A stretch of DNA of 61,240 bases, the filler included. It is 9 parts of 9 records of this genome, joined end to end, with 100 filler letters (N's around TTAATTAATTAA, not from the genome) between each part and the next. Parts side by side here need not be neighbours in the genome. Positions count along the whole stretch, not along the records: positions 54,324 to 61,240 come from SRR31156797_96206; 8 more parts are not named here. One strand, 5' to 3'. Shown piece after piece: positions 1-61,240 of the stretch (positions are counted from its first letter, which is position 1; the number at the start of each line of letters is the position of its first letter). Below the pieces are notes generated by a model, which saw only the letters and a list, made by a program, of their open reading frames with translations, ran no database searches and was not told where the DNA came from. The position numbers were made by a program, and so were the translations under genes.

Positions 1-918
1 AAATTGCGCTCGATCATGCGCTATCTCGGCACCTGCGACGGCAACATGGACGAGGGCTCCATGCGTTGCGACATCAACGTTTCCGTGCGCCATGTCGGCG
101 AGACCGAGCTTCGCACCCGCACCGAGGTCAAGAACCTGAACTCGGTTCGCTTCGTCATGCAGGCCATGGAATACGAGGCCGCGCGGCAGGTCGATGCCTA
201 TGAAAACGGCGAGGAAATCGTACAGGAAACCCGTCTTTTCGATTCGGCGCGCAACGAAACCCGTCCGATGCGGGCCAAGGAGTTCGCGCATGACTACCGC
301 TATTTCCCGGATCCCGATCTTCTGCCGGTGGAACTGACCCAGGACTACGTCGACCGGATCGCTGCCGATCTTCCCGAACTGCCGGACACCAAGAAGGAAC
401 GCTATATCCGGGAATTCGGTCTGTCTCCCTATGACGCCGGGGTTCTTGTCGCGTCACGCCGCACGGCCGAATATTTCGAAAAGGTGGCGGCCGGGCGCGA
501 TACGAAGATCGCCGTCAACTGGGTGACGTCCAATCTTTTCGGAATGCTCAATTCCAAGGGCCTGGGCATCGATGAAAGCCCGGTCACGGCCGAAAACCTG
601 GGCAGGCTTCTCGATTTGATTGCCGATGGAACCATCTCGGGACGCATCGCCAAGGATGTATTCGAGGCGATGGCGGACAGCGGCAAGGATCCGGAAACGA
701 TTGTCGAGGAAAAGGGCCTGAAGCAGATCAGCGATACCGGCGCCATCGAAGGAATTATCGATGACTTGATCGCCGGCAATCCCGATCAGGCGGACCAATT
801 CCGGTCCGGCAATGATAAGGTCATCGGTTGGTTCGTCGGAAAGGTCATGCAAGCCACCCAGGGCAAGGCCAATCCCGGCGTCGTCAACGAAATCCTGCGT
901 AAGAAACTCGCAGGGTAA
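1..918 (+). CDS. gatB: Asp/Glu-tRNA(Asn/Gln) amidotransferase subunit B, 5'-truncated at window edge
   Basis: Motifs [34 protein letters not shown] and C-terminal [17 protein letters not shown]. Confidence 0.97.
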
Positions 919-987
919 GCGGCGCCGACCGGGCTCTCCTTTTGCCAGGGGAATGTATCGGCCAGAGATACACATAGGATATCGAAC

Positions 988-1448
988 ATGTCCGTAAGAA
1001 TATTGGCCGCCATGGGGGGCGCATTTATTCTTTTGTTTGTTGGCGCAACCTCAGGTCGTGCATCAGGAGACAGCGCCACCGGAAACGTCTATCCCGAAAA
1101 ATCGTGGCGGCGACCGGCACGCACATCAGTGCCAATAACCATACAGAGGTATTGGGTGCGGGAACCGTTGCGCTGGAGGGAACGCGCCGTTCCGGCCTGG
1201 TTGAAAACGAAACCATGCAATACATCGTCGAATTGGCCGAGGATGGTATGGCGCAGATCGAAATCGGCGGCCATATCGTCGATTCCGGCAGATGGTGGAT
1301 GGACGGATCGGGGTTCGGCTTTCGATTGGAAAGAATGACCCGGGGGCAGTCCGAAACCCGTTTTGCTGTTGCCGACGGCAACCGGATCAAGTTCTTCGAT
1401 CCGGATACCGGGTCCCTGGCTTTCACCCTGACGCGGATTAATGACTGA
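988..1448 (+). pseudogene. Small exported hypothetical protein, apparently frameshifted at the A5 run 1097-1101
   Basis: ORF at 988 has an RBS-like AGGA and a signal-peptide-like N-terminus; ORF 1104-1448 in another frame reads as the mature part; one extra A in the run would join them (..YPEKIVAATG..). Confidence 0.4.
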
Positions 1449-1553
1449 TTCTTCCAGGGCGGTTTTCCACTATTCCGCTCTTTTCGACGCCAATAAGTTG
1501 CTCCGGGACAGGCTTTCCGCCTAAAATCCGACCCCAGAAGGGGGCGGTAGCAA

Positions 1554-3170
1554 ATGGCGGAATCCGAGCAGAATCAAAGCAGTGGGTCGCCATGGGGGAG
1601 TGTCGCCCTTGTCGCCCTCCCGGTTCTCTATCTTGTTTCGGCGCTGGTTTTACGGACCGATGCGGGACCGTTTTGGCTCTGGCACGCCATTGACCCGAGC
1701 TATTTCTATCTTCTTGATTCCGTCAATCTGATTAACCTGACGACTCCAGGGCATGTGGCGCATCCGGGAACGCCGGTCCAATCCATCGGCGCCCTCGTGA
1801 TGCTCTCGGCTCACGGTTTCGGGGCGGTGGACGAGATTACCGAAGCCGTCCTCAGGGATCCGGAACCTTATTTGCGAGCGATCAGCACCGTTCTTTACGC
1901 GTTAAACGCGTTTGGTCTGGTCGCTGTCGGTTTTGCCGCGCGATTTGCCTTCGGTGGATTGCTGCCGGCGCTTGTTGCCCAGGCCGGTCCGTTCGCATCG
2001 ACCGTCATTGTCCGTCACGGTCTCTATGTGAAACCCGAGACATTGTTGATCCTGGCGGTCTTGGCCTTGGCCGCCCTGACACTGGTCGCAACACGCCCCG
2101 GGTTGTTGGAAAGAAAACGCTTTCATCTGGCGGTATTGTTCGGGATTGCCGCCGGCTTCGGAATCGCCACCAAGGTTTCGGCGGCGCCGATCTACGTGTT
2201 GCCGGTGTTTTTGCTGTGGGGATTGCGGCCCCTGGCCGTATATGCCGTCTCCGCCATTGTATCCTTCCTTTTTTTCACGCTTCCGGCGATCGGTGGATAT
2301 GGCGATTTTTTCTCGTATGTCGGCCAGATTGCGGTCGGAAGCGGGCATTTCGGCGGCGGCGCCCAAACCGTCATCGATCTCGACCACTATCCGCGCTATG
2401 TCTTCAAAATGTTCAGCCGGCCGGTGCTGTTCGTACCGATTATTCTATCCGTGGCGGCGCTTTTGGTCGCGTGGCGGCGAAGACGTCGCGGCCAACCCGT
2501 TTCCGGGCCTATGGTTTTGGCATTGGCGGGAACGGTGCTGGCGCAGGTGTTGCACATTTTGGCCACGGCGAAACATCCCAGCGCCCACTATTTATTGCCG
2601 GCCTTGGTGTTGAGCGGATTGACGGTGTCGCTGCTATACGGCGTCGTTTCAGGCTTTGCGATGGGATCGCCACGGGGCCGATTCTGGACGAAGGAAGTGG
2701 TCGCGGTTCTCTTTGGCGTTTATCTGCTGGCCCAGGGCGTGGCCATTGTCGCGCAGGATATCGAACTGCGCCATTGGCGGACCGAAGCCGAAAAGATCGA
2801 CAACGCCGATTTTGCGCAATGCGCCCGAATAAACTTTCAATTCTCGAGCGATCCGACCTATGCGCTTTTCCTTGGCAACCATATCACCAAGGGAAAACTG
2901 GCCGATCTGCTTGGACCCCTGGCGCCGCCCAACGACTATTGGTTTGATATCGTCTCCCAAACTTTTCGCGATTGGTACGGCGAGACCGAATTGCTCGACG
3001 TTCTGGCAGAATATCCATGCGCTCTGATCCGAGGGGCGGATCGAAGCTTCATGGAAAGGTATTTGGCCGAAAATGCCCCGGGCTTTGTCGTCCATGACGA
3101 ATGTTCGACGGAGTATGAAGCGGTGTTGACCTCGGCGGTCGACTGCAAAGGGGAATTGATCGGCAAATAA
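1554..3170 (+). CDS. Polytopic membrane protein, probable GT-C fold (ArnT/PMT-like) glycosyltransferase
   Basis: Many hydrophobic segments, acidic first loop (IDPSYFYLLD), KPE and GIATK motifs, soluble C-terminal domain. Confidence 0.55.
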   Translation: MAESEQNQSSGSPWGSVALVALPVLYLVSALVLRTDAGPFWLWHAIDPSYFYLLDSVNLINLTTPGHVAHPGTPVQSIGALVMLSAHGFGAVDEITEAVLRDPEPYLRAISTVLYALNAFGLVAVGFAARFAFGGLLPALVAQAGPFASTVIVRHGLYVKPETLLILAVLALAALTLVATRPGLLERKRFHLAVLFGIAAGFGIATKVSAAPIYVLPVFLLWGLRPLAVYAVSAIVSFLFFTLPAIGGYGDFFSYVGQIAVGSGHFGGGAQTVIDLDHYPRYVFKMFSRPVLFVPIILSVAALLVAWRRRRRGQPVSGPMVLALAGTVLAQVLHILATAKHPSAHYLLPALVLSGLTVSLLYGVVSGFAMGSPRGRFWTKEVVAVLFGVYLLAQGVAIVAQDIELRHWRTEAEKIDNADFAQCARINFQFSSDPTYALFLGNHITKGKLADLLGPLAPPNDYWFDIVSQTFRDWYGETELLDVLAEYPCALIRGADRSFMERYLAENAPGFVVHDECSTEYEAVLTSAVDCKGELIGK

Positions 3171-3287
3171 GGCGTCGCCAAGGGATTGAAGAGGATATCC
3201 GGACTCGGCGGTTGCCTGCGGGGGTGTCTGTCACGATCTTAGGGCGGACGCGATATCTTGGCGAAAACGGAACAATCGGGGAATAAC

Positions 3288-3911
3288 ATGATCCATCTTC
3301 ACACTTGGAAAACATCGAACGGCCGCAAGGCCTCCATCATGTTGGAGGAATTGGGCGTGCCCTATGAGGTGCATCCCATCAATATCGGTGCGGGCGAACA
3401 ATTCGATCCCGAGTTCCTGAAGATCAGCCCGAACAATCGCATCCCGGCGATCGTCGATACCGATGGGCCGGATGGAAAACCGCTTCGCCTTTTCGAATCG
3501 GGTGCGATCCTGATCTATCTGGCCGAAAAGTTCGAAAGTCCGCTCCTGCCGACCGATGCGCGCGCCCGCATAACCGTCATTCAGTGGCTCATGTGGCAGA
3601 TGGGCGGCGTCGGCCCGATGTTCGGCCAAACCCATCATTTCAACCGCGCCGCGCCCGAAGACGTTCCCTACGCCAAGAAACGCTATGCGGATGAAACCAA
3701 GCGGCTCTATGGGGTCATGGACAAACGGTTGGCGGAATCCGAATTCCTCGGCGGCCCCGACTATTCGATCGCCGACATCGCCACTTTCCCGTGGACTGTC
3801 CGTTATGAATGGCAGGGGATTGATCTTGCCGCTTTTCCCAACGTCAAACGCTGGTTCGATACCATTTCGGCACGGCCTGCCGTGCAAACTGGATTGGAGA
3901 TTCCGGCATGA
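3288..3911 (+). CDS. Glutathione S-transferase family protein (YfcG/YghU-like)
   Basis: TSNGRKASIMLEELG, SPNNRIPAIVD, FESGAILIYLAEK, QWLMWQMGGVGPMFGQ, YSIADIA; ATG at 3288 preferred over TTG at 3258. Confidence 0.92.
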   Translation: MIHLHTWKTSNGRKASIMLEELGVPYEVHPINIGAGEQFDPEFLKISPNNRIPAIVDTDGPDGKPLRLFESGAILIYLAEKFESPLLPTDARARITVIQWLMWQMGGVGPMFGQTHHFNRAAPEDVPYAKKRYADETKRLYGVMDKRLAESEFLGGPDYSIADIATFPWTVRYEWQGIDLAAFPNVKRWFDTISARPAVQTGLEIPA

Positions 3912-4435
3912 GCCTGTTTGAGAACAAATCCGTCAAGGCGGTCAGAAAGGTTCTGGCCGCGGCCGGTTCCGAGGCACAGGTCGTCAAGCTCGACAAGACG
4001 ACACATACCGCACAGGACGCGGCCAATGCCCTCAATGCACCGCTTGGGTCGATCGTCAAATCCTTGGTGTTCATGGTCGGTGGTCAGCCGGTAATGGCAT
4101 TGATCGCGGGCGACAAGCAGTGCGCCGAGGCCGCATTGCCGCGAGCCTTCAATATGGAAGGAGATGTCGCCCAGGCCGAGGCCGGCCAAGTGCGCGAAGT
4201 GACCGGTTTTGCCATCGGTGGCGTTGCGCCGGTGGCTTTAAAGACCGAAATGCCCATTGTTGTGGACGTCAGCCTGAAGCGTTTTGCGACGATATACGCG
4301 TCGGCCGGGCATCCGCACTATGTGTTTGCGACGAACATGAATGAACTGAAAAAGCTTACCGGTGGAATCGTCAGCTACAACATTACGCAAGGCGATTTCC
4401 ACCATCCGGCAAAATCGGGTGCGAACGCGGCTTGA
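3908..4435 (+). CDS. YbaK/EbsC (aminoacyl-tRNA deacylase superfamily) protein
   Basis: THTAQDAA, IVKSLVF, TGFAIGGVAP and YASAG motifs; ATGA overlap with the GST stop. Confidence 0.88.
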   Translation: MSLFENKSVKAVRKVLAAAGSEAQVVKLDKTTHTAQDAANALNAPLGSIVKSLVFMVGGQPVMALIAGDKQCAEAALPRAFNMEGDVAQAEAGQVREVTGFAIGGVAPVALKTEMPIVVDVSLKRFATIYASAGHPHYVFATNMNELKKLTGGIVSYNITQGDFHHPAKSGANAA

Positions 4436-4538
4436 CGGGTAGGTGTCGTGATATCTGTCTGAGGCACAATACCCCTTATTGTCCCTTGCTGTTTTCCCGC
4501 ACCGCAAGCCGAATGGTTGCGATTCGGCAAATTGGCAC

Positions 4539-4568
4539 TTGACCCCAATCCCATTGGTTCTCTACGTT
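4539..4568 (+). promoter_or_regulatory. Putative sigma70 promoter of tRNA-Ser
   Basis: TTGACC (4539-4544), 18-nt spacer, TACGTT (4563-4568), 11 nt before the tRNA. Confidence 0.4.
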
Positions 4569-4579
4569 CCCGGGCAGCC

Positions 4580-4669
4580 GGATGGGTGGCCGAGTGGCTG
4601 AAGGCGCTCCCCTGCTAAGGGAGTATACGGGGAACCGTATCGTGGGTTCGAATCCCACCCCATCCGCCA
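4580..4669 (+). tRNA. tRNA-Ser (anticodon GCT)
   Basis: Acceptor stem GGATGGG/CCCATCC, discriminator G, encoded CCA; anticodon stem CTCCC/GGGAG with loop CTGCTAA; long variable arm; T-loop GGTTCGAATCC. Confidence 0.97.
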
Positions 4670-5100
4670 GCCAATCCGAATAGTGGCCACGGGTGGCAGT
4701 TCCGCCAATACCTCTGGGCCCATTTTCACGAGTGCTCGGTTTGCTTGTCGTTCAACAGAGCGAGGTAGCGCGACCGGCTCTGGAGCTGTATTTCCGGCGC
4801 GGCCTGTCGCTTGATGACGGAAACCCGATGGTCTTCCTGACCAGTCTGGACAGCGTCGTCTTCCTTGGCCTTATCGTCGTATTTTTCGATTTCTTCGTCA
4901 TAAGGCGGCCTCGGATGGCATTGTCGAATCAATCGCCGAAGACGAAATAAAACCGCCATTGCGGGTCACGTCACGAAGCGGACTAGCCATCGCTGCCTTG
5001 CCGGGACGGCAAAAACGAAGAACACAAGATTTCTTGTGTATCGAGAGCGCCAGGATTCCGGTTAAGGAAGAGGTGAAGCTCGGCCCGCAGAGACCGAGTT

Positions 5101-5778
5101 TCAGTCGATGAATTCGCAGCCGCGCTCGATCAGTGTGGCGTCGACCCAGCTTCGGTCCATGGTGCCGTCCTCGATGGACGCCATCTGGCCTTCCTCGGCA
5201 TGGTTCTTGGCCTGGGCGTCTTCCAGGATCTTGGCGGCGCCGGCGCGCGGTACGGCGAGCACGCCGTCGATGTCGCCGAGGATCAGGTCGCCAGGCTCGA
5301 TGACCATGCCGTCGAGGCTGATCGCGAAGCCGATCTCGCCGGGGCCGTCCTTGTAGGGGCCGCGGTGGGTGACGCCGCAGGCGTAGACCGGCAGGTTCAG
5401 ATCGAGGAAGGCCTGGCGGTCTCGGATGGCACCGTTGAGGACGAATCCGCCGATGCCGCGCTTGATGGCCAGCCGCAGCATGATCTCGCCCATCAGCGAA
5501 TTGGTCACATCGCCGCCGGCGTCGCAGACGATGACGTCGCCCGGCGCCGCCATGTCGATGGCCTTGTGCAGCATCAGGTTGTCGCCGGGACGCGAACGCA
5601 CGGTCAGGGCCGGTCCGGCCAGCACGCCGTCGCGGTGCATGGGCTGCAGGGCGCTGCCGCCGGCGTCCATGCGCCACATGCAATCGCTGACATTGGCCAC
5701 CGGTATCGGCCGGAAGCCCTCGACCAGGCCAGCCGGCACCCGCGTCCAACTCTTCTTGATGCGAAATCCTTCGCCCAT
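5101..5778 (-). CDS. RraA-family protein, probable HMG/CHA aldolase-like
   Basis: ANVSDCM, LAGPALTV, PGDNLMLHKAID, GDVIVCD, GAIRD, PGDLILGDIDGV. Confidence 0.85.
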   Translation of the reverse strand: MGEGFRIKKSWTRVPAGLVEGFRPIPVANVSDCMWRMDAGGSALQPMHRDGVLAGPALTVRSRPGDNLMLHKAIDMAAPGDVIVCDAGGDVTNSLMGEIMLRLAIKRGIGGFVLNGAIRDRQAFLDLNLPVYACGVTHRGPYKDGPGEIGFAISLDGMVIEPGDLILGDIDGVLAVPRAGAAKILEDAQAKNHAEEGQMASIEDGTMDRSWVDATLIERGCEFID

Positions 5779-5823
5779 TTCAGGAACCCCTTTTCGTTCT
5801 TGTTTTAATGTCGGGCCTGCCGG

Positions 5824-6099
5824 TCAGTGAGCCACGGTCGGCAGCCGCAGCCTTTTGAATACCCTGAGGGCGTTCCTGAAATAAACCTTCTCTTTGTCTG
5901 TATCCGACAAATCGGTGTTGGCCTCGATGTATTGGCGGGTATCGTCGAACCACTTGCCGGTGTCGGGATTCTTGCAGCGCACGGCGCCGTGCATCTCGGA
6001 CGCGAACAGAATGTTGTCGACCGGCACCACGTCGGCCAAAAGGTCGACGCCCAGCTGGTGGTAGACGCAGGTGTCGAAGAACAGGTTTTCGCCCATCAG
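5824..6099 (-). pseudogene. ligJ: C-terminal remnant (~90 aa) of a LigJ-type amidohydrolase (4-oxalomesaconate hydratase)
   Basis: NLFFDTCVYHQLGVDLL..VPVDNILFASEM.GAVR..PDTG..FDDT..YIE..NALRVF.RL resembles the LigJ C-terminus; the N-terminal ~250 aa are absent and the PCuAC gene occupies that space. Confidence 0.8.
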
Positions 6100-6160
6100 C
6101 GAATTTCTCGAAATTGTCCGGCAAAGTGCGGTCGGCTGACCGACGCCGTCTATGCCGGCG

Positions 6161-6661
6161 TCAACTTCCGTGTTTCTGCTTGTGCATGCCGCCATCCATT
6201 GGCAGGCCCTTGGCTCCCGGTGCCAAAACCTTCGCCTCGATCTCGACCCGCCCGGCTTTCTCGAAGATCAGTGTGATCGGAATCATCTCGTTCATTTTCA
6301 ACGGGGCGTGAAGCCCAATGAACATGATGTGCAGTCCACCGGGCTGAAGCACCGTCGGGGTGCCGGGATGGACCTCGATGGCCTCGACCTGGCGCATCTT
6401 CATGACGCCCTTTTCCATCAGGTGGGTATGCAGTTCGACCTTTTTCGACACCGTTGATTCTGCTGCGACCAGACGGTCCATTTCGGTACCATGGGTCGAC
6501 AAATGAAGAAAGGCGGCCCCTGCCTTCATCATCTTCGAGGCACTTGCACGGGCCCAGGGGTCGGAGACAACGATATTGCCGACCTTGAAATCGGCTGCCG
6601 AAGCGACTCCCGCGACCAAGGCGATTGCCGCCACGAAAGCGGCGAGAAATGTTCTTTTCAT
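6161..6661 (-). CDS. Periplasmic copper chaperone PCu(A)C
   Basis: Signal peptide; PWARAS; VELHTH..GVMKMR..LQPGGLHIMF copper-binding pattern; His/Met-rich tail. Confidence 0.93.
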   Translation of the reverse strand: MKRTFLAAFVAAIALVAGVASAADFKVGNIVVSDPWARASASKMMKAGAAFLHLSTHGTEMDRLVAAESTVSKKVELHTHLMEKGVMKMRQVEAIEVHPGTPTVLQPGGLHIMFIGLHAPLKMNEMIPITLIFEKAGRVEIEAKVLAPGAKGLPMDGGMHKQKHGS

Positions 6662-6954
6662 GTTGCCTAATCCTTCTTTCCGGTGTCCGATACCCCAGGC
6701 ATACGGATGTCTGTCCGATTAAATAGGAAAAGATCGGGCCACCGAAAGGGAAAACGTCTTACCATTCGTGACGCCGATCTTGCGGGTGCCGGGCGGACTT
6801 CCATCCCGGCGCAAGCGATAGCCGGGGCCGGAATGGGCTTCCCTCAACGGAGTTCGCCTTGCTTAGTCGGCTTCATGGCACAATATCCGGCGCGTTTTTT
6901 AGCATTGCGGAAGCCCAAGGGATCGGCGATTAAGAACGACATATCCGGTGTATT

Positions 6955-9177
6955 GTGAAAGTGGAAATGAACATCGACGACCATAAATCGGGACTTGCCG
7001 CCATCGTCAACGCCGAACACGGCGATCCGTTCGCCTATCTGGGCATGCATACGGACGGTCCTGGCGGATGCCTGACCGTGCGCGCTTTCCTGCCGCAGGC
7101 GGGTGAAGCCGACGTGATCGACCTGCGAACCGGCAAAACCGTTGCCCGCATGGAACGGATCCACGAGACCGGTCTTTTCGCCGCGACCCTGAAACGCCGC
7201 AAGAAACCGTTCGACTACCGGCTTCGTTTGCGGGCGGGTGAACACCAGTGGGAGATCGATGATCCCTATCGATTCCCGCCCGTATTGGGCGAGATGGACA
7301 TCTATCTGATCGCCGAAGGAACCGATCTGGCGACCTATCGAAAAATGGGCGCCCACCCCAGAAGCCATTGCCAGGTCGACGGCGTTCATTTTGCGGTTTG
7401 GGCACCGAATGCACGGCGGGTCAGTGTCGTCGGCGAATTCAACGACTGGGACGGCCGTCGGCACCCGATGCGCCTCCATCCCGGCTGCGGTGTTTGGGAG
7501 ATTTTTCTGCCCGGTATCGGTGCCGGTACGACCTACAAGTTCGAAATCAAGGGGCAGGATGGCCGCGTTGCCGACCTCAAGGCGGACCCGTATGCCTTTC
7601 AATGCGAAATTCCGCCGAAAACGGCATCGGTGGTGCACGGGCTCGGCGCCTATCGGTGGTGTGACGGCGATTGGATGAATGAGCGTGCCACCGCCAATCG
7701 GCGGGAGGCGCCGATTTCCATCTATGAGGTCCATCTGACCTCGTGGCAGCGCGTGCCGGAAGAGGGATTCCGGTCGTTCAGCTATTCGGAGTTGGCGGAT
7801 CGTCTGGTTCCCTACGTCAAGGAAATGGGTTTCACCCATATCGAGCTTCTGCCGATCAGCGAATATCCCTTCGACGGGTCTTGGGGCTATCAGCCAATCA
7901 GCCTGTTTGCGCCGACCAGTCGCCTCGGCGGGCCGGACGATTTCCGCGCCCTTGTCGATTCCTGTCATCGGGCCGGCATCGGCGTGATCATCGACTGGGT
8001 CGCCGCCCATTTTCCGGAAGACGCCCATGGCTTGGTGCAGTTCGATGGATCGCACCTGTACGAGCATTCCGATCCGCGGCGTGGACGGCACATGGATTGG
8101 GGGACGCTGATCTACAACTACGGCCGCACTGAGGTGGCCAATTTTCTAATTGCCAACGCCCTATTCTGGTTGGACGAATTCCATATCGACGGTTTGCGCG
8201 TCGATGCCGTGGCATCGATGCTTTACCTCGACTACAGCCGCGAGGAAGGCGAGTGGGTTCCAAACATTCACGGCGGCAACGAAAACATCGAGGCGGTTCA
8301 GTTCCTGAAACGCCTCAACGAGCAGGTCTACGCCAATTTCCCCGGTGTCATGACGATGGCCGAGGAATCGACTTCCTGGCCGATGGTGTCCCGGCCGACG
8401 GAATCGGGTGGACTGGGTTTCGGTTTCAAATGGAATATGGGCTGGATGCACGACACCCTGCATTTCATGGCCCGCGAACCGATCCACCGGAAATACCACC
8501 TCAACGATCTGACCTTCGGCCTGCTGTATGCCTTTCAGGAAAACTTCGTCCTGCCGCTTTCCCACGACGAAGTTGTTCACGGAAAACGATCCATTCTTGG
8601 CCGCATGCCCGGCGACGATTGGCAACGCTTTGCCAACCTGCGGGCCTACTATGCCTTCATGTTCACCTATCCCGGCAAGAAGCTGCTGTTCATGGGCAAC
8701 GAATTTGCCCAAAGTGACGAATGGAACCATGATTCAAGCCTTGATTGGCATCTTCTCGATTTCGAGCCCCATTCCGGGATCAGCCGTCTCGTCAAGGATC
8801 TGAACCACCTGTACCGGGATATGCCCGTCCTTCATGAAAAGGATTGCGAACCCGAGGGTTTTCATTGGATCGACTGCCAGGATACCGAGCAGGGTGTGCT
8901 GTCCTATGCGCGCCGGGGAGCGACCCCGGGCGAGGTTATCGTCGTCGTTTGCAATTTCACGCCTGTGGTGCGACACGACTACCGTGTCGGCGCGCCGCTG
9001 GACGGATGGTACGCCGAAGAGCTCAATTCGGATTCCTCCTATTACGGCGGCGGCAATGTTGGCAACTTCGGCGGTGTCGGATCCGAACCCCAGGCTTGGC
9101 ACGGCCAGGCCCATTCCATGGTGATCTCGTTGCCGCCCTTGGCGGTCGTCGTGTTCCGTCGGACCGGCGGCCAATAA
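6955..9177 (+). CDS. glgB: 1,4-alpha-glucan branching enzyme
   Basis: [63 protein letters not shown]; start may be ATG 6967. Confidence 0.98.
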
Positions 9178-9188
9178 AAGGTGCCGTC

Positions 9189-11330
9189 TTGCCAGTTTTC
9201 GAAACCCTTCGGATAGATCCCGGAAACCCGTTTCCGCTTGGTGCTACGTGGGACGGTCGCGGCGTCAATTTTGCCTTGTTTTCGGCGAATGCCGAAAAGG
9301 TCGAGCTTTGCCTTTTTGATGCTTCCGGACGTCGCGAAACGGCGCGCATCGTTTTGCCGCGTTATACCGACCAGGTTTGGCACGGATATTTGCCGGAATT
9401 GGAGCCGGGAACCCTATACGGATACCGCGTATTCGGCCCCTACGATCCGAAGCGTGGCCATCGTTTCAACCACCATAAGCTATTGGTCGACCCCTACGCC
9501 AAAGCCCTGCATGGGCATCTTTCGTGGCATTCGTCCAATTACGGTTACAGGGTCAGCAGTTCCCGCAAGGATTTATCCTTCGATCGGCGGAACAACGCCC
9601 GCCATGTACCGAAAACCGTGGTCGTGGTCGAAAAGGACGAAAGCGTCTTGGATCACCGGCCACAAATTCCGTGGCGGGAAACGGTCATTTACGAAGCCCA
9701 TATCGTCGGCATGACGGCCCAGCATCCGGATATTCCGGATCGCTTTCGCGGGACTTTGGTCGGGCTCAGTCATCCGTTGATCATCGATCATCTCAGCAAG
9801 TTGGGAATCACCACCATCGAGTTGCTGCCTCTGCATCCGTTCGCCGACGAGAAGCACTTGGTGAACAAGGGGCTGAGCAACTATTGGGGCTACAATTCGT
9901 ATTGCTTTTTTGCGACCGATCCACGCTACCTTTCGGACCGGACAATCCATGAGTTCCGCTCGATGGTTCGTCGGTTTCACGATGCCGGGATCGAGGTCAT
10001 CCTCGATGTTGTCTACAACCATTCGGGCGAAGGCGATCAGATGGGACCGACGCTTTCGTTCCGCGGCATCGACAACGCCAGCTATTATCGCCTTAATCCC
10101 GAACAGCCCCGCTACTACGTGAACGATACGGGGTGCGGAAACACCTTGAACATATCCCACCCACGGGTTCTTCAAATGGTGACCGATTCACTTCGTTATT
10201 GGGTCGACATCATGGGAGTGGACGGGTTCCGTTTCGATCTTGCCGCCACACTGACGCGAGACAACTCAGGTGAAGTGCGGGCGGATTCGGCATTTCTTTC
10301 GAGCGTTCTGCAGGACCCCATCCTATCCCGGGTGAAATTGATCGCCGAACCCTGGGATTTGGGTCCCGGCGGCTATCGCCTTGGCGCCTTTCCGCCCGGC
10401 TGGTCGGAATGGAACGATAAATTCCGCGATGCGACACGCGCTTTCTGGCGAGGGGATCCAGGAAAAATGGGGGAATTTGCCTCCGGCATGTCCGGATCCA
10501 GCGAAACATTCCGCCATTCCGGTCGCAAAACCTCGGCTACGATCAATTTCGTCACGGCGCATGACGGCTTCACCCTGCAGGATCTGGTCAGCTACAACCA
10601 GAAACACAATCATTCGAACCAGGAAGGCAACAAGGACGGAACGGACAACAATCTGTCCTGGAACTGCGGCTTCGAAGGCAGCACGTCGGATCCCAAAATC
10701 CTCGAGCTTAGGGCCCGCCAGAAGCGCAACATCCTGGCGACTCTGATGTTGGCCCAGGGGGTGCCGATGATATCCGGCGGCGATGAACTGGGGCGCACGC
10801 AGTTGGGCAACAACAACGCCTATTGCCAAAACAATCAGGTAAGCTGGTTGGACTGGAATGTCGAAGATGCGGACCGGCGCTCGTTCCTGGAATTCATCCG
10901 TACCGTCGTGACGATTCGCAAACAACATAAGGCGTTTCGCAGGTCCCGCTTTTTCGATCCGGGAAACGGCAAATTGGCCGGACAAAAATCGATAACCTGG
11001 CTCTCGCCGGAGGGGCGGGAGATGTTGGGGGCTGATTGGAACACGGCTTTCGCCCGGTCCTTCGGTTTTCATCTTCGAGACAGTGGTCGCTCGAAACCGG
11101 GACGCTATCGTTCCGATTCCGATAAGGAAGCGATCGAACAGTTCCTCGTGCTTCTCAATGCCGACAACAATGATATCTCGTTCGTACTTCCCGAATTTGC
11201 CGTTTCTCACCAATGGCGGATCATGTTCGACACCGCCGATTGGGACAATGAGAGTGCTGCCGCGGATAGATTGACATCGAAGGGCTATCGCCTGAGTGCC
11301 CATTCGATGGTTCTTCTTTGCTGCCTCTGA
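9189..11330 (+). CDS. glgX: Glycogen debranching enzyme
   Basis: PFPLGATWDGRGVNFALFS, NYWGYN, DVVYNH, VDGFRFDLA, IAEPWD, NFVTAHDGFTL, GNNNAYCQ; probable start TTG 9189 (the track's extension to 8844 overlaps glgB). Confidence 0.97.
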   Translation: MPVFETLRIDPGNPFPLGATWDGRGVNFALFSANAEKVELCLFDASGRRETARIVLPRYTDQVWHGYLPELEPGTLYGYRVFGPYDPKRGHRFNHHKLLVDPYAKALHGHLSWHSSNYGYRVSSSRKDLSFDRRNNARHVPKTVVVVEKDESVLDHRPQIPWRETVIYEAHIVGMTAQHPDIPDRFRGTLVGLSHPLIIDHLSKLGITTIELLPLHPFADEKHLVNKGLSNYWGYNSYCFFATDPRYLSDRTIHEFRSMVRRFHDAGIEVILDVVYNHSGEGDQMGPTLSFRGIDNASYYRLNPEQPRYYVNDTGCGNTLNISHPRVLQMVTDSLRYWVDIMGVDGFRFDLAATLTRDNSGEVRADSAFLSSVLQDPILSRVKLIAEPWDLGPGGYRLGAFPPGWSEWNDKFRDATRAFWRGDPGKMGEFASGMSGSSETFRHSGRKTSATINFVTAHDGFTLQDLVSYNQKHNHSNQEGNKDGTDNNLSWNCGFEGSTSDPKILELRARQKRNILATLMLAQGVPMISGGDELGRTQLGNNNAYCQNNQVSWLDWNVEDADRRSFLEFIRTVVTIRKQHKAFRRSRFFDPGNGKLAGQKSITWLSPEGREMLGADWNTAFARSFGFHLRDSGRSKPGRYRSDSDKEAIEQFLVLLNADNNDISFVLPEFAVSHQWRIMFDTADWDNESAAADRLTSKGYRLSAHSMVLLCCL

Positions 11331-11341
11331 AGGAGGCGGTT

Positions 11342-11944
11342 ATGGCAAGCGATAAAGCCTTCGACGAACTGGCGGAAATGGCCGGAATCGAACCCGATTT
11401 CTGGTCCTTCACCGGCAAGCAATACGTCGTTTCGGATCGATCCAAGGCCGAAATCCTGAAGGCGATGGGGTTCCCCGCCGATACGCCCGATACGGCACGA
11501 GACAGCCTGCACCGCTTTACCGCACAGTTCTGGCGCCGTCCCGTCGGTCCGGTTCACGTTTATCGGGGCGCACGGACGGGTTTCACGGTTCCCGTCAATG
11601 TCCCGGTCGACCGTCGTTCGCGGCCGTTTGCTTGGCGCCTTGAGGTTGACGGCGGCCCATGCCTGACAGGCGAAGCCATCCCCGACGATTTGTTCCAATC
11701 GGGTGCAATGCATCTGGACGGTGCGGACCTTGAACGGCGGAACCTGGTCATATCGCAGGATTTGTCGATGGGGTATCACCGGTTGACCGTCGAGATCGGC
11801 GATGGGGCCTCGGCCGAAACGACGATGATTGCCGCACCCGAAAACGCCTACGTTCCGGCCTGGCTCGATGACGGCGACAGAAGATGGGGACTTGCCTGTT
11901 TCCTGCCCGGCCTGCGGTCGGCGGCGAACTGGGGGATCGGCGAT
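11342..11944 (+). CDS. malQ: 4-alpha-glucanotransferase, N-terminal part, truncated by contig end
   Basis: AAGGAGG RBS; LAEMAGIE N-terminus, GYHRL, RRWGL..LRSAANWGIGD; follows glgB-glgX. Confidence 0.9.
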
Positions 11945-12044
11945 NNNNNNNNNNNNNNNNNNNNNNNNNNNNNNNNNNNNNNNNNNNNTTAATTAATTAA
12001 NNNNNNNNNNNNNNNNNNNNNNNNNNNNNNNNNNNNNNNNNNNN
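11945..12044. other. Artificial contig spacer
   Basis: 44 N + TTAATTAATTAA (stops in all six frames) + 44 N. Confidence 0.99.
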
Positions 12045-12713
12045 GTTAAGATAGATTGCTGCGTGGTGGTATTTAATAATATTTTCCACATAGATGTCGT
12101 AAATGCCGTTCATTTTCAAAAAAAGCGTTCCGTACCCCCCGGCATGTTTTTGTATTTGTCTGAGTTCCGCCCGGTTCAATACGCTTTTTTTGTTCAACAG
12201 GGAGTCAGGGACCATTATTTTGCCCATATCGTGGATGAGATAACCCATGGAGATGGTGCGCACGGCTTCGGGGGGGTAGTAAAAAAACGGCGCCATCTCT
12301 TCCTGCCGATAGTGTTTCAGATTTTCTTTAAATCTGGCAGTGAGCATATTCTTGATGTGCCGGGAAAAAATTTCGTTGAAGCGCTTCAATACAATGGTTC
12401 CGATATAGCAGACACCAAAAGAGTGTTGAAAAAGATAGTCGTCGGTGGAAAAATAGTCTTTTGTGCTGTTTAGAATCAACCGGTCTGTATCAACGAGCAT
12501 CTCCATGATTTCGTCTATGGCATGAACGCTTTCTTTAATATTGATTTTGTCTGCCGCCTCGCCGTCTTTTTCCCCCTGGGAGTCTATATTAAATAGTCGC
12601 TTTTGACTTTTAACCAGATTGCTGAATAGTTGTTTGGCTCGTTTGTATTTTTCCAGGAAATCTATTTTTGCCTGGGTCATCTCCAGCATCTTCTGCTCAG
12701 CATCAACGGACAT
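12045..12713 (-). CDS. HD-GYP-type HD-domain phosphohydrolase, 3'-truncated
   Basis: YLFQHSFGV, GYLIHDMGKIMVPDSLLNK, IQKH, IIKYHH. Confidence 0.85.
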
Positions 12714-12982
12714 TATTCAACCCCCTCCCTTTGAATTGGAAAATACGATGAATGAGTAAGTATATTTTATATCCGCTTTTAGCTGATTAGAGCAAGCGTT
12801 GAATCTAAATATTCCATACTGATTGCATAAAAAGGGATTGGGATGTGTATTCTCAGTCCCAAAGACCGTGGAATTCCGGGCTGACCGGGTTTCTCACCGC
12901 GGTTCAGCCCACAACAAAAGTCAAAAGATTCGTATAGGTTAGCCATATCTTCTGATAAAAACCAGTTATATAAATGAAGATA

Positions 12983-15121
12983 TTAAAACCGGTAGCGTAA
13001 CCCGACGCCAACAGTCAGCGGCTGCCCAAAACCTGCCATCGCCATTGTTGAACTAGATATAAAATCAGTAATATACGCTTCATCTGTCAGGTTTTTCCCA
13101 TACACATAGAAATCCCAGCCATCGGTTTGATAGCCTATCTTTGCATCAAAAACAGCATGTGCATCTTCCTGGACAAAGGTTTTATTGGCATCATCATAAA
13201 AAGAGGTCTCGCCTTTTGCCCTCATGTCAACACGCCCATACAGTCCACTGGGATGTCTATAACTGACACCCGCCGTCGCCGTGTATGAAGGGGTATTCTC
13301 TATATCCTGTCCATCAAAAGATATGCCGTCCCCGGCGTCATAGGTATCGTATTCCGCCTCTATAAAACCTATTGAGCCCGTCAGTTCAATGGTGTCGGTG
13401 AGTTGATAGGCCACCTCAAATTCAACGCCCTGGGAATGGCCACTGTCGGCATTATCCGTATAATAATTGACGCCATACGCCTTGTAGACATGGATATCCT
13501 CAATATCCATGTAAAACAAGGTGGCCGCTATCCTCAATTGATTCACATTTCCCTTTATCCCTATTTCGTAATTTGTTGATTTCTGGGGTTCAAAGGAATT
13601 GTCTTCGGTTGAGCCGGAAGATGCAAAGTAGTTAAACCCGCCTGGCATATATCCCTGGGAATACGAAACATAGGTATTCCAGTTGTCGCTTAGGCCATAA
13701 CTGAGCGCTGCCTTGGGCAAAAACACATCCCAGTCTTTTTTTTCGGAAAAGGAAAAAAAGGGTGCCCCGGTGGTTCCCATCGGCAGAGAATACATATTCA
13801 GATCAATCTCTTTGTCAATGTGCTGATACCGGCCGCCCAGGGTCAGTTCAAATCGCTCCCCTATGGGTACCATTGCCTGACCAAATGCGGCATAGGTGGT
13901 ATTGTCGGAATCAGATTCGGCATTATAATCAAAATTCCCATAAAACGTCCCTGAACTGTCATAATAAGGATATTGCATACCATAAGGGCCTTGTTCATGA
14001 TCTTCTGAATCCAGGTAAAGACCGCTTACCCAGCGGATGCCGCTCTTATTGTTACTTGATATACGCAGTTCCTGGGTGTAAGACTCCGTTTCACTATAGT
14101 TAAACTGTTTCAAGCCGTCGTAAAGGGTGTCGGCCTGGTAATCCGCGTCGTAATCTCCCTCAATGTCCTGTTTTTTGTGCGTGGTGGTCGAGGTAAAGGT
14201 TATTGAATCAAATTCATAACTTAAATACAAACTTTGGGAAAAACAATCAATACCGACTTCCGTGGGCACATCAAAGGCGGATTTCTCGGCATCATCCCTG
14301 TTAAAATCATTGAAATCCCATCCGCCAGGCAATGCATAACCATTGGTCCATGAATCATTTTGATTGTCCATGGAAAGCGTCAACCTTGCAGTAAACCTGT
14401 CTGTCGGGGTGTATAAAAGGTAGCCGCTCAATTGCTGCTGATCGGATTCATTCCCGTCGGAATCCAGCCCGGGATAAGTGTTCTCGATCCACCCGTCATC
14501 CTGCTCATATTTACCGTTTATTCCCATAAACAGCTTGTTATTAATAACTGACCCATTGAGGTTAAAAATACCCTGCATGTAGTTGTCTGTGCCGTATTCG
14601 GCCCCAACCATGCCATGCCATCTGTTTTCCGGCTCTTTGGTCACGATATTAATAACCCCGCCAATGGCGTCTTTGCCGTAGAGTGTTCCCTGGGGGCCGC
14701 GCAACACTTCAATGCGCTTCACATTGGCCAAGGAGGCATCAAAACCATATCGGCTTATAATGGGAACCCCGTCAATATAAATGACCACCGGATTTTTATT
14801 GGTGAACATGGAAGGGTTCAGTCCCCGGAAACTTACCGCGTTTCCATGGACGCCTTCCTCGGCAGCCATGTTAGGTATTTCCCTGATCAGATCAGGGATA
14901 TCGGTAATTCCCTTTTCCTCCAGAATGATTTCATCCATGACGGTGATGCTCTGGGGGACTTTTTGGAGATTCTCCTCTATTTTATTGGCGGTAACTATAA
15001 TATTTTCCATTTTTGTTGCCGCCTTATCTTCCGCATCCTCGGCCCACAATGGGGCTGCAGGTAAGAGCAGGCCGCAACACAAGCAGCAGGACAACAGCAG
15101 CAGGACTTTTTTTCGATACAT
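12983..15121 (-). CDS. TonB-dependent outer-membrane receptor
   Basis: Signal peptide, TonB-box-like ENIIVTANK, plug motif RIEVLRGPQGTLYGKDAIGGVINIVT, KNLTDE, terminal RYRF. Confidence 0.96.
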   Translation of the reverse strand: MYRKKVLLLLSCCLCCGLLLPAAPLWAEDAEDKAATKMENIIVTANKIEENLQKVPQSITVMDEIILEEKGITDIPDLIREIPNMAAEEGVHGNAVSFRGLNPSMFTNKNPVVIYIDGVPIISRYGFDASLANVKRIEVLRGPQGTLYGKDAIGGVINIVTKEPENRWHGMVGAEYGTDNYMQGIFNLNGSVINNKLFMGINGKYEQDDGWIENTYPGLDSDGNESDQQQLSGYLLYTPTDRFTARLTLSMDNQNDSWTNGYALPGGWDFNDFNRDDAEKSAFDVPTEVGIDCFSQSLYLSYEFDSITFTSTTTHKKQDIEGDYDADYQADTLYDGLKQFNYSETESYTQELRISSNNKSGIRWVSGLYLDSEDHEQGPYGMQYPYYDSSGTFYGNFDYNAESDSDNTTYAAFGQAMVPIGERFELTLGGRYQHIDKEIDLNMYSLPMGTTGAPFFSFSEKKDWDVFLPKAALSYGLSDNWNTYVSYSQGYMPGGFNYFASSGSTEDNSFEPQKSTNYEIGIKGNVNQLRIAATLFYMDIEDIHVYKAYGVNYYTDNADSGHSQGVEFEVAYQLTDTIELTGSIGFIEAEYDTYDAGDGISFDGQDIENTPSYTATAGVSYRHPSGLYGRVDMRAKGETSFYDDANKTFVQEDAHAVFDAKIGYQTDGWDFYVYGKNLTDEAYITDFISSSTMAMAGFGQPLTVGVGLRYRF

Positions 15122-15158
15122 CTTCGACTCCTTTTAAAATTTATAGGCCATGATGAAA

Positions 15159-15174
15159 GTTAGAGAGGCCTAAC
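15159..15174. promoter_or_regulatory. Palindromic operator-like site GTTAG-N6-CTAAC
   Basis: GTTAGAGAGGCCTAAC ~40 nt upstream of the TonB receptor start; resembles DtxR/MntR-family boxes. Confidence 0.35.
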
Positions 15175-15195
15175 ACGACTCGGCGGAAATTTCTA

Positions 15196-15228
15196 CCCGG
15201 ATCGGGAGCATTTATGCCCGGATCGGGA
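15196..15228. promoter_or_regulatory. 12-bp direct repeat with 21-bp period (AraC-type activator site candidate)
   Basis: CCCGGATCGGGA at 15196-15207 and 15217-15228. Confidence 0.55.
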
Positions 15229-15404
15229 ATAAATTGGGGGTACCGAAGAAATAAATCCTACAGATGCGGTGCCGTTGTTGGGCGTGTCGAAACGCCCGCG
15301 CTTCCGAATACAGAAAAATGGGCAAGTTATTTAAGACTCGTTTCTGAAAAGGGGACAGGATCTGTATGTAGAATCCTTAAAACCGTCATTCAATGCAAAA
15401 TAAT

Positions 15405-16853
15405 TTATTCAGGGTCAATACCGCACAGTTTTTTGGCCACGTTTTTCTTGGCTTCCATATTGGCTTGGCGGGCAATCATGATACGTTGGGCCTGGGGAGA
15501 GCCTGCCCCGTGCATTGATTCGGTGAGATACCCCACCGCCGCTGTTCCCAGTGTCAGGTTTTCAATGAGGCGCAAAATTTTCATCCGGTCTTCGGTGGGT
15601 ACATCGGCATTGCCTTTAAAATATTTTTCGATCAAAGGCCCCACCTCTTTGGAACGAAGATCCGCCTCGGAGGGCAGCGTTACCATAAGTCCCCCTGCAA
15701 TATCCTGGGCAAGGCGTGCAATTTCATAGGGAAACCGGGTGACGTTTTGTTTGCAGACGTTGGCCAGCAGGGTATCCACAAGATAAGTGCCCGAGGGTTC
15801 TTTGTGGCCCTGGGCAGCACAGGCCAGGGACCCGCAGAACAGGGTTTCGTTGAGATGGTTCATCTCAATGATTTTATCCTTGATGTGGGAGGCTTTCTGG
15901 ACACCGTTGTACTCGGCAATCACCTGGGCCGCACCAATGAGCACATCGCCCACCCCGGCTTTACAGGCGTAGCTCTGGCGATGGTAAGAGGCAAACTGTT
16001 CCACCAATTGCCCTGCAAATTCATATTCACGGCACATGAACACCCGCTCCCAAGGGACAAATACATTGTCGAATACGACCAAGGCTTCATGGCCGCCGTA
16101 AATTCGGTTGCCGCGGTCCAGCTGGCCTGATTCCAGCTTTCTTGCATCACAGGACTGGCGACCCATAATATAGGTGATTCCTTCGGCGTCACTGGGCAGG
16201 GCAAAGGAGATGGCATAGTCCGCATCTTGCTCCCGCATGGAGATGGTGGGCATGACAATGATCTCGTGGGAGTTTACCGCTCCTGTCTGGTGGGCTTTGG
16301 CGCCCCGGACAATAATACCGTCCGGGGTTTGATCCACCACGTGCATGAACATATCAGGATCTGTCTGTTTGTGGGGCGGCAGAGATCGGTCTCCCTTAGG
16401 ATCGGTCATGGCGCCGTCACAGGTGAGATCGTTCTCCTGGACATAGCCCAGATATTTGTTAAACCGTTCATAATATTCAGTGTCATATTTGGCATCAATA
16501 TCATAGGTCGTCATGGACAGCGCATTGATGGCATCCATACCCACACAGCGCTGGAAACAGCATCCGGTCAGGGATCCCATCAGTCGGCCCATTTGGGTCT
16601 TTTTTACAAGATCTTCGGTGTTCTGGTGAATATGGCAGAATCGGTTAATGGTTTTTCCGGTCAGATGGGATGTAGCGGTTAAAAGATCTTCATACTCGGG
16701 CATTAAGGAGAATTCGTAAGTCGCGGCCACAGCATTCATGGAGGGCTTTATGATTGGATCGTCCACCACGTTTTTAATTTTTTTCCCAAACATATAAACG
16801 TTCAGGTTCAATTTTCTCAGACTCTCTTCGTACTGCTTTGCATTCATTCTCAT
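15405..16853 (-). CDS. abfD: 4-hydroxybutyryl-CoA dehydratase / vinylacetyl-CoA isomerase
   Basis: CFQRCVG and HRQSYACK Fe-S ligand motifs, GAMTDPKGDRS, GAKAHQTG, ESMHGAGSPQAQR. Confidence 0.92.
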   Translation of the reverse strand: MRMNAKQYEESLRKLNLNVYMFGKKIKNVVDDPIIKPSMNAVAATYEFSLMPEYEDLLTATSHLTGKTINRFCHIHQNTEDLVKKTQMGRLMGSLTGCCFQRCVGMDAINALSMTTYDIDAKYDTEYYERFNKYLGYVQENDLTCDGAMTDPKGDRSLPPHKQTDPDMFMHVVDQTPDGIIVRGAKAHQTGAVNSHEIIVMPTISMREQDADYAISFALPSDAEGITYIMGRQSCDARKLESGQLDRGNRIYGGHEALVVFDNVFVPWERVFMCREYEFAGQLVEQFASYHRQSYACKAGVGDVLIGAAQVIAEYNGVQKASHIKDKIIEMNHLNETLFCGSLACAAQGHKEPSGTYLVDTLLANVCKQNVTRFPYEIARLAQDIAGGLMVTLPSEADLRSKEVGPLIEKYFKGNADVPTEDRMKILRLIENLTLGTAAVGYLTESMHGAGSPQAQRIMIARQANMEAKKNVAKKLCGIDPE

Positions 16854-17063
16854 GATTGTGCCCTTTCTGCTGATTCATGGTTTTGCGCAAATAACACTAT
16901 GCTTATTTTCAGTTCCGGGTTGGAAAGTTTATTTTATTATTTAACGTAAAATGTGACCAGAAGGAAAGTTGGCAATATAGAATGTCGATGCCAAAATGCA
17001 TCAATGTGGATATGGTAAGGGAAGATGTCATGCCTTTAAAGCCGTACTCAGGAAATGTACTTT

Positions 17064-17342
17064 TTAGGAAAGGGCATTATCTAAAGCGATGTTTATCTGC
17101 CCTTGGATTTTGCTTTTCATGGCTTTGGCAAGTAGGCCCAGGGTGATTTGAACGTTGATTGCGCTGTCGGTTAATTCAACCACACCTTTTTTTAACCCGG
17201 TTCCGGAAAGGGTGGCCGTGTTGTCAGTCCATGCGCTTTTAATGCCGTATTGGGAGTGAAGCTCATTCGCCGTTTTTTCAAGACGCTCTCGGGCGTCACT
17301 TATGTCTAAACTGTGGGATTTGCTAATATTAATATCTGCCAT
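17064..17342 (-). CDS. Polyhydroxyalkanoic acid system (PHA granule-region) family small protein
   Basis: MADINISKSHSL..AR..E...YG...W, G.G..G, LGLL...K.KI pattern; 92 aa. Confidence 0.75.
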   Translation of the reverse strand: MADINISKSHSLDISDARERLEKTANELHSQYGIKSAWTDNTATLSGTGLKKGVVELTDSAINVQITLGLLAKAMKSKIQGQINIALDNALS

Positions 17343-17359
17343 TTCATGCCTCGTTTTCT

Positions 17360-17981
17360 TTATTTTATGGTCTGGTAAAACATACCTCTCTCCTGCTGTA
17401 AAGATTCAATTTTATTTTCCAGGATGAGGCGTTTCATTAAAATTTCAAGTTTGCCTTTTTCAAGGTTCAACGCCGCCGTCAGATCATCTACGGTGCAGGG
17501 ACGGCGGTGAATGGTTTCCATAACCATGGCTTCGATCTTCTCGTCGCTGATTTGAGCCTCTGATGATAGGTCCTTTACACGGGCAACGATCTCCACATTG
17601 GCCGCATTGATAATTTTGGCCACCCGGTCAAGGTCCTGTTTTGAAGCGGGCTTAAGCCCTGCTACAGTCCCGGGCCGGTCCAGGGTGTTGAGCTGAACCC
17701 GGGCAGGGTTAATGTCCCGGATGATTTTTCCTAAAGCTTCAAGTTCGTCTTCAGTATCGTTGATCCCTGGCAGGATAAAGACCTCCAGCCAAAGTTCTCC
17801 CTGGAAAGACCCGGCAAACGTTTTGAGTCCGTCAATAACCTTATGGATATCAATTTGTTCGACAGGCCGGTTGATTTTTTTAAAGGTTTCAGGCGTTACG
17901 GCATCCAGGGAGGGCATGACCAGATCGGCCCTGTTTAGATCCTTTCTGACCACGGGGTCGGACAGCAAGGTGGCATTGGTC
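17360..17981 (-). CDS. Radical SAM protein (TYW1-related family), 5'-truncated
   Basis: TNATLL..ADLVMPSLDA..FKKINRP, LWLEVFILPGINDT, VQLNTLDRP, RRPCT; CxxxCxxC lies beyond the contig end. Confidence 0.78.
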
Positions 17982-18081
17982 NNNNNNNNNNNNNNNNNNN
18001 NNNNNNNNNNNNNNNNNNNNNNNNNTTAATTAATTAANNNNNNNNNNNNNNNNNNNNNNNNNNNNNNNNNNNNNNNNNNNN
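17982..18081. other. Artificial contig spacer
   Basis: N44-TTAATTAATTAA-N44. Confidence 0.99.
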
Positions 18082-19649
18082 GCGAGGCGGCCGCCTTCGT
18101 GCGCCTGTCGGCCGGCGAGGTGACCTGCCCCGGTGACGGCATCGACATCCTGATCGCCTTCGACTGGGCCAGCACCGAACGGTTCGCCGCCGAAATCGTA
18201 CTCGATCACGGCAGCTTGGTTCTACGCGATCCGAGCCTCGGCGACACGCCGCCGATGGTGTCGAAATCGGGCGCCCGGGTAATCGACTTCCCGATCCAGG
18301 ACATGCTTGCCGACATCCCGAAGGGCCGTGCCAACATGGTCGGCCTCGGCGTTGTCGCCGGATTGGCCGGCGTCAAACGGCAGACCGTTCTCGACGTGCT
18401 CGAGAAGGCCTTGAAACGCAAGGGCGAGGAGGCGCTCAAGGCGAGCGCCGCCGGCATCGACGCCGGTTTCGACGCCAGCGCCGAGATGCCGCTTACGTAC
18501 CGCCTGGCCGAACCGTCGGTGCGCGGCGACAACTGGAACATCAGCGGCAACGAGGCGATCGGCCTCGGGGCGCTGCGCGCCGGCATCCGCTTCGTCGCCG
18601 CCTATCCGATCACGCCGGCGACCGAGATTCTCGAATGGCTGGCGCCGAACCTGGAACATCTCGGCGGCGAACTGATCCAGGCCGAGGACGAACTGGCCTC
18701 GGTCAATATGCTGATCGGCGGATCCTTCGGCGGCATCCCGACGATGACCGCGACCTCGGGTCCGGGACTGGCGCTGATGACCGAAGCGATCGGCCTGTCG
18801 GTGGCATCGGAAACCCCCATTGTCGTCGTCAACGTACAGCGCGGCGGCCCGTCGACCGGCATTCCGACCAAGTCCGAGCAAAGCGATCTGAACATCGCGC
18901 TTTACGGCCTGCATGGGGACGCGCCGCATCTGGTGACGGCGACCAATTCGGTTTCCGACTGCGTTTTCACGGCCCAATGGAGCGTCCATCTGGCCGAGGC
19001 CCTGCAATGCCCGGCGATCGTGCTGACCGACCAGTTGCTGGGACAGACCCGGGCCGTGATTGCTGCCCCCGGCGAATATCCCTTCGTCGCCAAGCGCGAG
19101 GTGGCGGCGGCAGGGCTGGAAAATTATCAACGCTATGCGGTGACCGAATCGGGCGTATCGCCGATGGCGATTCCCGGCACGCCGGGCGGCGAATACGTTG
19201 CCGACGGGCTTGAGCACATGCCGTCGGGACGGCCGTCGAGCCAGGCCGAGGATCATTCGGCGCAGCTCGACAAACGGCTGCGAAAGCTGCGGTCGTTCGA
19301 TTTCGGCGATGCCTGGGCCGACATCGAAGGCGAAGGCGACACCGCCATCATCACCTGGGGGTCGTGCACCGGCCCGGCTAGGGAAGCCCGCAAACGGGCC
19401 GAAGCCGAAGGCCACAAGGTGCGGGTCATTTCGATCCGCCTGATCGCGCCGGTCCAGACCGAAAAATTCGACGCCGCGATGAAAGGTGTCACGCGCGCCG
19501 TGATCGTCGAACAAAGCCATAGCCGGCAGTTCTATCGGTATATCAGGGCGCATTACGACCTGCCCGGCGATGTGGCCGTTTTCAGCCGCCCGGGTCCGTT
19601 GCCGATACGCCCCGCCGACGTCTGCGAAACGCTTGGGGCCGGGAGTTAG
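18082..19649 (+). CDS. 2-oxoacid:acceptor oxidoreductase alpha subunit, 5'-truncated
   Basis: SGNEAIGLGA, AAYPITPATEI, QAEDELAS, TATSGPGLALM, QRGGPSTGIPTKSEQSD. Confidence 0.95.
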
Positions 19650-19653
19650 GACG

Positions 19654-20505
19654 ATGCAAGCAGAAGCGATTGACAAGGTTTGCCAGGAACCGGCCCTTCA
19701 GCCGAAGGAGTTCAAGTCCGGCTACAAGCCGATCTGGTGTCCCGGCTGCGGCGACTATGCGGTGCTGACCGCCATCACCAAGGCGCTGTCGGCGATGGGC
19801 TTGAAACGCGAAAACACGGCGATCATCTCGGGCATCGGCTGCTCGTCGCGGATCCCGGCCTATACCAGCGTCTACGGTTTTCACGGCGTCCACGGCCGGG
19901 CCCTGGCCCTGGCGACGGGCCTGAAGATCGCCCGCCCCGATCTGACCGTCCTGGTCACCGGTGGCGACGGCGACGGCTTTTCCATCGGCGGCAACCATTT
20001 CCTGCATGCCTGCCGCCGCAACGTCGATCTGACCTATGTGGTAATGGACAACCAGGTCTACGGCATGACCAAGGGCCAAGCCTCGCCGACGACGTCTTCA
20101 GCCTGGGAAGGCAGCAAGCTGACCCCGCACGGGACCGGCGTTTCCCCGTTCCATCCGATGGCGGTGGCGCTCGCCGCCGGTGCCAATTACATCGCCCGCG
20201 GTTATAGCGGCGATCCGAACGGGGTGGCGAAACTGGTCGCCGAAGCGGTCCAGCATCCCGGTTTTTCGGTCGTCCAGGTGCTCAGCCAGTGCGTCACCTA
20301 CCGGCCCGAGCAGCGCAATTGGAAAGAGATCGTGCGCAAGGCCAACAAGGTGCCGACGTCGAACCTGGCGCGGGCCAGCCGGCGCATCCTCGATGACGAC
20401 GGTTTCACGACCGGCGTCTTCTATGTCGGCAAACGCCCGCCCTATCAGCCGCCGACCGAAACCGACCGCACCGTGAGCGAGATCGAGCAGCGGTTCGTGG
20501 TTTAG
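19654..20505 (+). CDS. 2-oxoacid:ferredoxin oxidoreductase beta subunit
   Basis: WCPGCGD, SGIGCSSR, HGVHGR, TPP-binding GGDGD..IGGNH..DNQVYGMTKGQASPT. Confidence 0.95.
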   Translation: MQAEAIDKVCQEPALQPKEFKSGYKPIWCPGCGDYAVLTAITKALSAMGLKRENTAIISGIGCSSRIPAYTSVYGFHGVHGRALALATGLKIARPDLTVLVTGGDGDGFSIGGNHFLHACRRNVDLTYVVMDNQVYGMTKGQASPTTSSAWEGSKLTPHGTGVSPFHPMAVALAAGANYIARGYSGDPNGVAKLVAEAVQHPGFSVVQVLSQCVTYRPEQRNWKEIVRKANKVPTSNLARASRRILDDDGFTTGVFYVGKRPPYQPPTETDRTVSEIEQRFVV

Positions 20506-20527
20506 GGCTTCAAGGGATTTGACGGAT

Positions 20528-20565
20528 GCGGGGAGCGGTGGAAAGTCCGCTCCCCGCTTTCGTTT
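20528..20565 (+). terminator. Rho-independent terminator after the beta subunit
   Basis: GCGGGGAGCGG / CCGCTCCCCGC stem followed by TTTCGTTT. Confidence 0.75.
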
Positions 20566-20633
20566 GGGACGGAAACGCCGACAGGTGATGTCCGGGACTG
20601 GAATTGATCCGCGAAAATAGCTACTTAGGCGGC

Positions 20634-21323
20634 ATGACAACCCTGACCCCCCGCGATCTTGAGATCGTCCGCCGTGCACCGCTTTTTTCCGACGTCTCGG
20701 ATAATTTCCTGACGACGCTTCTGGCCGAAGCGCGCATCGGCGAGTATTCGCGCGGCCAGCTTTTGTTCCTGCGCGGCGATCCGGCCGAGCGCTTCTATCT
20801 GCTGCTCGACGGCTGGGTGAAGATCTTCCTCGATACCCCGGCCGGGGAACAGACGGTGATCGAGATCATGAAAACCGGGGAAACGGTGGCCGAGGCCGCC
20901 ATTTTCCTGGGCATGGCCTATCCGGCCAGCGCCGAGATCGCCGACGACGCCCGGTTGCTGGAAATCCCGGCGGCTCCGTTCATGGCGAAGCTTCGCGAGG
21001 AAAGCGGCCTGGCGATCACCATGCTGGGCGCGCTGTCAAAACGCCTGCATTTCCTGATCCAGCATATCGAGGGCATCCAGACCCATTCGACGCCGCAGCG
21101 TCTGGCCCGCTTCCTGGTCGGGCTGAGCGATACCGGCGAGGGCAAGACCGAGGTGCGGCTGCCCTATGACAAATCGTTGATCGCGGCGCGGCTTGGCATG
21201 AAACCGGAAAGCCTGTCGCGCGCCCTGGCGAAATTGCGGCCCTGCGGCGTCACCACCCAGGGCAGCGTCGTCACCATCGCGGATATCGATCGACTGAGGG
21301 ACTACAGCGAAGCCGGCGAATAG
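20634..21323 (+). CDS. Crp/Fnr-family regulator (Dnr/NnrR-like, no Fe-S cysteine cluster)
   Basis: cNMP-fold (LFLRGDPAERFYLLLDGWVKI), HTH SLIAARLGMKPESLSRAL; adjacent to nnrS. Confidence 0.88.
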   Translation: MTTLTPRDLEIVRRAPLFSDVSDNFLTTLLAEARIGEYSRGQLLFLRGDPAERFYLLLDGWVKIFLDTPAGEQTVIEIMKTGETVAEAAIFLGMAYPASAEIADDARLLEIPAAPFMAKLREESGLAITMLGALSKRLHFLIQHIEGIQTHSTPQRLARFLVGLSDTGEGKTEVRLPYDKSLIAARLGMKPESLSRALAKLRPCGVTTQGSVVTIADIDRLRDYSEAGE

Positions 21324-21342
21324 ACCGCGGGTTTTTCGACGA

Positions 21343-22536
21343 TCAACCCGGTTTGCCGTCCGCCCGCGGCGAACACAGGATCGGCGCGTAGGCAATCGAG
21401 AACAGGGCGAAGCCGAGGGTCCAGAGGACCGACGAGACCATCATCGCATCCATATACAGCCCTTCGAACGCGGTGCCGAAGACCCGCAAGATTGCGGCGC
21501 CGGCGATGCAGGCATAGCCGATGGCGACCGGCGCCGGAGCGAGGATGTCCCGGCCGGTGTGACCGAGGCCGGCGCGGCTCATCACCGCGATGATCGAGGT
21601 CGCGATGGCGCCGCCGGTGAAGGCGTGCAGGGCGGCATCACTAGGCAGCAGGCCGCCGAGATCAGCCGCCGCCTTGCAGAAAAAAGCGATCGGCAGCCAG
21701 GCGTGGCCGAGATGGATCACCCAAAGGATCGGCTGGCCGAGCGTTTTGAAGCTGTGCCAGCGGGCCATGCGCAAGGCCAATGCCGCGCCTGCAATGAGCG
21801 CCAGCACACCGGTGACGATTTCGGGCGCCCCGGCAATGTCGGCGATTGCGGCGATCGGCACCGAAACCAGGACCAGTTTCTGCACGCCGGCCGGGGTTTC
21901 GGCGGTTCTATCGAGACCACGGCTTTTCATGGCATTGGTCGTGAACATGGGAACGATGCGCCCGGCGATAATCACGATCATCATGACCAGGGCGTAGACC
22001 ATCAGCTTGAGGCCCGATGACGCGGTGTCTTCGGTCAGGCCCGCCGATTCGGCGTGAAACATCAGATTGGCCGCGAGCATGACGGCGAGCAGGCCGACGA
22101 CAAGGAAATTTCGTTTCTGTCCGCTGGCGATGATCGGCAGCGTGACGATGACCATCAACAGCGGCAGGAAGGCAAGGTCGATGACCGCGACGGTTTCGGC
22201 GGAAACGGCATCGCCCGACCAGTGCGCCGCCCGCCCGGCCAGCCAGACCAGCACGACGAAACCCAACTTGATGCCGGTAAGCGGCGGCGTGCCGGTCCAG
22301 GCCGGGACCACGGTCAGCAGGAAACCGGCAACCGCGGCGCCGGCGAAACCGAACAGCATTTCGTGGCCGTGCCACAGGGAAGACGCGACGGCGCCCGGAA
22401 ATTCGAAACCGTACAGGAAGGTCGCCGTAAAGGCCGGTACCGACAGGGTGGCGTAAATTCCGGCCAGCAGGAAAAACGGCCGGAAGCCGTAGGCGAACAG
22501 GGCGAACCCGGGCTGTCCGGCGGCAGGGGTGGGCAT
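21343..22536 (-). CDS. nnrS: NnrS family membrane protein
   Basis: GFRPFFL, WHGHEMLFGF..AVAGFLLT..WTG, GRIVPMFT, ALHAF, RAGLGHTGR, RADGKPG. Confidence 0.95.
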   Translation of the reverse strand: MPTPAAGQPGFALFAYGFRPFFLLAGIYATLSVPAFTATFLYGFEFPGAVASSLWHGHEMLFGFAGAAVAGFLLTVVPAWTGTPPLTGIKLGFVVLVWLAGRAAHWSGDAVSAETVAVIDLAFLPLLMVIVTLPIIASGQKRNFLVVGLLAVMLAANLMFHAESAGLTEDTASSGLKLMVYALVMMIVIIAGRIVPMFTTNAMKSRGLDRTAETPAGVQKLVLVSVPIAAIADIAGAPEIVTGVLALIAGAALALRMARWHSFKTLGQPILWVIHLGHAWLPIAFFCKAAADLGGLLPSDAALHAFTGGAIATSIIAVMSRAGLGHTGRDILAPAPVAIGYACIAGAAILRVFGTAFEGLYMDAMMVSSVLWTLGFALFSIAYAPILCSPRADGKPG

Positions 22537-22611
22537 GGGTTGGACCTTTCGGGTTGTCGATTGCGGTGCGGGTGATGGGCGTCATTGTGCCCGGCGCCGG
22601 GGCATGCTTCC

Positions 22612-22625
22612 TTGACGGCCGTCAA
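22612..22625. promoter_or_regulatory. FNR/Dnr/NnrR-type box
   Basis: Perfect palindrome TTGAC-GGCC-GTCAA between divergent nnrS and the FGE-family gene. Confidence 0.8.
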
Positions 22626-22700
22626 ACTTGACGGATGGCGATGCCATGGCCACCCTTGTTAGGGTCGTTCGGTTCACGGAGAAAGTCGGGAGGTAACGCG

Positions 22701-23135
22701 GTGAGAGCAATCGGTGTCAGCGGTTCGGCCGGCCTGTTCGGTGTGGTGTTTCTGATATGCGGGCTGGCGCAGGCGGCCGACAAAAACCCCGGCGATACTT
22801 TTTGGGATTGCCCGGACTGCCCGGAAATGGTGGTGGTTCCGGCCGGGTCGTTCATGATGGGCGCCGACAGCCGGTTCAAGGCGGAACGGCCGGCCCACAA
22901 GGTGACGATCGCCAAACCCTTCGCCATCGGGCGCTTCGAGGTGACCTTCGATCAATGGAACGTCTGCGCCGCCGAGGGCGTCTGCAAGAAAGATCCGGAC
23001 GACCATAAATGGGGCCGCGGCATCCGGCCGGTGATCAACATCAACTATGCCGAGACCATCGCCTACACGGAATGGCTGAGCAAACGGACCGGCAAGAAAT
23101 ATCGCCTGCCGACCGAGGCCGAATGGGAATATGCG
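22701..23135 (+). CDS. Formylglycine-generating enzyme family (NirV-like) exported protein, 3'-truncated
   Basis: GGGAGG RBS then GTG; signal peptide; FWDCPDCPEMVVVPAGSFMMG, ERPAHKV, FEVTFDQW, YRLPTEAEWEYA. Confidence 0.88.
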
Positions 23136-23235
23136 NNNNNNNNNNNNNNNNNNNNNNNNNNNNNNNNNNNNNNNNNNNNTTAATTAATTAANNNNNNNNN
23201 NNNNNNNNNNNNNNNNNNNNNNNNNNNNNNNNNNN
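23136..23235. other. Artificial contig spacer
   Basis: N44-TTAATTAATTAA-N44. Confidence 0.99.
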
Positions 23236-23236
23236 A

Positions 23237-23887
23237 GATATCAAATCCTTTATGGAAAAAAGAGGTATTTTTCGAATGATTGATGTGATTCAGGAATCGG
23301 GGTTAAGAGCCGCCGACATTGTTAATAGCATGCTCAGTTTTGCAAGAAAATCAGAGAGCAATCGTTCTTCCCATTACCCTGATCAGCTTATGGATCAAAT
23401 TATTGAACTGGCTGCTACGGATTATAATCTTAAAAAACAATATGATTTTAAAACCATTGAAATTGAAAAACAATATGCTGATAACCTACCGATGCTGCCC
23501 TGTGAAAGCGCAAAAATCCAACAGGTGCTGCTTAACATTCTACGTAATGGTGCCCAGGCCATGCAGACTGCAAAGATTCAATTCCCTCGCTTTATCATCA
23601 GAATCTACAGTGAAAAAATGCCGGCAATGGTATGTATGGAGATAGAAGATAACGGTCCCGGCATGGATGCGGAGACGCGATCAAAAGTATTTGATCCGTT
23701 TTTTACAACTAAACCTGTTGGTGTCGGTACCGGGCTGGGCCTATCGGTTTCTTATTTTATTATAACTGAGAATCATAAAGGCACACTGGAAGTCAACTCC
23801 GAGCCAGGAAAAGGTGCAAATTTTATAATCCGACTTCCTATTAATAGGGAGTTTCTCCCTGTTCCAGAGCAATATAACCCACTTTAA
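23237..23887 (+). CDS. Sensor histidine kinase, C-terminal part
   Basis: [15 protein letters not shown] (N box), EDNGPGM (G1), FDPFFTTK (F), GTGLGLS (G2). Confidence 0.93.
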
Positions 23888-23969
23888 AATATAAAGCTGG
23901 ACAAGCTGATTTTTACACTTGTCATTGAATCAGACGGTAATAAAAATCTAAAAAATAAAGCCTAAAATT

Positions 23970-26495
23970 ATGTCTAAAAAACCTAGCTATGAAGAATTGG
24001 TTAAAAGGGTTAAAGAGTTAGAGGAAACCTTACATAAAAAGAGTTCGGAAACGCGGGTTGAGGCTGAAGTAAAAGACAAAGATGGGAATATCAGACCTGT
24101 AATTTATACAAAAGATGTGTTCCATGATGAAAACGGGAACATTGCCGGATTGCTTGGCGCTTTTCCCGACATCAACGATCGCAGACATGCTAAAGAGGAA
24201 GTACTTGCAAATAGACACTTTCTCAATAATGTTCTGGATTCCATCCAAGAGGGCATCAGCGTGCTGGATACCGACCTGAACATTATTAAAGCCAACCGAT
24301 GGATGGAACAAAGGTATATCCGGAAAATACCATTGGCAGGCCAAAAGTGTTACCGATTTTACCAGGAACGGAATTCGCCTTGCCCATGGTGCCCAACGCT
24401 TCAGACGATTCAAACGGGGGAAGCACATACTGAAATCGTCCCTTACTCCTCGAACGAAGGCCCGGCAAGCTGGATTGAACTGACCGCGTATCCGTTGAAG
24501 GATGAGTATGGAAATGTGGTGAATGTTATCAATTATGTAAAAGACATCACCGCATCAAAACGCATGGAAAAAGAATTACGCAAAGCCAATGATATCATTA
24601 ACCGGAGTCCGTTTGTGGCGTTTGTCTGGGAAAATGCTTCAGGCTGGCCTGTAAACTATGTTACTGAAAATGTCAATGAGTTGTTCGGCCATTCGGCGCA
24701 AGACTTTATGACTGGAAAGATTTTTTATACACAAACGGTTCATCCGGACGATATAGACCGGGTTGCAAATGAAGTCAGACGCTTTAGCCAGGAGGGTAAT
24801 CAGTCCGATTTTACCCATGAACCCTATCGGATTGTGACAAAAAACGGTGAGGTCAAATGGATATATGATATCAAACACATCCAGAGGGACACCAGTGGTA
24901 CGGTAACTCACTATGAGGGAATTATTTTTGATATCACCAGCCAGAAAGAAGCTGAACAGCAATTGCAGGATAGCGAACAGTTGTTGAGCAGCATCGTGGA
25001 ATCAATGCAGGAAGGGGTCCTGGTATTGAACCGCCAATTTGAATACACCCATTGGAACCGGAGCATGGAGAAGGCATCCGGAATATCCAGAACGGAGGTG
25101 CTGGGAACAATTCCCTGGGAGAAGTTTCTTTTTCTTAAAGGAAATATCGAAAAAGCAATGCGAAATGCCATGAACGGAGAAGTATCACATGATATTGAAC
25201 TCCAATTCAGATTGCCGGATGGAAAGGAAGGGTGGACATCAGAAAACTACTTTCCGTTAATCGGACCCAATGAAACGATCATGGGGGTTGTTGGGGTTAT
25301 TGAAGATATAACACTGCAAAAAATGGCTGCTAAAGCATTGGAGGAGAGTAAGAACCTTATATCCAATATCATTAATTCCATGCCGTCAGCACTGGTGGGG
25401 GTGGATATCGATGAAAAGGTCACTCTGTGGAATAAAACCGTGGAGCAAACAACGGGAATTAAAGCCATGGAGGCCCAAGGCAAGAGACTTTCGGAATTAG
25501 CACCCGGGATGATTTCGGAAACATCACGTATCTTTGAAAGTATCCAGACCGCCCAAATCGTTCAGGAGCAGAAAAGAATGCGAGTTTTAGAAGACGGCAA
25601 TTGTTACGAAGATGTGACAATTTATCCTCTGATTTCCAACGGCGTTGAGGGAGCGGTCATCCGGGTGGATGATGTCACCGAACGTGTGCGAATGGAAGAG
25701 ATGATGATTCAAAGCGAAAAAATCATGTCAGTTGGTGGCCTGGCAGCGGGCATGGCTCATGAAATAAACAATCCTTTGGCTGGAATGATTCAGACTGCCA
25801 AGGTAATGAAGTCCAGGTTGGAAGACCTGGAGATGAGAGCAAATCTTATAGCCGCTGACGAAATCGGTGTGTCCATGGACCAGGTCAGGGCGTTTATGGA
25901 AAAAAGAAACATCCTGAGGATGGTGGACACCATTAATGAATCCGGCCGGCGGGTGGCTAAAATCGTTGATAATATGCTTAGCTTTGCCAGAAAATCAGAT
26001 GCCACTGTTTCAACTTTTCACCCGGCCCAACTCATGGACAAAGTTCTTGAACTTGCTTCTACGGATTATGACCTGAAAAAGCAGTATGACTTCAAAAAAA
26101 TCAAAATTATTAAGGAATATGAAGAGGGTCTGCTTAGTATCCGCTGTGAAGAGGCAAAGATCCAGCAAGTGCTGCTGAATATCTTTCGTAATGGTGCCCA
26201 GGCTATGCAGTCTCAAAATATGGATAATGATTATACGCCCTGCTTTGTTTTAAGGCTGATTAGAGAAGAAAGCATGTTGAGAATTGAGATTGAGGATAAC
26301 GGTCCGGGAATGGAAAAGGAAATCCAGTCAAGAGTTTTCGAACCATTTTTCACTACGAAACATCCGGGTGTTGGAACCGGGCTCGGATTATCTGTTTCAT
26401 ATTTCATTATTACACAAAATCATGGTGGAACCATGGATGTGATTTCTTCATTGGGAAAAGGATCGAATTTTATTATACGGTTACCACTGAGCTAA
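23970..26495 (+). CDS. Cytoplasmic multi-PAS sensor histidine kinase
   Basis: N-terminal KPSYEELVKRVKELE coil, several PAS/PAC units, H box AGMAHEINNPL, N/G1/F/G2 boxes. Confidence 0.95.
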   Translation: MSKKPSYEELVKRVKELEETLHKKSSETRVEAEVKDKDGNIRPVIYTKDVFHDENGNIAGLLGAFPDINDRRHAKEEVLANRHFLNNVLDSIQEGISVLDTDLNIIKANRWMEQRYIRKIPLAGQKCYRFYQERNSPCPWCPTLQTIQTGEAHTEIVPYSSNEGPASWIELTAYPLKDEYGNVVNVINYVKDITASKRMEKELRKANDIINRSPFVAFVWENASGWPVNYVTENVNELFGHSAQDFMTGKIFYTQTVHPDDIDRVANEVRRFSQEGNQSDFTHEPYRIVTKNGEVKWIYDIKHIQRDTSGTVTHYEGIIFDITSQKEAEQQLQDSEQLLSSIVESMQEGVLVLNRQFEYTHWNRSMEKASGISRTEVLGTIPWEKFLFLKGNIEKAMRNAMNGEVSHDIELQFRLPDGKEGWTSENYFPLIGPNETIMGVVGVIEDITLQKMAAKALEESKNLISNIINSMPSALVGVDIDEKVTLWNKTVEQTTGIKAMEAQGKRLSELAPGMISETSRIFESIQTAQIVQEQKRMRVLEDGNCYEDVTIYPLISNGVEGAVIRVDDVTERVRMEEMMIQSEKIMSVGGLAAGMAHEINNPLAGMIQTAKVMKSRLEDLEMRANLIAADEIGVSMDQVRAFMEKRNILRMVDTINESGRRVAKIVDNMLSFARKSDATVSTFHPAQLMDKVLELASTDYDLKKQYDFKKIKIIKEYEEGLLSIRCEEAKIQQVLLNIFRNGAQAMQSQNMDNDYTPCFVLRLIREESMLRIEIEDNGPGMEKEIQSRVFEPFFTTKHPGVGTGLGLSVSYFIITQNHGGTMDVISSLGKGSNFIIRLPLS

Positions 26496-26595
26496 AATAT
26501 GCATTCTATTTGGTGGTGATGAGTTGAAACTGTTATCAATTTGAGGGCTCAAATTGATAGTCAATTTATTTATATTCTGGGAGCACGATAAAAAA

Positions 26596-27849
26596 ATGAA
26601 AACCTTCGCGGAAAAAAAACAGGATCAAACGGAGAGAAAAACTACATATCCCGCATCTCCCGTTCCAGCTGTTGACCGGCAAACCCAGGAAACCATGCGT
26701 GCGTTGCTGGATTCCGGTTCCATTGGGGCCAAGCTTAAGGTCGGAGCGGCGGATGACCCTGCTGAGTATGAAGCCGACCGCATGGCTGACGCTGTGGTGA
26801 ATGGGAATGCAGTCTCGACACAATTACAAAGCTTTCGTGCACCTGTAGCGGCTAAGGCGCGTTCTGCCGAAACTGCCTCTTTCCTTTCTGATGCAAAAGG
26901 CGGCGCAGGACGAAGTCTTACAACTTCTGAAGCCAATTATTTTGAATCACGTTTTAATTCGGATTTCACCCACCTGCGCATTCATGACTCCTTAAAAGCA
27001 TCACAAGCCGCATCATCCATCAACGCCCGCGCCTTTACCCATGGATCGGATATTTATTTGAACCGGGGGGAATATTCATTCAACAATCAAAGCGGTAAGC
27101 GCCTGATGGCCCATGAACTGGCGCATACACTGCAAGGGAATTGTCATGGACGAGTTTGCCGAAGTCCGGTTGATGATGCGCCGACTCGATATAGGAAAAA
27201 ACGCCCTAAACGATTTGCCAATGAAAAGGAAATTGAGGTGCTCTTGGGATGTCTTTCAGCTCCGGAATTGGTTGATATGGGAGTCATTGAACAATCAATG
27301 TTTGCCCAGGCTTTGAGTATATACAGTGACTTTATACAAGTCGCTGAAATTGGATTTACAGCCCTGGAGTATGCATTCGGTGCATCTAAATTAGCGGTTG
27401 GACCCGTGGCCGGGGCGATGGCCACTTTTACCGGGGCAATTGGAATCGTTTTGACGACGATTGGTATGGCTTGGGATTTTATCAGGGCCTCTGGTACGGA
27501 TAAGGATATTTTACGGATACTGGCTTTTGTGGAATCGTTGGTGAATATAGCGAATAATAAACCGTTACCCGAAATTCATGATTACCAGCTTTCCTTCGGG
27601 GACAGGGAAGATAAAAAAACAGCCTGGCAGGAAGGGGTCGGCGGGTATAAAAAGTTTATGGCAAAGAAACCCAAGGAAGCGAAGATATTTTTATTGTATA
27701 TAGCAATGTCTGATCCTGATTGGGTTCGTCAGGAGCTGTTTGAACTGCTTGCTAAAGCCGGTCTTGATAAAAGGGTGTATGCTATTGTTGTAAACAAAAA
27801 ATTGAGTGAGCTTGCTTTGGAAGCGATGAGTGTACACGAAGAAATGTGA
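26596..27849 (+). CDS. DUF4157 (eCIS core domain) protein with unknown C-terminal domain
   Basis: LKVGAADDPAEYEADRMADAV, FESRF..DF..LRIH, INARAFTHGSDIY, GKRLMAHELAHTLQ. Confidence 0.88.
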   Translation: MKTFAEKKQDQTERKTTYPASPVPAVDRQTQETMRALLDSGSIGAKLKVGAADDPAEYEADRMADAVVNGNAVSTQLQSFRAPVAAKARSAETASFLSDAKGGAGRSLTTSEANYFESRFNSDFTHLRIHDSLKASQAASSINARAFTHGSDIYLNRGEYSFNNQSGKRLMAHELAHTLQGNCHGRVCRSPVDDAPTRYRKKRPKRFANEKEIEVLLGCLSAPELVDMGVIEQSMFAQALSIYSDFIQVAEIGFTALEYAFGASKLAVGPVAGAMATFTGAIGIVLTTIGMAWDFIRASGTDKDILRILAFVESLVNIANNKPLPEIHDYQLSFGDREDKKTAWQEGVGGYKKFMAKKPKEAKIFLLYIAMSDPDWVRQELFELLAKAGLDKRVYAIVVNKKLSELALEAMSVHEEM

Positions 27850-27889
27850 TTAATACTGTTAATAATAAAGAAATGAAAAGGAAAGTGAA

Positions 27890-28222
27890 ATGAAAATTGA
27901 TTGGGCGTACATTAGAAAAGGCTGAGTTTCCTGTACAAAGGCTCAAAAGTATTTTGAGGAAAATGGAATTGAGGTGGCGGAAATCGTCAATGCAAGAAAG
28001 GAAAAAATCGACCATGACCGTGCCTGGGAATTGATCGGCTCCCAAGCCCAGGCTTTTATTGGAAAAGGAAAAAAGGTGCTGGCGTTTCAGCCCGGGGAGG
28101 AAAATCGGGAAGAAATTCTCAAGGCAGCCATGGGACGGTCCGGAAATCTTCGAGCCCCCGCCCTGAAATCCGGGGAGCGGATGTTTATCGGGTTTAACGA
28201 AGAAATGTATAACAATTTATAG
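27890..28222 (+). CDS. ArsC/Spx-like thioredoxin-fold selenoprotein (UxxC), in-frame TGA at 27923-27925
   Basis: MKIDWAYIRKG-TGA-VSCTKAQ.. is in frame with the track ORF 27974-28222 (NARKEKI, GRSGNLRAPAL, GFNEEMY); AAGGA RBS before ATG 27890. Confidence 0.85.
27926..27962 (+). promoter_or_regulatory. Candidate bacterial SECIS hairpin
   Basis: Upper stem CTCAAAA/TTTTGAG with a G-containing loop ~23 nt after the TGA; lower TTTC/GAAA pairing. Confidence 0.6.
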
Positions 28223-28289
28223 GCTGTATAGATTGCGGCCGGTTACCTCCTTTGTTAACTTGTGACCAACGAAGTAATCGGCAAAATTT

Positions 28290-28389
28290 NNNNNNNNNNN
28301 NNNNNNNNNNNNNNNNNNNNNNNNNNNNNNNNNTTAATTAATTAANNNNNNNNNNNNNNNNNNNNNNNNNNNNNNNNNNNNNNNNNNNN
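28290..28389. other. Artificial contig spacer
   Basis: N44-TTAATTAATTAA-N44. Confidence 0.99.
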
Positions 28390-31300
28390 GAACGATTCTG
28401 AATTCCGGAAGCGGGATCATTGATCTCAATGGCGTAGGAACAGTGACCCTCGGCCTGCTGGTTACAACCAGTTCAAGCACCACCTCTGGATCGGAAGCCG
28501 TAAATATTCTTTCTACCAGTGCGGGAGTTGTCGACGGCGGTGACACTGGCGGTGAGGACATTCAGGCCTCTGGCCGCCTCGTAATAGACGCGGCCGCGGG
28601 TATCGGCTCTGCTGATTCTCTGGAAACCGTCGTTGGATCGATGGATCTGGACAACTCCGCCGGCGGGAACATTGATGTATCCGAAACCGATGCTGTGACC
28701 GTAGTTCGTTCAGTTATCGCCGCAGGAGCCGGCGACCTTTCCATAATAACAATTGACGGCAGTCTCACGACAACCGGCCCCGTCTCAACAACTGGGGCAG
28801 GAACGATTACCCTGACCGCCGGTGATTCCGGCAGCTCGAACACCGACAATCTGGATATCCGCGGAACGATAGATGCGGATACGGGAAAAATAACTCTGAC
28901 CTCGGAGAACAATGACGTGGTTTTCAATGCAGCCGGGGATGTTACGACAACAAGCGGCGAGATTGAAATCAACGCCGGCGCTGCGGGTACCGGTCGGATA
29001 ACAATGGCGGATGGCTCCGTTCTGGATGCCGGTGATGACCTCATCGATTTAAACGGTTCCGGGGATATTACCCTGGGCCGGCTGATCACGACCAACGCCG
29101 GCCTGACAGCCGTAGAGGTCCTGGCACCGTCCGGCGGGATAATCGACGCCGGTGATACCGGCGGGGAAGATGTCGAAGCGGTTTCCGGCCGCCTGGTTAT
29201 TGATGCTTCCGATGGTATCGGCTCCGCAGGAGCCCTGGAAATCGAGGTCTCTTCCATCGATTTGGACAATACAACGACCGGGAATCTTCTGATAGAAGAA
29301 ACCGACGATCTGGAAATCATCAACTGCGTGATTGCAGCGGGCGGCGGTATTCTTAACATCGCCACAGACGACGGTGACATGACCGTAAACGGTATCGTCT
29401 CCACCACAGATGCAGGAACTCTGACCCTGACCGCCGGAGACTCGGGAGGATCCAATGATAATGATCTCTCTATCAATGCTCCCGTTACAGCGGTGAATGG
29501 AAAACTCACCCTCACCTCGGAAACCAACGATGTTCTCTTCTCGGCTGCGGGCGATATCACGACCACCAGCGGCGAGATTGAAGTGAGCGCCGGGATTGGC
29601 GGCGCGGGTGTTATAACCTTATCCGACGGGACAATCCTTGACGCCGGTGACGATATCATTGACCTCAATGCTCCAGGGAATATTACCCTGGGCCAGCTCA
29701 TCACAACCAGTACGGAAACCACAGCGGGTTCCGAGGCTGTTAACATCAACACCACAGGCGGCGCTCTTATCGACGGCGGCGATACCAATGGTGAGGATAT
29801 TCAGGCCGGGGGCAGGCTGATCGTAGACGCGGCCACGGGAATCGGTTCTGCCGACAGTCTTGAAACGGCAGTTGATTCGGCGGACTTCGACCTGAGTACA
29901 AGCGGCAATATTGATATCGACGACACAGGAAGCCTCACCGTGGTCCAGGCGATCATTGCCGCAGGTGACGGGAACCTTACGCTGGAAACAACCGGCGGGA
30001 TTGCCTCGACCGGAGAAATCTCCACGACCGGGGCGGGAAATATTATACTCAACGTTTCCGCGGGGACAATTTCGACAGCAGGCGAGGTTCTGGTATCCGG
30101 AGACGGAGCCATCTCCATTACGACCGCCGGCGGCGTCGGAGATGATATCTCCGCCTCGGAAAAAGTTGAAGCCGCCGGAGCAGGATCCATAACGATTAAC
30201 GCCGGTGCCGGGGATATTTCTATTACCGATCAAATCAACTCAGGTTCCGGGGCCACGGCAACCATGAGCCTGACCGGTGCCACAATCTCCCTGGGTGCTC
30301 CGGATTCCGACGGCACCGATCTCCTCTCTCAGGATGGCGCTATCTCCCTGAACGGAAATCTCGAACTTATGGAAGATGTTCTTATCGACTCCACCGGTGC
30401 CGGGGCCGGGACAGGGGCAGACCTTACCGTTACCGGGACCACAGACTCCGATACTGCTGACGAATGGACCCTGACCATCACCACAGCAACAGATGCCACC
30501 GATGATGGCACCGATTCGGGAGACGTGGATTTCCAGGACATTATCGGCGGAACAACTCCGATCCTCTCCCTCACAATCACCGCTGATTTTGTCACTTTGA
30601 ACGGAATCGGTTCCGGAGGAAGCTACGGTATTCTCGGGAATACAGCGGCCTACGGTGTGGCTGGTGAGAACACGGCCGTCACGGTTTATGCAAACGATCT
30701 GATTGAACTCACCTCTACCACAGGCGGGGACTACCATACGACCTTGAAACAGTTCTATCACAGCTACAGCGATTCGGTCCGTCTTGCTTCGATCAATTCG
30801 GATATTGATCTGGGAACCGTGGGGGGAGTCAGCCCTCAGGTTCTCTTCAATAAACTCTACATCGATTTCGATCCCGCGTGGAGGATTACAACCCTTTCGG
30901 ATATAGGCGCCAACGGCCGGATTGTCTTCTACCGCGGGACTCTGGAATTGGGTTCGACTTATGCTCTCTACTCCGATGCGGATAACGACGGCTCCGGGGA
31001 CGGGGATATCGTTATCTACGGTGCGAACTACGATGCGAATGACACGGACCTCGATAATACCGACGCCGGAAATACGGCTTTTGTCTATCAGACGACAACG
31101 GTAATTCCGAAGGCGGATCTTGCCGGTTACGGTGCCGTTTTCGAGGCCAACGATGATTCCATTCTTGCCATCGGTAAACCCAACGGGGACGTTTCCTCTT
31201 CAGGAACGGGGAACCTCTATGTGAACGGGACCGATCTCACGGGACTGGGTGACTGGAAGCTCTACGTGAAGAGCGCAGATACGACCGCCGTTGCGGGCTA

Positions 31301-34281
31301 CACCGAAACCGGGACCTATGACGACTCCTATACCTGGGGTTCCGTCTACAATATGGTTTTCAACTCCACGGTCTCCAACTGCGGTACAGTCGTCGGCGGG
31401 AATATTGCTGCGGCCTCCACCATTGCTGCCGGCGGAAGCGTCGGAGAGGATGATAACCACCGGGTCATTGACGGAAGCGGGAATGATACCTACGATCCTG
31501 CCGATGCAGATGCGGCCGCAGGAAGGGGCTGGGACTTCACAAGGCCTTATATAACTTCCTTTGAGACGGTCTTCGACAATGTGATCCGGGTGACATTCAA
31601 CGAACCAATCGAGAATGATAATAACCAGATCTCCAATGCGGTTGCCGATTTTATCACCAATTCCATGGGGGCCGGCGGTTCGGTCGGTTTTACCCAGACC
31701 TGGGTGGACGATGATGCCACACCCGATGCGCCTCCCTATAACTTCACTCTCACCGATGGCGAGGGCGATCTCTCGACCTTCTACCTCTATGTTCCCCGAT
31801 CGACCCTGACCTGGAATACAGATGCCACTGGAACAACGATCGGTGCCGAGACCGGCATAGCCGACCATGAAGATACAGTCAATGCGGGTTCCACCGACAG
31901 GGAAGGGGATCATCAGGAAACGATCCCCGACCTCTCTTTCCTCAAGGGAATCCTGACCGATGCCGGCGGGCATAATATGATCCGCAATTACAATCGGAAC
32001 AATGCTCCGATCTGTGACGGATCCGCCGATGAAACCTTTACCGACAACTGCCGGCCCGTTCTTATTGATGTTGCTGCAGGCCGGGCGGATCACGAGGATG
32101 CAGCTTCCGATGAACCCTACGACGCCCACAACTTCCTCCATCTGCGCTATTCGGAGCCGGTGAATATCGGGACTGAGGCTGACTACCAGGCCCGGGCCGC
32201 CTCCCGGATCGAAAACGGCAGGGCCGATGAAAGCTTTGATGCAGCCGGAGAGCACGGGGGCCATATTGTCCAGGACGGCAGTGATGTTGCTGTGACAGGA
32301 TTTTTCACTTATCCGGGAGATTTCCTCTCCGGCGTCATTGATTCCGACGGTAACCCGGCCATCTCCTCGATCTACCGGGGTGGTAATGAGAACCCCTCGG
32401 GAGACTTCGGTCTGACCCTCTATCTGGCCGGCTGGCGGGCGGATGCCGACTCTTATTGGCCCGGTTATCTGGGCGATCCGACCCAGACGATCGACGATCA
32501 CACCCCCAACACCGATGTGTCCGCCGGCGGAATTGATGTCACCGTTATCTCAAATGATCTGATCACCGACGAGTCGGGGAATGGGCAGGAGCCCTCAGAT
32601 GAACCCTACCGGACATTCGATCCCGAGGCTATAACCGATCAGGATCCAGAGATCAAAGGATATGTCGACGATATTGCACCGGGTGTCGCCGGTTCCGGAG
32701 CCATCTCCATGCCCTCCACCCACCTGGATGAATGGGATGTGGAGCATCCCTATTTCTCCGAATACACCGAAGGTGAAGCCGATCTCTTCGAGGTTCTCTT
32801 AAGAGACGGTAATGCCGACGGTTTCGTCGATACCCTGGATATTCATTTCCAGGACAACTACTCTTCCAACCGATCGGTCCAGGTGACAGGTGGAACCTGG
32901 GATTCTGCCACCGATCACACCCAGGAGATAAACGATCCTACGGCTCCCTTCCATCCCCGCGGTATGCGGGATGCCAGTGTCTCCCGGACCCTGGACAGCG
33001 CCGTGACTCCGATCACCATGGAGGATGTGGATGTTGAACCATCGGCCAATATCCCTTCGCCGGTCTTCAACACAGAGGTTCTCCAGAATCTCTTCAACAC
33101 CAGTCTCCTCACCGATAGTGTCTCCGATCCGGATGACCCCTATTTTGCCATCGGTTTTGATCAGGATACGATGGACTGGGACCTGACAGTCTCGGTCTAC
33201 CTCGAATACAATGCGGAGGTCGGGTTTTTTACCGATTTGGCAGGAAACCTGATGCCCTCGACTGTCGGTCAGCTGCTGGCTGTTGAACGGATTCCTCCGC
33301 GGTTCCAGCTCACCCTTATCGGTGTGGGTTCGGATCAGCTCTACGTGCGGTTCACCGAATCTGTCTATCCATCGGATGGTGTTTCTATAACGCCAGGACA
33401 TTTTGTGATCACCGATCAGAACGGTGATGATAATGGTCTGTATATGGTTGATAGTATTGAACCCATAACAGAAACGAGTGATGGGACTGGATTCCGGGAT
33501 GCCTATTTGACACTCGATAATGAGATAGATGAGAACTTTGCGGTTTTCGGAACGATCCGCCCGGCCGGAGGGTTCGGGACGAATGATACAGGAATTAAAG
33601 ATAAGGTGGACAACTACATCTCTATCGATGAGAGCCATCCCATCACCGATGTGGGCCTCGGAGTTCTTGAACCTGTTTTTGCCGACGACGGGATCAACAC
33701 CGACGCCGCCCAGGGCGGGATCAGTCCTTCCCTGAAGGTTTTTGACGGCTCCGGAAGGCTGCTGGATGAAGATATTACAGTTGAGGCCTCCATCCTCGCT
33801 GACGAGGCTGAAGATCTGCCGGCTACCCTCTACTATGATGTAGATGTTCCGGACTCTATGCTCTTTTTCGGATCCGATATCCGGGAGACGGATTTCTGGA
33901 TGCCCCAGACGATCTCCGGTCTGGAGATTCTGGCCAATACGACTGCCCGAAGTGTAACGCCCTTCCGCAGCGATTCCGGTACCCGGGATTTTCTGATACC
34001 AGAGGGGGATGATGAAATGGAGTCGGGAAATAAGATTGAATTTATTATGACCCTGGGTGATCTCGTTTGTGCCCGCTGGGAGGATGAGAGTACTCCTCTG
34101 GCGGTCGCCCCCTGGTCCTTTAATATCGATGAGATTGTCGCCCAGTCCGCCGGAGTGACGATCTTGAACAATGTGATAAACCCCGAGGAAGATCAGGCCG
34201 CCTCCCTTCTCTACGAGCTGGAAGAGGCGGGGATGGTCACGATCAATGTCTTCAACCTGGCCGGAGACAAGATAAAGACCC
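28390..34281 (+). CDS. Giant acidic surface protein (beta-helical repeats, Ig-like domains, FlgD-Ig-like C-terminal domain), truncated at both ends; spirochaete-like
   Basis: Frame open across the whole contig; three ~205-aa repeats starting near 28443, 29067 and 29682; Ig-like motifs (VTFNEPI, LRYSEPV, VRFTESV); terminal GVTILNNVINP..AGMVTINVFNLAGD. Confidence 0.8.
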
Positions 34282-34381
34282 NNNNNNNNNNNNNNNNNNN
34301 NNNNNNNNNNNNNNNNNNNNNNNNNTTAATTAATTAANNNNNNNNNNNNNNNNNNNNNNNNNNNNNNNNNNNNNNNNNNNN
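34282..34381. other. Artificial contig spacer
   Basis: N44-TTAATTAATTAA-N44. Confidence 0.99.
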
Positions 34382-36246
34382 TCGGCTCCCTCAACTCCGC
34401 CAAAATTTCCGTTATATCTTCGACTGGAAACGAAGACATATTTAGAACCTTGCTCTTCTGTGATTGGAGTTAGGAGATAAGCCATCCTGGAGCCTACTTT
34501 CGTCCAGCCAATACCTGCAATTTGCCCATTCTCGTTAATTGACCAAGCGCTGAAAAGGCGTGCCCAGGCATTGGGTCTGAGGCCACCGTTAACCTGTTCT
34601 CCAAGATCTTTGAAGCCTTCGTCCATGCTCCACATGTAGGCATGCGGTCCTAAGTTCACATCATTTTCGTTAAATTTGTTATACGTCCCGAGAACTATTC
34701 CGTCCTCACTGAGAAAAGATACCGAAGAATATGCAAAATTGTCTGTACTCCTGGCAGAAAATAAAAGTTCATATGTTTGCTGGGTACCAGGATCATAAAA
34801 CCATGCAGTTTGACCATTTTCACTGTTACCCCTAAAACGTTCTGAATGTCCAATGACCTGGCCTGCCTTATTAAGTTGTTTTACATCACTATATTGGAAA
34901 CCATCGACATCTTGAGTATATTCATCTTCAATCAGTCCTATTTTTTTGGTTCCGCTCACATCTGCTATCCATGCAGATTGTCCGTTTGATTTGTTTTTAT
35001 TGTAACAGCAAGATGATCCATCGCCACCGTCACCTACGAAGCGCTCTGACAATCCAATAACCTGCCCGGTCTCGTTAAGTAATATTGGCAAACTGTTTTG
35101 GTACCCATTGGCACTATCAGTGTGTTCTTTGTCAAGCAATCCTACTTTTGTTATGCTGCTATCATCTGCTATCCAGGCAGAGTATCCATTATAGACTCGT
35201 TGCCTGTAGCGGGTTGAATATCCAATGACCTGTCCGATGTCGTTAAGTGAGATTACCCCACTATGTTGTTCACCGTCACTATCGGTGTGTTCTTCTCCAA
35301 ACAATCCAAGTTTTCTTGTTGTACCGTCAGCTTCTGCTATCCACGCCGATCGCCCATGGTTTCTATCATTTTCAAAACGATATGAATACCCAATGACCTG
35401 ACCTGCCTCGTTAAGTTGCCTTACATCACTAGACTGGTAACCATTACCACTATTAGTATGTACATTATCCCAAAAACCAATTCTTGTTGTTTCGTTCACA
35501 TCTGCTATCCACGCAGACTGCCCATCGCTAGCCCAGGAAAAGTCGCCTGCTTTTTCGATGTGGCGTTCTGAATACCCAATGGCCTGACCAGTCTCATTAA
35601 GTTGCTCTACGTCACTGTATTGATCTCCCCAATACTCTTTAGTGTGTTCCTCGTCAATTAAACCAATTCTGGTTATACCGTTAAGATCAGCTATCCATGC
35701 AGATCGTCCACCATCGCGGCGGTCTGAAACACCAATAACCTGACCTGCTTCGTTAAGATCCAATGAATAGCTACGTTTGTACCCACTTTGTTCATTAGTA
35801 TGATCGTAATCAGTAAAACCAATTTTTGTTGTACCGTGAATATCAGCTATCCATGCAGATGTTGAGTTGTTTCCGTATGATCCTCCAATGACCTGGCCAG
35901 CCTCGTTGAGTTGCCTTACAACACTAGCTTGGTACCCAAGGGCATTAGTGTGGTTGTCGTCAATCAAGCCAATTCTAATTGTTTGAGTACCATCAGCTAT
36001 CCATGCTGAGCTTCCATTAATTTTGTCACCATCATACCGGTATGACTTTCCAATGACTTGGCCTGCATCGTTTAGTTGTTCTGGAAAATTTTTTTGCTTC
36101 TTTGTGGACTCTTTAGTGTGTTCCTCGTCAATTGGACCGAGCATTCTAATATCATAAAGAGTCTGTGCATTAAGTACTAAACCGGTGAAAAAAAAGTGGG
36201 AGGAAATAATGAGAGCTAAAGAGCCATATTTTTTAACTTGATGCAC
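34382..36246 (-). CDS. Secreted tandem-repeat (HAF-like, probable beta-propeller) protein followed by the start of a DUF1554/endostatin-like domain; 3'-truncated
   Basis: AAGGAG RBS then GTG 36246; signal peptide; 8 clear repeats LNxxGQVIG..SAWIAD..IG..D..HT; ends YVFVSSRRYNGNFGGVEGA. Confidence 0.8.
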
Positions 36247-37002
36247 GGTATATATTCTCCTTTTTTGGGTTTCATACAACTAATGCGTTTTTTTCAAAAA
36301 TATCAGATGTGAGAGGGAACCAAACAATTAACAATTCAACCTACACTCATTACCACAAGGCTTCAATATTCATATTTAATTAATTTCTGTCACTTTTGAT
36401 GTTTTTCCTCTGAAGGGATTGGAAATTAAAGGACTTATCATGAGTGCCGCAATATAGATGGAGGATGTCGCGGTGATGGAGGGAGCTCAATATCTAATGC
36501 GGTATTATGTTGGTCTTTTAAGATAGAGAATGGAAGATAAAGGATGGACCTGGAGTTTTACTTGAAAAAAGTAAATAGCGGATGGTGCACTCCATATCAA
36601 GCTTTTTATATAGAAGGATATGTTCTTTCTGCAATGATATTTATAAAAATACAGTTGTTGATGGTGTTGGTTGCTGAAATTTAGTCACCTCTCTGGGAGG
36701 GGAGGATACTTAAATAAGGTGGGAGGCTGCAGGCCGTAGCCATTTGTTTGAGGTAACAATAAAGAACCGTAGGCCCGTAGGCCTCCGTCGACTGAACAGG
36801 AACGTCTTTTGGTCTACTGTGCCTGATTATCAAGTTGTTATTACGCTTTTCAATTCGATACAGTTTCCTCTCTTTAGCTAAGGTGTCGCTGGGTGTACCT
36901 AATACTGCTGTGGCGGCTCACCGTTCCATCCAGCGGTTAGATTGTGGTGTTTGCTGACCGAAGAATAATGTCCCTCTGTGACCCACTCTTCCATTTAGTC
37001 AT

Positions 37003-37038
37003 AAAAAAAGCCGGACTACCTATTTCAGGTGGCCCGGC
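37003..37038 (-). terminator. Intrinsic terminator overlapping the riboswitch 3' end
   Basis: Minus strand GCCGGGCCACCT-GAAAT-AGGTAGTCCGGC followed by T7. Confidence 0.88.
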
Positions 37039-37097
37039 TATCTTCTAAAGACCCGTGGCTTTCCGTCCCTGTCTTTCAGCAGGTTTGGCTTTATCCG
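37025..37097 (-). ncRNA. c-di-GMP-I (GEMM-I) riboswitch aptamer
   Basis: Minus strand AAAGCCAAACCTGCTGAAAGACAGGGACGGAAAGCCACGGGTCTTTAGAAGATAGCCGGGCCACCTGA shows the GNNAAAC, GAAA-tetraloop P2, GAC..AAAGC and P3 GGGTCT/AGATAGCC elements. Confidence 0.9.
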
Positions 37098-37862
37098 ATG
37101 TTGATTAATTCATTATATGGAGTCGCTGAAAAAAATACAAGGTAATGGTGTGGCGCCTAGGTGATTGTTTTTGTAAAATAGTTGTGGCGAGGGTGGGGGC
37201 AATAATTGGTAATGTTGGAGTTGAGAGTTTCACAATCCGCCTAATGTCATGTTAGCTGAGGCTTTTCATTTATCATATTGGTTGTTTGGCATCTTAATTT
37301 GCGGACACCCCGTGTAGGTAGAATCATCAGGCATATATTCGGCCAGAGTAATCTCCAGAACAAACAGGCGATACCAGCAGATGGAAAATATATGAGACAA
37401 TAATTCACATAGCGTTGTTTTTTGGTAAGGCTTGAAGGTGTGCATTTGAGACGGCTTCGTGGAGCGTATTGAGGGGTGTTATTTCTGTCACTCCCATAAT
37501 GGTAGACAGTGTCCTCAGGCGTGGTAGGCCGATATATGTGAGACCGGTAATTCGGACGGGAGGATACATTAGATATGAGATGGTTTGATTGAAATCGTAT
37601 TTGGCAGCAATTTTCTTCAGTGCCTGTTGGAGATTATTTTTATTTGTTTTTGTACGAGTAGCTTGATATCCTTTTTGTACATATCTCCTCGGTTTTGAAT
37701 TGCAGTATTTCTACTGGAGTGTCTTAGCAGGATAGGAGGTTTGTGCTTTCGAATAACTTTTTTTGGTTATTGTCACTAGATTTTATGCCCATTTTATATG
37801 TGATAAACCTCCACTAACGGTGTTTGCCGCAATAATAATATAGTTGTCTATGGAGTTGTTTT

Positions 37863-39520
37863 ATGCCGTCTTTTTTGAAAAATCTTGTTCCGAAAAAAAT
37901 AAAAACTAAGGTTCTTCTCATGATTGGCTCTCTGTTAACCTTAATGGTTGCCGTGCCGACTTTTCTTACCTACAAGGCTACCCTTGATAATATGGGGAGT
38001 AGGCTGACCGAAGAGCAAAAGGTGACCATTTCACAGGCCCACAGTCAGATTGTACTGGAGAAGGGCGGGCAACTCAGGCTGTTTGCCCATGCCGTTGCCG
38101 GGATGCCCTCCATTCAGGACAACGTCCAATTCCAAGATAGGGAGTCTCTCCAGGGTATTGCTGGGCCTTTATTTGATCAACTCAAAAAAATTGAAGATCT
38201 AAATGTCTTCCATTTTCATCTTCCGCCCGCCACCTCTTTTTTATGATTACAAAAGCCTGAAAAATTTGGGGACGACCTTTCTAGTTTCAGAAAAACGGTA
38301 GTCCAAGTCAATCAAAACAATAAGGATGCTGTTGGGATAGAGGCAGGTGTCGCTGGGATTTCTGTGCGGGCGGTGGTCCCGATAAACTACCTCAACAAGA
38401 AACATTGCGGTTCGGTGGAGTTCGGTGCACCACTCAATGACAAGTTGCTTCTTGGAATTAAAGAGCAAATCGGAAGCAATATATCACTCATCGTCCCTGA
38501 TGGTAACGGTTTTAAATATCAGGCAAAAACCAATTCTCTTACCATTCCAGAAAAGAAATTTTCATTCTAAAAAAAGTGATGGCCTCCAAAGACATAATCG
38601 TCAAGCGGGTTACTAAAAACAATAAAGAGCTGTTGACTGCTTATATGCCCATTCTTGATTATTCGGGAAATGGCGTCGGGGTACTCGCCATTCCTAAGGA
38701 TATTGGCGATGCTTTAGTTGGTGCGAAGCGCAAAGCATGGATTTCTGTTGGCCTGGGTATTGGTGTTCTTCTGGTTGTCCTGGTGTTGGTCTATTTCATG
38801 TTCGTTAATATGATAGATAGGCCGGTGAAACAGTTTACTTCTCTTTTGGAGTCGGCGAGCAGGGGCGATCTATCAAGGGAAGTTGATATGAGCTCCATCG
38901 CCCCTGTTAACTGTTCGGAGAAGATTGGGTGTAACAATCCTGATTGCACAATGTATGGGAAGGAGGGGTGGCGTTAGGAGGAAGCAGGTTCTGCAGCAAC
39001 CAACATACAGTGTCCGATGATTCTCAGCGGTGAATATGCTTTCTGCAGTGATTGCAAGGGAGCATTCAGGTCAAGTGTGAAAGACGAGTTTTCTGAATTG
39101 AGTGCGTACCTGCATTCATTTGTTGCCAATGTACGTACAATGGTCCGGGATATCAGGGGTAACAGTGACGGGCTTGATCGGTCATCCCATGGGTTGACAG
39201 TACTTTCTGAAAAGATTGACAGCGGTTCAACCGATTCGGCATCCCTTTCAAATGGGGCCGCTGCTAATGTCGGCATAATGAGTACGGCCACAGAGGAGAT
39301 AGGGGCAACCGTCGGCGAAATCCAACAATCCACCAGGAAGGCCAAGAATATTACCGGTGAGGCGGTAGCTCAGGCAGCCGATATTGGAGAAAAGGTGGAT
39401 GAGCTTGGTGCGGCGGCAAATGATATTGGAAAGGTAACCGATACCATTGCCGAAATATCCGACCAGACTAATTTGCTGGCACTTAACGCAACCATTGAGG
39501 CGGCCAGGGCAGGTGAAGCA
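37863..39520 (+). pseudogene. Methyl-accepting chemotaxis protein (dCache-type sensor, HAMP with Cys-rich insert), disrupted; 3'-truncated by contig end
   Basis: TM1, FHFHLPPATSFL*LQKPEKFGDDLS, TM2, IAEISDQTNLLALNATIEAARAGEA; lesions: TGA 38244-38246, -1 frameshift near 38567, TAG 38975-38977. Confidence 0.9.
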
Positions 39521-39620
39521 NNNNNNNNNNNNNNNNNNNNNNNNNNNNNNNNNNNNNNNNNNNNTTAATTAATTAANNNNNNNNNNNNNNNNNNNNNNNN
39601 NNNNNNNNNNNNNNNNNNNN
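39521..39620. other. Artificial contig spacer
   Basis: N44-TTAATTAATTAA-N44. Confidence 0.99.
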
Positions 39621-39854
39621 TCAATGTTAAAATGTTGATGTTACCATACCTTTGCGGCCACGGGATAAGACCCAGGCCAATATTTTTCGCAGAACAGCAT
39701 TTGCCATGCCTATGTCTGCAATACGTCCGAAAAAATACAAATTGGGTCAATCTATATTAATATATGTTTCCATTGTCAAGTTTAATTGGGAAAGCCCAGC
39801 AATTCTAAATCCCTTCCGTGCCCTGACGGACACAACAAACGATGAAAGAGGTGA

Positions 39855-39925
39855 GTCTTGAGTGGTGAGTATTGAGGAACACAACTTGATTTAAATCCCA
39901 CTACTCAATACTCACCACTCAAGAC
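39855..39925. repeat. Perfect 22-bp inverted repeat with 27-nt spacer, arms built from 7-nt units
   Basis: GTCTTGAGTGGTGAGTATTGAG (39855-39876) / CTCAATACTCACCACTCAAGAC (39904-39925). Confidence 0.9.
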
Positions 39926-39961
39926 GTTCATATAACGAAAACCTGCCGGGCCCGGCGCGCT

Positions 39962-40576
39962 TTATTGGACTTTGAATTCATAAATTTTAACCAACCGTTC
40001 TTTCCCTGAATAGATGGGGAGAGCAGCCACAAACCGGTCCCGGTTATTTTCATTCTCATCCCCTCTGACGCCCCCTGCAATTTCAATGGAAGATTTCCTT
40101 GGGGAACTCAGTTCTATTTTGCTGTTGTTGGCCAAGCCGTTTTCAATGAGCGCCCATTTGTTCCAGGGGATACCGGCACTGTCCATACCTGAAATCCGGG
40201 GCAATTCATCAGAACTGCACAAAATGATGAATCGTTCCACAGGGGAATTGCCGTCCACTTTATAGTAGGCATGGGCTGAGGGCAGACAGAGGGTGGATTC
40301 TCCGATTCTCTGGATAGTCATGTTAAGCAGATGGGCCTTATTTTTATCCGTATATACCACATAAACATTGGAAGGTTCCCGGGTGTGCACATAAATTCGA
40401 ATTTTGTCTCCGGGCTTCAGGGTTTCCCTTGATTTTGCCCGATAGACCGTCTGGCCGGAAAGGATTTCTATTCCGATTTTAGCTTTAACTATTTTTTCCC
40501 CCGCCTCAACCCCGTGGCAGGTATAAATAAAAATCCCCATGCATATCCAGATCCAGCAAATATATCTGGGTTTCAT
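39962..40576 (-). CDS. Exported DUF4384-like protein
   Basis: AAGGAGG RBS and ATG 40576; signal peptide; LKPGDKIRIYV..PSNVYVVYTD..LP....Y..D...E..I..CS. Confidence 0.65.
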   Translation of the reverse strand: MKPRYICWIWICMGIFIYTCHGVEAGEKIVKAKIGIEILSGQTVYRAKSRETLKPGDKIRIYVHTREPSNVYVVYTDKNKAHLLNMTIQRIGESTLCLPSAHAYYKVDGNSPVERFIILCSSDELPRISGMDSAGIPWNKWALIENGLANNSKIELSSPRKSSIEIAGGVRGDENENNRDRFVAALPIYSGKERLVKIYEFKVQ

Positions 40577-40601
40577 TTTTTCCTCCTTGATTGTTGTTTG
40601 C

Positions 40602-42995
40602 TCATAACCAGTTTCCCACCAAAATAAACGGGGCCCAGTAAAAAGGATGTCTGAAGTTCTCCTCATTCATCAAGGCCAATTGTGCCATTTGCAGGGCCTG
40701 GGCCTTGGTCAAAGCCCTTTGCCCCTTATTTTTCAGAAAGGAATAAAATAGGGGAAAAATCTCCTGGGAGGCCTGATCCGATACAGGCCAGAGGGAACCA
40801 AGCGCACTCCTGGCACCTGATTTTAAAACCACTCCGGCCAAGCCCAGTGGAGACCTTTCATCCCCTTCAGCGGTCTGGCAGGCGCTTAAAGCAATCAATT
40901 CCACGGGCTGATCCGCCAGCTGTCTGGGGCGGATCAGGGATTCCAGCTCATTCATGCCCAGTCGCCGGTCATAGGTCATGATAAAATTCTTCTCCGGGAC
41001 CCCTCCGAAAAATCCATGGGAGGCGATATGTATGATGCTGTAAGGGCGCTCTTTCAGCTCCATGGAAAAATCTTCCAGACGAAATGTATCATTGAACAAA
41101 ATTTTGGCATCCAAGCGCCCTGAGAGCGCTTTAATTTCCTGCATTACGCCCGGAAGGGCCAGAGCTTCACGAACTCGTTGACCCTGTTTTTCAGAGGCCT
41201 GATCCGGCATGTGCGGACCGCCCGTGTCTGTTTTAGAGACAACCTCAAGGGCCAGTCCCCGAATGGACGTCTTAATGCCTGACCTATTCCGGTCGCCAAG
41301 AGCCTGCCATACACCTGAGGGAAGGTCATAGATCACCGGCCCAGGCTCACTGACCCCTGCCACCAGGCTCTTTTTCCCCTCTTCTCGAAAAGGAGCCGGG
41401 TCAAGCAGCGTCAATCCGGGTGCTGTGGCCAGGGCATATTTTTCCACCAAAAATGTATCCCCGTCCATGAGGGCTGCCAGGGGCAGGAGACGAAGTGCGC
41501 CGCCGGGAACATGAACAAGGGTCTTGATCTTATGCTTTTCCAATACCGGTGAAACAGGCCGGATTAAAATAGTGTAAAGCTGCCGGGCCAATTCATTGCA
41601 TTCAAGTCCTTTTCTCAAGGCATGGGCAAATTCTATGGATAGGCGATTCAGCCGGTCTCTTTGGACCGGAGAAACCTTTTGGATCAGTTTTCCTCCGGCT
41701 TCCAGCAACAACACCAGCCGGTCCGGCAGCAGAACCGGATACAGGACCGCCGTATCCTGGGAAAGGGTTTCAATGCCGCGACTAAGTGCCCCAAGGCAGG
41801 GGGCCCTGAAAAAATCCCTGAGTTCGGACACCTTTGCCGCCTCAACCACTTCCTGGGCCTCGCGGAGTACTTTCTGGCGCAGCTGCTCATCAGCTATCAG
41901 GCCGGCCTGGCTCAGAAGCAGATCAGCCAGATCCTGGTGAATGGCAGACAAACGGCCATAAAATGAATGGGCCAGGCTGTGCAGGGGGAGGTCTTTTTTA
42001 AGGATACCGGAATAATAAACGGATCGGCGAAGGGCCGACAGCGCCTTTTGTTTTTTACCCATGGTTTTCAGTATCCGGCCCAGCTGCCATTCCCAGGCCA
42101 TCAGCAGATCATGGGCCTGGATGATCCGGGCCTTTTCCAGGGCCCGGCCCGTTGCCTTTAAAGCCTCCCCATTCTGCCCCAGTTCTTCATACAATTGTCC
42201 AAGTCGACCCAGGGCCTGTGACTGGCGCCGGTCCCATTTTTGCGATTCAGCCAGGGCCAGGGCCTGTTTCAAGGCATCAAACCCAAGCAAACGGCCCTGA
42301 TCTGTCTGTCGCTTCATTGCTCCGGCACCGATTCCCAATAACAGCTCTGCCCGTTCTATCGGGTCTTTCACCCGATCCGCCATCTTCCAGGCCTTTTTCA
42401 ACGCCGCAATAGCCTGGCCGTCATCCGAAAGGATTTGGGCCTGGTTTCTTAAAATCCCGGCTACCATACCCGGGTCCCCCGACTCTTCTGACAGAACCAG
42501 GGCCTCTTTGTAAAACAAATATCCCTCTTCTCTGCGTCCTGTGGCGGAAAGAACCATGCCCAGGCGGTGGGCGCAGGAAGCGGCCAGTCCGGTCAGACCC
42601 AGGGAACGGGCCTGGTCCAGAATCCGGCCTAAGGTCTTCCGGGCATTGTCCGGATCTGCTTGAAAAAATCGGAGATATCCCAGGGCATGCTCCCCGAGAA
42701 GAACCAATTCCCGACGTTCCATGTCAGCGGCCAGGTCCCGGGCAAGGGTAAAATCCGATTCAGCCTCAAAATATTGGCCGGCAGACTGAAATGCTTCCCC
42801 CCTTTGGATCAGCAGCTTTATCCGCTCCACACCTGTTGCCCCGGACAATTGTTTGCTGAAAAGGGATAATACCGGTGAGGGCCTTATCTTTTGGGCGTCA
42901 GCGCAGGTTTCCCCGGCCCGGGCAGAAAATGGGGAACCCAATAAGACCAGCACCGTCACCCAGGCCAAAACAAAAATTTTAGATCCCTTTACCAT
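40602..42995 (-). CDS. Exported TPR + CHAT (caspase-like) domain protein
   Basis: Signal peptide; TPR-like helices; LRLLPLAAL, IHIASHG (His), LSACQTA (Cys), SLWPVSD, HPFYWAPFILVGNWL. Confidence 0.93.
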   Translation of the reverse strand: MVKGSKIFVLAWVTVLVLLGSPFSARAGETCADAQKIRPSPVLSLFSKQLSGATGVERIKLLIQRGEAFQSAGQYFEAESDFTLARDLAADMERRELVLLGEHALGYLRFFQADPDNARKTLGRILDQARSLGLTGLAASCAHRLGMVLSATGRREEGYLFYKEALVLSEESGDPGMVAGILRNQAQILSDDGQAIAALKKAWKMADRVKDPIERAELLLGIGAGAMKRQTDQGRLLGFDALKQALALAESQKWDRRQSQALGRLGQLYEELGQNGEALKATGRALEKARIIQAHDLLMAWEWQLGRILKTMGKKQKALSALRRSVYYSGILKKDLPLHSLAHSFYGRLSAIHQDLADLLLSQAGLIADEQLRQKVLREAQEVVEAAKVSELRDFFRAPCLGALSRGIETLSQDTAVLYPVLLPDRLVLLLEAGGKLIQKVSPVQRDRLNRLSIEFAHALRKGLECNELARQLYTILIRPVSPVLEKHKIKTLVHVPGGALRLLPLAALMDGDTFLVEKYALATAPGLTLLDPAPFREEGKKSLVAGVSEPGPVIYDLPSGVWQALGDRNRSGIKTSIRGLALEVVSKTDTGGPHMPDQASEKQGQRVREALALPGVMQEIKALSGRLDAKILFNDTFRLEDFSMELKERPYSIIHIASHGFFGGVPEKNFIMTYDRRLGMNELESLIRPRQLADQPVELIALSACQTAEGDERSPLGLAGVVLKSGARSALGSLWPVSDQASQEIFPLFYSFLKNKGQRALTKAQALQMAQLALMNEENFRHPFYWAPFILVGNWL

Positions 42996-43013
42996 GTTGC
43001 CCCCTTACCCTGG

Positions 43014-44711
43014 TCAACGTTTATCCGGAAAAAAATCCAAGCTAAAAGAAAAATGAATGCCGTCGTCCTGGAGATCATATTCATATTTTTCATCCGCCTT
43101 TTGCAAGTCGTGAGCCCAATAGATCTTAGCCCTGGCATAAGGATTGATCTGCCATAATAATCCCAGCCCGGCGGAATGCAGCCGGTCCTTTCCTTCCCCC
43201 TTGTTCCAGGCAGATCCGAAATCAGTGAACACTGCTGCTTCCAGCCGCCTTTGCCCAGGCTTTTCCCACAGGGGATACCGCCATTCCAGGGAAAAAAACA
43301 CCCCGTTATCCCTCACCCGTTCATTTTCACGGTATCCCCGGACCGAGTCTCCTCCGCCCAGGGCAAATTGTTCAAGGCTGAGCAAATTATCATCGGCCAA
43401 TTGAATATCCCCCCTGCAAATCACCTGGCCGAACCGGTTTCCCACCCGTCTGGCGTATTGGATCTGGCCCAGCCAGGCCAAATATTTTCCATCGGGCAGG
43501 CCGTCGGAATGAACTGTGGCACCAAAAAGATCCAGCCCGGTGCTGAGGGTGGAGCGCAGAATCAATGCCCGGTAGGGTGTCCTGTCTGTAAAGGATTGGA
43601 AAAAACGAAGAACCGAAACCCGGCTTTCCCCGTCGTCAGCCCCACTGGAAAATGAAAAGGGCTGTCCCACTAAGAACGTCTGACTTTTTCGAACGGCAAG
43701 TGTTACCCCGGCTTCAAAACTGCGGCCCAGGGTATGAATAAACCCATGGGAAACGCCAACTTCAAAACTACTGGATTCGCTTTCAATATCCACGTTGTCC
43801 AAAGGGGCTTCAATCACGGAATTGTCACTTTGAGTCCATGACGTGAAAACCCGTGTGCCCATTGAATTTACCGGCAGATCAAACCGCGCTGCAAGATCCC
43901 GGCTACCCCGGCTCCCCCCCAGGGAGACATCCAGGCGGTCTCCGAAACCGCTCAGGTTCCACAGGGTGCCGGACAGGTCGGCACCGGTGGATCCGGTGCT
44001 TGGACTCCTGTGGTTGTCCAAAGTCAAGACCAAATCATAGGGACGGCCCCGCACCACGTCCAGATCCAAAAAAGCCTGGCCGGCAGATGTCCCCGGTCGT
44101 ATCCGCCCGTCCATTTTTTCAATCAAAGGGTCCTGGAGCAGTAGTTGAAACCGTTCCCTCAGAAAGGGAACATGGAACACGCCTTCCGAATCCGGCCAGA
44201 TCCGGTCTGTAATATAGGCAGCCTTCAGACGCCGGTTTCCGGAAACATTGATGCGGTCCAGGCGGCCCTCAAGAACCTGGAATACAACAATGCCGTTGTC
44301 TATTGTTTGTCCCGGTTTTAACAGAACTCCTGAATTAATATAACCGTTATCCACATACTGCCGGGTCAGCCGGTAACGGATCTCTTCCAGATCAGCCAAG
44401 GTTACCCGGGTATCCAAAAAGGAGGCGGCGACAGCCATAAGTTCTTCATGGGAAAACACAGTATTTCCTTCAAAGGCAAACCCTTTGAGTTCAAAGCCGG
44501 GACCTGCAGCCATGGAATCCGGTGCAGGCGGCAGGGGAGGCAGTTTAAAAAGGTTGTCTTTTTTCTCCGGCAGATACCCGGGCAATTCCGGACGCTGATC
44601 CGACGGATGGCCGGACCGGGGAACCCCAAGGGCATCCTGGGCCAGGCAGACCCCGGCAGCATTGGCCAGCCCCAGGATGACCAGTAAGACACTGATCAAA
44701 AAGCGTCTCAT
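43014..44711 (-). CDS. ShlB/FhaC/HecB two-partner secretion transporter (TpsB)
   Basis: POTRA (FEGNTVFS, Y..NGYINS), LDNHRSPSTG, LGG..SVRGYRE, FTDFGSAW, LHSAGLGL. Confidence 0.95.
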   Translation of the reverse strand: MRRFLISVLLVILGLANAAGVCLAQDALGVPRSGHPSDQRPELPGYLPEKKDNLFKLPPLPPAPDSMAAGPGFELKGFAFEGNTVFSHEELMAVAASFLDTRVTLADLEEIRYRLTRQYVDNGYINSGVLLKPGQTIDNGIVVFQVLEGRLDRINVSGNRRLKAAYITDRIWPDSEGVFHVPFLRERFQLLLQDPLIEKMDGRIRPGTSAGQAFLDLDVVRGRPYDLVLTLDNHRSPSTGSTGADLSGTLWNLSGFGDRLDVSLGGSRGSRDLAARFDLPVNSMGTRVFTSWTQSDNSVIEAPLDNVDIESESSSFEVGVSHGFIHTLGRSFEAGVTLAVRKSQTFLVGQPFSFSSGADDGESRVSVLRFFQSFTDRTPYRALILRSTLSTGLDLFGATVHSDGLPDGKYLAWLGQIQYARRVGNRFGQVICRGDIQLADDNLLSLEQFALGGGDSVRGYRENERVRDNGVFFSLEWRYPLWEKPGQRRLEAAVFTDFGSAWNKGEGKDRLHSAGLGLLWQINPYARAKIYWAHDLQKADEKYEYDLQDDGIHFSFSLDFFPDKR

Positions 44712-47671
44712 TTTGCTTCCCTTTCCACAGCTGTTTTAATCAGCCGGTCCAGCCGGTCCCCATTCCAGGATAGATCCAGTAAATCCTCAGCCAATAACCG
44801 CATCCCACCCCGCCCTTCAAGCACCAGAGAGTTTACACCCTGGCCCGCAGAGGCAGAGCAGGGATCGGTGGCCAAGCCTGACGGGCGGGAGAAATCAGTC
44901 TCAGTCCGGACCAGGGAACCTGCAATATCCAGTTCCGGAGCCGTGACGTCTATATTTCCCTGCTCTCCGTCAGGCGCCGCTGCCTGGATGATGTTGAGCC
45001 CGCTGCCGGGTTCAAAGAATTGCAGTTGTTCCCCTCCCACCACAAGATTGTCCCCGCTTGCAACAACAGCATCTGCATTGATGAAAATATCACCACCCAG
45101 TGCTCCTTCTCTTGCGTTGGCCTGGATAAATCCCGTATCCAGCACCAAAACATCGGATGACAGGGAAATATCCCCTCCGCTTCCGGTTATGGAGGAGGTC
45201 GTGATCTGTCCGTCCCGGAGCAGAGTCGTTACCGGGTCAATGATGATATTTCCTCCGTCACCGGTATTTGCCTCTGTGCTGATCCGGCTTGTATTATGAA
45301 TTTCCGTGTCTTCGATGGTAAAAAAAGTGGTCCCCTTAACGACCAGGCTGTCAGAGATAGTTAAGAAAATGTCACTTGCCGGTGCGTTATATGAAGATGA
45401 GGCACTTATATCAGATCCGTCTTTGAGTAAAAGGCTGTGAGTATCAATGCTTAGCCGGCCTTTTTGAAATGTTTCCATTTTTTCGGGTGTGAGTATCCCG
45501 TTTTGTAAAATGTTGACGGACCCACCGTTCACGATACTGACATGATCTGCTATAATCGATATATTTCCCACAAAGCCGGAAAAATAAGCACTATACGACT
45601 TAGAAGAAACTTCTGAGTCTACGCCGTCTATTTTAAGTTCCGTTGCAGATATATTAATGTCACCGGCATTTCCTTTAGACCACCAGCTGTTGCTTGATAT
45701 ACGAGCCTCGTTATAAATTTCTAATGTTTGGTCTACAATTAAATCAACACGGTTTGCATTCCCAATAGCATATTCTGTGTCGCTGGAGATACTTGCTTGA
45801 TCATCCATGCTGAGATAACCGACCCGGACAATTACATTTCCGGCATCCCCACTCCCATAGCCGCCGTAATTATCAATATACCCAAGTGTACTGGTGGATA
45901 TATTTGAAGAGCCAGACATTTCCAGCATCCCTATAGACGTTACTTCTACCGATCCCCCATTGCCACCCTCGGAGGGGGCATCAGCATCACTTCGGATATT
46001 GCTATAACCCTCCATTTTAATCGTATTTGCACCAACTGTTACATTTCCTGCATTTCCGAATGATTCAGTATCACTTTCGATGAAACTTACATGCGACATC
46101 TCAAGCAAACCCTCAACCATCACTGTTACATCACCTGCATCACCCGGACTTAACGCACTCGTATTGCTTTTAATGTATGCATAGTCACCCATTTTTATCC
46201 CGGCTGACCGGATGAAAATATCCCCTGCATCCGCATTATTTTCAAGCCAAGTATTGCTTGATATTTTGGCCATGGACTGTATTTCAAAGAATTCATTCAC
46301 TCTGATTTCTATATTGCCACCCAATCCTTCACCGGCAGTTTCACTTATAATTCCGGTATAAATCTCGTCTATCCCTTTACCATCAATCTTTAAATTTCCA
46401 GCGTCCAAGGAAATATTCCCGGCATTCCCGACACCATAAGTTGAACTTGAAATCCCCCCGCAGTTTTGTATGCTAACATCTCCGGATACCTGAATGTCAA
46501 TGGTACCCGCGTTACCGGATGTATAGACAGTACTATTGATTCCTGTAATAATATCAAAGTTTCTATCGATAGCGGGCCATGCTCGTCCGCCACCGTCAAT
46601 CACCAATTGTTTGGCACTCAATTCAATACCGCCGGCATTGCCTGTGCCGGACAATACACTGCTGCGGATGTCTCCACCATTCAGGATGTTTACGGTTTTT
46701 TTCGCATTTATCCGGATTGGTGCTGAATGACCTTCTCCTTCAGCATCGCTGGTTATAGCACTGCCGATAACATCCAGTTTCTCTGCTTGAATGGATATAC
46801 CCCCTGTGGCATCCAGCTCCCCTGTGTTATCGCAATGAATACGGGAGCCTTTGACAAGAATATCTCCTGCGCTCAAATTAATTTCCCCACCACCGTCTCC
46901 CCGGGTGGTCAGCGCAGCACCATCCATATCAATATTTCCATTGGGACCTGTCAGGCTTTTTTCGCTCACAGGGACTTCAGCACCCGAATCCCCGACAGCC
47001 GTCATTCGGATTGTTCCTTCCTCACTCATTAACAGGGCCATTGAACTGTCCGTTCTGGTCATTGAAATACTGCCTGCACTCACGGTGACGTTGCTTCCCG
47101 GCTTAAATATCAGATAGCTGCCGTTTAAATAGACCGGGGCCGGCTGGGGTGAAAGGAACCCGAAACTTTCCGGCGCGGAGAGGCTCAAAGAACTTGAATC
47201 CGGATTTACGGCACTGAAAAGCGCCCCGTTTTCAAACCGTAACTCATCGGCGGTACTCACATGAAATGCGGCGGGAACATCCACCTGGGCATTGGGACCA
47301 AACACCACCCCGGCCGGATTAATAAAGTAAAAATCTGCTGTTCCCACTTCCGAGCGAAGCAGGCCGTCAATGGATGACACGTCACCACCGGTCACCCGAC
47401 TGATTACGTTGGCAATTTCGTCAGGCCCTGTAAAAGTCGCACTTTCCCCGTTGGCAATGGAAAACTGTTCAAAACTGTGGAAGAGATTTTTTCCGGATAA
47501 TGACCCTATATCATGGGAGATTTGATAATCAGGGCCGGACAGATTTATTGCGGGGCCAAGGGTACCATCGGTGGAAACCCCGGATGAAACCCCAGCTGGC
47601 CTCAATAAAAAAAGACAAACACATAAAAAAAACAGGCTCCCGCCCCATATTCGTTTATCAGCATGTCCCAT
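44708..47671 (-). CDS. Filamentous-haemagglutinin-type TpsA exoprotein
   Basis: TDGTLG, GKNLFHSFEQFSI, NVISRVTGG..SSIDG, FINPAGVVFGPNA; G-N/D-A-G-x-I beta-helix repeats. Confidence 0.93.
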   Translation of the reverse strand: MGHADKRIWGGSLFFLCVCLFLLRPAGVSSGVSTDGTLGPAINLSGPDYQISHDIGSLSGKNLFHSFEQFSIANGESATFTGPDEIANVISRVTGGDVSSIDGLLRSEVGTADFYFINPAGVVFGPNAQVDVPAAFHVSTADELRFENGALFSAVNPDSSSLSLSAPESFGFLSPQPAPVYLNGSYLIFKPGSNVTVSAGSISMTRTDSSMALLMSEEGTIRMTAVGDSGAEVPVSEKSLTGPNGNIDMDGAALTTRGDGGGEINLSAGDILVKGSRIHCDNTGELDATGGISIQAEKLDVIGSAITSDAEGEGHSAPIRINAKKTVNILNGGDIRSSVLSGTGNAGGIELSAKQLVIDGGGRAWPAIDRNFDIITGINSTVYTSGNAGTIDIQVSGDVSIQNCGGISSSTYGVGNAGNISLDAGNLKIDGKGIDEIYTGIISETAGEGLGGNIEIRVNEFFEIQSMAKISSNTWLENNADAGDIFIRSAGIKMGDYAYIKSNTSALSPGDAGDVTVMVEGLLEMSHVSFIESDTESFGNAGNVTVGANTIKMEGYSNIRSDADAPSEGGNGGSVEVTSIGMLEMSGSSNISTSTLGYIDNYGGYGSGDAGNVIVRVGYLSMDDQASISSDTEYAIGNANRVDLIVDQTLEIYNEARISSNSWWSKGNAGDINISATELKIDGVDSEVSSKSYSAYFSGFVGNISIIADHVSIVNGGSVNILQNGILTPEKMETFQKGRLSIDTHSLLLKDGSDISASSSYNAPASDIFLTISDSLVVKGTTFFTIEDTEIHNTSRISTEANTGDGGNIIIDPVTTLLRDGQITTSSITGSGGDISLSSDVLVLDTGFIQANAREGALGGDIFINADAVVASGDNLVVGGEQLQFFEPGSGLNIIQAAAPDGEQGNIDVTAPELDIAGSLVRTETDFSRPSGLATDPCSASAGQGVNSLVLEGRGGMRLLAEDLLDLSWNGDRLDRLIKTAVEREAK

Positions 47672-47857
47672 ACCTTCCGCCTTTCACCTTTTTTAAAGGT
47701 CAAAACCCGACGATTTGCGGACAATTTGTCGATAAACTTTAGATTGCCCCATCTCAATCTGATGGGGATTCATCTACTTTTCAGGGTATTCCAGAAACCG
47801 CCTGTTTTTTTTTAACAAAACTGTATCAAAAGAAGACACTGCTGACAATATGTTCTT

Positions 47858-48086
47858 TTAGCCGTAACTATGAAGCCCAGACAATAGGAAATTTACGCCG
47901 AAATAGGTGAACAGAACCCCTATAAATCCGATGATGGAAACCATGGCAAGATTTTTTCCGTACCACCCGCGTATCAGCCGCAGATGCAGGAAGATGGCGT
48001 AAATAAACCAGGTAATCAAAGACCAGGTCTCTTTGGGATCCCAGGACCAATATTTGCCCCAGGCGGAATTGGCCCAGACAGAGCCT
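47858..48086 (-). CDS. ccsA: System II cytochrome c biogenesis protein CcsA/ResC, 3' end only (absent from the ORF track)
   Basis: Own translation: [53 protein letters not shown] (WWD motif and terminal His). Confidence 0.95.
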
Positions 48087-48186
48087 NNNNNNNNNNNNNN
48101 NNNNNNNNNNNNNNNNNNNNNNNNNNNNNNTTAATTAATTAANNNNNNNNNNNNNNNNNNNNNNNNNNNNNNNNNNNNNNNNNNNN
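48087..48186. other. Artificial contig spacer
   Basis: N44-TTAATTAATTAA-N44. Confidence 0.99.
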
Positions 48187-51100
48187 TGGCTGGTGGTACT
48201 GCAAAACAGTTGTCGGAAGTCATGGTGCCACTTACGTCCGATGGACAAGAAACAGTAGGATTATAAGTTCCCTGTACCTGAACATAAACCGTACAAGTGG
48301 TATCGTTACCCGAATTATCGGCGATGGTCCAGATTACCTCAGTGGTTCCTACCGGGTAAAGCGTATCGGCATTGGTGGTTCCCGATGTATAGTTATTGGT
48401 AATGGTATAAGTTGCCGTAGGACAATTCTCATTGATTGTTGGAGCAGCTACAGGAACAAAAGCTTCACAGGCACCACCTGAAATGGTAACCGGAGCAGGA
48501 TCACTTGGACAGGTGATAACAGTATAAGGAATATCGGCCCTAAGAATAGTAACGGTAAAATCACAGTTGGCCGAATTTCCGTCGGGGTCAGTAACGGTAT
48601 AAATAACGGTTGAAATACCCACACCAAATTCCAATCCATTTACATAACCATCGTCAGCGGTATCGGTTGCTCCGGTAATTACATAAGACAAGGTTAACGA
48701 ATCTTTTGGCCAACAATTATCGGAATAATCCACCGAATCAATCACCGTAGGAATTACTGTACAAACATCTGCACCAAAGGTTTCGCTAACATCCTCACAG
48801 CCTGTTATGGTAAGATCTGGAGGAACTGTATCTACAATGGTTACAGTAAATGAACATTCGGCAGTGAGCCCTGCATTATCGGTTGCTACGTATGTAACGG
48901 TAGTAACCCCAACCGGGAAAGCAACATTTGCTACCGTACCTGATCCTCCTATACTGTCTAATGCTCCGGTTGAAGACCAACTTAGAGTTGGAACTGAACA
49001 GTCGTCGGAATAGCTTGGATTAGTAGGAGCATCCGGTATTTTAGAGCATAAGTTTGCAGCCGCAGTCTCCAGCACATTATCCGGACAAGTGATTGTAGGC
49101 GGAACATCATCCACAATGGTAAATGTTGCCGTAGTTGTATCCGAATTTCCACATCCATCGGTTACGGTAAAGGTAACTGTTCTTTGATTATTACCCGGAA
49201 CACCTGTCCAAGAGGTTAATGCAGTATCTGCAGTCCATACCAGGTTCGGATCGCACAGATCATTTGCTCTGGCACCGGCATGGTTAGCCAGCCAGGCCAG
49301 GTACAAGGGCTCCTGATCCGGATCGGTGGAGGAACACTGAATGGTTGAATCCTGTGCTTCCGGATTAATTTGAGGCAGCGTATTATCGATTATTGTAATG
49401 GTTTGAATCTGTGTATTTTCTCCACCACAATCATCAAACACAGTCCAGTAACGGTAAATGGTATCTACACAAGCACCTGTAACTAATGAATCGGCGAAGG
49501 TAGCATCCAGTCCAACAGCACAATTGTCATCCTCGTCGGTTACATCGCCGGTTATTGCAATTGATGCATCATAGGTACAATCGGCATTTTTATAGATGGT
49601 AAAATCGGCTGGTACAGTAAATGTGGGTGGGAAATCATTATCAGCTACAGCAATGGTCTGTACCTGTGTTAGTTCGTTACCACAATCATCCACCAGGGTC
49701 CAGTAACGAAAGATAGTATCAGCACATAAACCTGTAACAACAATATCGGTATAAGTGGCCCCCTGACTAAGCGAGCAATTATCATCTTCATCAGTAACAT
49801 CACCTGTTACAGCAATAGATGCATCATAAAGGCAATTTGCATCTTTCGAAATGGTTGTATCGTTTGGCACCGTAAAGGTGGGATCAGTCATGTCAATCTT
49901 TCTGATAAATGCAGGGGAAACACTACAATCGTTCACCGTACCAATTGGTATACTGTCGCATAATTCTGCGGTTATATGGCGCGTCATAATGGAATAACCG
50001 GCACAGTTATCTGCTGTTGGCGGGATATTGGCACCCCAGGTCGTTCCACCGTCAAAACTGTATTCAATATCAAATCCGGGCACTGCTGGCGGAGGTGTTA
50101 CTGTAATTGGTCCACAACCTGTATCTACATCAGGTATGAGCGCAGCCGGGTAAACCATAAAGCTGGCAGAACCAAAGCAAGCACCAGAAACAGTGGTGTA
50201 AGTAGCTTCGAAACAACCTGCAGAGTCAGCGGTAAATAAACCGTTATTATCGATCGTTCCTCCTCCGCTTACCGACCACGATCCGGCATATCCGGTTGAT
50301 TGATGGAAAGTTGCCGTATCGCCCACACAGGTATTAGAGGTAAATACTTCAGGATTATCGTATACGGTTACCAGGTATTCCGTTGCAGAACCCGGACAAC
50401 CGGCCACATAAACCGTTAAGGTATATTCAGTGGTAGTTGGAGGTACCACAACAACTGTTTGTCCCGAACCACCGGGTATTTCATAAACCGGTCCCCATTC
50501 GTATTCAATGTCCGGTGTAGGTGTGGGAATAGAAACGTTATCCACAGCCCAAACACTACAATCATCAGGGCTATCAAATTCAAATCGAATACGCAGGTTT
50601 GTCATTCCCAGATAGGGCGATAAATCAATACCAATATCGTTTACAACATTTGGCATTGGACCTGTTAAAGTGCCAAAATATTCAGCCAATAAAATGTTGT
50701 AAGTAGCCCCACCATCGGTTGATAGTTTTATTTGGGCGGTAGCAGTTGACGTTAGTATATGCGCATGATCGAACGAAAGTTCAGCGTCGGGCATTCCAAC
50801 CAGGTTAAAGATTGGGGTTTCCATCCAGGAATTAACACCACCACTTACCAACGCAAATTTCTTTTCACCTTCAAACTCAAGACCACCGCAGAATGTTTTT
50901 GGCCCATTGGTCTCTGCCCAGGGCCCAATTTTTTCATTGTCATTGGAAGCCGGGAAGGGCGAAATTTCCACTCCATCTTCATAAACCTTCCAACCTTTGG
51001 GGTTAGCCACATTAAAATGCCCGTCCTGAATTATTCCTACCGTATCGGGTAAAATAAAGGCATTGGCAGTAAGTGTTATGGGTTCTCCTGAACATATATC

Positions 51101-54100
51101 ACCACCAACTGCTGTAATCTCAGGTGTAAACGATGGGATAACGGTAATTCGGGCCGTATCGGAATAAACTTCCCCACATGTTGCATTACCAATCACAGCT
51201 CTGAACTGAGTAAATTGAGGGAGATTGGTATAGGTGTAGGTATCGGTTGTAACAGCATGCTGGGTCCATGTAAAACCGGCATCGATCGACGATTCCCAGC
51301 GTATTACGTTTCCGGTATAACTTTGCAGGGTTAAAGTTCCGTTGTTAATTTCAGTACACACTTTAAAAGCAGCAGGCGAAATCACACCACCATAGGGCAT
51401 TAGTTCAACAGTTATTTCGGCGGTATCTGAAACATTCAGGCATGCACCTGTTGTTGTTACAATAAAATTAAAGGTACCTGCTTCAGTTGGCGTTCCTGAA
51501 ATGGTATAAACACTGTCATTTGTTTGCGTAAGGCTAACTCCACCGGGTAATGTACCAAGCGAAACAATGGCGCTGGTTGCCGATCCTCCAATGGTATAAC
51601 TAAGCGGGCTTATTGCCGACCCTATACACAAGGTTTGATTTTCAGAACCACTTGACAAAACAATCGCAGCATCCTCTGTAACTTCTATCTCTCCTGATAA
51701 AGAAGGATTCACACAAGGAGAACCGGTGCTTGTAATGGTATATGAATACACACCGGCAACTGTAGGCGTTCCGCTAATCGTAAATAATCCATTGGCAAAA
51801 GATTGGCTAACACCAGGTGGTAAAGTACCCGAAGAAAGTACTGCACCAGTTGCATTGCCCCCAATGGAATAAGTAATTGTTGGTAAAGGGTTATTTATGC
51901 AAATACCTACCGTATCAGATCCTCCGGCAAGGCTGATTGTTCCTTCATCCTCAACAGTAATGTTTCCAATAGTTGAAGGATTATTACAAAGGCTTCCCGT
52001 AGTTGTAACAGTAAAATCGAATGTTCCTGTTTCAGTTGGGATGCCTGAAATGGTAAAAATGCCTCCACTATAAGCGGTATCTACCCCAGCTGGCAGAGTT
52101 CCGGTTAAAACAGCTCCGCTTGCCGATCCTCCAATGGTATAGGCTATATTGGTTATTGCCGAATCGACACAAACAGTTTGTACCGAATCGCCCGACAAGC
52201 TAATTGTTCCGTCACTGCTTATGGTAAGGGTTGCAGCTGTTGATATTGTTGAATCGCAGGTAAATCCTCCCTGCCCGGTTATTACAACATCATAATCTCC
52301 GGCATCGCCTGCTGTAATACCGGTAATGGAATAATCCGACGATGTGGCTCCGGAAATTTCAATTCCGTCCTTCCTCCACTGATAGTCCAGAGGAACGCCA
52401 TTTGCTGTGGCAATAACATTGAATATCACGTTCTCACCTTCACACTCAGATTGTGATACGGGATGTGTTGAAATGCTTATGGCGGCATCAACATTTAAGG
52501 TAACTGTATTTGAAGTTACCGCTGCACAAGGCGAAGCACCATTTATTTCAACATAATAACTTGCATCATCGCTAAGGCTTACCGAACTAAAGTGCAAGCT
52601 ATCTGAGGTTTCACCTGCTATTGGCGCACCATCTTTATACCACTGATAAGTTAATTGACTGCCACTGGCGACAACACCTAAACTTGCCGAATTTCCAACA
52701 CAAACACCTGTATTAACAGGTTGCGTTGTAATCACTACTGCTCTGTGTATGGTTAGTATTGCGGTATCATTTATTGCTCCGCATGGCCCCGCTGGATCAT
52801 CAGACGTAAGTATTAAAGTTACTTCTCCGGCAGCAATTTCAGCACTTGTTGGATCATAGCTGGCATTTAAGGAATTAGGGTCAGGGCTAAAGGTACCTGC
52901 ACCGCCAGACCACGTACCTGAACTTACTCCACCACTAATACTACCAACTAATGCAGCAACATCTCCTTCGCAAATGGTATCGTTTGAACCTGCATCTACT
53001 GTTACAAGCGGATTAATGGTTATTTCCACATCAGCAAAAACGGCATCGCATGGTCCTGCAGGATCGTCGGTAGTAAGCGTTAATGTTACCGTTCCGGCCG
53101 CAATATCGGCTGCACCAAGCGAATAGGTGGCAGCCAATAATGAGGCATCATCAAAGCTTCCATCTCCGCTGGTAGTCCAGGTTACAGAACTTGCACTTCC
53201 CCCAATCGAACCGTTTAAGGTAAGCGTACCATCAGCGCAAATTGTTTGTGGTGTTCCGGCATCTACTGTAGGTGCCTGATCAACAACGATGGTTCGTGTA
53301 ACACTTACTGCCGCACATGTGCCTGGTGCATCTGTGGTAAGTGTTAATGTTACAGTTCCACTAAAATCTGCATCTGGTGTATAGTTAACTGTTTCAGGAG
53401 TGGCCGTTTGGGCCGTAGAACTTAAGGTTCCTCCGCCGGTAGTTATGGACCAGGCTCCGCTTGATGCACCACCACCAATGCTTGCTCCGGTTAAAGTAAC
53501 CGGTAAAGGACTTCCTGATTGACACACCGTATCAGGTCCACCAGCATTCGCTATAGGTGCCTGTTCAATAACAATTATTCTGATATCACTAACTGCAGGG
53601 CACGTTCCCGATGCATCTGTAGTTAATGTTAAAGTATCTGCTCCAAAATCATTGGCCTGAGGAGTATAAGTGACCGTTCCGGGTGTTGCGGTTTGTGCGG
53701 AAGAACTTAATGATCCGTTACCTGATGTTATTGACCATGCAGCCGTACTTGCTCCACCACCAACAGTAGCTCCGGATAATACAATTGCTGAAGGACTTCC
53801 TGATTGACAAACGGTATCGGACTCACCTGCTTCCACCGTTGCTACCGGATTAATTGTTATTACCACATCATCACTAACTGCATCGCAAGGTCCTGCCGGA
53901 TCATCGCTTGTAAGTGTCAATGTTACTGTTCCCGATGCTATATCTGTTGCACCTGGTGTATAAGTAGCAGCCAATAAAGTGGCATTATCAAACGAACCGT
54001 CACCGCCACTCCAGGTTCCTGTTGTTACAGCTCCACTTACCGAACCGGCCAGCGTAACTGAACCATCCGCGCAAATGGTTTGTGGCAATCCCGCGTCCAC

Positions 54101-54223
54101 TGTTACAACAGGATTCACTACAATGGTTCGGGTATCACTGGTTGGAGTACAGTCTCCAAGGGCATTGCTTGTTAATGTTAAGGTAACTGTACCACTAAAA
54201 TCTGCAACAGGTGTATAAGTTAC
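48187..54223 (-). CDS. Giant multi-domain surface protein (Ig/PKD-like repeats, jelly-roll domain, HYR repeats), truncated at both ends; Bacteroidota-type
   Basis: Frame open across the contig; repeats VDAG..QTIC..TVTLTLT.DDPAGPC; Ig YQWYKDG/YQWRKDG; HYR PPTITCP..FPVGVTTVTY.ATD..G. Confidence 0.85.
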
Positions 54224-54323
54224 NNNNNNNNNNNNNNNNNNNNNNNNNNNNNNNNNNNNNNNNNNNNTTAATTAATTAANNNNNNNNNNNNNNNNNNNNN
54301 NNNNNNNNNNNNNNNNNNNNNNN
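54224..54323. other. Artificial contig spacer
   Basis: N44-TTAATTAATTAA-N44. Confidence 0.99.
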
Positions 54324-54456
54324 TTTTCATCATATTGTATCAAATTCAAGTGAGTAAGGCAGGCGAGCCAGCAAACACAAACCCATGGGATTCGCTCCGG
54401 ACATGAAACGTGCCGACACACGCTTTTGCGCGTCCCCTGAACAAAAAGAAGACGGT

Positions 54457-54804
54457 ATGATGGAAAACCACCAAAAAGCAAAACTTGAAGCGAACATCAA
54501 GACAAAAATAGACGAAATGAAAGCAACCGTCTCGTCCTATGAACAGCTTACAAAACCCGTTGCCCCGGATAATGCCATTGGCCGGCTCACCCGCATGGAA
54601 GCCATCAACAGCAAGAGCATGAATGAAGCCGCTTTGAAGAGGGCCAAATTTACATTGTCAAAACTGGAACGCGCATTGGCCAAGATTGATACTCCGGATT
54701 TCGGGCTGTGCAGGGAATGCGAAGAGCCCATTCCATTTGCAAGATTGATGATCCTGCCGGAAACCAGCCTGTGCGTCAGGTGTGCTGAGGAGCTGAGCGG
54801 CTAA
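54457..54804 (+). CDS. TraR/DksA C4-type zinc-finger protein
   Basis: Coiled coil, then FGLCRECEEPIPFARL..PETSLCVRC. Confidence 0.9.
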   Translation: MMENHQKAKLEANIKTKIDEMKATVSSYEQLTKPVAPDNAIGRLTRMEAINSKSMNEAALKRAKFTLSKLERALAKIDTPDFGLCRECEEPIPFARLMILPETSLCVRCAEELSG

Positions 54805-54846
54805 ACAAGAATCCGACCCAAAACAAATCAGACCGGAGCCCAAAGA

Positions 54847-55611
54847 ATGAACGACGTCCTGTGCAAGCGATTACCTGCCCTGTTTTTGCTCGGTTTACTC
54901 ACCCTTTGGGGATGTGCCCCCACGATACATACATCAGAATTAAATCGTTCCGCCCCAGCCGGCAAAAACATCCATTCCACCCAACGACCGGCAGTCCCCG
55001 GCCCCGCCATGATCTACGTCACCGACTTCCATCTCGATCCGGATCAGATCCTGCAAGACCGGCCTGTTCTTCGACGCAATGGCCTGATCGCCAACCGACT
55101 GAAACGCCTTCGCCGTGGAGACGACCCGGCCACCAAAGCCGCCAAGTTGATTCGGCTCCTGTCAGAAACCATCACAAGGGAACTCAACCAGGCAGGCCAG
55201 CCGGCCACGTATTGCCCGAACAGCTCCGGTATAAGGAATGAGGTTTTTCAGGCCGATACCCCCCTCCCCAAAGAGGGATGGGTCGTAGGAGGCTGGTTTC
55301 AGGCGGTAGACGAAGGGAACCGGCTGGCCGAGGCAACCATCGGTTTTGGCACCGGGGCAAAAACGGTCAGGATTCAGGTGGTCGTGTCAGATCTGGCAAA
55401 GAATGTAAGCGAGCCGTTTTTAGTCATTGGGACCGGCAATGGGGCCCAAATGATGCCCGGAGGACTGGTAACCAAAAATCCTTATGCCATTGCCGCCAAA
55501 TACGTAATGTCCAGGGGCGCGACAGAAAAAGAGGTTAAGAAACAAGCCGCCTCCATCGCCAAAAGCCTGATGGCGTATATCAGCTCGGGCCCCGGTGATT
55601 CTCAATCCTGA
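54847..55611 (+). CDS. Lipoprotein, DUF4410-like
   Basis: Lipobox LWGC; IYVTDF; VDEGNRL..IGFGTG. Confidence 0.65.
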   Translation: MNDVLCKRLPALFLLGLLTLWGCAPTIHTSELNRSAPAGKNIHSTQRPAVPGPAMIYVTDFHLDPDQILQDRPVLRRNGLIANRLKRLRRGDDPATKAAKLIRLLSETITRELNQAGQPATYCPNSSGIRNEVFQADTPLPKEGWVVGGWFQAVDEGNRLAEATIGFGTGAKTVRIQVVVSDLAKNVSEPFLVIGTGNGAQMMPGGLVTKNPYAIAAKYVMSRGATEKEVKKQAASIAKSLMAYISSGPGDSQS

Positions 55612-55807
55612 AGTTCTGATCACCGAGGCCCTTCCGGTTTGATCTGAATAGCACCTATCTCTTGACAATATCCCCCACCCTGTAAGAGAATATCAAACAA
55701 CACTGAGCCGATACTTTTACCTTCCGAACAACACAAAAATGGGTGGAACAAACAGATCTGCATCATTCATTGTTGGTTCAGGCATATAACTGATATTGGA
55801 GGGAAAA

Positions 55808-56002
55808 ATGAAATTGAACTTACAGTATCCCCCTTTGCCTGAATATGCGGCAAAGCACGCTGCCATAGTTGCAAATGCCGCAATGAATGTAAGTAATATA
55901 TCATTAGATTACTCCCCGGACAGTTTAAAAAAGGTTGATAGAATCGTTGACGGTTTTCGTCAGGAAGGTCTATCGGTAGATCAGATCGCTGACAGGGAAT
56001 AA
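55808..56002 (+). pseudogene. Probable N-terminal fragment of a DUF3806/DUF6278-like helical protein
   Basis: GGAGG RBS; LDYSPDSLKKVDRIV motif, then an early stop after ~64 aa. Confidence 0.4.
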
Positions 56003-56059
56003 ATTATCTAACGTTTTAATCCTTACCCTAAAAGTAAGCCATAAAGAAGAGGTAAAAAA

Positions 56060-56810
56060 ATGAAAACGTTGATAAGAGAGATAACAATTTCCGTTTTTGT
56101 CTGTATATTGCTGGCGACATTAATTTTACCTGTAAAGTCAGATGCCGAACAAAAAACAGTGATACTGGCAACAAGCGAATTTCCCCCTCTTATCGGGAAA
56201 CAGTATCTCAACGGGGGATTTTATACGGATATCTTGCGGGAAGCATTCCGGCGGTCGGGCTATTCAACCGTAATCAAATTCATGCCCTGGAAAAGAGCCT
56301 TGAAATCAGCCGAGATGGGGAAGTATGACGGTATTCAGGGCGGATTCTTTTCTGAAGAACGTTCCCGCATTTTCAACTTATCGGAGCAGGTATTCCTTCT
56401 GGAGCGCGTTTTGACAAAACTTAAGAACCGGGACATCGACTATACCTCAGTGAATGACCTCACGCCCTATACAGTCGGAATGATACGAGGCGGAACGTTT
56501 TCAAAAATATTCGACGACGTAAGGCTGAGAAAAGAAGAGGGGAACAATCACGAACAGAACATTGCCAAACTGCTCCACGGCCGCATTGATCTGATTCTTG
56601 CCCCAAAGTACGTTATTAAATCTATAATCCGCAACAAATTTCCCGATCACATAGATGATATCGAAACGCTTTACCCTCCCGTTTCGACCAAGTGGTTATA
56701 TCTGATGATCTCAAGGAAGCTCCCCCATCATGAAACAATTATTTCCGATTTCAATAAAGGATGACGGAACTTATGAAAAGATTCTTCAGAGGCACGGACT
56801 TTTTGAATAA
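56060..56810 (+). CDS. Periplasmic substrate-binding protein (family 3), C-terminal tail frameshifted
   Basis: Signal peptide, EFPP, FMPWKRAL, KLLHGRIDL; stop at 56764 while the expected tail DDGTYEKILQRHG continues in another frame to 56810. Confidence 0.8.
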
Positions 56811-56897
56811 TGTTAATGATCCGTGTTATTAAGAATAAAAAGCCATCAATACAGAAACCGGAACGACGAGTAAAATTATGCAAACCGAAAGGGCGTT

Positions 56898-57752
56898 ATG
56901 CGTAAAAACCAGCCGAGTACAACGGCATACAAAGTGGCACTCAATTTACTGACATTGGGTTCTGAACCCGGTATGGACAAAATACTTCCCTGTGGCATCG
57001 TTGAAGCCACAGAGAAATTGCTCCTTGCTTCGGGGGCAATACCCGATAGCTGGGTGCGCTGGGCTCGTACCAGATCCATGACCTGGCTTTATCGTTCCTT
57101 TGACTGGATGTTGCCGGGCATGTACCTCGGTATAGCGTATCGGAAGGCATTTTTTGAACAACAGGTCAGGGCCGCGATCGGGTCCGACGCAACCCAGGTA
57201 TTGATTCTGGGGGCAGGTTACGACACCTTGGGATGGCGACTGGCCCCGGAATTTTCAAATGTTCAGTTCCATGAAATCGATCATCCGGCGACGGCCCGCC
57301 TCAAAGCCAGGGGAATTGAAGCCATGGGCCAGCGAAAAAATCTTCACCTTATCCAGGCCGATCTTGGAGAACGCAAACTGCTAGACATTTTAACTGCCAT
57401 GGATTCATGGAACCCGGCCGGAAAAACGGCGATCCTGGCAGAAGGTTTACTGATGTACCTGCCGGAGGATACCGTTAAAGATCTGTTTGTTCAGTGCAAT
57501 ACGATGACCGGCACCGGCAGCCGAATGGCCTTTGACTATCTCTGTGCCGGAGCCGATGGGCGGCCGGATGCAGGTCCATGGACAACATCGTTTCAATGGC
57601 TGATCAAAATAACCGGGGAACCCTGGCGATGGAGTATCCATCCGAAAAATCTCAACAGATTCCTGAACAGCACGGGATGGACAAACATGCCGGGACTTGT
57701 GAAATTTCCGGATAAGTGCGGTGTTGAATTTCTTGCTGTTGCGGCCAAATAA
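56898..57752 (+). CDS. SAM-dependent methyltransferase (LCM-like family)
   Basis: QVLILGAGYDT, HEIDHPAT, IQADL, LAEGLLMYL, GEPWRW. Confidence 0.9.
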   Translation: MRKNQPSTTAYKVALNLLTLGSEPGMDKILPCGIVEATEKLLLASGAIPDSWVRWARTRSMTWLYRSFDWMLPGMYLGIAYRKAFFEQQVRAAIGSDATQVLILGAGYDTLGWRLAPEFSNVQFHEIDHPATARLKARGIEAMGQRKNLHLIQADLGERKLLDILTAMDSWNPAGKTAILAEGLLMYLPEDTVKDLFVQCNTMTGTGSRMAFDYLCAGADGRPDAGPWTTSFQWLIKITGEPWRWSIHPKNLNRFLNSTGWTNMPGLVKFPDKCGVEFLAVAAK

Positions 57753-57794
57753 GCACACGTTCCATGGCACTTGAGCCATGAAGGAGGCTGTAAT

Positions 57795-58541
57795 ATGATC
57801 GAAATAATCAAAGCGAAAAAGCGTCACTTTCAGGATTTTGGATGGTTGCAAACCCATTGGCTGTTTTCATTCTCGAGCTACTTCGACCCCCACAATATTC
57901 AATTCGGCGCTTTGCGGGTTTTTAATGATGATGTTGTCCAGCCCGGTACGGGGTTCCCGACCCATCCCCATGAGGAAATGGAGATCATCACCATCGTACT
58001 CAAGGGAGAAATGACCCATGAGGACAGCATGGAAAACAAAACGGTAATACAGGCGGATGACGTTCAAAGGATGAGTGCCGGTACAGGCTTGACACACTCG
58101 GAATTCAATCTTGGGGAAAGCCCGGTCCACTTCTATCAGATATGGCTGTTCCCTGATAAGCCGTCGCTCAAACCAACATATGATCAAAGGACCTATTCGC
58201 CATCCCAGTGGAAAAACCGGCTTTTTCCGGTAGCGTCAGGTCAAGGCATACCCGACACCGTCACCTTCCACACGAATGCCACCATTTATCGCTGTGATCT
58301 TGACAAAGAGCACTCAATTGTCTTTGATACCACAACAGGACGCAGGATATTCGTGTACCTTACGACGGGTGAAATGCTGGTTGGGGGACAAAAAATGCAT
58401 CAAAACGATCAGGCAAGGATTGATACGGACACCCCCTTGACCTTTAAGGCATCCCAAGACACAGCGTTTCTGCTCATTGACGTACCCTCCTGCAAGGGAT
58501 GGGGCTATAGCCGGGAGACACTTGATGGCGGGAAAAGATAG
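57795..58541 (+). CDS. Pirin family protein
   Basis: AAGGAGG RBS; FSFSSYFDP, FGALRVFNDD, GFPTHPHEEMEI, HEDSM, MSAGTGLTHSE, YQIW. Confidence 0.95.
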   Translation: MIEIIKAKKRHFQDFGWLQTHWLFSFSSYFDPHNIQFGALRVFNDDVVQPGTGFPTHPHEEMEIITIVLKGEMTHEDSMENKTVIQADDVQRMSAGTGLTHSEFNLGESPVHFYQIWLFPDKPSLKPTYDQRTYSPSQWKNRLFPVASGQGIPDTVTFHTNATIYRCDLDKEHSIVFDTTTGRRIFVYLTTGEMLVGGQKMHQNDQARIDTDTPLTFKASQDTAFLLIDVPSCKGWGYSRETLDGGKR

Positions 58542-59187
58542 CATAGAGAAAATGTACAATACGGTCGCAATGGAATATTCGGAAACATTTTCCGATGAGC
58601 ACGAAAAAAAACCAAAAGATCAGGAGATGCTCCGCAGATTTGCGATAAAAATCGCGAATAAAGCGCCGGTCTGGGATTTTGGCTGCGGCCCCGGCCAGAC
58701 GGCAAAATACCTGCAAGACCTTGGCATTGAAATCTCCGGAATGGATCTGTCCGAACAGATGATCAAACAGGCAAAAGCGGCCCATCCTGAAATACACTTC
58801 AGAATAGGAGATATGCTTGAGCTCCAGTTTGACAACGACTCTGTTGGCGGCATTGTCGCGTTCTATGGGATTGTCCACTTTACAAAGGAGCAAGTGGCAA
58901 CAGCCTTCCGTGAAGCATTTCGGGTGTTACAGCCCGATGGATTATTCCTTTTCACATACCATATTGGCGAGGAAACCATCTCCCTGAAAGAATTCCTCGG
59001 GAAGAAAATCGATATCGATTTCATGTTCTTTAATACGAATTTCATTCATGGTTGTCTAAAAAAAATTGGCTTTAAAGAAATAGAAATCATCGAAAGAGAG
59101 CCATACCCTGGTGTGGAGTACGAAAGCCGAAGGGCTTATGTATTTGCAAAAAAAGAGGGTTGCAATAACATAGTAAGAAGTTATTAA
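58525..59187 (+). CDS. Class I SAM-dependent methyltransferase
   Basis: VWDFGCGPG, GMDLSEQM, GDM, FYGIVH, RVLQPDG. Confidence 0.92.
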   Translation: MAGKDSIEKMYNTVAMEYSETFSDEHEKKPKDQEMLRRFAIKIANKAPVWDFGCGPGQTAKYLQDLGIEISGMDLSEQMIKQAKAAHPEIHFRIGDMLELQFDNDSVGGIVAFYGIVHFTKEQVATAFREAFRVLQPDGLFLFTYHIGEETISLKEFLGKKIDIDFMFFNTNFIHGCLKKIGFKEIEIIEREPYPGVEYESRRAYVFAKKEGCNNIVRSY

Positions 59188-59201
59188 AAGAGGATTTATT
59201 C

Positions 59202-61163
59202 GTGAGCACAATCCATTCCGGTCAACTGTCCGCCCAGGAACCGGAGCGCATTGTCAAAACACTGGGCAAAGCCCCCCACCGTGTCCTGTTGTTTGGCGAA
59301 ATGGGCATTGGCAAGTCAACCCTTACCACGGCGCTTGCCAGGGTCATGGAAAAGACGGGACAATCCTGCGTTTGCCTGGGTGCGGACCCCGGCTCCCCCG
59401 CCTTTGGAGTACCGGGTGCTGTTTGCCTCGGCAGGTGGCAGGAAAACAGATGGCAGCTTGTTGAAATGGAAGCGCTCTGCAGCCTGAATGCAGGCAGGTT
59501 CCGTCTTCCACTGGTATGGGCGGTGAAGCGCCTTGTCAGGGAATCAGACAAGGAAATACTGGTGGTGGATGCGCCAGGGGTCGTCAGGGGCGTCGCAGGG
59601 GCGGAACTGCTGCTGGGGCTGGTTGAAGCCGCTTCCATCCGAACCATCCTTGTGCTGTGCAAGGAAGGAAAAGACGTTCCCTATGCCGGTGAACTCATGT
59701 CCACCCAGGCCGAGATCCACCGGGTACTGCCCTCTCCCCTGGCCCGCCATCCGGGAAAGGGCAAACGAACGCGTCAGCGGACACGCCTGTGGAATGCCTA
59801 TCTCCAGGATTCAAAAGAGATGAACGTTGACCTTTCCCGGGTCAGTTTACTAGGAACCCCTCCTCCCCTGGCAGCGGTAAAGGAGTGGCAGGGCAGGCAA
59901 GTGGCCCTCCTGGACGGAGGCACAACACTTGCCATGGGCGAGGTGGTCAAGATCGAGAACACCACCCTTTGCATCCGAACCCCGGGCAAGGAGCAACCGT
60001 TCAACCAGGTGGTGGTCAGGGATGCATGCCGCAGTAAAGACGGAGCGCTGAAAACGGCTAAGCATGCGGCATCATATGCCGGCAGCCATTCCGTCACCTT
60101 CCGGCGGAAAGGGTCCGGAACCGGGACAGGCCCCTGGGCCGAGGTCAGGATGGGGGAGCTCACCGCCACCCTGATGAACGGCGTGCTTGGCGATCCGCTG
60201 CTTCACCTGCGGTTGATGAACCGGAAACAAAGCATGTTGTTCGATATTGGAGACGGAGAAAGACTGCCGGCGCGCCTGGCCCATCAACTGACCGATGTGT
60301 TTATCACCCATGCCCATATGGACCATATCGGCGGATTCCTCTGGCTTATCCGGTCCCGGATCGGGGATTTGCCTCCCTGTAACATCTATGGACCACCCGG
60401 ACTGGCCGATCATATCGAGGGAATGATCGCCGGGGTGCATTGGGATCGAATCGGAGAATACGGGCCCCGGTTCCGTGTGGCGGAACACCATGGGGATTAC
60501 TTACAGATAACGGGTCTGCACGCGGGGCAAAAGGGAAGAAAAATGCTGGGCCGGGAGCAAGTAATTGACAATACCCTGCTTAAAACCCCGACATTCACCA
60601 TCCAGGCGATTATTCTCGACCACGGCACGCCGGTCCTGGCATACAGTTTTGAGAGGATGCCCCAGCTCAACATTATAAAGAAACGTCTCATGGATAGGGG
60701 AATCCCCCCGGGCCCATGGATTGGAGAACTCAAGCGCATCATTGCGGCAGGCCACCGGGATGCCCGGCTCCCCCTGCCCGATAACAGCCTGGCGTCCGCC
60801 GGTCCCCTGGCTGACGATCTGCTCCGTGTCAGTCCGGTTTATAAGCTGGTGTATGCGACAGACCTTGCCGACACCCCCGCCAACCGCACCCGGCTGATCC
60901 GGTTTGCCAGGAACGCCCATACCCTGTTCTGCGAAGCCGCCTTTACCCGGGAGCATGGGGAAAAGGCCGCAAGTTCCGGCCATCTGACGGCGCGGGCCTG
61001 CGGTGAAATCGCAACCGCAGCCAATGTCAACCAGGTGATACCGTTTCACTTTTCAAAACGATACGAATCCAGACCCTGGCTGATCTACGAGGAAGTAAAA
61101 TCTGCGTGTGCCAGGGTGGCGGTTCCCTCCCAAAACCTTACGGATGAGGGGCAGGTTCTCTGA
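59202..61163 (+). CDS. Fusion of a Clp1-like P-loop polynucleotide kinase (N-term) and an RNase Z-like metallo-beta-lactamase (C-term)
   Basis: Walker A GEMGIGKST, ADPGS..GVPG, VVDAPG, lid-like RTRQRTRLW; then NGVLGDP, FDIGD, THAHMDH, DHGTP, YATD, CEAAF, HLTA, PFHFSKRY. Confidence 0.85.
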   Translation: MSTIHSGQLSAQEPERIVKTLGKAPHRVLLFGEMGIGKSTLTTALARVMEKTGQSCVCLGADPGSPAFGVPGAVCLGRWQENRWQLVEMEALCSLNAGRFRLPLVWAVKRLVRESDKEILVVDAPGVVRGVAGAELLLGLVEAASIRTILVLCKEGKDVPYAGELMSTQAEIHRVLPSPLARHPGKGKRTRQRTRLWNAYLQDSKEMNVDLSRVSLLGTPPPLAAVKEWQGRQVALLDGGTTLAMGEVVKIENTTLCIRTPGKEQPFNQVVVRDACRSKDGALKTAKHAASYAGSHSVTFRRKGSGTGTGPWAEVRMGELTATLMNGVLGDPLLHLRLMNRKQSMLFDIGDGERLPARLAHQLTDVFITHAHMDHIGGFLWLIRSRIGDLPPCNIYGPPGLADHIEGMIAGVHWDRIGEYGPRFRVAEHHGDYLQITGLHAGQKGRKMLGREQVIDNTLLKTPTFTIQAIILDHGTPVLAYSFERMPQLNIIKKRLMDRGIPPGPWIGELKRIIAAGHRDARLPLPDNSLASAGPLADDLLRVSPVYKLVYATDLADTPANRTRLIRFARNAHTLFCEAAFTREHGEKAASSGHLTARACGEIATAANVNQVIPFHFSKRYESRPWLIYEEVKSACARVAVPSQNLTDEGQVL

Positions 61164-61240
61164 CCAAAGGCTCCTCCGTCCCCGGTTGTGAGTTGATCCG
61201 GCGTGGGATCGTGTTTAATACCTAAAGTTCGTCTAAAAAG

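Follow-up and report, generated by a model that had tools for sequence, protein, structure and literature searches.

A bacterial gene joining a Clp1-type polynucleotide kinase domain to an RNase Z-type metallo-beta-lactamase domain

In a window of 61,240 nucleotides, the whole stretch of DNA analyzed here, we find a gene that joins a Clp1-type RNA 5'-end kinase to an RNase Z-type zinc nuclease, and the fusion is real. The gene occupies positions 59202..61163 of the + strand and encodes a 653-amino-acid protein, P0001, in which a Clp1-type kinase, a Clp1 C-terminal-like domain, a linker, and an RNase Z-like metallo-beta-lactamase (MBL) domain follow one another. To our knowledge, kinases of the Clp1 family have been described mostly in eukaryotes and archaea, where they always stand beside an RNA endonuclease; here, in bacteria, such a kinase is fused to a nuclease of the RNase Z type, and the fused form has persisted across deep divergence. 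Based on sequence and on a structural model, we put at roughly even chances the proposal that the product of the gene is an enzyme acting on its own, with two RNA-end-processing activities, the mechanism proposed below included. If both halves are active, they would constitute a new RNA end-healing class, built from parts unrelated to those of T4 Pnkp, bacterial Pnkp, or HD-Pnk. Toxins, ribozymes, and stress leave RNAs with 5'-OH and 2',3'-cyclic-phosphate ends. The fusion would imply that bacteria clean such ends without a dedicated ligase, a pathway undescribed in bacteria, and the cleaned ends would rescue tRNAs or feed fragments to the ordinary decay machinery.

The gene and its two halves

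An earlier note, made from the letters of the window, had claimed one intact 653-residue open reading frame (ORF) and listed a set of motifs in it. Translation of 59202..61163 bears out the frame, with a GTG start and 0 internal stops, and every motif on that list is present at the place given for it. A Shine-Dalgarno-like GAGGA, read directly at 59190..59194 (+), lies 7 nt 5' of the GTG and 3 nt past the stop of the upstream methyltransferase ORF, which ends at 59187. The weak terminator-like hairpin at 61194..61211 (+), 31 nt 3' of the stop codon, comes from a consensus scan only and carries no evidential weight, since that scan gave 4 sites in comparison with 5.7 expected in shuffles. Could the two halves have been joined by misassembly? 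This is ruled out by an unbroken two-domain frame in 10 genome loci and in independently assembled metagenome loci; the same unbroken frame is present in 119 of the 120 best database clusters.

The P-loop kinase domain, of SIMIBI type, spans approximately residues 27 to 202 (59280..59807, +), and the Pfam family CLP1_P (PF16575) covers residues 32 to 202 at 50.6 bits (E 2.7e-13; gathering score, 26.6; profile positions 1-187 of 188), whereas the MeaB family scores 19.7 bits on the same half. The Clp1-type reading of the earlier note was exposed to the risk that another P-loop family would fit better, and it survived an exhaustive structure comparison. That is, when the N-half model was compared with 48,161 PDB chains, ranks 1 to 6 were all Clp1, Grc3, or Nol9 (Z 25.4-18.1; 223-274 residues aligned), and the first P-loop family outside this group was the SRP GTPase, at Z 12.1. 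Residues 8 to 278 of the model superpose on residues 87 to 422 of human CLP1 with Z 27.3 and an rmsd of 2.7 over 263 aligned residues. A profile search of the PDB with the N half, set aside here, gave short P-loop matches only (RecA and ArsA; Clp1 at 3.4e-5) and did not discriminate the families. A beta-rich domain at approximately residues 205 to 285 (59814..60056, +) is the equivalent of the Clp1 C-terminal domain, and the structural alignments to Clp1 and Grc3 extend through model residues 279 to 282 and so cover it. Sequence and model together support the assignment of residues 8 to 281 as a Clp1/Grc3/Nol9-type kinase domain followed by a Clp1 C-terminal domain.

The motifs of the kinase half are those of the family, with several departures. 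The Walker A motif, G32-EMGIG-K38-S39, lies at 59295..59318 (+; GEMGIGKST at residues 32-40), and K38 is present in 57/57 close relatives and in 47/55 divergent fusions. The Walker B equivalent, D62-P-G-S65 (59385..59396, +; DPGS at residues 62-65), corresponds to the DxGQ of Clp1 with Ser in place of Gln and aligns to the DPGQ or DIGQ of stand-alone CLP1_P proteins; the motif is given as [D/E]hhQ in passages of PMC6777427. D62 is kept in 57/57 close relatives and 52/55 divergent fusions, and position 65 varies among the latter 55 (S in 15, Q in 14, L in 8, R in 8, T in 6). A VVDAPG motif stands at residues 121 to 126, where the clasp motif [T/S/L]xGW is unmatched: the sequence here is A124-P-G126-V127, and the Trp position is V, L, or I across the fusion family. 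Given that the stand-alone bacterial CLP1_P proteins that were aligned (n = 3) also lack the clasp Trp, reading [ST]xG[FL], the literal clasp motif may not define the bacterial branch. The lid-like motif R189-T-R-Q-R193 (59766..59780, +; RTRQR at residues 189-193) has the spacing RxxxR, one residue shorter than the RxxxxR motif. Both Arg are invariant in an 8-sequence alignment that includes stand-alone CLP1_P proteins, and R189 and R193 are kept in 52/55 and 54/55 divergent fusions, respectively. None of the 57 close relatives departs at the Walker A Lys, the Walker B Asp, or either lid Arg, and these four residues align with their counterparts in stand-alone bacterial CLP1_P proteins. The kinase core is intact in 42 of the 55 divergent members, and at least one core residue is altered in the other 13 (K38R in 5); kinase activity may be dispensable in some lineages.

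Compared with prokaryotic Clp1 (Ts-Clp1 of Thermus scotoductus and Pyrococcus Clp1) and eukaryotic Clp1, Grc3, and Nol9, the fusion has in common the CLP1_P family, the fold of the kinase and C-terminal domains (Z 25.4-27.3 to C. elegans and human Clp1), Walker A, the Walker B Asp, and the lid Arg. It differs in its nuclease, in the Ser of Walker B, in its clasp (APGV rather than [T/S/L]xGW), in its RxxxR lid, and in forming a branch of its own. The N-terminal domain of the eukaryotic forms is missing both from the fusion and from prokaryotic Clp1, the latter according to passages of PMC6777427. That 2019 survey gives 14 bacterial Clp1 proteins with a mean length of 333 amino acids, and the portions of its text and the one supplement consulted make no mention of the fusion architecture (PMC6777427). 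We place the N half in PF16575 as a divergent bacterial branch and do not call it a Clp1 orthologue, and we predict from sequence and model that it acts as a prokaryotic Clp1-type kinase, using ATP to phosphorylate the 5'-OH of polynucleotides.

The RNase Z/ELAC-like MBL domain occupies approximately residues 320 to 644 (60159..61133, +). Its best family match is NCBIfam NF002558 (PRK02126), at 262.5 bits (E 5e-78) over residues 320-644 and profile positions 5-340 of 345, below the cut-off of 315, and the RNase Z model TIGR02651 gives 108.6 bits relative to a cut-off of 292.95. The reading of this half as RNase Z-like, put forward in the earlier note, is supported by superposition on whole RNase Z chains, arm included: residues 320 to 642 of the model match residues 1 to 296 of Bacillus subtilis RNase Z with Z 26.4 and an rmsd of 2.4 over 279 residues. 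These 279 residues align to the arm-bearing chain 2fk6_A/4gcw_A (tRNA complex), and 241 align to the 269-residue chain 1y44_A. MBL motif II, H370-A-H372-M-D374-H375 (60309..60326, +; HAHMDH at residues 370-375), is present in 55/55 divergent members, and the translation also contains LDHG (H474), YATD (D554), CEAAF (E578), GHLTA (H594), and FHFS (H616). H370, H372, D374, H375, H474, D554, E578, H594, and H616 align to ELAC1, and these nine catalytic residues are all intact in 53 of the 55 divergent members. The listed motif residues of kinase and MBL alike are invariant in the 57 aligned full-length relatives.

An exosite, or flexible-arm, insert lies at approximately residues 486 to 545 (60657..60836, +). 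Its GP motif (G500IPPGPWIGELK511) aligns by HMMER, as GIPPGPWIGELK at residues 500-511, to the ELAC1 segment GVPPGPAYGKLK. G504, W506, L510, and K511 are kept in 57/57 close relatives, and the arm region is gapped in 4/55 divergent members. The PxKxRN loop (G-x-P-x-K-x-R-N) is a motif I feature of RNase Z. It is absent here: VLGDPLLHLRL follows G327, and the HMMER alignment to E. coli ZiPD starts past the loop. Because this loop is missing and the scores fall under both NCBIfam cut-offs, recognition of the tRNA 3' end may differ from that of RNase Z. In total, the fusion has in common with short RNase Z/ElaC enzymes (B. subtilis RNase Z, E. coli ZiPD/RNase BN, human ELAC1, and rice TMS5) the MBL fold, HxHxDH, motifs III to V, the Glu of HEAT, the His of HST, and the GP-motif arm; in contrast to them, it reads NGVLGDPLLHL in place of PxKxRN and adds an N-terminal kinase of ~320 residues. 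Based on sequence and model, we posit that the C half acts as an RNase Z/ELAC-type phosphodiesterase with two metals and that it has kept the arm with which RNase Z grips the tRNA elbow.

The halves are connected by a linker at approximately residues 286 to 319 (60057..60158, +), the least conserved stretch in the alignment of 57 full-length close relatives. The full-length AlphaFold2 model has a mean pLDDT of 87.1 and a pTM of 0.60, with the relative placement of the two active sites uncertain, and in the linker the pLDDT drops below 50 at residues 290-293 and 304-306. The whole is a single soluble-looking chain.

Distribution and genomic neighborhood

Many bacteria carry the fusion, which was found in 3/201 and 8/75 genomes of two sampled groups; it is old and patchy and apparently of single origin. 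In a search of 1.84 billion representatives with the N half, 54 of the best 150 matches are as long as the fusion, and it is only near E 1e-13 that ordinary stand-alone CLP1_P proteins surface. The MBL domain is kept in 33/33 divergent long representatives, at N-half identities down to 27-32%, and, judged from this conservation, the fusion is under selection. Relatives of the C half (25-36% identity over approximately residues 320-635) occur in 56 genome loci and in plasmid records. None of these stand-alone MBL proteins has a kinase half within 10 kb, and no kinase half was found anywhere in the 5 genomes tested. Such stand-alone members of NF002558 are present in Geobacter, Manganitrophus, Nitrosomonadales, Cupriavidus, and rhizobial plasmids; they lack the kinase half and lie across a single branch (SH-aLRT 99) that splits the 55 fusion MBL halves from 40 stand-alone ones. 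We know of no experimental work on them. The fusion was found in 0 of 50,697 phage records, and in plasmids the matches were C-half relatives only, with 0/33 records covering 80% of the query.

Are there shorter or longer versions? A search for split forms gave 91 matches, mostly contig-end fragments. The best candidates, P0127 and P0142 on long contigs, have tails unlike the family, look by eye like frameshifts, and were rejected; P0127 has no match in 201 genomes of the order of G007. No longer fused form was scored, which is weak evidence. The GC content of the gene exceeds that of the flanking DNA by 3 to 9 points, both in the window and in 9/9 loci. Horizontal transfer was considered and set aside as the source of this excess, protein composition being more likely.

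The neighbors named in the earlier note were recovered by Pfam, namely pirin, a class I methyltransferase, and an LCM methyltransferase, with 77 bases of window downstream, and its observation that no ligase or toxin is visible nearby extends to the family: no toxin, ligase, or defense gene is linked to the fusion in 74 nonredundant locus groups (91 loci collapsed at 90% identity). Pfam found no shared partner among 50 flanking ORFs of 10 loci, in which RtcA adjoins the gene only in L008 and a nitroreductase adjoins it in L003 and L006. Clustering of 414 flanking ORFs from the 91 loci put no family in more than 3 of the 74 groups, PADLOC gave no defense-system match, and no DNA repair gene is linked in either the 10 loci (Pfam) or the 74 groups. 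Around stand-alone MBL relatives, the commonest neighbor family occurs in 11/40 loci, at ten different positions and strands; 47 such loci were listed, and 7 (L013, L014, L015, L045, L048, L063, and L064) were dropped when a crude ORF caller found no gene.

Proposed function and competing readings

What would a protein with these two halves do? We consider ligase-independent healing of RNA ends to 5'-phosphate and 3'-OH the most likely function, and the fusion probably tidies both ends of damaged tRNA-like RNA. That such a protein repairs the two ends of cut RNA, perhaps to counter ribotoxins, as the earlier note suggested, is plausible. In this model, the arm would dock a tRNA or tRNA-like RNA so that the acceptor end enters the MBL site, which would trim back an extended 3' end or remove a last nucleotide bearing a 2',3'-cyclic phosphate, in either case leaving a 3'-OH, and the kinase, on its flexible linker of ~35 residues, would turn a nearby 5'-OH into a 5'-phosphate. 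The product would suit CCA re-addition, or RNases that depend on a 5'-phosphate or a 3'-OH, rather than RtcB sealing. There are precedents for the 3' trimming and for the kinase step: short RNase Z enzymes (ELAC1 and rice TMS5) remove 2',3'>p from cut tRNA, according to portions of three reports (10.1101/2021.08.05.455008; PMC11897441; 10.64898/2026.10.07.757187), and Ts-Clp1, a stand-alone bacterial Clp1 without an N-terminal domain, phosphorylates RNA 5'-OH in vitro (PMC6777427, in part).

The ligases of the host genomes bear on the fate of such a product. RtcB was the only RNA ligase found, in 5/5 host genomes; the ATP-dependent RNA ligase family PF09414 was found in 0/5 and RtcA in 1/5. 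RtcB joins 3'-P or 2',3'>P to 5'-OH, that is, unhealed ends, and the predicted 5'-P/3'-OH products would therefore not be its substrates. Given that RtcB is the sole RNA ligase found in these five hosts and needs unhealed ends, healing for re-ligation is not supported, and healing for CCA re-addition or decay fits better. In the order of G003, RtcB is present in 6/8 fusion genomes and 25/67 others (Fisher p 0.059, uncorrected for relatedness); no association is claimed.

More tentatively, and with some doubt, we speculate that the enzyme provides self-contained, ligase-free bacterial tRNA recycling, in which the arm would measure the tRNA body, the MBL would clip a 3' end that is damaged or carries a cyclic phosphate, to leave a clean 3'-OH for the CCA-adding enzyme, and the kinase would read or restore the 5' end of the acceptor stem. 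We know of no process that makes a 5'-OH at that end. If true, a prokaryotic single chain would match the ELAC1/TMS5 repair pathway of eukaryotes and join to it the coupling of nuclease and kinase seen in Las1-Grc3 and TSEN-Clp1; the kinase-phosphoesterase enzymes that heal ends would then comprise four classes of independent origin.

Is the kinase half a catalyst at all? The MBL half could be the sole catalyst, in RNA turnover like that by RNase Z/BN, with the Clp1-like half serving as a noncatalytic ATP/RNA-binding recruiter or gate, as in yeast Clp1. The MBL residues are intact in more divergent members than the kinase core is (53 and 42 of 55), and the stand-alone MBL relatives work without an N half, which 0/5 of their genomes contain. 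However, all kinase core residues are present in P0001 and in 57/57 close relatives, and a module that served binding alone would hardly be expected to keep the catalytic Asp and both lid Arg across such deep divergence; we judge this reading unlikely.

Alternatively, does the MBL half cut and the kinase phosphorylate the downstream 5' end, for 5'-to-3' decay or processing, as a single-chain analogue of Las1-Grc3 or TSEN-Clp1? Grc3 cooperates with Las1 (PMC5900568, in part). The N half superposes on Grc3 of Las1-Grc3 complexes (Z 22.6-19.8) and on human CLP1 of the TSEN complex (Z 27.3), which argues that coupling of a nuclease to a Clp1-family kinase recurs; chains of Grc3 and of NOL9 rank in the top six of the structure comparison. 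Those systems, however, are multisubunit, use HEPN or Sen-type nucleases, and leave a 5'-OH, whereas the fusion is covalent and has an MBL nuclease, and MBL nucleases such as RNase Z hydrolyze RNA to 3'-OH and 5'-phosphate. Since the product would already carry a 5'-phosphate, the nuclease's own cleavage would need no kinase, unlike that of Las1 or TSEN, and we regard a cut-then-phosphorylate machine as quite unlikely.

We hold it very unlikely that the fusion cleans DNA ends as a functional analogue of mammalian PNKP, with the kinase acting on 5' ends and the MBL removing blocked 3' ends at strand breaks. MBL-fold nucleases do include DNA enzymes. Archaeal Clp1 and Ts-Clp1 phosphorylate DNA 5'-OH at higher enzyme levels, but Ts-Clp1 prefers RNA (both from passages of PMC6777427). 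Moreover, with its tRNA arm the MBL half belongs to the RNase Z/ELAC type rather than to the beta-CASP type of DNA enzymes, RNase Z chains are what it matches best in structure, and no DNA repair genes are linked. Hardly tenable is the last reading, an ordinary tRNA 3'-maturation RNase Z that carries an extra domain: a canonical RNase Z over the TIGR02651 cut-off occurs in 0/5 fusion genomes and the fusion is the best RNase_Z-model match in 4/5, but such an enzyme is equally missing class-wide (0/201 over the cut-off) where just 3/201 genomes carry the fusion, the protein lacks the PxKxRN loop, and CCA is encoded in 4/4 tRNA genes inspected, so that endonucleolytic 3' maturation, which tRNA genes encoding CCA do not require, would not be needed. 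The 0/201 count likewise led us to reject the fusion as a replacement for canonical RNase Z.

Relation to known end-healing enzymes

HD-Pnk is a single-chain 5'-OH kinase and 3'-end phosphoesterase. The likeness of the fusion to HD-Pnk, to phage T4 Pnkp, and to bacterial Pnkp (with Hen1) is one of logic only, namely, one chain with both activities; this end-healing logic is set out for T4 Pnkp and bacterial Pnkp-Hen1 in portions of PMC3592404 and PMC1920235. Neither domain of the fusion appears homologous to those of the Pnkp types, which combine a T4 PNK-type kinase with a DxDxT, calcineurin-like, or HD phosphatase: searches of Pfam and NCBIfam gave no T4 PNK-type kinase or DxDxT or calcineurin-like phosphatase family at E <= 0.01, and Clp1 and RNase Z chains fill the structural rankings. 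In addition, those enzymes act with a linked ligase, and no ligase is linked to the fusion. Literature searches found no paper on a Clp1 kinase-RNase Z architecture. In databases, the fusion proteins are labeled "ribonuclease Z," "ribonuclease BN," or "MBL fold metallo-hydrolase"; neither of the ribonuclease names is correct for the fusion, and the metallo-hydrolase name is uninformative.

The two halves of the fusion protein

The gene at 59202-61163 (+) is one open frame of 653 codons with a GTG start, and a GAGGA element lies 7 nt upstream of that start, 3 nt past the stop codon of the upstream methyltransferase ORF; 77 nt of the window remain after the fusion stop codon. An earlier note, made from the sequence alone, had described a Clp1-like RNA 5'-kinase joined to an RNase Z-like nuclease, and reading the translation recovers every motif it claimed: in the N half, GEMGIGKST (from nt 59295), DPGS, VVDAPG and RTRQR, and in the C half, HAHMDH (from nt 60309), LDHG, YATD, CEAAF, GHLTA, FHFS and the GP-containing insert. 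The neighboring genes are likewise as described: one for a pirin and two for methyltransferases, of class I SAM type and of LCM type.

The Pfam CLP1_P domain (PF16575) matches residues 32-202 over nearly its full profile, at 50.6 bits versus a gathering score of 26.6, and MeaB, the next P-loop family in the scan of the N half, reaches 19.7 bits. A sequence-profile search of the PDB with the N half returned short P-loop matches only, with no discrimination between families. In an AlphaFold2 model of the full-length protein (mean pLDDT 87.1, pTM 0.60), residues 8-278 superpose on residues 87-422 of human CLP1 (Z 27.3, rmsd 2.7 Å, 263 residues aligned), and C. elegans and yeast Clp1 and Grc3 give similar superposition scores. 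Judging by its span, this alignment includes the Clp1 kinase and C-terminal domains and leaves out the N-terminal domain of the eukaryotic proteins. When residues 1-300 were modeled alone (pLDDT 88.2, pTM 0.86) and aligned to all 48,161 PDB representatives, the six best matches were all Clp1, Grc3 or NOL9 (Z 25.4-18.1, 223-274 residues aligned), and the seventh was the SRP GTPase Ffh (Z 12.1, 140 residues). The Clp1-type assignment is thus borne out, with no other P-loop family fitting better.

An alignment of the N half to three bacterial CLP1_P proteins that stand alone, taken from our own search, was read with the Clp1 motif definitions of PMC6777427. All four proteins share Walker A, the Asp of Walker B (D62) and the lid arginines R189 and R193. 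The fusion protein has Ser in place of the Walker B Gln of Clp1, and its clasp reads APGV; the corresponding motif is [ST]xG[FL] in the three stand-alone proteins and TxGW in eukaryotes. Ts-Clp1, a bacterial Clp1 without the N-terminal domain, is shown in PMC6777427 to phosphorylate RNA 5'-OH ends. By sequence and predicted fold, the N half is a Clp1-type domain with putative kinase activity.

For the C half, the best NCBIfam model is NF002558 (PRK02126, a “ribonuclease Z” subfamily), at 262.5 bits under a cutoff of 315, and the RNase Z equivalog TIGR02651 scores 108.6 bits versus a cutoff of 292.95. Residues 343-623 align to human ELAC1 (HMMER, E 6.9e-12), with the pairings (fusion/ELAC1) HAHMDH/HLHGDH, CEAAF/HEATL, GHLT/GHST and FHFSKRY/THFSQRY and, in the exosite arm, GIPPGPWIGELK/GVPPGPAYGKLK. 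Model residues 320-642 superpose on residues 1-296 of Bacillus subtilis RNase Z, in the chain from the tRNA complex, where the arm is visible (Z 26.4, 279 aligned). RNase Z carries a PxKxRN loop after motif I, whereas the fusion protein lacks this loop and reads NGVLGDPLLHL there. Judged from sequence and model, the C half is RNase Z-like and not RNase Z proper.

Family, conservation and distribution

A word-indexed search scored 8000 candidates, and 1392 clusters reached E ≤ 1e-3; the MBL domain (PF12706) and PF16575 are both present in 119 of the best 120 of these, and the sole exception, a protein of 446 aa, spans 68% of the query. Relatives go by the database names “ribonuclease BN,” “ribonuclease Z,” “MBL fold metallo-hydrolase” and “Clp1/GlmU family protein,” and the protein atlas agrees. 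When only the N half was used in an exhaustive HMMER search, 449 clusters (50% identity) had E ≤ 1e-3, 74 of them E ≤ 1e-30, and 54 of the best 150 have lengths of 589-697 aa. All 33 long divergent representatives that were scanned have the MBL domain, and 28 have CLP1_P at E ≤ 1e-3.

The catalytic residues of both halves are all invariant in 57 close relatives. Of 55 divergent relatives, 53 keep all nine MBL residues and 4 have lost the arm. Conservation is weaker for the kinase core (K, S/T, D, R, R), which 42 of these 55 keep whole, and the N half may be regulatory in some lineages. When 55 fusion MBL halves were placed in one tree with 40 stand-alone relatives, of which one row (L020) has a very long branch, a single branch with SH-aLRT support of 99 parted the two groups, consistent with a single fusion event. 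No kinase half was found within 10 kb of stand-alone MBL relatives (the N half matches 10 of 75 loci, exactly the ten fusion loci), nor elsewhere in the five genomes with stand-alone relatives that were searched.

In one Desulfobacteraceae MAG (L003:1974-2820), the fusion matches near its 5' end as two overlapping pieces in different frames (1974-2096 and 2080-2820), which may reflect a frameshift or misassembly. Two short proteins on long contigs, P0127 (331 aa) and P0142 (304 aa), resemble stand-alone N halves; their tails are unlike the family, one being Arg/Ala-rich, and they look more like frameshifted fusion copies than natural split genes.

Flanking genes differ across all 10 genome loci, and no neighbor family is shared by more than 3 groups (91 loci, 74 non-redundant groups); the fusion gene stands alone, with no conserved partner. 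At one locus, in a Methylococcaceae MAG, an RNA 3'-phosphate cyclase (RtcA) gene divergently adjoins it (L008:4524-5762, -), and RtcA is present in only one of five fusion genomes. The distribution is patchy: strong N-half matches occur in 3/201 genomes sampled from the class of one fusion genome (G002) and in 8/75 from the order of another (G003), all in frames of 652-715 aa. The fusion was not found among 50,697 phage records, plasmids gave C-half relatives only, and no PADLOC defense model matches the fusion protein.

The upstream methyltransferase (58477-59187, +), 14 nt before the fusion start, matches PADLOC mad2 (mads_2) at E 2.7e-14 over the methyltransferase core, probably through generic methyltransferase similarity. 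The GC content of the fusion gene exceeds that of its flanks by 3-9 points in the window (0.59 versus 0.51 for the whole window) and in 9/9 loci checked (L001, L002 and L004-L010), probably reflecting protein composition rather than recent transfer.

A full-text search, with Burroughs and Aravind 2016 (a possible earlier mention) outside its scope, found no paper on the architecture. A 2019 survey of Clp1 proteins lists 14 bacterial members averaging 333 aa, and its text and one supplement make no mention of lactamase, RNase Z or fusion. The Clp1-RNase Z-like fusion is a real, widespread and uncharacterized enzyme, and it belongs, as a variant, with bifunctional RNA end-healing or nuclease-kinase enzymes.

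Host RNA-processing genes and a proposed mechanism

No RNase Z above the curated cutoff was found in five fusion genomes, four of which have the fusion itself as their best match to the RNase Z model. We considered the fusion as a substitute for a lost rnz and rejected this idea because the same absence holds across the sampled class (0/201 genomes above the cutoff). CCA is genomically encoded in 4/4 tRNA genes inspected, three in L005, a fusion locus, and one in the window, a tRNA-Ser(GCT) gene at 4580-4669 (+) that encodes its own CCA end. Classical RNase Z maturation is not needed where tRNA genes encode CCA and is therefore unneeded for these four. RtcB is present in 5/5 fusion genomes and the PF09414 ATP-dependent RNA ligase in 0/5. 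Within the order of G003, RtcB occurs in 6/8 fusion genomes versus 25/67 others (Fisher p 0.059, relatedness ignored), and we claim no association. Two fusion genomes also have an ELAC-like ORF of 271-280 aa (G001:C539:2070-2807 and G002:C21:30748-31488) that matches the RNase Z model at 2-153 and ~198-301, not across the arm region, and is predicted to be a second, armless RNase Z-like protein.

The two catalytic domains of this single chain, both intact, conserved and of a known type, are joined by a poorly conserved, low-confidence linker. We posit that the kinase half would convert 5'-OH to 5'-P and that the MBL half would trim RNA 3' ends or remove cyclic-phosphate ends, leaving 3'-OH, much as ELAC1 and TMS5, both short RNase Z enzymes, are reported to do on cut tRNAs (10.1101/2021.08.05.455008, PMC11897441, 10.64898/2026.10.07.757187). 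The presence of the arm suggests that the substrates are tRNA-shaped. MBL hydrolysis leaves a 5'-phosphate, so a Las1-Grc3-style sequence, in which the MBL half cuts and the kinase then phosphorylates the product, is unlikely: the nuclease's own product would already bear that group. Healing of both ends would yield 5'-P and 3'-OH, which are not RtcB substrates, and the five fusion genomes searched gave no other ligase. This makes sealing an unlikely end point; a better fit is that the healed RNA has its CCA added again or passes to RNases that depend on 5'-P and 3'-OH ends.

Other features of the window

Sixteen runs of exactly 44 N lie within 11945-54323 as eight pairs, 12 bases apart within each pair, starting at 11945, 17982, 23136, 28290, 34282, 39521, 48087 and 54224; they resemble sequence that has been masked or withheld. 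A giant ORF of 1995 aa (48131-54118, -) runs at its 3' end into one of these pairs, and its repeated Thr/Gly/Ser/Asp-rich modules (e.g., “TLTLT.DDPAGPCDAV”) make it look like a surface adhesin. A second giant ORF, of 1964 aa, occupies 28443-34337 (+), and 54385-55611 (+) encodes a 139-aa zinc-finger protein of the DksA/TraR type and, after it, a DUF4410 protein (254 aa, with a hydrophobic N-terminal stretch).
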